A stretch of 64,000 bases of DNA from Blastocystis sp. Blastoise (taxonomy: Eukaryota > Protista > Bigyra: Opalinata): the NCBI GenBank assembly GCA_039096225.1, contig JBBPEB010000026.1, positions 806,001 to 870,000 of the forward strand, read 5' to 3'. This document shows, piece after piece, positions 1 to 64,000 of this stretch (position 1 is its first letter; each line of letters begins with the position of its first letter). Position numbers and translations under genes: made by a program. The notes under the pieces were generated by a model that worked only from the letters and a program-made list of their open reading frames with translations, ran no database searches and was not told where the DNA came from.

Positions 1-46
1 ATTTATTATATTATATTATATTATATTTATTATATTTTATATATAG

Positions 47-3585
<3,539 letters not shown>

Positions 3586-4261
3586 TTATTTATTCATCAT
3601 TAATAAGAATTAGCATTAGTTATTCCTATGGTTTCATCTTATTTCTCTTCTATTTTTTTATATCTTTTCTCTTATTATTCATATTTTTTCTCTTTGCTTT
3701 TTTCTTCAATATACATATATATATCTATTTTTTATTATAATATCTATAACTATCGTTGAGTTTATAATTCAATAGAAAATATATATTCTTTTTATGAATA
3801 TCAATATTTCTCATCATTCTTACTGTTCAACAGAATACTATCTATATACTTAATAGCAAAATAATGTTAATATTTCTTAAAAATGTATTAATTACTGCAA
3901 ACAACAATTACATATTAAAAACATTTAATGCAAAAGTCATTAACATTTTGTCATGATTTGAATCATATATTCATCATATATATTACATGAATACTTTTTG
4001 AAATTGTTTTAAAATGTCACGAGGTTTTATCGGATTTATTATTATACTATACAACTACATAATTAAATTATGAATAATTTATAAATTATTCATAAAAGCA
4101 TCAATATCTAATATATATTTCAAAAAATAAAATAAATAAAAATAAACAAGAATAATTTATAAAATTCCCTATAAAAAAGAAAATATTCTCAAAACAACGT
4201 TTTTATTTTTTAAACTGTTTTATTGTTATTTCAAACAATAAGATACATAAATCTTAATAAT

Positions 4262-6523
4262 ATGGATATATCTGATAAAGAGAATAAATTTAGTCATCTT
4301 TTAAAGCCAATTCGGTATACATTGTGTTTATGAGTAGTTCATATTTATAGAGAATTAGCAGATAATTGGGATATCAATATCGCAAGTGATCTGGAGAATT
4401 ATCTTGAAGACTTGGAAAGGTTAAGTATCAATTTAGGTGATGGTTATCAAAATTTGAATTTTGCAGAAGCTGCTCTTGTTATTCAAGTATGTTCTCTATT
4501 GTTATTTCTTTTTAGAAATTATTTTAATTTCGTTGTATCTCAATTTATTTTCACTATAAACATGATTTCTAGGGATCAGCGTTGGTTTACAGTAAAAAAG
4601 TTGAATATTTATATACATTAGTGTATGAGACACTTGAGATGCTATCTAAAGATGCTAAGCATGCTCAGGAAATCAAACAGAGAAGTATTTTATGTTTATA
4701 TATATAGTTTTTGAATGTTTTCTATGGATTTTAAAATGATAATTAACTTTTCTATGATACTCAATATTTAGAGCAGACAAATTCTGATAATGTAGAAGAT
4801 TTATTTGATAATGAACTTCCGTTTCTTGTATTAGATTGTTCTCAAATTGAAGAAGGAAAAGGAATCGATATGACAATTGATGATATTAAGAAGAATCAAT
4901 TGAATCAAGTATAGTTATTATTATATAGTTATTAATATATAAAAATCTTTTTATATTAATGATTCTTTTATATGTTATTTATATTATTATTATATATATG
5001 AATAGATTTCTTCATCACGTCGATCTTCCCTCCTTTTTCGTGCACTTCCCGCCACTCTAGCAATGAATCAAAATGAACGTTCATTCAAGTATTTTTTATG
5101 TTTTTTATTTATATTCTTATTTATGTTTTTTTTATTCATTATTATAGTTATGTATTTTTATATATTTATATTACTATTTATGTTTTTTATATATTTATAT
5201 TATTATTTATTTTTGTATTAAACTTTATATATTATTATATTAATTAATAATTATTATATAGTTTATCATCTTGTGCTATTGCACCTTCTGGTGCATTTGT
5301 TATGAATAAATCATTTCGTCTTCCGCTACAAGGTAAATAATAATAAAATAATTATATATATATATAGATACAAATTCAATTAATCAATCATTTTCATTGT
5401 TTTCACTTCAAAATACTACAAATCAGAATTCCCGTGGGGATAGTATCAATCCATTAGTATCTGATCAGCCCAATGATATTGTTACTTCTATACCTCCTTT
5501 AGATCTTAATAATGATGAAAATAACTTAGGAAAAGATCAAAATAATAATGATTCTATTGTTTTAAATAATGACGAGCCACTTCCTGATGAGAATCAACCA
5601 ATGAATACTTCATTTAATGATGACGCACCTAGTGATGGCTTAGGTGTCATTTTCAATGAAGATCTCTTAGCAACACCTCAAAAGAGCAAGCCAATTCCCG
5701 CGGTTCTTCCTAAGAAAAAGAAAGAATTTGATTATTTTGCATTTTTAGATCCTCATGAATTTGTAGAAAAAGGCAACAAACCCTCGAAACTAGGTATATT
5801 ATATATATAGAAGATAAATAATATAAAGAAATATATATGTATATATATATGTATTTAGGGAAAACTATAATAAAACCAGAAGATCAACAGGAGAAAGAAG
5901 GTATATATACCTATATAAAGCAAGACTTTTTATATAAAATATCTATATAGATTGTTCTCCATTCCCGTGGGAATCCTCCTTTCCTATATCTCAAAATGTA
6001 TTATTCACAGAATTTACTTCTATATATATGGATATTCGTTCATCATTTAGACATTATAAACAATCACAAAATAAACAAAACAAACAAGTATAATGATATT
6101 TGTTTTTATTTATTATTATTGTGTTTATTATGTTTATTATGTTTATTATATTTATTATTATTATGTTTATTATTATTATTATGTTTATTATTATTGTATT
6201 TATTATGTTTATTATTTATTATTTATTATTATGTTTATTATTATTATTATTATTATTTATTATTATACTTATTATTATATAGAGTCATCCAGAAGGTGAT
6301 GAGAATGAAACAGGTGATATTGAGCCAATTGCAATACAATATGATGAAGAGGACCAATCAGAAGATGAGGATATGAATATAGAGCCATTAGGTATAGAGC
6401 CAGTTCCGATGGAGTTACCCGGTTTTGATGATTTAGAAGGAATAGATATGAATATGAATATAAATCAAAATAATAATGAAAATGAAAAGTATATATATAT
6501 AATGTGTATTAGTTTATTTATTC

Positions 6524-6559
<36 letters not shown>

Positions 6560-7474
6560 ACCATGTGATATCCCTCTCTCAATCTAACGGTTCCCAATCA
6601 TTTCAAACTTATGAAGAATTGTGTACTTATTATATTGTATATATATAAAATTAAATATATATATTTATATATTAATACTATTGTATGTATATGTTTGTTC
6701 TATTATTATAATCATGGTTATTCTGTATAGTCTCGTTTTATGCAAGGAATTGCTCAGTACTCTCATGAAACTGGACTGTTGAAGCGAGTGAGAATGTGGG
6801 AAGAACGAATAGAGCCAGTTTTACAAACTCAAGTATATATTATTAGTTATTATTATTTATTATTTATTATTTATTTAACAATTATTTATTATTTATTATT
6901 CATTATTTAGTTATTATATAATTTATTTATAATTTATTTATAATTTATTTATAATTTATAATTTATTTATAATTTATTTATAATTTATTTATTATTTATT
7001 ATTTATTTATTTATTATTTATATAGCAATTATTTAATTATATATTTATAAAATATATCTAATACTATCATACATATATTTATAACACAACATTATGTTTA
7101 TAATCATTGATATTCTAATAGTTGAAATATCCTCCTTTTGACATTAAAATAAGTGGGTTGTCATTGATTAATACTATAGAAGAAAAAGAAGAATTATATA
7201 AAAATAAAGTTATTCAAAATAAACAAGAGCAAATTAATCAAATGAGTTTTTATCAATTAAATAAAAATGCTACTGATTATGAAATCCGAAGAAATTTTGT
7301 TGCTCTTCTGCAATTAGTATGATTATTTTTTATTTTTTAATATACCAATCTGTCATTCATTTATTTTTACTTTAGGCTAATGATAAAAATGTTGAAATTT
7401 CAAGTTCAAAATTAGAAGATGGATGTGATAACATTATTGTCACATTAATTAATAATAAAATACCTTCAAATTAG
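4262..7474 (+). CDS. NCAPH2: Condensin II kleisin subunit H2 (CAP-H2)
   Basis: Spliced N-terminus [61 protein letters not shown] is the CAP-H2 signature. Later FLDPHE, ETGLLKRVRMWEERIEPVL, PPFDI and C-terminal IRRNFVALLQLANDKNVEI. Confidence 0.93.
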
Positions 7475-8501
7475 AAAAAAACATTATTTTTTTAATAATT
7501 TTTAAATACTTTTTGAATTTTCTACTTTTTCTTGTTATTCTAGGTATGTCGTATAAACAGAATGTGTTATCCTGAGATTTCGTTGCATACATTTTATTTT
7601 TATTCATCGTAAACCAATATCAAATCATTTATTACTGTGTATTAACTTTCATAAAGCAATAAAGCATTAAAAATATATATATATATTGTTAAAGAATTAG
7701 AAATAAAAAAGAAAAATATAAAAATCAAAAGTTTTCTAGAAATTAGGTACCCTTTCATTTACAAATAAATTTCTTTGTTGATAAAGCTTTTTAAATGTTA
7801 AAATAAAAATAATTAATAATAAATATATTTTTGTGTCTATTCGAGTCTTTACATATCAATGCGTACTTATTTTTATCTATAGACGCAAGCAATTGAAGAA
7901 TTCAATATAAACATTTACGTTGATAGCAGACAGAACTACTCTACACAATATAGAAGAGGATACACATATACATACACATAATAATATTATGATTAAATGA
8001 TAATTATTGAACGATAAGTTACGAGAGACTAGTTATTTTATAATAAAACTACAGAATATGTGTTCTAGATGACATGAATGATAATAATTAATATAAAAAT
8101 AAGAATATAAAGCTCCAAATAATAGTTTAATAGTTTTTTTCCTGTATTTCAAAATTCAATTTTTTTTAGAAAAAAATAAGTCATAAAAAAGTCCAAGGCG
8201 TCATATAGAAATAATATCCCCAAATAAACCTATGAAAAAGCAGAATTTCTGAACACAAATAAATTAACAGGTTTTGTTGTCAATTATCAAAAGAAAGTAT
8301 CAAGGCTTCTTTAAGGGGGTAAAAATGAAAAACGCAGGAAAATGACCGAGATTTAAGAATCCAGGGGGTAGTAGACCTTGTTGTAATCTGGGTGCTTATT
8401 TATAATAAGGACTTTAATTTTGGACTACAAAGAAACAGTTCTTACAGCACTTCTAGTTCTTTCCATATCCTCCAAGATATTGATAAAATTAATATTTAAA
8501 T

Positions 8502-11500
8502 ATGAGTGAAAAAGGTATGTTATAGTAAAGGCAAAAAATAGTCGCTTGTTTAAGCATTCTTTTTGAAGTGCTTTCTTTATTTTTGCTTATTCTTCATGAT
8601 CTACTGTATATATAGATATTCAGCGACTTCCTCATAATCAACAAAATCGTCAAGTTGAGGAATCTGTAAGTTCATCTGTGTTTTCTTGTGTTTTTATATG
8701 CTATTTTTTTTATTAACTTATAGCAGATGAATGAATCTGATGCTTCTCAAATGATGGCTCGACAGAATCAGTATCCAGGAAATCCTTATAGTCAAATTCA
8801 AGTTTTAATGGCTCCTCCTTTAAATCCTATGTTTAATCAACAGATGAGAAACAATTACTATCCATATGGACCCGTTCACTTTGCTCCTACTCAAAATATT
8901 GGTGTTCCTGGTGAACCTTATTTAACATCACTTTCTGTTCCTCAAATGAATTCTATTCAAATCTCTAGACCTGATCCTAATGGGATTTCTCTATCGAATG
9001 ATAATACCTATCACTCTTTAGCTGTTATGCCTCCTCCAATGAATCAAGATTTATTACCTATGGATGAATCTCTCAATTTACCTATTATGAATGTATGATA
9101 TATATATGTTTATCTATACATTCTTTTGAAATTTGTTGAAAAATTTAATTATATTATTATGTTATTCGTGTTTTTTCTATTTAAGATTTTTTTAAATGAT
9201 ATTTTTATATATTTTTTAATGTTTTTTTAATGCTATTTTTATGTATTTTTAATTTTTTTTTTATATATTTGATTCAAATTTTTTATTATATATTTATTTA
9301 TTATTGAGTTTTCATTCTTCTATGTATATATAAAGTAGACTTCATAATATACTATAATTATATCCCTTATACTATGTATATATAAAATATTGACTTCATA
9401 ATATACTATAATTATATCCCTTATAGAATGATCAGACTCGTAAGCGAAAACGAACTGTTTGGAATGAACCAAATCAAGAAATAGATAAAACACCGATTAG
9501 TTATTACCCTCAGGAAAATGTTGATTCTATACAATCCTCAATATTAGCAACTAGTTATTTATCACAACAACAAGAATCTAAAGTATTAAAATTATTCGAA
9601 ACTTTAGATAAAGATAATTATAGGTATATTATTATTTGTTTTTTTTTAAATCCAAATTATAGCTTAATATATTTTTTTATAAATATAATTTTTATAAGAA
9701 TTATAGTTTAATATATTTTTTTATAAATATAATTTTTATTATAATCTCTTACTCTTATCTCTTTATACACTATATGATTAATTTAAATAATTTCATTTTA
9801 TTATTTTTTTATTATTTTCTTGTCTAGATTAACAGATCAATTTATGCAAGAAGCAGTGAGTCGTATGATGTCTCATGATAACCGTGGGAATTCCTACAAG
9901 ATGGATCCTCCTTCAGTGAGTTATATACATCAATTATTGAAACATAATATATATTTGAAAAGTCGAGAACCCTATATTCCTGATAATTCAAAGAAGAATA
10001 TAGATAATGAGACTTATAATCGATATTTTATGAGTTGTGTTATTGCTATGCCTTCTAATGATGAAACCCTCTTAATGAATCAACGAATGTTAACGGAAGA
10101 TATAGAGAATCAACATTTATTAGATAAAGATTATGAATATAAAGAAAAACGTAAATATACTACAAATCAATTGCAATGGGCTGTAAATGCGACTACCAAG
10201 GGATTATCGACACGTGAGGCTGCACGCCAAGCGCACGTGCCTCGCAGTACGTTACATGATAAGATCCATACTCAGCGATCTACAAAACCTGGTAAACCAA
10301 CAGTATTAAAGAATGATGAAGAAGCTATTTTAGCTACATTTGTGACTCTTTTAGATTCTCAAGGTATACGTATACCGCGTGAAGATGTCAAGAAATTAGT
10401 TATGGGAATGCTGCCAGGAGAACGAGGTCATCCATTTAAAGATGACGGACCCCATCGTCATTGGTTTCGAGGGTTTTATAAACGTAATCCTCAAATAATG
10501 CAATTCCGATCTCAAAGTACACCGATACCTCGTACCAGGCTAAAACAAGAACAAATGGATCAATTCTTTGAAGAAGTACAGAGACTACGAGATGAAAGTA
10601 TGGTTATTGTTTTATTTATTTAGTTATTATTTATTTTATTTATTATTTATTATTTATTATTTTATTATATTATTTTATTTATTATTTATTCTATTTGCTT
10701 TTATTGCTTTTATTTATATTTATTTTATTATTTATTATTTATTATTTATTTTATTTAATATATTTATTATATTTATAAATTATTTTTATTATATTTAATA
10801 TATTTATTATATTTATAAATTATTTTTATTATATTTAATATATTTTTTTAATCTTTATATATAAATTATGATTTTAATAAATACATGTATCAATTATAAT
10901 TTATGTTCTTATTATACTATTTTAAAATTTTTAATTCATTTTTATAAATAATTATTTTTTTTTTATAATTCTTACTCCATATACTTATAATATATGTATA
11001 TATAGATTTAGTTGTAATAGCTGCCCAACGTCCTCAATATGCTCGTTTGGATCGTACTGGATTTCATTTTAATATTCCTACAGATCCTATTTCTATTAAT
11101 CCTATATCTTATTCTTCTCTTCCTACAACTACATCAACTACTCTATCATCTATACCTGCATCTATTCCATATTCATCTCATTCACAACAAAATACTAATT
11201 ATATATCACAAGATAATACTTTAAATACTCCAAATAATTTAGAGAAATCAAGTATAGAGACTCTCCATGTATCTCAACAATCTACTTCTTTATCTCTACC
11301 TGGTGTGTTACCTTCTTCTCTTACTACAGATCCTACAGATCCTAATGCTTCTACTAATAATAATAATCCTAATAATAATCCTACAGCACCTTCTTCTTCT
11401 TCTTCTCCTCCTACGACAACTCACCCTTCTTTACTTACGATGTCTTCTATAAGATCATCTTCTATGAGAAAGAAATGGTCACAAGAAACATTATTTTGGG

Positions 11501-13525
11501 CAATTGATCAAATTACCGCGGGAAATATAGGTATCAAAGAAGCTTCGGAACGTACTAATATACCTGTAGCTACATTACGTAGTAATTTGAAAGTACAGAC
11601 AGTTCCAGGAAAACGTGGTCCACCTACGGTATTAACCGAAGTAGAAGAATTAGCATTAGAACGATTCTTAATAAAACTAGATGATTGGGGATATAAAGCA
11701 AATCGTGAATCTCTTAGTAAATTAGTTATGGATATAGTAGCACAAGACGGAAGAGAACATCCTTTTAAAAATGATGGACCTCATAGACATTGGTTTCAAG
11801 TATATATATATATATATATGGTTTTGTTGTTTTTTAATATATATATATTTATTATTTTATTATTTTAATAATTATTTATAATTATTATTATATTTTTTTT
11901 ATAATTTTTAATAATCATTTTTTATAATAATTTTTTTTTATAATTTTTATAATATTAATATAAAATATTAATTTGAATAATAATTTATTGAATAATATAT
12001 ATTATAAACTAATATATTTTAATATAAACCCTAATAAATATATATAAATTCTTTATAGGGTTTTTATCGTCGTCATTCTATATTGGATGCTCGTCGTCGT
12101 GCGTCAGGAACATCTCTTTCTCGTCAAGATGCTCCACCTGAATTAATGAAACGATTTTATGATGATTTAGCGGATGTAAAACAACAATATTCTACGGATG
12201 ATTCGAATGGTTCTTTAAAAGGAAAGAAATCGAAATTAATTGCAAATACTCCTTTGGATACTGTTCGAAATGATTTATCGGATGAAAATCGTGATGATAT
12301 GGGTTTAGGAGTAATATCTGATTTAAAATCACTTGGAAAGAAAGGAGGAAGACCGAAATTGCCGTTGTTCTCCGTACAACCATGCCGTCAACGTTTCCGT
12401 ACTATAGAGATTATGCAATATATTCGTGATTTTGCTTTACAACATGATGAGAATGTTGATGATATTTTATGGTCTTTATTGATACAACGTGTTAAAGGTA
12501 GTGGTTATAAAGAAATAGGAGATATGTTACAACAATTATGTAAGAGATGGAGTGATGAAATACAAATATGTAGAATACCTATAAGTCAAGCATATGAAGA
12601 TGTTACGAATACAACAAATACTTCAAATACATTGAATACATCAAATTCACTTACAAATCCATCAAATTCTACTCTTCCACCTCCTCCTTCTCCTCCTTCT
12701 TCTTCTCAAAACCCTCTTCTAGAACCTTCTCTTCTTCCTCATGATCTATTAGTATCTTCATTGACGAATCCTCTGTCATCTAATAAACCCCAAGATTCCT
12801 TAACGAACGAAGATAGTGATAGTCCAAATGACTCCAATAACTCGAATAATAACTCGAATACTGTGTCTCATCATAATATCACAGAAGATCTTCAAGAAAC
12901 ATTACATCCTTCTCTCTTTGATGCACTAAATGGTACTGTAAATAATTCTATATCAAATAGTCTTCGAAACACTATGAATAATTCTTTAGAGAATTCTATG
13001 ACTGCTACTCTTCCTCCTGGATTACAAAATAGTATGAATAATAGTATTACTAATAGTATTACTAATAGTATGAATAATAGTATGAATAATGGTATGAATA
13101 ATGGTATGAATAATACTATGAATAGTATTAATAATAGTATATCTAATGCTATTCAAAATACAATGAATTCCTCTTTAAATGCATCAATTCCTACGGAACT
13201 ATCATCATCAATGAATCGAGATATGAATCCTTCTTTATCGTTACCTTCTGTTTCATTGTTAAATAATACTATTTCAGGTCTTGGTAACTCTTTGAACTCT
13301 TCGATTTCGAATTCTATGGAAACTAATAATGATAATAATAATAATACGAATAATAATCATTCACCAAATAATAGCAATAATAATAATAATCATTCAAATA
13401 GTAATAATAATCATTCAAATAGTAATAATAATCATTCTCCTAATGATAATAATAATAGTAATTCTCCTAATAATTCTCCTAATAATAATAACAATAATAA
13501 TGAAGATCAAACTACTCGAGTATAA
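8502..13525 (+). CDS. Domesticated pogo/Fot1-Tigger-derived DNA-binding protein: two psq-HTH + CENP-B-HTH modules, RAG1-NBD-like segment, Pro/Gln and Asn/Ser low-complexity regions, no intact DDE domain
   Basis: Module 1 (about 10147-10500): KYTTNQLQWAV..STREAARQAHVPRSTLHDK..GKPTVL..EE..HPFKDDGPHRHWFRGFYKRNP. Module 2 (about 11464-12080, spliced): KKWSQETLFWAI..ASERTNIPVATLR..GPPTVLTEVEE..HPFKNDGPHRHWFQGFYRRH. Intron-containing, no flanking TIRs seen. The start at 8502 is inferred from in-frame splicing. Confidence 0.8.
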
Positions 13526-14574
13526 TTAATACTCACAATGTTTATCTCTATCTTTATATATTCAATACGTATACATATCTTTATTTCTTTTCTTTTATAA
13601 TAAAAATAATTATTCTTTATAAAGTATTTTATATTGTTAATAATAGTAGTGTTAAAACTTATACTTTTATAGGCGATTTTTTTTATTCAATTTATTTTTT
13701 ATTCAACATTTTTTCTTTATTCAATAATTTTTATTCAATATTTTTTCCCTGTACAATGTATTTATTTTTTTTTGCTTATATTTTGTGTATCTATACTTAC
13801 TATAATTTATATTTGAATGTCAAACTTAAATTTTTTTTTGTGTGTTAATTATAAAATAAAATTATTATTATATATATAAACGTATTTATATTTATATGTA
13901 TTTTTAATCTACATAATTTATATCTGTTTATTTTATATATTTATTTTTAATTATTTTTTTTTTTTACTTTTTTAAACAATATATATATGTATATATAATT
14001 TTTGTTATTGTCATGTATACTTTTTTTGACTCTATATAAAAACGTTTTCTTTCTTTTCTATATGTTGTTCTCCTTCTTTATTTTTATTGAGATTCATTAT
14101 TCAATTATGGAAAGAAAATACTTTTATAAGTATTTATATATAAATATATATGAAAATCCTTTGATGATTGTTTATATGAGAACATTTCCTTTTTCTTTTT
14201 TCCTTTTTCTTTCTAAAATATATATTTTTTTTCATTTTTCATTTTTATAATTACCTCTATATACTCTATTTTTATAATTACATTTCAATTCCTCAAAAAC
14301 GATTTTTGCTATGATTTTTTTTTTTTTTTTAGTTTTGTTTTTTGATACATTGACAAATACAAAGTCTACTAATCATGAATTAATGAATTTAAAAGATCAT
14401 AATATATATTTATACACAAAAAAATATATTAAAAAAAAAATTGTCTGAAAATGTCTGGAATTTTGTTTATGAATCATTTCATTTTAACAGTTTAAAGAAA
14501 AGAATTCCCATGAGAATCATTAGTGGTCTTTTTAGGTAATACATTTTGTGTGTAATTTCTCTCTTTATACATAG

Positions 14575-17500
14575 ATGAAAGGTGATACTATTCAACAAAT
14601 TGAGGAACTCGAATCGAAGATCGAGAAGAGTGTTCAAAATACAAATGGTATTACTTTATGATGTGTTGTTATCATGCATGTATAGATATCAAAGAACTTT
14701 TGAAATTCTTAGCTGTTGAGAAATATGTATGTAGAAAAGAAATATGGAAATTAGTTGAAAATATTCTATTTTTTAAATGAAAATGACAATTATTTTTTTT
14801 ATAGGGTAAGAAAAGTACATTAGCTGCTATTCATGCATTACGAAGAACATTCACAAGAATTCTAGATAATAATTATTTACGTGTCAAGAAACTTGGTGTT
14901 TCTAAAGAAGGTAATTTGTTTTTTTTTGAATTATTTTTGTAAATTTTATTTTATTCATAATCAATGATTTATTTTTATTGATTATAGTAAGTCAGAGTTT
15001 AGAAGAATTTCGTGTTTTTCTTATTGAACAATATAAATTGTTTTTAACTAGTATTATCGATCTTGTTAATTATTCTGATGAAACTATTCGTGTATTTATA
15101 TATTTATTTATTATATTGAAATATTATTATTATATTTATATATATGATTTATTATTATATATATATAAATATATAGATTGCTTCTTTACGTACCTTATTT
15201 GTATTTATAAGTAAAGGAGGTTATGAAAGTAAAAATAAAAAGAATGTTTTTAATGTGGATCTTTATACTCAAGTATATATATATTATAATTTATATATTA
15301 TATATTATATATATATGTTATATATATTATATATGTATTTATTCTATATATTTATATAGTTATTAAAGAAGTTATTATCTGAAGAATTTGTGTCTGAAGA
15401 TGTTCAAAATGCTCTTTCTGAAGTATACAATAAGGATATTCTATTATTTTCTAGTTTATATATAATTAAATATATAATTATTATAATATAATATTATATA
15501 GGAATATTTTATTCAATTAGATATTTGCCAATATACATATCGTTGTATCTTATGTATATTAAAAGAAATAATGAATAAACATAATCAAAAAAATAATAAA
15601 AATAATAATGATTTCTTAAATTATAATAATATGAATATTATATTAAAGCATATATTTTATATATTTTCATTAATTGATATGAAATATATAACAGATTTCA
15701 AGAATTATTCTATACTTGTTTCTACTGTATTTTTATAATAATAATAATTATATTTATTAAATAATTATTATGATAATACTATTTATTATCATTATATATA
15801 TATATATATAGAATAAGAATAGTAACGCAGAAAAAGATATTTCTCAATTAAAAATAACATTTCAAGAAACATGGATATATATATTAAAACTACCTTTAGA
15901 AGAAGTATATATTAATTTTTATTTTATTATATATTAATTTTTATTTTATTATATATTAATTTTTATTTTATTATATATTAATTTTTATTTTATTATATAT
16001 TAATTTTTAGTTTATTATATATTTGTTATTCTGTATTATTTATTCAATATTCTATATTCTTTATTCAATATTCTATATTAATTAAACTATATTAATTCTA
16101 TATATACTATATTTATATCTATATATATAGAGTGCTTATACATATATATTAATTAATTTGAGTGAATTAATTCTTCCTTATTGTCCTCAACCTTTATTAT
16201 TAACAGATTTCTTAAAAGATAGTTATAAATTAGGAGGTTATATATCTGTACTTAGTTTATATAGTTTATTCTTATTAATGAATAATTATAATTTAAAATA
16301 TGATAATTATTATACTCAATTATATGAATTAACTACACCAGATACATTCCTCATGAAGTATATTTATTATATTATAATATTTATTCTATTTATACTATTT
16401 ATATTTAGTATTTTTTTTTTATTATTCTATTTTATTCTATTTATTATGTTAATAAAAATAGTATTCTATTTATTATGTTAATAGAAATACTATTCTATTT
16501 ATTATGTTAATAGAAATACTATTCTATTTATTATGTTAATAAAAATACTAATTATTCTACTATAGGCATCGTGAACGTTTTTATGAGTTATTAGTTGTAT
16601 CTCTCCGTTCAACATATATTGCAGAATATATTGTCGTCGCATTTGTTAAGAAACTTACTAGAATAGCTCTTATTGTATATATATAAATAATAATAATAAT
16701 AATATTATTATTCTATAATAGAATATATATAATAAGAGTATTATTCTATAAAAATAATATATAATAATATATAGTCAAATCCAAATACTTGTTTATTTAT
16801 AACATCATTGTTACCGGAGTTATTTGCTTATCATTCGTATCTATCTTATTTGATTGATCAGAAAACGAAACGTACCGTAACGGATATCTTAAGTATTCGT
16901 AAGCCATTGCCTTTTGTAAATGTGGACGAATTAGAAAAGATGAAAAATGATGAAGAAGAGAAAAATAAGAAATTAAAAGAAAAAGAAGAAGAAGAAGATA
17001 TTAAAATAGCTTATAGTGATGATGAAGAAGAAGAAGAAGAGAAAAAAATACGTTATGATATTGATGAGAGTGTAGAGACAAAAGAAGATAAGAAGGAGAA
17101 GGAGAAGGAAAATAAGAAGGAGAAATCTGTTGTTAAAACAATTGTTCTTGAAGAAGAGAAGAAGGAAGAAGAAAAACCAATTGTATATATATTATTATTG
17201 AATCTATTTTTTGTGTATTCATTTGTGTTATTATTTTTTTTTTTCTGATTCTATATTCTAGAAATATATATAAATATATATATATAGCCATCTGTTATAA
17301 CTGGATCTATGAGTACATTAGATATTATTCGAAAAGCGAAAGAAATTGCAAAGAATCGATCTCAAAAACGTGTTTTTGAAGAAGAAAATAATACTAGTGG
17401 TAATAATAATGATAATAATAAACATTCTAATAATAATACTACTAGTACAAGTGATATTATCAAATCACTAAATAGAAAAGATAATAATAATAATAATTCG

Positions 17501-18078
17501 AGTAATTCAAATACTAATGCTACTAATAATGAACAAACTTCAAAAAAAATTATTAATGGAAATATTAAAGAAATAAATAATGATACTAATAATGATAATA
17601 ATAATGATAGTAATAATAATAATAATCATATGGCCAAGAGAATCAAACTTGCTAGCTCTGATGATTATCAAGAATTATTAGAGAATTATAAAGAAATAGA
17701 TCATTATTTAGAAATAGAAAAAGAAATGAAACCTATTTCGGACAAAATGACTCAATTATATGAAATTAAAGTACTTATGAATCATTATGATCCAGAAGTT
17801 GCTAAATTAGCCAATCAAATGAAATCTACATTTGTTAAAACTAGAGTGGATATGAAACCTTATTTCTCTAGAACGTATATATATATATAATTATATTTAT
17901 TAAATACACGTTACATATATATATATATATATATATATATTGTATTATCTTTAGATATAAGCAAGAATTTGATAAATATTTTGATGTAAAGTCTCCTGTA
18001 CCTCATGAATTTAAGATTGTTAATGGTGTATTTAAAGAAGGAAGAATTTTATCTCAATTATATGATTTAAGTGCTTAA
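14575..18078 (+). CDS. NOC4: Nucleolar complex protein 4 homolog (CBF/Mak21 domain)
   Basis: ILPYCPQPLLLTDFLKDSYKLGGYISVLSLYSLFLLMNNYNLKYDNYYTQLY..HRERFYELL..LRSTYIAEYIVVAFVKKLTRIAL, and C-terminal LYEIKVLMNHYDPEVAKLA, match NOC4/NOC4L. A long K/E/N-rich insertion lies at about 16930-17700. Confidence 0.9.
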
Positions 18079-18444
18079 TTCCATTTTATTTTATGCATTC
18101 TATATTTTATTTTATCTTAACTTTATAATAAGCATTTAATTATGCTAAAATTTGTTTTATTTGTTATCATTATTGTTCATCTATGTTATTAATTGCTTTG
18201 TTTTATATATATTTTTATTTAATTGACTTCTAACTACTATAATTCATATCTTATTATACCTAGAAACTATTAAATGAACTTTGGGATTAAAAAATGGACA
18301 TGAATAAATAATTATGATTATTTGTTTTTAAATGGATAATTTTTAAAATTAATTATGAATTCGAAAAAAAATATTTTTTTTGTTTTATTTCTTATCTTTG
18401 GTGATTAAAATTGGTTTTAGTCAGTGATATTCACACTAAAGATA

Positions 18445-25012
<6,568 letters not shown>

Positions 25013-25441
25013 TATATATATGAAAATGATAGTATAATTATTTGTTTAGTTGCTTAAATATATATCTTCTTTTTAAATATTCTATAGATAGTTATTGTAT
25101 TGAAAAAGATTAGGGCAAAAATCATGAATAAAAAGTCAATAGTTTAATCATAAAAACAAAGAAATCACGAACAAAACTATAAAAATTATTCTATTTAAAA
25201 AAATTTAAAATAAATTATATAAGTATAGAAAATACTCTATCAGCATAAAGACTCTCAATAATTGATAACAATAAAAACAAAAACTGAAAAATAAAAAATA
25301 AATACACACAAAATATTTGTATCAAAAAAGTTGTGAAAAGAATTAAAAATAAATACTAACAATAAATAGATAATGAAAGAGCAATAAAGATATTAGGAAT
25401 ATAAATATATATATATATAAAATAATAAGAAAGAAAAAGTA

Positions 25442-27659
<2,218 letters not shown>

Positions 27660-28434
27660 TATAGATTGTTTATCTTAATTTAAAAATAGAATAAGAATTG
27701 ATTTATATTTCTTCTAATCTTTTTAACAGAAAGAAGAAAATCTTTATTAATTTTAATTCCAAATTTGTTATTAAAAAATAAAATCAAAAAAAAAAAATTC
27801 ATTTGAACTCATTAAAAAATGACGCTGATTTCTATTTTTTCCCGCGATCCATTCGCTTTTAACTATGCTTCTTTTTTGCATATATAGATTCAACACATGA
27901 AGTTCAAGAGGAATAAAATTCCCATTATTATTTTTGTTTAGCTGAAAGAAGTTGTTTTTTAACATTTATCTAGATGATAAAGCAATTGAAAATAGAGAAT
28001 TGGTACTTCTTCATGAATAGAGTATTGATGGAATGTATATATGATAAATAAAATGTAAAATGAAGATAATGATGGTATTATTATTGTTTAAGAATGTGTT
28101 TAAAATGTGATACTATATAGAGATATGATGTAGATGATTTTATTTATATAGTTAATTCTTTAGAATATCATAATTCATTTGAGAAAGTCAGTTTTTTATC
28201 ATCTCATTTGAAAAATATATATATTAATTATATGGAAATAATGCCATGAGATACTTCATATAACTAAGCAAAACATATGATATTTTAAGAGTAAAAAAAA
28301 AATATTCATGATAATATATATATATATAATATGTTATATAGTTATATATAATTAAATAAATGAAAAAGAAGAGTAGAATAAATAATGGTTTCGAACACAT
28401 AGATTTATAATCGTATAAATAAAGAGTAATGAAT

Positions 28435-29110
28435 TTAAATAAAAGGGAATTTTTCATCAAGATCCATTCTTTGTAAACGTTGATTAAGATCTTCTAAAAG
28501 ATGTTCGTCAGCGACGTCATGGTAAAAAGCAGCTGCTTTGAGAGAATATAAAAGAACATTCGGTAAACGTACAGCACCTATATATATATATATTATAGTA
28601 TTTATTTTATTATATATAGTATTATTTATAGTATTTATTGTATTATATATAGTATTATTTATAGTATAATATATAGTATAATATATAGTATAATATACCT
28701 GTCCAATTAACATAATTAAAGCATAGCTTATAAGTAAGTTTCTTGATATCCTCTAAGATAGAAGGAGGAAGAGAATCAATAAGTAATTCATATAATGTAG
28801 GAGATACAATACCATCTATATAGAATATATAGAATATATAGAATATATAGAATATATAGAATATATAGAATATATAGAATATATAGAATATATAGAATAA
28901 TAATAATAAATATCATATAAATAATGAATAATAATATAATAATGTAATATATATACCTCTGGCAGTATGAGATATAAGATAGAATGAATAATCATCTTTA
29001 GGAACAATAGTTTTATCTATATAAGTACCACTACAAACATTCAATCCAGATTCACCAAATAAACGAGTATTAATAGACTTATTCACACTATATATATATA
29101 TATATATATA

Positions 29111-29141
<31 letters not shown>

Positions 29142-29383
29142 ATTATTATTATTATATATATATACGTAATATAAACAAGATTTGGTCTCCCTACCTGTTT
29201 CTCTTCATAAATAGGACGAATAGCTTCAAAGAATGCATCTTTTTCAGATTGATAAATAGGACTAGAACCACCTTTTCCAATGCATTCTCTATAGAAGATA
29301 AATGCGTTAGGTAATGAATGTGACGGGTGATGCGTCATAAAGGCGTGAATAGCTTCAGTCATTGCTTGCTATATATTATATTC

Positions 29384-29419
<36 letters not shown>

Positions 29420-29778
29420 TATATATATATATATATACAGAGAAGTGAGGGAAGGCTATATTTTGTTTTACAGTTGTAGATGATATATATACACCATATT
29501 GATTAAATCTATGATTATAAGAATAAGTGAGAGCCATCACATTTCCATTACGACTTAAACCAAGAACCATGGTTTTATTCATAATTAAATGGTCAATTTC
29601 ATTAACATACCATAATTCAGTACCTAATTTAGCGACCATTTGAACTAATACATTGGTAGCAATAGAGAGGGCACGTTTTCCGTTAAGATTCTTAGCAACG
29701 ACACATTGACAAGGAACTGATTTATCGATACTTTGACTCTTAATTGTTTGATATACCTTTATAGAATAGAATAATAAG

Positions 29779-29838
<60 letters not shown>

Positions 29839-30249
29839 TATAATAACAATATATATATATATATATACTCGTTTATCTTGAGAAGGGACAACACAAAGAA
29901 CAAGTTCTTCATTCCCGCGAATATAATCTCTAAATGCATTAACCCATGAATATGCTTGATTTGGGTTCCCATTCACACCCTCAATACGAGGTCTCTCTAC
30001 ACGAATATTCTATATATATAATAATAATATATATAATAATATATATAATAATATATATAATAATATATATAATAATTATAATAAAAATAATAATATATAT
30101 ATATACAAGACTGCTACCTGCTTTAGCGAAATTTTCATAAGCATAATTTGCATCTTCACGATTTTGCCCGCCAAATAAAATAATCCATTGATTATTAGCT
30201 AATGTTGTAGGTACAAATTTAACATCACCCTATATATATATATATAAAC

Positions 30250-30326
<77 letters not shown>

Positions 30327-32764
30327 TTTATAGACATTTCTCCAATCGACAGAATTCATATCTACGGGAATAGTAGTATTAGGGAAACACAGAGATTGGT
30401 TTTCCATATGATTCGCGGGAATTTGAAGAGGCTAAGATATATATTCATTATTATAAATAATAATATAGAATAATAAGAATATAAACATAATAAGCATAAT
30501 AAGAATATAAACATAATAAGCATAATAATTAATAATAAGCATAATAAGAATATAAACATAATAAGCATAATAATAAATAATAAGAATAAATAGATATACA
30601 GAAGAATTAAGTGAGAAAGTGACGCAACCTTTTTGACCAGCAATTGAAAGATTGCTAATTAAACCATTTAATTCATTTAAAAGTTGTTCAGGAGATATTT
30701 TTGAGTTATCGATCATTCCCCTGGTTATTTGTCCATCAGCCCTCATTCTATCGGTAATTCCAGTACGTACACATAACTCGGGAATTAAATAAATACGATG
30801 ATCTAATTCACCACTTTTCTTACCATTCTTATAATAGTTGCAGACAAGTAAGGGTTGTCTTTTATCTCGTATACTTATACCATAAGGTCCATTACGATAA
30901 TAATCTAAATAAGAAATTTGAATGGGTTCCCCGCCTTTTACACGACGCTCAAATGTACTCTCAGGAGTTAAGGACCTATAGAATAGAATATAGAATAATA
31001 AGGATAATATAATAGAGAATAAAATAGAGAATGAAATATAGAATAAAATATAAAATAATAAGGATAATATAATAATAAATAAAAATATAATAATAAATAA
31101 AAATATATAATAAAAATAAAACACAAAAACAAAATTAAAAATAAAAATATAACACTATATATATATACCAGTCAATATCTTCGATTCTATAGGATTCATG
31201 AGAATAAGTAGTGACAATAGAGAAAGGTAATTCACCCATAATTTCATCCTTATTAAACTGTTGGAATTCTTCTAATACTGTATTGTGATGAAGTGTTTTA
31301 TTCTTCTTATTTATTTGTAAGAACCATTTATTATTGAAATTCACAGAAGTACATTCAAAACCAGGCCATAAATCAAGAGAACTATATATATAGTTATATA
31401 GTTATATAGTTATATATAACTAAAGTAGTCTTGATAAATAATATAATAATAAATAATTATTATTATATATATTTACCCATCTCTACCTGAAATATTAAGT
31501 TGTTTTTGAGGATCAAAATAACCGCCTTTACCATCCGATTTATAAGTCTGAGACTTTGCATCTCTATATAGAATAATAAATATAATAATAATAAATAAAA
31601 TAATAATAAATATAATAATAAATAATAAAAAAAAATAAATAAAATAATCAATAGAATAATAAATAATAAAAAATAATAATAATAATCAATATAACAATAA
31701 ATATAATAATATACTTTCCTATATTCTTCATAGCTTTCTTTATATAGATATGAACAAATTGAGCGATAATATTAGTATCATTACCAACTCGTCGAATATA
31801 CTTTATATCTAATTTATATATATATATAATATTTAAATAATATATATTATTCAAATGAATACGTATTAAAAAAAAACCCTATAAATAATATGTATATAAT
31901 ATATATATATACTTATATTTAACAAGAACAGAACGATCATCCTTCTTTGAAGTTTCGACAGTAATCGAAATAGGCTATAAATACATATATATAAAAAATT
32001 CAATAAATTTAAAAAAAAACATATAAATAGAATAAATATTAAAAGTCACATCAAAGTGAATAATAATAATTCTATATACAATATCATTTTCACTGACAGG
32101 GTTAGGTAATAAAAGAATAGTACCATCAAATGAATAGTTTTCTAAACATTTTCCCTCTTCTTTTTTGGAAGCAAGGAAAAGAAGACGCTAAAAAAATATA
32201 TAATTTTGTTACACTAAATAAAAAACAATATTTACAGATTTTTCAAAATTACTTAAACTATTTGAAGGAAGATTCACATATTCTTCACCATTAAATAATT
32301 GAATATCAACATGATGTATAGCTAAATCTTCAATTCCATGGAAATCAACTAAAATTATGAATTTAATTGATTATTTAAATATAGAAAAGCATCAATATAC
32401 ATGAATAATAATTAGATAAAATAGTATTTCCTTTATCACAAGAAGGACCTTGAGGACCTCGATTAGGACCTGAATTATAACCTCCACGACCACCACCATA
32501 TCCTCCACGGAAACCTCCTCGACCACCACCATATCCACGGTCACCACCATAAGAACGTCCAGAATCACCATAATTAGATCCACCTCTGTAATTATCACGA
32601 TCTGGTGATCCTCTTTGATCGTTTCCTATAGAAATGTCAATAGAGATTCATTTAAAAAGAAAGATATACTTTTATATGGACGATACCCATCGTTATTATC
32701 GTAACGCTCTAGAAAGAAGAAATAAGCATAAATTCAATTTTATATTCTTGAATAAAATACTCAT
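28435..32764 (-). CDS. PIWI-clade Argonaute (RGG N-terminus, PAZ, MID, PIWI); catalytic residues substituted
   Basis: N-terminal GGRGGFRGGYGGGRGG; PAZ ISYLDYY..YGISIRDKRQPLL..IYLIPELCVRTGITD; MID YQTIK..PCQCV..IATNVLVQMVAKLGTELW; PIWI end LTYKLCFNYVNWTGAVRLP, which is the Piwi-clade YxNWPG..RVP type. ATG at 32764 inferred from a 4-nt first coding exon. Confidence 0.92.
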
Positions 32765-33165
32765 GATTGATTTGTAACTATTGCCAAAGACAAAAAAAAG
32801 AAATGAAAAGTATTTTTTTTTATTAAAAAAAAAATACTTCTTTTCTAGTGAACAATAATGAATTTTCATGGGAATCTCAGATTTGAAAAGCAAAATGTTC
32901 AAAATATTGGTGGGAGAAAAAATGATATGTTAATCAAATCATTTCTTTGATTTAGACTTATTTTAGTTCTTAATGTATTTGATATTCATGGAGGAGTATA
33001 GATAGTTAGCGACTGACATACAATTTAAACGTTTTAAATCCAAAAAATAAACAAAAAAAAAGAGAAAATGTAAAATGTTTATGATCTGGAAAAAAAAGAT
33101 AAGAAATGATTTTGAGTATATATAAATAGTTTCTGTTGATGATGTTCTTAATAATGAGAGTGGAA

Positions 33166-33604
33166 CTATGTTCCACCACCATCGTCATCTTCTTCTGAAA
33201 CAGTTAAAGCGTTAAGAGCAGAGATAAGAATCATAGCGTCAGCTCCAAGTACAGAAAGAGACGCTAATGTCGTCCTTTGTAACTATATAGTTTAGTTGAA
33301 TATATTCATATATATATAGAATGAAAAGGATTTAAAAAGTAAAGAATGATTGACAAAAAGATAATCTAAGATATACATATGTATAAATAGAATATATTTA
33401 ACAAATACATACGACCTTAGTATCAACTTTGGCTGTCTTCATGAATGTAGTTTCATTCATTCTTTTCATTGTAGAAGCCATTTTTGTCTCAAATTTTTTA
33501 AAACCTTGTTTTGATTCTTTGAGACCCATCGACCGAGCCGCATTATAAACAGCTTTCATGGATGACATGGTCTTATAAGCACGATTCATACCACTCTTAA
33601 ACAT
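33166..33604 (-). CDS. Small (~102 aa) two-exon protein with basic amphipathic N-terminus, hydrophobic segment and acidic EEDDDGGGT tail; possibly mitochondrial
   Basis: MFKSGMNRAYKTMSSMKAVYNAARS..DTKV spliced to LQRTTLASLSVLGADAMILISALNALTVSEEDDDGGGT*. The ATG follows a 5'UTR intron acceptor. Higher GC than flanks. Confidence 0.7.
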
Positions 33605-34848
33605 TCTATACAATAATCAATCATTAAATTTATAATTGAAAGATTAATATACTATACCTAAAGCTTAGAAGAAGAGAAAAGAAATACCAACAGTCAATTT
33701 CATTAATTCTTGTTTTCCCACGACAATTATTCATTTTTTTACTTAAAAATTCATTATTTTTATAGAAATTACTTTTGAGGTTTCTCTCTTTGGTTATTTA
33801 TGGAAGAAGTCTTTGTTGAACCCTATACTTGTTTTGAAGATATATGATATTGTGTATAAAGAGCGGGAAATGGTTTTTTAACTATCTTTTTTATGTAATT
33901 GAATTCGTATTTTTGGTATAGGTCAATCTAAGATTTTGTTGAATATTTATATTGTAACAGGAGGATCTTGGAAGCTGTTTAAAAGAATTACAATTTATTT
34001 TTCAAAGCATATGTTTTTTTTTTCTGTATATCATGAAAAAGTTGTGTCCATAATCGAGATATGATCGATAAGAGAGATGTTGGATACAAAACATATTTTA
34101 TTAACAAATAAGAATTAATAATATTTATAAAAACTATAAAAAATAATTCAAAAAAAATTTTTTCTTTTGAAAAATTAATAGTATTCTATTATTTTTTAAT
34201 CAAAAAGTAAAAAATGTGATCTTTAAGACTTTAGTATGGTGTTTATATTCACGATAATTTAAAATAGAGTAAATTTATGAACAAATGATCGTGACATGTA
34301 AAAAGTGTTTTTTCGAGTGTATTGGATTCGTGTTGTTTTGAATTTATGACTATAATGGGAATGATATCTGATTACTATTAGTCATTTATATCTTATAATT
34401 TATGTGATTGTCGTTGATTTATCAAGAATATGATGAGATATAAAGCATTATATTTTTAGAAGAGAATCATATAGTGATGAGTGAGTCACAAGAAAGCTAT
34501 TTTATGAAAAACTAATCATTTTCAATGAAATAGGATTGAAAACATTTTTCTCGTTAAATGCATAAAATATACCTAGAACGTAGAATGCGAATTGATAAAA
34601 AAATAGGAATGAGAAATATCAACAACTCTGTAAAAAGAAAACAAATCAATAAAAACTAACATGCATTTCAGAAAAATGACTGTGCAGAAAAGACAGGAAA
34701 TATATATATGTTTAAAACTATACAAAAATAAAACAAATACAAATACAAAAAACTATTAGCAAAATTACAAAAAACTTGAAATGATAAATTTCTTGCTATA
34801 TAAATTATAAAGAAAGAGTGTGAGAATGTCTATTGATTTATATATTAT

Positions 34849-35245
34849 TTATTCTTCTAATTGAGAAGCTTTTTGATTGGTTTGTTCTTGTTGTTCTTTA
34901 GATTGTTTAGTATATTGTTTAATAGTATCTTTTGAAACGGGTTCAAATGCATCAGCAACCGGTGATGTTAATACAATCTTAGGAGCTAAACTGAAACGAA
35001 GAGAAGCGGCAGGACTAATAGCTTGAATAGGTCTTTTACGAATAACTACAGGCTTATTATCAGAGCTGGTTTCAACAGATAATGGAGCAGGGGAAACAGG
35101 GGAAATAGGGGAAACAGGAACAGTATTATTTTCTTCTTTGATTTTCTTAGATTCAGCCTTTATATAGTATTTATTATACATAAAAAAATATATAAACATA
35201 CAATAGCTTCAAGTGTCTTTTCTTTGTATAGAGATTTACTATATA

Positions 35246-35282
<37 letters not shown>

Positions 35283-35347
35283 TACGTAGTATTATTTGAA
35301 TTAATTTCAGGTTTAAATGTACATTTGGAATCTAATTCTTTCTTAAG

Positions 35348-35421
<74 letters not shown>

Positions 35422-35604
35422 ATTATAATTATATACCTTTTCAAGGGCTTCAGCTCTCTTCTCAGAATAAGCAGCAAATCGATCTAATAAGGAAAGTTTA
35501 GGAGTAGAATTATCTTGAGAATTACTACGTTTACGAGGGAAAAGATTCTTTCTTTCCTTTTCTATATATATATATATATATATATATTAATAATAATAAT
35601 AAAT

Positions 35605-35635
<31 letters not shown>

Positions 35636-38600
35636 TATATATATACCTAATTCAATTTTTTGTTGATTTTCTTCTTCTTCCTTCATTTTTTGAATTTTAT
35701 TTAAAGTGATTTTACCTCGTTCAAGAAGACTATCAGCATGTAACTATATATATTATTATATTATTATTAATATATATTCTAATGATAATTATAATCATAT
35801 ATATATATATATACAATTGGATTGACAACAATCATTTTACGAGCTTTTTCGGATATTTCAGGAACATAAGTATATTGTTTTTCTTCTTCTTTTGCCATAG
35901 CTTCTATTTTTTCTTTTCTCTTTTTCTCCCATGCTAACATTGCAGATATATGATTCTATACATATATAATAATAATAATATTAAATATTAATATATAAAT
36001 TAATATATATACATTCACTTCATCTTTAGAAATAATTTTCTTTTCTTCAGGAACAGTGGACTATATTAATAATAAATAGAATAATGATAATATATATATA
36101 TAGATATACTTCTTTCTTTTGTTCTTTCTTAGATAATTGATATAACTTATTCCAACGTGTATTCTATAACGATTAAAATAAATAAAAACACATAATAATA
36201 ATAAATATAATTCACATAACAATAATAATAACAATACTAACAATAAATATAATTCACATAACAATAAATAATATACTTCATTATTTGTTGCTAATGCTTT
36301 CAATTCAGATTTTGTTAATAATCGTGGCTTTTTCTCAATAGGAGTTGATTCTTTAGGTATTTCTCGTTTAATCGGAGTAGCTAATTGTTCCATTCTCTTG
36401 GAAATAGCAAATGGATACTGATCTCCCTTCTTATAACCTTTATATAAAGCAAATTTCTTCTTCTTTTCTTCTTCTTCCATTAATTCTCTCTTCTTCTTTT
36501 CTTCTTCATGTATCTTTTGTTCCTTCATTTTCTGTTCATATCTTTCTAACATCTTTGGACCACTTGGAATTGTAACACGACCCTCACGTGGCTTAGGAAT
36601 AGGAATGTCACGTGATCCATTCTCAAGTTCTAATAAATTAATAGGTTTTGTATTACGATTCTTTTCAAGTGCTAATTTAAATGAACGAGGAGGAGGAATT
36701 AATCCTAACGCAAATATAACAGCGTTATCCGTACATGATTTATATTCTTTATGAATAATATCATTCCATAATTCAGAATCTTCTATTTCTTTCCATTCAA
36801 TAATAGATTTATTTCTCAAACCTTCTTCGATCTTCTTACTACTTTCATCTATTATATATAAATCTTTCTCAGTTTCTATAGTATGAACTCTATATGCTTT
36901 ATTTTCTATTACATAATATTTATAATGTTTCATATCTAAAATATCATTATATACTAAAGCATTCTCATGAGTAGAATGATAATTAAATTGACGACTATTC
37001 CCACGGGGAGTCATTGATTTTCCTTGACCACTTAATAATAATCCATTCTTATTCATATCAATTTGAATAGTAAGTTTCTTCTTATCTTTATTTATTTGTT
37101 TAGGAATAGTAGGAGTATTAAGAGGAGTAGTAGAAGTTGATTTAGGTTTATAAAGTCTATTTACTGTATCATTTATTTGTTTTTTAGATAAAGAATGAGG
37201 TGTTTTAACAGGAGAAGAAGCAGGAATAGACATACTCTTTCGTTTATTAGATACAGATGTAGTATTCAATTTTGAAGGAATAACATGTGGTATCTTAGAA
37301 GCTTGAGAAGTCTGTTTTGATTCAGTTATTGGCGCAATAATAGTGGATGACTCAGGAACAGTATTCTCATTATTTAATTGTTCTTCAACAGCAATAGGTT
37401 GTTCTTCAATTTGTTTTTCAGCAATTATAGGTTGTTCTGGAGCTATAATTTCTTCAACTTTAGGTTGTTCTTCAACAATAGGTTGTTCTTCAATAACAGA
37501 TTGTTCTTCAGCAGCTATAGGTTTTTCTTCAACAACAGGTTGTTCTCCAACATTAATAGGTTGTTCATCAACTATAGGTTGTTCTTCAATAACAGATTGT
37601 TCTTCAGCAGCTATAGGTTTTTCTTCAACAACAGGTTGTTCTTCAACATTAATAGGTTGTTCTTCAATAACAGGTTGTTCTTCAACATTAATAGGTTGTT
37701 CTTCAACTTTAGATTGTTCTTCAATAAGTATAGGTTCTTCAGACACATGCTGTTCTTCAACAACAGGTTGTTCTTCAACATTAATAGGTTGTTCTTCAAC
37801 TTTAGATTGTTCTTCAATAAGTATAGGTTCTTCAGACACATGCTGTTCTTCAGCAGCTATAGGTTTTTCTTCAACTATAGGTTTTTCTTCAACAGCTACA
37901 GGCTTTTCAGCATCAATGGATTGTTCTTCAATTATAGGTTCTTCAACAACAACAGGTTGCTCTTCAACTATAGGTTGTTCTTCAACAGGTACAGGCTTTT
38001 CAGCATCAATGGGTTGTTCTTTAATTGGTTCTTCAACTGCAACAGGTTGTTCTTCAACAATAGGTTGTTCTTCAACTTTAGGTTGTTCTTCAACTTTAGG
38101 TTGTTCTTCAACAACTATAGGTTCTTCAGACACATGCTGTTCTTCAGCAGCTATAGGTTGTTCTTCAACTATAGGTTGCTCTTCAACAATAGCTTCTTCA
38201 ACAGGTACAGGTTTTTCAGCATCAACGGGTTGTTCTTTAATTGGTTCTTCAACAGCTACAGGTTTTTCTTCAACAGATACAATAGGTTGCTCTTCAACTG
38301 CAACAGGCTCTTCATTAATAATAGGTTGTTCAGCAGAAACTATAGGTCCTTCAACTATTACAGGTTGTTCTTTAGCAACAGGTTCTTCATTATTAATAGG
38401 TTGCTGTTCAACTGCTACAGTTTCTTCATTATTAATAGGTTGTTCTTCAACTATTACAGGTTCTTCAGCTATAGGTTGCTCATTAACAACAACCTGTTGT
38501 TGTTCTTCAATTGGTTCCTCATTAATAACTGATTCTTCAACAATAGGTTGCTCAGCAGGTTCTTCTAATTCTACTTGTTCAACAGGAATAGTCTCTTGAG

Positions 38601-40418
38601 AAACAATAGGTTCCTCTTCACTAGCTATAGGTTGTTCTTCAACTATAGGTTGCTCTTCAATAGTAGATTCTTCTTCAGCAATAGGTTCCTCTTCATTAGC
38701 AATAGGTTGTTCTTTATTAGCTATAGGTTGTTCTTCAACTATAGGTTGTTCTTCAACGATAGGTTCTTCAATAGCAACAGGTTCAATAGGTTGTTCTTCA
38801 GTAGCTATAGGTTGTTCTTCATTATTAATAGGTTGTTCTTCAGTAGCTACAGGTACTTCTTCATTAGCAATAGGTTGTTCTTCAGTAGCAATAGGCTCTT
38901 CAGTTTGAATAGATTGTTCTTCGACAGGTTCTTCAACAACAACAGGTTCTTCAACAACAACAGGTTCAACAGGTTGTTCTTCAGTACCTACAACAGGTTG
39001 TTCTTCAACGATAGGTTCTTCAATAGCAACAGGTTCAACAGATTTTTCTTCAACGATAGGTTCTTCAATAGCAACAGGTTCAACAGATTGTTCTTCAATA
39101 TGTTCTTCAATAAGAGATTGTTCTTCGACAGGAGTAACAGGTTGTTCTTCAACGATAGGTTCTTCAATAGCAGCAGGTTCAACAGGCTGTTCTTCAACGA
39201 TAGGTTGTTCTTCTACATTAATAGGTTGTTCTTCATTAGCTATAGGCTGTTCTTCAACTATAGGTTGCTCTTCAACAATAGGTTGTTCTTCTACATTAAT
39301 AGGTTGTTCTTCTACATTAATAGGTTGCTCTTCAACAATAGCTTCTTCTTCAGTAACAACAGGTTGTTCTTCATTAGTATAGTTGTCCATTGATTGTTCT
39401 GGTATAATTTCACTTGATTCGTCTGCTATAGGTTGTTGTTCACCAGTAGTATAATCTTCAGTATATTCAGTTTCTACAGGTTGTTCAGTAAAATTAGTAT
39501 CTTCATAAGAACCATTATTATCATAGTATTCTTGATTTTCACCTTCTTGAGTATATTCTTGATTATAATCACCTTCTTGAGTATATTCTTCTTGATTTTC
39601 ACCTTCTTGAGTATATTCTTCTTGATTATATTCACCTTCTTGATTATATTCACCTTCTTGAGTATATTCTTCTTGATTTTCACCTTCTTGATTATATTCT
39701 TCTTGATTATATTCACCTTCTTGATTATAATCACCTTCTTGAGTATATTCACCTTCTTGAGTATATTCACCTTCTTGAGTATAATTTTCTTGATTATATT
39801 CACCTTCTTGATTATATTCTTCTTGATTATATTCACCTTCTTGATTATATTCACCTTCTTGAGTATATTCTTCTTGATTATAATTTTCTTGATAATCACC
39901 TTCTTGAGTATATATGGGTTGTTCTCCTTCAGTATATGATTCTACGTAAGATTCATTGACTTCAGGATCTTGGGGTTCATAATTATAACTTTCATTTTGA
40001 ACTTCTTCTGGATTTTCAGTATTTTGGTTTTCAACATTTGAATTTTCATCAACTAGATTTTGATCACCAGAAATATCAACTACATATAAAAAAATAAAAT
40101 AAGAAAAATAGTATTATAAGCAAATGAACACTATTAAAAAATAAAAAAATGTGAAGAACAATACAATAATAACGATTATGAATAGGAATAAAGAGTATGA
40201 ATAATATTATATGATAAATAGCATAAATGAATATGAATAAAGAAGATTCAAAAACAAATGTATACCTTCTTGATTATAAGTATCTTCAGTAACATTGGAA
40301 TCTTCATTTCTAGCTTCAACAACATCAACAGTATTCACTAAACAACGTAAAACACTACTTAAGATGGAATACAGAATAAAATACCTGAAGATTCATTGTT
40401 ATTTTCGTCATTATCCAT
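34849..40418 (-). CDS. Very large acidic repeat protein (EGEYNQ/EEYTQ repeats, then EEQPIV repeats) with basic coiled-coil C-terminal part
   Basis: Exons MDNDENNNESS / VNTVD..NQE / long exon from about 40080 to 36275, then several short exons containing YTYVPEISEKA, CTFKPEIN and FEPVSK. The open frame is continuous through the repeats. Confidence 0.82.
37380..39920 (-). repeat. Coding tandem repeats: ~18-bp-based GAAGAACAACCTATAGTT (EEQPIV) array and 15/18-bp (EEYTQ/EGEYNQ) array
   Basis: Directly visible as recurring ggttgttcttcaac (37380-39370) and caccttcttgattatatt (39520-39920) on the + strand. Confidence 0.9.
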
Positions 40419-41107
40419 ATAGATCGAATTATGTATTATATAGAATAATAATATATATTCCTATAAGTAATAGAAATAAATTGAAATAAATAAATTTATT
40501 AAATGTGTTTAATTATCTGAACTGAACTAAATTATTTCTTGTTGATCATAGTCTACAGAATGAATCACTAAACATTACGAATAATATACTTTCATGGGAA
40601 TTCAAAAACAAATTAGTGAAAAACTGTAATTTTCAAAAGTGAGTCATTTTTAGAATTTGGTATTCAAAGTATATGTTTCTTTTGAATCTATTGTTTTGAT
40701 ATGAATTAGTAAGCATGATTAACCTAGTTGTATTGAGATTATTTTGAATAGAATATTTGTTAGATTGATTTCAAATAATGAATGATTTTCTTGTTCATTT
40801 TTGTTTGTTATTATGTCTTAAATGATTCATTTAAATTGTGATTTTAATTTTAACATGCTAAAAAAAATTTTATTCAGATAATATAGAATCATGGTGAGTG
40901 TATGTACTGCTTTTTATAGTTAGAACCAAAATAAATAAATGAATATATAGAATATGAATACATAAATTTGTTAAACAATTAACTTTATCAATAATTGATA
41001 AATAAAAGTTAAAAAAGAAATAAAAAGAACAGAAAAATAAGAATTAAAGAAAAAAATTATATGAAATGCATTGTAATTAATATAAACATTATTAATATTT
41101 ACCAAAA

Positions 41108-45898
<4,791 letters not shown>

Positions 45899-46980
45899 AA
45901 TGTTTGAATAGAATTAAAATAAACTGATCTGTTTCACATTACTTTTTATCGAGTATTTTTTAATCAAGGGAAAACGTTACCAATACATAATAAATAATTC
46001 AAAAATAATCATGGTTTTTTATTGTACTAAGAAAAGCTAGTGTTTCTAAATGATGTCATTTTTTTTACTTATCCCTCAGATCAAAGAAAAGAGAGATTTT
46101 TTAATTTTTTTAGAATCAAGGGAACAACAATATTATAAGTGAATAAATGGAAATTTACATGATTCGTTTCTTGTCCAGAAAAAAACTGACGATAATTTTT
46201 ATTTGAAACACTCTTTCTCAAAGGAGATATATTATTAATTTATTAGATTCTTTTGGTATATCAGGATAACTGGAGTGTATGAAAATGTACACAGAAAAAC
46301 TGACATTTAAAGAAATATCATTTCATTTTCCTTGTTGATGTAATGTAATATGCTAAATACTTTAAAGATTTCCTATATGTAAGAAATAATAAGATATATG
46401 AAACATATTGAAATCAAGTTAATGGTGTTCTTTTATTAATTACAGATATTACTGGTGTTGAAGTGCTTATTATTATATTTTATAGATACATCATAAGGTA
46501 TAGTGAGCTGTATTCAAGATACTAGATCCAATGAATGATGAGAGAAAACAGATTATCCAGTTTCTAAATGAAAAGGCTTGTAGGAGTTTCATTTATAGGT
46601 TTATTTACATTAATATAAACAGACCATCGAAATGAATGTATAATATGTATATATATTGAAAAATAGTCTATAATTAATTATATTTGATGATAATCTTAAT
46701 ATATATTGTAGAATGTGTAAAAAACAAATTCATATACAACATAAAGATTTATTTTATTCTATAGTAATAATAAAAACTTTTTAAATAGTATTCCTGGTTC
46801 TTTTTTATTTTTAAAGGGTAAAATTTATATATATAATATTATCTATATTATATAATTTTATTAAACAAAAAATAAACAATTTTTCTATAATAAAAAAAAA
46901 TATCTTTATAATAAAGTATAAAAAGAAAAAAATAACAAAAAATTATTTGAGAAAAAAATAACATAATATAATAATATTAA

Positions 46981-48507
46981 CACTCTTGGGAAAAACCCGA
47001 TTTTTGGGAAAAAACCCGGTTTTTCCAAAAAAATGACTGAGAAAAAAAATCTTGTTTTGCTTATTATTTTGTTATTGACTAAGCTTATATTGATATATAA
47101 TAATGATTTTTAATCATAAGGATGTCAGCTACCAAAGTTTAGATTCTTGTAAGTTTACATTAAGTTTCTAAAGATTTGGCTCACAATTGTCCAACATTTT
47201 GTATGTGTATTTCAATATAATATAAACTTTGTTTTATTAAGACAATCATTATGATTATATTTATAAGAAAATCAAGTTTAAAATCAAGAAATAAAATACC
47301 GAAAAAGGCAATTAAGCAAAACTCTGTAACTACTTATTTTGAAACACTTAAGTACGAATATCACGTAAGAAGACAAGATTAGTTACTCTGTGAATGCAAT
47401 ATTATAAGATATAACTTAAAGACTCTTTTAAATTATTTGCCAAAAAACACTATTTTTCTATTTTTCTTCTCAATTTTTCTTTAAAAATATTTATTTATAA
47501 ATTCTTTATATATTTACAATAAATACTTGATAATGCAGAGAATTTAGATAAATAAAGTATTAATCTTAGCTATTATTGAATTTAACCATATTGCAATTTT
47601 CTTCAGAAAACAATATACAATATGTCACAAAGTCTTTTTACTTTATTATTACAAGTCTCCATGTTGTTTCATTTCTAACTAGAATTTTAAAATAGTTCAA
47701 CATGTGACTGACGGTTTATTAGAGGTATTTAAAAAAGTTTTTTTGGTATATTTAAAACAATATTTTATCTCTTTTGACAGTAATTATTTAAAATAAAATG
47801 ATGTAAATATAGAATATGTTAAAGGTGATAAAACAATATATAAAAAATAAATGAAACAAAGGTTTCTATACTTTGTGTAAATGAGAAATGTTGACATTCA
47901 TAAGAAAAAACTATTTGTAAGTGGTTTACAAAATAAAATAAATATGTGTTATTTAAGTAATATACAAGTATATTATATTATAATAAACGAAATATTCTCA
48001 TCTATTATGAAAACGTTTAAAATATGTCAACAACATTCAAGAACATTTCCAGTTTCTCAACTAAAAAAACATAATAATTAAATATTTCTGATATATAAGA
48101 GTGTTTTAGAGAATTGAGAAGTGAAAGAAGAAAATAAAAACATTCAACTACTTTAGGAACAATATAGACTCGAAGTCATCATTTATCGTATACTCTCTAT
48201 GTATTAAATGCAATAAAACCTTTACTTATTTATTTCCCAAACACTGTGAATCATATCTCTCACAATTACAAATGAAATTAAAGTATGTCATTTTGAAGCC
48301 ATATTGTTAATTAATAATTTTAACACCGAAATGATGTATTGTATAGAACTACATTACAAAAATAAACATATATGGCTTTTCTTATTTAGTCTTAAAGCAT
48401 AAACTAGTTGAATATACTTAAAAATAGATCAAAAAAATGACTTAAAAAACGCTTTTTCTTTAAAAAAACCGGGTTTTTTCCCAAAAATCGGGTTTTCCCC
48501 AAGAGTG
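46981..48507. mobile_element. Non-autonomous CACTA/CMC-like DNA element (1527 bp) with ~44-bp TIRs and 3-bp TAA target-site duplication
   Basis: Left TIR CACTCTTGGGAAAAACCCGATTTTTGGGAAAAAACCCGGTTTTT at 46981. Right end ..AAAAACCGGGTTTTTTCCCAAAAATCGGGTTTTCCCCAAGAGTG at 48507 is its reverse complement with one mismatch. TAA flanks both sides. No long internal ORF. Confidence 0.9.
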
Positions 48508-48519
48508 TAAAATAAATAT

Positions 48520-50026
48520 TTAATCTAAAGAAAGAGTTAAATGATTTGTTTGTATTCTAGAACATGCAATAAAACTGAAACTAGAGAGTGGAGATTCAAT
48601 ACAATCGGATCCATAAGATAAGAGATATAATTCTGCTAAGGCAATAGCACCATTTTCTTCTAAAGATTGTATATCTGTATTAAATTTCATATCTGTATGA
48701 GTAATTTTACCTAATTCAACTACAAATGCTTTTTCTTTTAAAATAGATTTTGCATATTCTTTAAATTTACTGGAATCACTAGCAATATAAGCATAAGATA
48801 AATTACTTGCTTTTAAACGTTCAGATATAATATTTACAATTTTACCCATTGTATCTCCTTTCATTCTTTCTTTTGAAGTATCATGTAAATCAGATAATTT
48901 TCCATAACGTATATGACAACTTAAGAATTTATCAGTTTTATAATTAGGAAAATATTTTTGCATTAAATCATAAATAGGTTTATATGGAGTTAAAAAGGTA
49001 TCTAAAATATAAAATACAGAATCATAAGTAGAAACAGGTCCTGGATGATATATATCTTTACGTTTTATATTTAATTCATCTAATGTATTGAAATAAAGTG
49101 GATTCTTAAGAAGATAATCTGTTAGTGTACCATATCCAGTAAAAAATAATCGACGATAATCTTTACCATAAAATGCACATAAATTTCGTTTATTAATTAA
49201 AGGCTCATTTTTATTATTTCGATCAATATTATGATTGATTATATATTCAGATGTTCTCAGCTTTACTTTCGTTCTAGCTATATCATAATAATACAAGTAA
49301 TCATCCCAACTATATTTCTGAATTTGCCCAGGAAAATGCTCTTTTATTGTATATTGAAGAATAAATGAACTATATTCAGGAACTATATATATAATATATA
49401 TTGTTAGATATATATTTATAATATATATTGTTTGAAATATATATAATAAATATATATATATATTGAGTGTTAGAAACATATAAAAATATGATAATAAAAC
49501 ATATATATATTTAATATATTAAAATATATATATATATACTAAAAATGGGAATTTTTTCAACAGTAGAAATAATATATAACATTGTAAAACAATTGATTTG
49601 ATTTCCTAAACCACCTCCAGGAACAAAATAAAAAGCAAGTTTATTACATATTGGTATATCTTCTATATATTTTTATATATTATTATTATAAACTTATTGA
49701 ATAGATTTTATTGATATAAATATAATTATATATATACTATAAGCTAGTTTTGAATAATCTTTTAGATAATCTGCTTCATTTACAGGAATAATTACCTTGC
49801 TGTGAGATATAACACTCTTTTTATTCTCTGAAATATCAGTCATATGTGTTTCATTTCGTTCACATTGTTTAGAGACTTTACTTTTTAGACTTGAATTCTG
49901 GGTTATAGCAAGTGTTTCAATATGTTGTTCTGTATGAAATCTGACAAAATATAGAAGCGTACCAGCGACCATAAATAATAATAAGTTAGTGATCAGTAAC
50001 AATTGAATCAGACAGTTTTTATTCAT
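48520..50026 (-). CDS. Type II membrane GT-B fucosyltransferase-like protein (GT11/GT23/GT37-type motifs)
   Basis: N-terminal TM LIQLLLITNLLLFMVAGTLLYFV. Motifs GGGLGNQ (exon about 49540-49662), SCHIRYG, YAYIASDS and AELYLLSYGSDCIESPLSSFSFIA are the canonical alpha-2/alpha-6/O-fucosyltransferase motifs I-III. Confidence 0.85.
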
Positions 50027-50199
50027 TGCTTAAGACAGAAAGTGAAATATAAACAAAATGTAAATCTGTCATAAGAAAATAAAAAAAGAGTCAATTGTAT
50101 GTACAGAAATGAAAACACGGGAAAATAGAATTATATACATACTTTATATATATTTACCATGAAAAAATATAAAAAGTCTTTAGTTCTTTTTTATTTTAT

Positions 50200-51510
50200 G
50201 TCGTTTCTAAAACATCCATAAAAAGACTCTTTTGGTATGGAAATACCATAAGAGAGTCTTTTGGATTGGTGCTTTATAAACAGAATTCGCCACGAAGACT
50301 CTGTTGGAATTCAAAACTCCCCAAAGAGGCTGTTTTAAGGGTACTTCTGGCGTTACAAGGCATAGGATAAAAAACTTCGGAGGTAGAGTTTCTACCGTCG
50401 GTAGTATCGGGTGTACACTAATTTTAATATTTCTAGAGATGAAGAAAAAACTCTCTTGGAATGAAATTATTACTCTAAGAATAATTAACCGAATTATGAA
50501 AATATTGTTTTTTTTCAATGAACTTAATTGGAATAATGAAAGAATATAGTTTTATATAAATAGAATAATGAGAATTATTCTTCATCATTAACTATATCAG
50601 AATATTCTTTCTAAAAAGTGATATCTTCCACTAAATACACTGGTAGGCACTTTTGAGTTTTTGAAGGTTTTTGATTGGCTAATTTTCGTTCAAAACTTAT
50701 TCAGCCAATAAAATTTGAATAAAAAAAAGACTTAGGCAAAAAAAATAAAATTTTCACAAAATTTTTAAGTCGACTTTTGATTTAGACTCAAAGACCCTAT
50801 TTGACATATTTTAACAAAGAATTGACATTAATTTTTGTTTACAGAGGGTCGCACAATATCAAAAACGCTTTTCTTTTGTTTTAAATCGTAATTCCGACAA
50901 ATAATGGGGTCAATATTTTAAAACCTCTTGTTACTCTGTTTAAAATAAAGACCCTCTCAGAGTCGCACACATGATTAAAAGTGAATAAAAAGACCTCTAT
51001 GGGTCAAAACCAAAATTCAGCCAAAAAGTCAAAAATTTATATTTTTTTTACACTGAAAAAATGAGCCGAGCCTATTTGTTCCATGGGCAATCAGACCAGA
51101 GTTTTCAATTTTTAAAATATTTACGGGAATATTTTTATTGTTTAAAAGTGAGTCTATTTATATTTTATTTTATATAAGAGGACACAAGTGTTTTAAAAAA
51201 GGTTTTTCATTAAATTTTATTATGACTCAAAGTTCCGCATACAAAAAGTATGTCAAAGCTTATAGATAAAGGGTTCTTTTTCAGAATCAACTAAAAGTTT
51301 TTTTTTAAGTCATTTTTAGAGTTAATTCTTCAACGGATGGACATTTTAAGTTATAATTAATAGTTTTTGGACGAGTTAGTCAACAGATCAGAGAGTCAAC
51401 AAAAATGAGTTATTTTTTAAAGGTTAAAAGTGTGGGATGCAGTAGTATTGTATAGATGGTGTAGTGTGAAACGTGTCATAACTTATAAATATGATAGTGA
51501 GTCATAAAAA
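50200..51510. promoter_or_regulatory. Long divergent intergenic region with clustered GRGTC/GACYC motifs, inverted CCAAT boxes and AP-1-like TGAGTCA sites
   Basis: ATTGG at about 50674 and CCAAT at about 50705; TGACTCA at 51223; TGAGTCA at 51498; repeated AAGACYC/GRGTC. No microsatellites and higher GC than introns. Confidence 0.4.
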
Positions 51511-52586
51511 ATTAAAAAAATTAAAGAAAGGTATTTTCATGAAAAATTTTGTATTTCACTTGAACATTTGAATTTATTAGTGAATTTATAATTATTTTTA
51601 TTTTATTGTCTCTAAGAGGAATTAGAGCTTCTCACAGTGTTTATGTATGTTTAGAAGACAAGAATGTATTGTGTCAGTTTTCCATTCTGTAGTCCCTCTT
51701 CCTATCAGACTGTCTCCTTGGTCAACCTCAAAAATTTAATCAACAGAGTTGCTGCTACTTTTGTTTAACAAGATTATTTCCTTGTTCTTATTCCAACGCT
51801 TTCAAGAAACAACTTGCCATGCTATAAAAAGTATATAAATGTATTATTTGTTTTTCTATTCATTACTTTTTTTTTCAATTACTAAATATAAATATGTTTT
51901 TAATATTGGCTTATTTTAAATTGTATACAATTTATATTAATTATAATTTATATTATATAGAATGATAGGTTTTGTTGTCTATTCATACATCAAATTGTTA
52001 GTTAAGTCCTGTTAAAGATTAAACGGTATATAGATAGAAATTATTATTAATATTATTATTATTATTATATATTATATTATTATTATTATTATTATTATTA
52101 TTTGATTATTATTATTGTTATTATTATTATTTGATTATTTATTACGGGTATTCTTTAAAAAAATTAATAAATTACCCTAAAATTATTAATAATTTTTTTA
52201 TTTTCTAAAAATATTTTATATATAGATCTAAAAGAGATAGTTCTAGACTAAATAATCTACATATAAATTCTAATAAAATAAATAAAATTGATATAAATGG
52301 ATCAGCTATAAATAATATGAATAAAGATAAAAATAATAAAGAAACAGATGAATCGAATCTCTCTCTTAAAGATAATTCTATTTCTATAAATAATAATAAT
52401 ATACATTCAAATAAACATCGTAAAGAATCAAATGTTTCTAATTCTTCATCTTCTTCATCTTTATTTTCATCTCAAGATAAAAATACAAATAATTCAAAAG
52501 ATATATCAAATAATAAGAATCATTCTTCTGTTAAAGGTAATAGTATTCATGATTCTTCTAAAAATATTATAAATTATATAAATTAG

Positions 52587-55500
52587 ATGAATAATAGAAA
52601 TCATAGTATTGATTATTCAAATATAAATAATATACAAGAAGAGGAAAAAGAAAGAAAAGAAGAAAGTATACCAGAAGAAAAAGAACAAAAAGAAGAAAAA
52701 ATAGAAAAACATAAAGAAAAAGAGACAAGAGAAGAAAGAAAAGAAGAAGATGATGATGAAGAAGAAGAAGAAATAAAAGAAAGAGAAGAAGAAGAAGAAA
52801 AAGAAGATAATGATAATGATGATGATACTACAAGTATAATAACAGATACCGATAGAGTATCTAATCCTATTATTCGTGGCCGTGGTCGTGGACGTGGTAA
52901 ATTACGATCTCATGGTAGAGGAAGAGGAAGAGGAAGAGGAAGAGGTTCATTCTATCATTATGACGATAGTGATAATCAAAGTGAAAATGAAAATGATGAA
53001 ACATTTGAAATAGATAATGATAAAAATGATAAAAAAGAAAATTATCATTCTATTTCACGTCATAATTATGATTCTACTTATAATATAGATGGAAATGATT
53101 TAGATAAATATAAACGTAAAGGTATAAATATGAAATTAAAAAAGAATAAACGTCGTAATAATGATGATGATAGTTCTGATGATTATGTGAAACATAGAAG
53201 GAATAGTATTTCTAAAGAATCTTTAAAAAGAAAATCAAGTATTAAAAGTGATTATTCTTCAATAAGTAAATCTAAAGATGATAGTATAAAGAGTTCTACT
53301 ATAAATAATTCTATAAAGAATAATTCTATTCATATTAATAAACCATTATCTTCAATAGATGGTAAAACATTATTAGATTTAGAAGGATCTGCTCATAAAA
53401 ATTCACGGTTATTTGAAGAATATCATTCTATGGATATATCAAATGAAACTAATAATAATAATACTAATGGTAATTAAATATTAATAATAATAAAGATAAT
53501 AATAAAGATAATCATAAAGATAATCATAAGTATAATAATAATAATAGTAATATTATTATTATTATTAATAATAATATTACGACAGCAACAACAACAACAA
53601 CTACTACTACTACTAATATAGAGAATATTCCTAATAATACTCCTTATAAAGAAATATGGCATATTGGTCAAATAATAAGAACATATAATAAAGATGAGAG
53701 TATGACAAATATTGATAAACAGAATATTATACAGATATATGATTTAATTGATAATAAATTATGTCAAATTCCTATAAATAATGTTACTATATTTACTTCA
53801 AAACGTGAACATTTATCTGTTTATTATACATTATCTGTAGAAAATACAGAACATATAAATGAAGAATTAGAATTAGTACCTAAAATTATTCAGAAAAGTC
53901 AAGAACCATTTAGTAGTATATCTGAAAAATTAATCAGAAGTAATAAAGAATGGTTATATACATCTATTTATATATATATTTATATAAATAAATATCCATT
54001 TGGAGATTGGGAAAAAGGTTATGTCACGTGCTTTAATGCAAATACAGGTAAACATTATGTCAAGTTTTATAAAGAAGAAATAAAAAGTGGTTGGTATTTA
54101 TTAAATGATAGAGATGTTATTCGATGGAAAACTATTTATAAGTATATATATTATGATATTTATTTATTATAAACTTTATATAATATATTATAATATATAT
54201 ATATTTTTAATAATATTTTTTTTATTATTTGATTATAATTTATTTTTTAAAACTATTTTATTTATTATTCATATAATTAGTTCTCATTATATATATATGA
54301 TTTAATTTTTTTTTATTATTTATCAATATACTATATATATATATAGTTTATTAACATCATCTTCTCCATTAACTCAATATCATTCACAAGAATTAATAAA
54401 AATATTACCTCAAGATTCTACTTATTGTATATGTTGTTTATCAAATATATCAACATTAACAAATCCATTATTACAATGTTCAAAATGTAATTTATATATA
54501 CATTTAGAATGTGATCCTGATTCAAAACATAATTATAATGAAGAAAAACATAAATATTATTGTTTTTGTTGTAGAGTTTGTAATGGATGTAATTTATATA
54601 TAACAAAACATAATATATGGAATTATATAGTAATAAATGAAAAGCAAATAATATGTTGTGATAAATGTTTATTATTATATAATACCAATCATTATTGTAG
54701 TATATGTCGTAAAACATATATAAATACAAAAGATATGTTATTATGCCAAGAATGTGGTATGTATATACATGAATCATGTGAAAGTAAATGTGTAAGAAGA
54801 TATATGAATAAAGAACGTGAAAATAGACATCATCATCAGCAAGAAGAAGAAGATACTATAATAGAAGGAGAAATAGAAGGAGAAGGAGAAATAGAAGATA
54901 AAGATGGAAATGATACTTTATCTATAAGAACTGGTAATAGTAAAAAAGAAAATAGTATATCAACTTCAAAGAGTTTTTATGATAATTATTTATGTAGTCG
55001 TTGTAGAAGAAAGAAAATGATAGATTTACATAAAGAATTATTAAGAATTGATATAAAACATTTATTTACAAAACAAGTTGAAGAGAATTTTGCACCTGAT
55101 TATTATAAAGTAATATCAAAATCAAATGCTATGTGTTTAGATATAATGAATGAAAAGATAAAACAAAAAGAATATGCATCAATACAATTATTTTATAATG
55201 ATTTTGAATTAATATGTTTAAATAGTTATAAATATAATAATCCTGAAGATAATATTTGGAATGCAACTGATGATTTTTATAAAGAAGGAAAACAAATATT
55301 TATACAATTATGTCATAATATTACTTCTGGTATATATGAAAAAGAAATAATAAATATCCAAAATAAACGTTTAGAACAAATAAATGGTCCATCAGCATCT
55401 TTAACTGCACAAACAAATTCACATATAGCTAGTGAACGTCAACATCAATTAGAAAAAGTAAAAGATGAAATAGGAAAATTAGCACCTAAAACATTATTAC

Positions 55501-58250
55501 CTTATATAGAACCATTAGATATAACTAAAGTAAGTATACAAGATAAATATAAAAGTATATTATGTAGAGATATGTGTATAATATGTGGTAGTACAGGTGA
55601 TATAGATAAAATGTTATTTTGTATTGATTGTGGTGAATGTTATCATGCTAATTGTTTAGTACCCCGTATTGTTATTAATGATTTATTAAGAACAACTTGG
55701 AGATGTAAATATTGTTGTATTTGTGAGCATTGTGGATTAAATATTCATACACAAAGTAATAATACTATACCTAATATTAATAATAATCATAATATTGAAG
55801 ATATGAATGATAATAATCATAATGTGAATAATAATAATAATAATGTGAATAATAATAATATACATATATATCCTTCAGAAATGAATAAATCAATATCAAA
55901 TCATTATAAATCATCATCATTACAATCTTCTTCTTCAACACCTTTATCTTCACCTTCTAATCATTCTATAAATAATAATAATAATACTAATAATACTAAT
56001 AATAATACAATATTATTAGAAGATCAAGATATTATTAGTTGTGATTATTGTAAGAAAACATATCATATGAAATGTTTAAATCCACCATTATTACAATTAC
56101 CTAAAGATACATGGTATTGTTATACATGCTATCATTGTAATCAATGTCATCAACAAAATTTACCGTTTTCTTATTCAATTAAACGTAATTATTGTACTAA
56201 TTGTGCTTTAAATGAACCATTATTTAAAATATGTCCTATATGTAATAAAGAATGGAATGAAAATGATCAAAATATGTATTTATGTGAAAAATGTGAAAGA
56301 TGGGTTCATAAATCATGTACTGAATTATCTTCTGAAGATATGTTTAAATTAGAATTTTATAATAAAAATTATATATGTAAAAATTGTTTACATAATAATA
56401 ATAATAATAATATTAATACTAATATGATTAATACTAATAATACTATAGATATCAATATGAATACAATGAATAATATAAATCTGTCATCAAATTATATACA
56501 AAATTCTATAATAAATAGAAATAACAATAATATGAATACAAATAATATTTATTCTAATACATCTATTCTATCAACACCATCTCTTTCTTCTTCTTATCCA
56601 ATGAATACTATTATTAGTAATACTGATATTAGTAATAATAGTAATTATAATACTGATGCTAATAATAATAATACTAATATTGATAATAGTAATGTTAATA
56701 CTAATAATAATATGAATGATAGTAATAGTAATACTAATAATACTATGAATGGAATATCATTAAATTCAAAAGCTTCAATGATATCCACAAATCTATTTGA
56801 TCAACCAATAAATTCTCCATATCTTTCTATATTAGCAAATCATAATTCACCAACTATATCTCAACCTATATCTACTACTCTATATACATCACCTACTACT
56901 TCACCTTATCCATTATCACCTTATATATATCAACAACCTGTGTCATTTACTATACCTGATAATGATACAAAAGATATGGATAGTACATTAAGAACATGTA
57001 TTAAAAGTATACAAGGATATAGAAGTATGGTATTAGAAAAAGAAAATAATTTTAAATCAAAAGATGAATTTATTAAAAATTTATTAAATAGTCGTGTTTA
57101 TGAAATGGCTCAAATTATTTTAAAGGTATATATATATATAATATTAATATTATTATTTATTGTTTTAAATAATTATTTTATAATATTATTCTATTTATAA
57201 TTATATTTTATTATTATTTTAAATAATAAATATAATAAATATAATAAATATAATAAATATAATAAATATAATAATAATATATTATTCTATAGGCAAATTC
57301 TATACTATTATATATAACTTCATTATCTGTACCTCAATCTATAATTGATGAAAAAATACAAGAAAGAATATCTACGTTTAAAAATAAATATTTAGCTCAA
57401 CAATTGTATTTTCGAGCTCAACGTTATATAGCATCTAAATTAGCATATAGTTCAATTCATTTTACTTCAGGACCTTCTCCTTCTACTATAATGAATATAC
57501 CAGAAATATGTAATAATTTACCTCATATTGATGTAAAATCTTATATTAATACTCCTTATCCTCTAGTTGATTCTGATTTAATTACTTCTCTTTCAGATTA
57601 TTATAATTATGATCTTATTTCTTTGTATAGTGATACTATATCTGCTTCTTCTTTTCTTTGGGCTATTTATAATATATTTCCTATTTATTTTGATCCAAAA
57701 GAACCATTTTCAAAATTTCATTTATTATTAATATCTACACCATTAGTTCATTTACATTATCTTCAAAAACAACATATTGGTAATCAAAATGATTTAGAAG
57801 ATTTAAAACATAAATTAATAGAATCATTAACAAATCCTAATATAACTATGTTGCCAGATCCATCTATATGTACAAAACAATTTTCTTATAATGATTTATC
57901 TACACCTTTTTTATCATTTTCTTTTTATAATAATAATAATATAAATATAGATAATAATAATTTATCAGAAAAAGATAATGTTAGTCAAGAAGAAAAAATG
58001 GATATAAAAGAAAAAGAAGATGATAAAGATAATATAAATGATAAAGATAATATAAATGATAATAAAGATGAAAATGATAATAATAATAATAACGAAATAG
58101 AAGCTTCTGATAAAAAGGAGGAAGAAGTAAAAGTGGAAGAAAATACTATTTATACTATTTATACTAATAATAATGAAATTAATAAAGAGTCAACAAATAT
58201 AAGTATAGAAGAAACTCAAGTGATGAATAAGACGAATGAATTTATCTCTA
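52587..58250 (+). CDS. Trithorax/MLL3-4(KMT2C/D)-like chromatin reader: RG repeats, Tudor-like segment, PHD fingers, bromodomain, MLL-type PHD cassette; interrupted at 58251 by a CACTA element
   Basis: DMCIICGSTG..LFCIDCGECYHANC..WRCKYCCICEHCG..CDYCKKTYHMKCLNPPL..WYC..CPICNK..CEKCERWVHKSC matches the KMT2C/D PHD cassette. FAPDYYKVI..MCL..F..DFELICLNSYKYN is a bromodomain. No SET domain before the insertion. 5' end uncertain (in-frame TAG at 52584-52586 upstream). Confidence 0.75.
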
Positions 58251-58919
58251 CACTGCTACTACTTATGTTACTACTATCACTATTACTACTGATATATCTT
58301 ATATCTAATACTATATATGCTTATGGGATAGTCCATCTATATTTAATATCAATGAGAGTATTATAACCGTAGTAAAAGAAGATAAAAATGATAAATAACA
58401 TAAATCTAAAAAACATAAACTAGTATTATGACACAGATAAATCCGCTGAAATCACTAATTAATAAGATATTTCTTATAATAATAAATTTTCTAAATAATC
58501 TGATAATATACTATATATATTAATGATACTTCTATAAATATTTGTGATAAAGAACAGATGTATATATTAGTATAGATATAGCTATTAGGAAAACTTTATT
58601 TATTTTTCTTCCAAATGTATTCAGTGATGCTGGTGTAAAATTAACTATGATAACAATGATAATAATAATAATACTAGTAATCATGCAATTACTACAGATC
58701 TAAATATTGCAACGAATAATATTAATCTTCTATTCATAAAAAGTTTTAACATAAATGAAAAAGAAACATATAAAAACAAAAAGAATCAAAATAAATTGAT
58801 GTTCAGATATCTTTGGATATACTTCAAATAATTCTCCTATTATAATATTATTTATACAGCTCTTAATACTGAAATACAAATAGATACTTATTATTATTCT
58901 AAAACTATATCTACAAACT

Positions 58920-59760
58920 AAAAATGAATCGAAAAGAAAAAAATTATTGTCTTCAATCCTCATTGAAATCAAATTTGAGAGAAGATAATAATCATCTTCT
59001 TTCTATACTATTAATTACTTTTACTCCTATGACTTCTTCAAGTTAATCTAAAACTCCTTCTATTCCTCCTCCTTCAGTAAAACTTACAAAAATAAATTAT
59101 AGAGCTTCTATTCCTTCTCCTATGCATAGAATACATTATCAACAAGAATACATCCATCACAGTGGCTATTACTCACCACAACAAGATACAAGAATAAGAC
59201 CTTCTTCTGATTCTATATAACAATATAAATCTAATAATACACGATATATTGAATAATATCATAATAATCGTCAATATACATATGATAAACGAAATTATAA
59301 TGAGAACCATTGAGAGATCTTTAAATATATCATTCTCAATGTGAAATCATTTCCAAGAAAACCGCTATTTATGATTATTTTATTGATGACACATAATATC
59401 CTCTTCGTTATCATTCTTCTTATCTTCATGATTCTAATATAGATTATTATCCTGTAGTAAACATTTCGGTAGATCCTTAAACAGAAAATATTGATACATA
59501 TCTATCTTTAATTTAACTTTACTAGCATATATTTAGTACTCAATATAGCTTTATTATGATAACTATTTTATTCAATATACCTAATTTTAAATTATTATTC
59601 TCAAATGTATTACTAGCTTTATATGTCATTAAATATACTCTACTAACTTTCCTTTCTTTCTACTTCCGGAACACATTCTGTATACATTTCATATTTTGTA
59701 TATCTTTGTCGGATATCTTATTTTTTTCTGCTAATGGAATACTTCATATTATTTAGATTT
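58920..59760. pseudogene. Degenerate coding-like remnants inside the CACTA element
   Basis: + strand SKTPSIPPPSVKLTKINYRASIPSPMHRIHYQQEY..DSI*QYKSNNTRYIE*YHNNRQ, and a - strand K/R/E-rich frame with TGA/TAG interruptions. No family recognised. Confidence 0.3.
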
Positions 59761-60037
59761 CTTATAAATTAAGAAATATTTCTTAATGTTTATATTATGT
59801 TTAAAATGAAGTAATTAATAGAAATAGATCTATGATACAATCATCTAATATAATAAAAGATGCTATCTACATACTTTAAGTTTTGTATTAAATGTCTTTT
59901 AACAAAACGTTAATGTTTATATACTTATTAATATTAAAAAAATATATATTATTCAAACACAATATAATATAAAATTAAAAACAAAATTAATAATATTCAT
60001 ATATAGAAGATTATATTTATTTATAAAATTGATATAT

Positions 60038-63000
60038 CTAGGTAATATGGCGTGTCATAAACACTGTATTTGTAACAACGATTTCAGAACTAACTACATT
60101 TTTATTCTTCTGTTTTACCTTCTTGGCCTATATATATAATTATAAACTGATACAAAAACAGATTAAATGAATATACTTGTTTTTCTTCATATGAATCATC
60201 AATATTCTTATGAATATCATCATGAACGTCTACAATAATAAGATTATCTGGTTCAATACATGTTACTGGTATAAAAGATGAATACTCATTGTCCTTTGGT
60301 ATAATTCTATTTGAATCTTCTACAATATAATACAAACCTGTTGAAGAAATATGACACTCAGGATATTCATGTTTCTTTATCAGAATAGATGATCCTATTT
60401 GGATATAATATAATGCCTTAATTAGGTGTACTATATCTTTCTTCTCATTATCATTTGTTAAATACATTATATAAGAATTATCAATTGTTTCTATTCCTTC
60501 ATCTATATCAGAAGAATTAAATATTATAGAATCATTTATCATTATCTCAGAATAGAATGCTATTACTACATTTTTTAGATTATTAACTAATACTCGATAT
60601 ATATCAGGATCATTAATACTACTATTTATATTTGCTATTTTACTAGAATTTATATCTTTCCATAATACTTCTTTAATATGATTGTCATTTGATAACAGAA
60701 GAAGCTTTATTATTTCTTTTATATCTGATTGAGATAAATTAATAGAATCAATTCCTCTAATACCTTTTATGAGTTTAATACGTTCATTGTTTGTATGAAC
60801 TTCTTTGAAACATTCAGTTAACTCATTCTGAAATGATTCATCCTCATTTAATTCAATCCCAACTTCATCATATGTTTCTTTATTTCCTTCTAAACTTAGA
60901 TTAGAATTACTACTATCAATATTTTTATTATTAATATGTATATCTGCTATTTCTCTTTCAATAATGCATCTCATACAGGATTCATTATATTGCTTTCTTC
61001 CAAAAGTTATTCTTTTTAGATAAGAGTAAAATCGTTCTGATTCGTATGTGGAAGCATATATAATTGATCCAGCGTTAATAATAGTCTCTGGAAGATGCTT
61101 CAGATAATGAATCTGAGTATTTATCAACTCCTTTGGGAGTAATAACTCGAAAAGGAAACATATTATATTACATTGATTTTTAAATACCTCCAGATTCTGA
61201 GGAGAAGAATTACCTTTAAAACAATATATCTGACGAATGATTGTTGCTAATGGATCTATTAGTATAACAAGAGGAGAATCTGTGTAATAGAAATCTGCAG
61301 TAATAAGAGGTAAGATACAGGAGGTAAAGAATATTCTGGAATGTGAAGACATCCTCCAGAACTTCTTTTCATTCATGATATATCTAAACTCATATTCATG
61401 GTTATTATATAATGTATTTACTGCAGATACTCTAGTAGTAATAATAGACATATTTTCTTTATCAAAACATAGTTTTTCAATTAATGATTCACTAGGATCT
61501 ATTCCTTCTTTTGATATCTTTGAGTAATTATCTTTTGCATTATAATGAAACAGAAGACATAGAAGAAGAGTACAAACATTATTAAACAAATGCATAGGGT
61601 CAAGAATAAAACTTGTAGCTGAATCGAAATAGGTTAATGATTCAAAAACACTAGGAACTTGTTTTATTCCATTAGTAGATCCACTCTCTCCATTACTGTA
61701 TCTATTAAGCAATATAGAAGAATTTGTTCTTTGTAAATAAGATATTTTAGTCAAAGCATCATTATATATATAACTAGAAGGAATTGATTTTGTAAGAATT
61801 TGGATACTACTATTATTACTGTCATTGGGTTGATTAGTATTATAGGTATTATTATCTTGAGACGAATTTAGAGAACATGAAGGATACAAGATTCTCTTAA
61901 TACTTTTATTATTAGTATCAACAGTAATATAATTTTCAATACTTTGATATGTACATTTTATTCCTTGGTGGAATTCTGATGTACTTCGATTCCAATTAAG
62001 CTCACAATATCTGCATGGGAATGAAGATGAAGATCCAGAGAAACCACCAATAGTAGAAACTGCTGCACAATCACCAAAAACATTTAGTAATACTCCAACC
62101 ACTTTTTTCTTTATAATCCTATTATCTATATATATATCCATTTCTATTCCAGATGATAGTATAGAAAATTCTTTTATTAATAAAGTTAGAATGGTATTAG
62201 AATATGATTCCTTTGTTACTGAATAAACCCAGAAAGAACGATTATCTGATATTCTATTATAATTATAATTCAATAACTTGAGAAGAATAGGAAAAGAAGA
62301 TTGATTAATCTGTGATAATGGATTTGTAAAAACACTTATTCCATCACATGTCATATCAAATGTCAAAAATATATCCCCATTATTTATGACCTTACTCATA
62401 TACTGTCGATAATTCTTACCTGACATATAGGCTGGTAACTTGCTTGGCAAAGATTCTACAGGCATAGAAAGATATTGAATTATTTGTTCTTTAGAATAGT
62501 ATGATATTTCATTTATAAACTTCTTAGAAGATAGGAATTTACGAATTCGTGGTATAAGAGGAATAATTGATGTTTTAATTCCTATATATTTGAATAGTTA
62601 TATTGAATATAATGTATATTATGTATAAACAATAATAATAATAATGGAAATATTGAGAATGAAATTGAGATATATATAATATAATAAGAATGAATGATAT
62701 AGACTCTACATATACTAATATTCAAATTATTAATATTTAAAAATAGTGTATATTATTGTCTATAATAAGAATTATATTCTATTCTAATAAAATAGTATAT
62801 ATGAAGAAGTATATCAAATTTATATATTCAATAATAATATATATATACTAAAAATAATATGGATTAAGGATAAATATATTAAAAATAATAAATTGAATAA
62901 TATAATAAAATAATGAATTGGAATATTATATAAATATAAAGAAATACGTTAATCCTATATAGCAAACAATATATTGAAATATTAGATTAAGAATAATAGA

Positions 63001-63883
63001 AAGGAATGTTTCAAATAATATTACTATAATATACTAACAATAATAATTATTGAAATAATATATATAATAATGATATATCTAATGATAATTGAATTGTATA
63101 TCGAACAATATATCAAAAAATTATAATAAGAATACTATAATGGTATTATATACTAATATTAATATACAAAAAACATATATAAAGATAGTATATATATAAT
63201 GACTATATGTATATATATATACCTGTATTTGGTCCACATTCTTCATTACTACATTGTATCTTTTCCTGCTCTAATAGATTTCTTCCTCCATTAAATCCTA
63301 GTAACTTAGTACAGTTTCTGCAAATATATAGATTTTTGTGAATTGGTATCTCATTATTGGAAGAACAATACTTTCGAACTATGTCTTGGCCACTCTTCGG
63401 AATATATAGCAATTCATGTTGTGGTGCTACTAATTTGATTATATTATTTGCTAACTCGTAAAGTTGTTTTATGTGTTCTTTACTTATCCTAAGTTCACAC
63501 CAACAAATATATATAAAATCATCAAGTGTTGATGTTTTATTTTCGTCTTCTTTGAATATTTTATTCTACAATAATATATATGCATTATTATAAATAGGAT
63601 TAATGATTATATCCATTATAAAACATATTTAAATAATATATATATACGCAATTCACTACATTATCTAAAAATGCATCCATTATTGATACTTCTTCTTGAG
63701 AACTAGTGTTATCACCTTGAAATGAGTCTTCACAATATTGTAATGTATCCTCATAATCATTTGTCATAGTAGGAAGTTCATCATCAATTGAGATACCTAT
63801 GTATACATATGTATATAAGTAGTAGAATCATTACGATTCCTTTTTGGTTGAAAACCAGGAATATCAAAAAGTCGTGTACCCAT
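60038..63883 (-). CDS. CACTA TnpD/Tnp2-type DDE transposase, intron-containing, apparently intact
   Basis: Spliced MGTRLFDIPG.. then YICRNC..C..C zinc knuckle, IIPLIPRIRKF, LTFDMTCDGISVF..SFPILL (Transposase_21), FGDCAA..GFSG..PCRYC, LDPMHL and QIHYLKHLPETIINAGSIIYASTYESERFYSYLK (DUF4218-like). Putative D/D/E in CDG, GDC and ESER. No stops in the exons. Confidence 0.9.
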
Positions 63884-64000
63884 TTTAGAAATAGAATAAA
63901 GAAAAATAATGTTTAGAAAAATTTAGATTTTTATATTAATAATTTGAATTAATTATCTCAAATTTCATTTTATTTAGGTTTTACTTAACATAATATGCTT

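What the first reader, a model, noticed from the sequence alone, without database searches (positions are those of the whole stretch)
12344..12550. RAG1 nonamer-binding-domain-like segment in a protist DNA-binding protein
Seen: GGRPKLPLFSVQPCRQRFRTIEIMQYIRDFALQHDE-NVDDILWSLLIQRVKGSGYKEIGDMLQQL. Recalled vertebrate RAG1 NBD: [66 protein letters not shown]. By eye they align over about 66 aa with one gap, sharing the GGRP AT-hook-like start, L.S, Q..R..E, FA, V, L and D.L, with a conserved hydrophobic periodicity. The NBD is a dimerising, TIR/RSS-binding module of RAG1 and RAG-like transposases. Here it has no RAG catalytic core and is fused to two pogo/CENP-B-type HTH modules. Inference: a host protein built from DNA-binding domains of two different transposon superfamilies, and possible evidence for RAG-like elements in this lineage.
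Basis: partly seen in the sequence, partly recalled or inferred. Interest (0 to 1): 0.85.

Follow-up and report, generated by a model that had tools for sequence, protein, structure and literature searches.

The report
RAG1 nonamer-binding-like domain in Blastocystis
A conserved single-copy gene of the gut protist Blastocystis encodes a DNA-binding protein whose C-terminal three-helix domain is a probable relative of the DNA-gripping "nonamer-binding domain" of RAG1, the enzyme that assembles antibody genes, here with no cutting enzyme attached.

Summary
It lies in the last exon of a five-exon gene (about 8727-13525, about 1197 codons).

The window's own sequence gives no detectable match to RAG1 (E>10). 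The domain is strongly conserved in at least 12 distinct orthologues from human-gut metagenome contigs, and these carry the signal:
- A profile of the family hits the RAG1 nonamer-binding domain (NBD) first among 177,635 PDB sequences (3gna, E 4.8e-5). The top 15-16 hits are all RAG1 and amphioxus RAG1L comes next.
- Two single orthologues hit 3gna at E 2-3e-4.
- The Pfam RAG1 model (positions 5-76 of 653) hits six orthologues at E 3e-4 to 1.4e-2.
- An AlphaFold model (three helices, pLDDT about 80) has RAG1 as Foldseek ranks 1-9. It superposes in register with RAG1 residues 395-459 (Z 6.3). That Z is no higher than generic helical hairpins reach.

About half of the sequence score comes from the GGRP arm.

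The gene is single-copy, shares neighbouring genes among the human-gut orthologue contigs, and is under purifying selection. It carries two psq-type/pogo-like HTH modules. Neither the gene nor the genome (33.3 Mb, 23% GC in the window, apparently a tortoise Blastocystis) has a RAG1 or RAG2 core.

Verdict: a probable exapted NBD homologue in a stramenopile host gene. Dimerisation and DNA binding are inferred, not shown.

The parts
8727..9092 (+). exon 1 (ATG at 8727; Q/N/P-rich N-terminus), donor GTATGA at 9093
   Evidence: Read from the sequence. The orthologous open frame in L004 (5593-5970) has the same N-terminal motifs.
9427..9623 (+). exon 2, basic RKRKR stretch (NLS-like), ends in phase 2 (AG|GTATAT)
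   Evidence: Read from the sequence. The matching frame is L004 5972-6217. The split codon AG+A gives Arg, restoring the conserved RLTDQF.
9828..10597 (+). exon 3, containing HTH module 1
   Evidence: The junction codon A|AT gives Asn. It is colinear with the single-exon orthologue L003 6570-7916.
10147..10491 (+). module 1: psq-type HTH plus a second helical unit ending in HRHWF-GFYKRNP
   Evidence: Pfam HTH_psq E 4.4e-4, 20.3 bits against a cut-off of 20.4. It is 41% identical to module 2, E 2e-26.
11006..11799 (+). exon 4, containing HTH module 2; phase-0 donor after HRHWFQ
   Evidence: The intron position is the same in L003, L004, L008, L009, L010 and L011.
11467..11799 (+). module 2: psq-type HTH plus second helical unit
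   Evidence: Profile A5 hits the LCoR HTH (2cob) at E 0.0068. Foldseek gives prob 1.00 and VIA gives Z 7.1, 1.5 A over 48 residues. CENP-B(1-129) is only Foldseek rank 2, E 0.49.
12059..13525 (+). exon 5 (last exon, stop TAA at 13523-13525)
   Evidence: Acceptor AG at 12057-58. GFYRRH continues the motif seen uninterrupted in module 1.
12134..12187 (+). conserved short segment (PELMKRFYDDL...), at the position where a pogo transposase's catalytic domain would begin
   Evidence: Conserved in all orthologues. Its position relative to a pogo transposase is inference.
12188..12343 (+). variable linker, probably disordered
   Evidence: Not alignable and variable in length among orthologues. Model residues 1-8 have pLDDT below 50.
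12344..12358 (+). GGRPK arm (counterpart of RAG1 GGRPR, residues 389-393)
   Evidence: Invariant in 12 distinct orthologues. Aligned to GGRPR of RAG1.
12380..12571 (+). three-helix NBD-like domain (H1 12380-12442, H2 12455-12499, H3 12509-12571)
   Evidence: AlphaFold model m8ef3cfbfe3b6, with helices at residues 21-41, 46-60 and 64-84 and core pLDDT 87-96.
12590..13501 (+). low-complexity N/S/T/P-rich tail
   Evidence: No domain was found. It is not conserved among orthologues.
13502..13522 (+). conserved C-terminal end (…T-x-V)
   Evidence: Alignment of orthologue C-termini.

Best explanation
This is a single-copy nuclear host gene that is conserved across the genus Blastocystis. The window's genome fits a tortoise isolate, and the orthologues come from human-gut subtypes.

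The gene encodes a protein of about 1200 residues with no enzymatic domain. It is made of DNA-binding parts: two tandem psq-type/pogo-like helix-turn-helix modules, a disordered linker, a GGRPK arm and a 65-residue three-helix domain.

[quoted passage not shown] They have been exapted without the RAG/Transib catalytic core.

Inferred mechanism, by analogy with RAG1:
- The Arg of the GGRPK arm inserts into an A/T-rich minor groove.
- Basic residues of helix 1 (the invariant R, Q, K/R-x-R) contact the backbone.
- The invariant hydrophobic face of helices 2 and 3 (V, I, L, W, L, L ... L, L, W) pairs two chains into a dimer.
- The dimer would therefore present two arms and four HTH modules to DNA, acting as a sequence-specific chromatin or transcription regulator, or as a binder of transposon ends.

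What is shown: the sequence, its conservation, single-copy status, absence of a catalytic core, and statistical and fold similarity to the NBD.

What is inferred: homology rather than convergence, dimerisation, DNA binding and its target, and the joining of the exons into one protein.
For: Sequence similarity to RAG1:
- Profile against PDB: the top 15-16 hits are all RAG1, best E 4.8e-5 and 6.6e-5. BbRAG1L comes next at 0.14 and 0.084.
- Single orthologues against PDB give E 2.4e-4 and 3.2e-4.
- In the reciprocal direction, the Pfam RAG1 model (positions 5-76) hits six orthologues.
- After the GGRPK arm is removed, the only PDB hit at E<=10 is still the NBD* of BbRAG1L, in register (E 0.8). 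The arm-less RAG1 chain 4wwx_B still scores 12.5 bits.

Structure:
- The model has three helices with a core pLDDT above 87.
- Foldseek ranks 1-9 are RAG1, with prob up to 0.99.
- VIA gives Z 6.3, with model residues 15-80 matching RAG1 395-459, and 1.7 A over 53 residues against 4wwx.

Residues and conservation:
- The base-reading Arg of GGRPR (R391, PMC12711392) is invariant.
- The domain is the best-conserved block of the exon.
- There is an excess of synonymous codon differences, for example 30 synonymous against 10 non-synonymous between the window and L004.

Genomic context:
- The domain is single-copy in the genome.
- The architecture and intron position are the same in six other lineages.
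- No RAG1 or RAG2 core is present in the genome, while the same tool finds 17 DDE_1 copies.
- RAG-like transposons are documented in another stramenopile, Aureococcus, and an NBD equivalent with GRP is reported in Transibs (PMC9435367).
Against: - The window's own sequence has no detectable similarity to RAG1.
- All scores are modest, at most 26 bits, and below the Pfam gathering cut-off of 25 bits for the whole RAG1 model.
- About half of the score comes from the short KGGRP motif, which resembles common AT-hooks.
- In an unbiased structural search RAG1 is only rank 8-14, and Z of about 6 is matched by many unrelated helical hairpins.
- The AlphaFold model may itself echo RAG1 structures in its training data.
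- RAG1 R402, the second base-reading residue, aligns to a variable position, although an invariant Arg sits one residue later.
- HzTransib chains in the PDB were not hit.
- The family profile is shallow (Neff about 1.9).
Confidence: 0.72

Rival explanations
1. The resemblance is convergence or chance. On this reading the segment is a Blastocystis-specific three-helix domain preceded by an ordinary AT-hook-like GRP arm. It resembles the RAG1 NBD only because both are short basic-arm-plus-amphipathic-helix DNA binders.
For: - Without the arm the profile gives only E 0.8.
- The window sequence alone gives nothing.
- Structural Z of about 6 is at the background level for helical models.
- ESM-atlas features did not point to RAG1; the first hits were GCR1_C clusters at 0.86.
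- The atlas fold search gave no hit.
Against: - HMMER E-values of 5e-5 to 3e-4 come from three different queries, and the reciprocal Pfam hits agree.
- No AT-hook protein appears among the hits.
- With the arm removed, the only hit among 177,635 sequences is again a RAG-family NBD, in the same register.
- Sequence-based and structure-based alignments agree residue for residue.
- Other domains of the same protein never hit RAG1.
Confidence: 0.22
2. The segment is a third, degenerate copy of the gene's own pogo-type module. On this reading the GRP arm is the GRPR-like linker of Tc1/pogo DNA-binding domains and the helices are a decayed CENP-B-type HTH.
For: - The two upstream modules also have G-(K/P)-P-T-V-L followed by helices.
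- There is a weak BLASTP hint between the linker before GGRPK and helix 3 of the psq HTH (E 0.068).
Against: - Profile-profile comparison of the domain (A2) with the second-HTH alignment (A4) finds nothing: probability 0.15%, one aligned column.
- The stretch before GGRPK is not conserved and varies in length among orthologues.
- The A4 and A5 profiles do not hit RAG1, and A2 does not hit CENP-B, Tc3 or psq structures.
Confidence: 0.03
3. The segment belongs to a mobile element, either a RAG-like/Transib transposase remnant or a chimeric transposon, rather than to a host gene.
For: - The domain type is otherwise known only from transposases and their descendants.
- The genome carries active-looking pogo elements.
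Against: - There is one copy in 33.3 Mb.
- No RAG1, RAG2 or DDE domain lies in or next to the gene.
- The same gene structure, with neighbouring Peptidase_M48 and pyruvate kinase genes, recurs in the human-gut orthologue contigs. These neighbours were not seen within about 10 kb downstream in the window.
- The pattern of codon differences indicates purifying selection.
Confidence: 0.03

Closest known systems
RAG1 nonamer-binding domain (mouse RAG1 389-464; PDB 3GNA/3GNB) and NBD* of amphioxus RAG1L (6B40)
   Same: - A GGRP(K/R) arm is followed by three helices of similar length.
- The alignment is colinear over 69 residues with one gap.
- The arm Arg and the Q-K-x-R of helix 1 are conserved.
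- The hydrophobic pattern of helices 2 and 3 is shared.
- The best full-length structural matches are RAG1.
   Different: - It is not attached to a DDBD/RNase-H catalytic core.
- It sits near the middle of a protein of about 1200 residues, after HTH modules, rather than at the start of a transposase core.
- Identity to RAG1 is only 15-23%.
- R393 is Lys.
- The R402 position is not conserved.
- Dimerisation and nonamer-type binding are untested.
Transib / RAG-like (RAGL) transposases, including AanRAGL of the stramenopile Aureococcus (PMC9435367)
   Same: They are reported to carry an NBD equivalent with a conserved GRP. They occur in stramenopiles, so a donor in this lineage is plausible.
   Different: No Transib, RAG1L or RAG2L core was detected in this genome. 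HzTransib chains in the PDB were not hit by the profile. I could not compare directly with AanRAG1L because no sequence was available by reference.
Domesticated pogo-derived DNA-binding proteins (CENP-B, Jerky/TIGD, fission-yeast Abp1/Cbh, pipsqueak and LCoR HTH_psq proteins)
   Same: - The gene is a host gene that keeps transposase-type HTH modules.
- HTH1 matches HTH_psq and LCoR.
- Weak colinear similarity to a resident pogo transposase's DNA-binding region (hhalign E 0.0029).
   Different: - The module is duplicated in tandem.
- There is no DDE_1 domain at all.
- The second HTH is not recognised by Pfam HTH_Tnp_Tc5.
- It is combined with an NBD-like domain, a combination I found in no paper.
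AT-hook (HMGA-type) minor-groove motifs
   Same: A basic-flanked G-R-P core.
   Different: Here the motif is an invariant part of a folded, conserved three-helix domain. No AT-hook protein appears among the sequence hits.

Membership tests
RAG1-type nonamer-binding domain (NBD) | GGRPR-type arm immediately before helix 1, with the base-reading Arg (R391) | tested here: met
   GGRPK is invariant in 12 distinct orthologues and aligns to GGRPR. The role of R391 is from PMC12711392.
RAG1-type nonamer-binding domain (NBD) | Significant sequence similarity to NBD over the three helices | tested here: met
   Profile E 4.8e-5 and 6.6e-5; single orthologues 2.4e-4 and 3.2e-4; Pfam PF12940 positions 5-76 at E 3.2e-4 to 1.4e-2. 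The window sequence alone gives no hit. All hits are below Pfam's whole-model cut-off of 25 bits.
RAG1-type nonamer-binding domain (NBD) | Three-helix fold superposable on the NBD chain | tested here: inconclusive
   Foldseek ranks 1-9 are RAG1 (E 0.08-1.6). VIA gives Z 6.3 in register, and 1.7 A over 53 residues. However, Z is not above the generic helical background in the unbiased search.
RAG1-type nonamer-binding domain (NBD) | Intertwined homodimer | not testable with these tools
   Only monomer prediction is available. The invariant hydrophobic faces of helices 2 and 3 are compatible with a dimer.
RAG1-type nonamer-binding domain (NBD) | Second base-reading residue R402 | tested here: inconclusive
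   The aligned column is variable (N/C/S/T). An invariant Arg lies one position later.
RAG1-type nonamer-binding domain (NBD) | Binding to an A/T-rich nonamer or a transposon end | not testable with these tools
   Needs EMSA, SELEX or ChIP.
RAG1 / RAG1L / Transib transposase (whole protein) | DDBD, pre-RNase H, RNase H (DDE) and zinc-binding core downstream of the NBD | tested here: not met
   Only low-complexity sequence follows the domain. PF12940 and PF03089 give no match in the whole genome. The method finds DDE_1 17 times there.
pogo / CENP-B-type bipartite DNA-binding domain | N-terminal psq-type HTH | tested here: met
   HTH_psq best E 2.6e-4 (20.3 bits against a cut-off of 20.4 for module 1). 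LCoR HTH E 0.0068, Foldseek prob 1.00, VIA Z 7.1. These values are marginal but consistent.
pogo / CENP-B-type bipartite DNA-binding domain | Second HTH of HTH_Tnp_Tc5 / CENP-B domain-2 type | tested here: inconclusive
   No Pfam hit. CENP-B(1-129) is Foldseek rank 2, but at E 0.49 and prob 0.28, and the model has low pLDDT there. The W-F-x-G-F-x-K-R motif resembles the family only by eye.
pogo transposase | DDE_1 catalytic domain | tested here: not met
   No DDE_1 in any exon. The 17 genomic DDE_1 matches lie elsewhere.

The most novel reading that the evidence does not exclude
The NBD is an autonomous, transferable dimeric DNA-binding module, not just a part of RAG/Transib enzymes.

On this reading the Blastocystis gene is the first known case of an NBD exapted on its own into a host regulator. 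It would be a molecular fossil showing that RAG-like/Transib elements once lived in the Opalinata branch of stramenopiles.

Alternatively, in the reverse direction, the NBD of the RAG1L/Transib ancestor was itself picked up from a Tc1/pogo-associated DNA-binding protein of this kind.
Probability: 0.2. Interest if true: 0.85.

Novelty: new variant of a known kind. Interest (0 to 1): 0.64.

Why it matters
As far as I know, and in the papers I could search, the NBD has been described only as the first core domain of RAG1, RAG1L and Transib transposases.

A conserved, catalytically naked NBD-like domain in a protist host gene would matter for three reasons:
- It would show that this module can work and be selected on its own.
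- It would give a second, independent lineage in which to study how the arm-plus-three-helix dimer reads DNA.
- It would add a data point to the debate on how old RAG-like elements are outside animals. That debate rests so far on Aureococcus and a few fragments (PMC9435367).

It also identifies a candidate sequence-specific regulator in Blastocystis, the commonest eukaryote of the human gut. Very little is known about transcription factors in that organism.

Tried and rejected
1. Direct comparison of the window's peptide with PDB and Pfam gave no RAG1 hit at E<=10. The signal appears only through orthologues.

2. The third-pogo-module idea was rejected. BLASTP against modules 1 and 2 was weak or empty, and hhalign of A2 against A4 was empty.

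3. The ESM-atlas feature search put GCR1_C (Crypton-type DNA-binding domain) clusters first at 0.86. That is below the tool's trust line and has no Pfam support, so I rejected it. The atlas fold search gave no hit.

4. The unbiased structural search (pdb_via_wide) did not separate RAG1 from generic helical hairpins.

5. A profile search of the 5.8-billion protein set with A2 found only three short fragments of the same family. The tool's length window excludes long proteins.

There is therefore no RNA evidence and read laying was not used. I did not try to obtain this by another route.

7. A profile-profile test against a RAG1/RAG1L/Transib NBD alignment could not be run, because no RAG-family sequence was available by reference and I did not type one in.

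8. The spliced protein was never joined.

9. I looked for synteny of the window with the Peptidase_M48 and pyruvate kinase neighbours seen in the human-gut orthologue contigs. It was not seen within 10 kb downstream and I did not pursue it.
Full report
**Observation.** The reverse strand is closed by stops. The peptide lies inside a 480-codon open frame, 12083-13525.

**Gene model.** I read the DNA against orthologous contigs. This gives a five-exon gene on the + strand:
- exon 1: 8727-9092
- exon 2: 9427-9623
- exon 3: 9828-10597
- exon 4: 11006-11799
- exon 5: 12059-13525

All introns are GT-AG. The two split codons (AG|A and A|AT) restore residues that orthologues encode without interruption. 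The exon lengths sum to 3591 nt, or 1197 codons. Every search was done exon by exon, by reference.

**Organism.**
- The assembly is 33.34 Mb in 34 contigs, and the window has 23% G+C.
- An earlier follow-up note in this scan calls the genome a tortoise-gut Blastocystis.
- That fits Genome Res 2025 (PMC12129017), which reports tortoise isolates of 26.0-33.3 Mb with 21-23% GC and long introns. Human subtypes have 39-55% GC and 30-bp introns.
- Orthologue-bearing contigs come from gut metagenome assemblies, several labelled human gut. They have 35-64% GC and very short introns.
- I therefore take the family to be Blastocystis-wide. I did not verify the taxonomy directly.

**Family and conservation.**
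- An exhaustive phmmer search of the first 184 residues of exon 5 against 1.84 billion representatives found only nine proteins, with E from 5.6e-45 to 1.5e-4. All are last-exon open frames from metagenomes.
- With the metagenome scan there are 12 distinct versions of the domain.
It consists of a basic-flanked GGRPK arm, then about 65 residues with 32 invariant positions, flanked on both sides by unalignable sequence of variable length.
- Codon comparisons show many more synonymous than non-synonymous differences between close pairs. Window against L004 gives 32 identical, 30 synonymous and 10 non-synonymous codons. Amino acids are retained where synonymous sites are saturated.
- The domain occurs once in the genome.
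- The two upstream modules also occur only in this gene.
- Every orthologue with enough flanking DNA has the same layout. An intron sits at the same codon boundary, after HRHWFx and before G-F/Y-Y-R-R-H.
- Several of the human-gut orthologue contigs share downstream Peptidase_M48 and pyruvate kinase genes. I did not see these within about 10 kb downstream in the window.
- This is a host gene under purifying selection, not a transposon copy.

**Sequence similarity to the RAG1 NBD.**
- The window's own 89-residue or 184-residue piece finds nothing in PDB or Pfam, even at E<=10.
- A profile of the family (A2, 10 sequences) searched against 177,635 distinct PDB sequences returns RAG1 as its top 16 hits. 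The best is the isolated nonamer-binding domain 3gna_A (E 4.8e-5, 26.4 bits, profile 7-75 against chain 19-88, one gap). Amphioxus RAG1L (6b40) follows at E 0.14.
- A 12-sequence profile (A6) gives the same picture: RAG1 E 6.6e-5 and RAG1L 0.084.
- Two single orthologues, searched alone, hit 3gna_A first at E 2.4e-4 and 3.2e-4.
- In the reciprocal direction, Pfam's RAG1 model (PF12940) hits six of seven orthologue segments scanned singly at E 3.2e-4 to 1.4e-2. The hit is always at model positions 5-76 of 653, which is the NBD end of the model.
- These scores (14-19 bits) are below the model's 25-bit whole-protein cut-off. That is expected for one-tenth of the model.
- As a composition control, profiles of the other domains of the same protein never hit RAG1.

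**How much of the score is the arm.** I removed the first 14 columns, which contain the KKGGRPK arm. The only PDB hit at E<=10 is then the NBD* of amphioxus RAG1L (E 0.8, 12.8 bits, same register). The RAG1 chain 4wwx_B, which lacks the arm, scores 12.5 bits with the full profile. So about half the score comes from the arm and half from the helices.
- The helical part alone would not be significant.
- However, the sole survivor among 177,635 sequences is again a RAG-family NBD in register, which is very unlikely by chance.
- No AT-hook protein appears in any hit list.

**Structure.** AlphaFold2 on A2 gives three helices (residues 21-41, 46-60, 64-84) with block pLDDT of 87-96 in the core, a mean of 79.5, and a disordered start.
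- Foldseek against the PDB gives no hit at E<=0.001. Even so, ranks 1-9, 11 and 12 are all RAG1 (best E 0.084, prob 0.99; 3gna_A has a target-normalised TM of 0.64).
- VIA-align gives Z 6.3 for model residues 15-80 against RAG1 395-459, and 1.7 A over 53 residues against 4wwx_E. This is the same register as the HMM alignment.
- In the Foldseek-independent search RAG1 is only at ranks 8, 11 and 14. Unrelated two-helix hairpins reach Z 7.2. With few exceptions (and those at poor rmsd), only the RAG1 rows span all three helices.
- The structural evidence is therefore compatible and in register, but not decisive alone. The model may also echo RAG1 structures known to AlphaFold.

**Residues.** PMC12711392 names R391 of the GGRPR arm and R402 as the base-reading residues of the NBD.
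- The arm Arg is invariant here.
- The R402 column is variable, with an invariant Arg one position later.
- The Q-K-x-R of RAG1 helix 1 aligns to an invariant Q, K/R, x, R.
- Helices 2 and 3 carry an invariant hydrophobic series (V, I/V, L, W, L, L, then L, L, W).
- In RAG1 these helices build the dimer core. This last point is from my own knowledge of the 3GNA structure, not tested here.

**The rest of the protein.** Two tandem modules (10147-10491 and 11467-11799) are 41% identical to each other (E 2e-26).
- Their first half is a psq-type HTH. Pfam HTH_psq gives E down to 2.6e-4 (20.3 bits against a 20.4-bit cut-off). The profile hits the LCoR HTH at E 0.0068. Foldseek gives prob 1.00 and VIA gives Z 7.1 at 1.5 A over 48 residues.
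- The second half is not recognised by Pfam HTH_Tnp_Tc5. CENP-B(1-129) is Foldseek rank 2, but at E 0.49, and the model is poor there.
- The genome holds at least 17 pogo-type DDE_1 open frames. One of them aligns colinearly but weakly with the module (hhalign E 0.0029, probability 11%).
- So 'pogo/CENP-B-type' is reasonable for the first HTH. It is unproven for the second.
- No exon has a DDE domain.

**Rivals.**
- A third degenerate pogo module is rejected. hhalign of the NBD-like domain against the second-HTH alignment finds nothing, and the stretch before the arm is an unconserved linker.
- A transposon remnant is rejected by copy number, the gene neighbourhood shared among orthologue contigs, and selection.
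- Convergence remains the serious rival, at about one in five, because the scores are modest and arm-heavy.

**RAG-like elements in this lineage.** PF12940 (RAG1) and PF03089 (RAG2) give no candidate in the whole genome. The tool's bacterial controls are uninformative, but the same tool readily finds DDE_1 here. Tao et al. 2022 (PMC9435367) report a complete RAG1L-RAG2L transposon in the stramenopile Aureococcus. They also report an NBD equivalent with a conserved GRP in Transibs. A donor in stramenopiles is therefore plausible, but Blastocystis does not appear in that paper's supplements.

**Novelty.** I found no paper linking Blastocystis with Transib. The Blastocystis-plus-RAG1 papers listed concern host immunity (for example colonisation of mouse models), not a Blastocystis gene. 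None describes an NBD in a host protein outside RAG/Transib.

**Verdict.** The segment is probably (about 0.7) a genuine, exapted homologue of the RAG1 nonamer-binding domain. It lies in a conserved Blastocystis DNA-binding protein that also carries psq/pogo-like HTH modules and has no catalytic core. Dimerisation, minor-groove A/T binding and the biological target are inferred by analogy and need the experiments listed under next steps.

Noticed in passing
window 13502-13522; C-termini of P0002-P0007 and of the frames in L008-L011: Every orthologue ends in a conserved ...N-E/D-x-x-(T/A)-x-V carboxy-terminus (TRV, TTV, THV, ARV, ADV) after an otherwise unconserved tail. This resembles a class-I PDZ-ligand-type end.
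   Followed up: no
L003 6570-7916, L008 3699-4913, L009 1871-3331, L010 3004-3729: In the human-gut orthologues module 1 seems to keep only its second helical unit (GKPTVL...HRHWF). The psq-type HTH present in the window (10147-10290) and in L004 is not visible upstream by eye.
   Followed up: partly
window 10598-11005 versus L003/L008/L009: The 408-nt intron between the two HTH modules in the window is absent in several human-gut orthologues, which have one exon there. The intron after HRHWFx is at the same codon boundary in all lineages, with lengths from about 30 nt to 259 nt.
   Followed up: partly
P0007 (262 aa): This protein looks like a chimeric ORF call. A membrane-anchored, bacterial-looking N-terminus is joined directly to the NBD-like exon. 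It is probably a mis-assembly or a read-through call in a metagenome.
   Followed up: no
G000:C2:483324-483776 (L023 1273-2703, minus strand) and 16 other places: At least 17 pogo-type DDE_1 transposase open frames of about 480 aa, most without stops, are spread over many contigs. This is an apparently young pogo family in the genome.
   Followed up: partly
window 9330-9425, 9650-9760, 10760-10850: The introns of this gene contain short tandem direct repeats of about 40-60 nt of AT-rich sequence.
   Followed up: no
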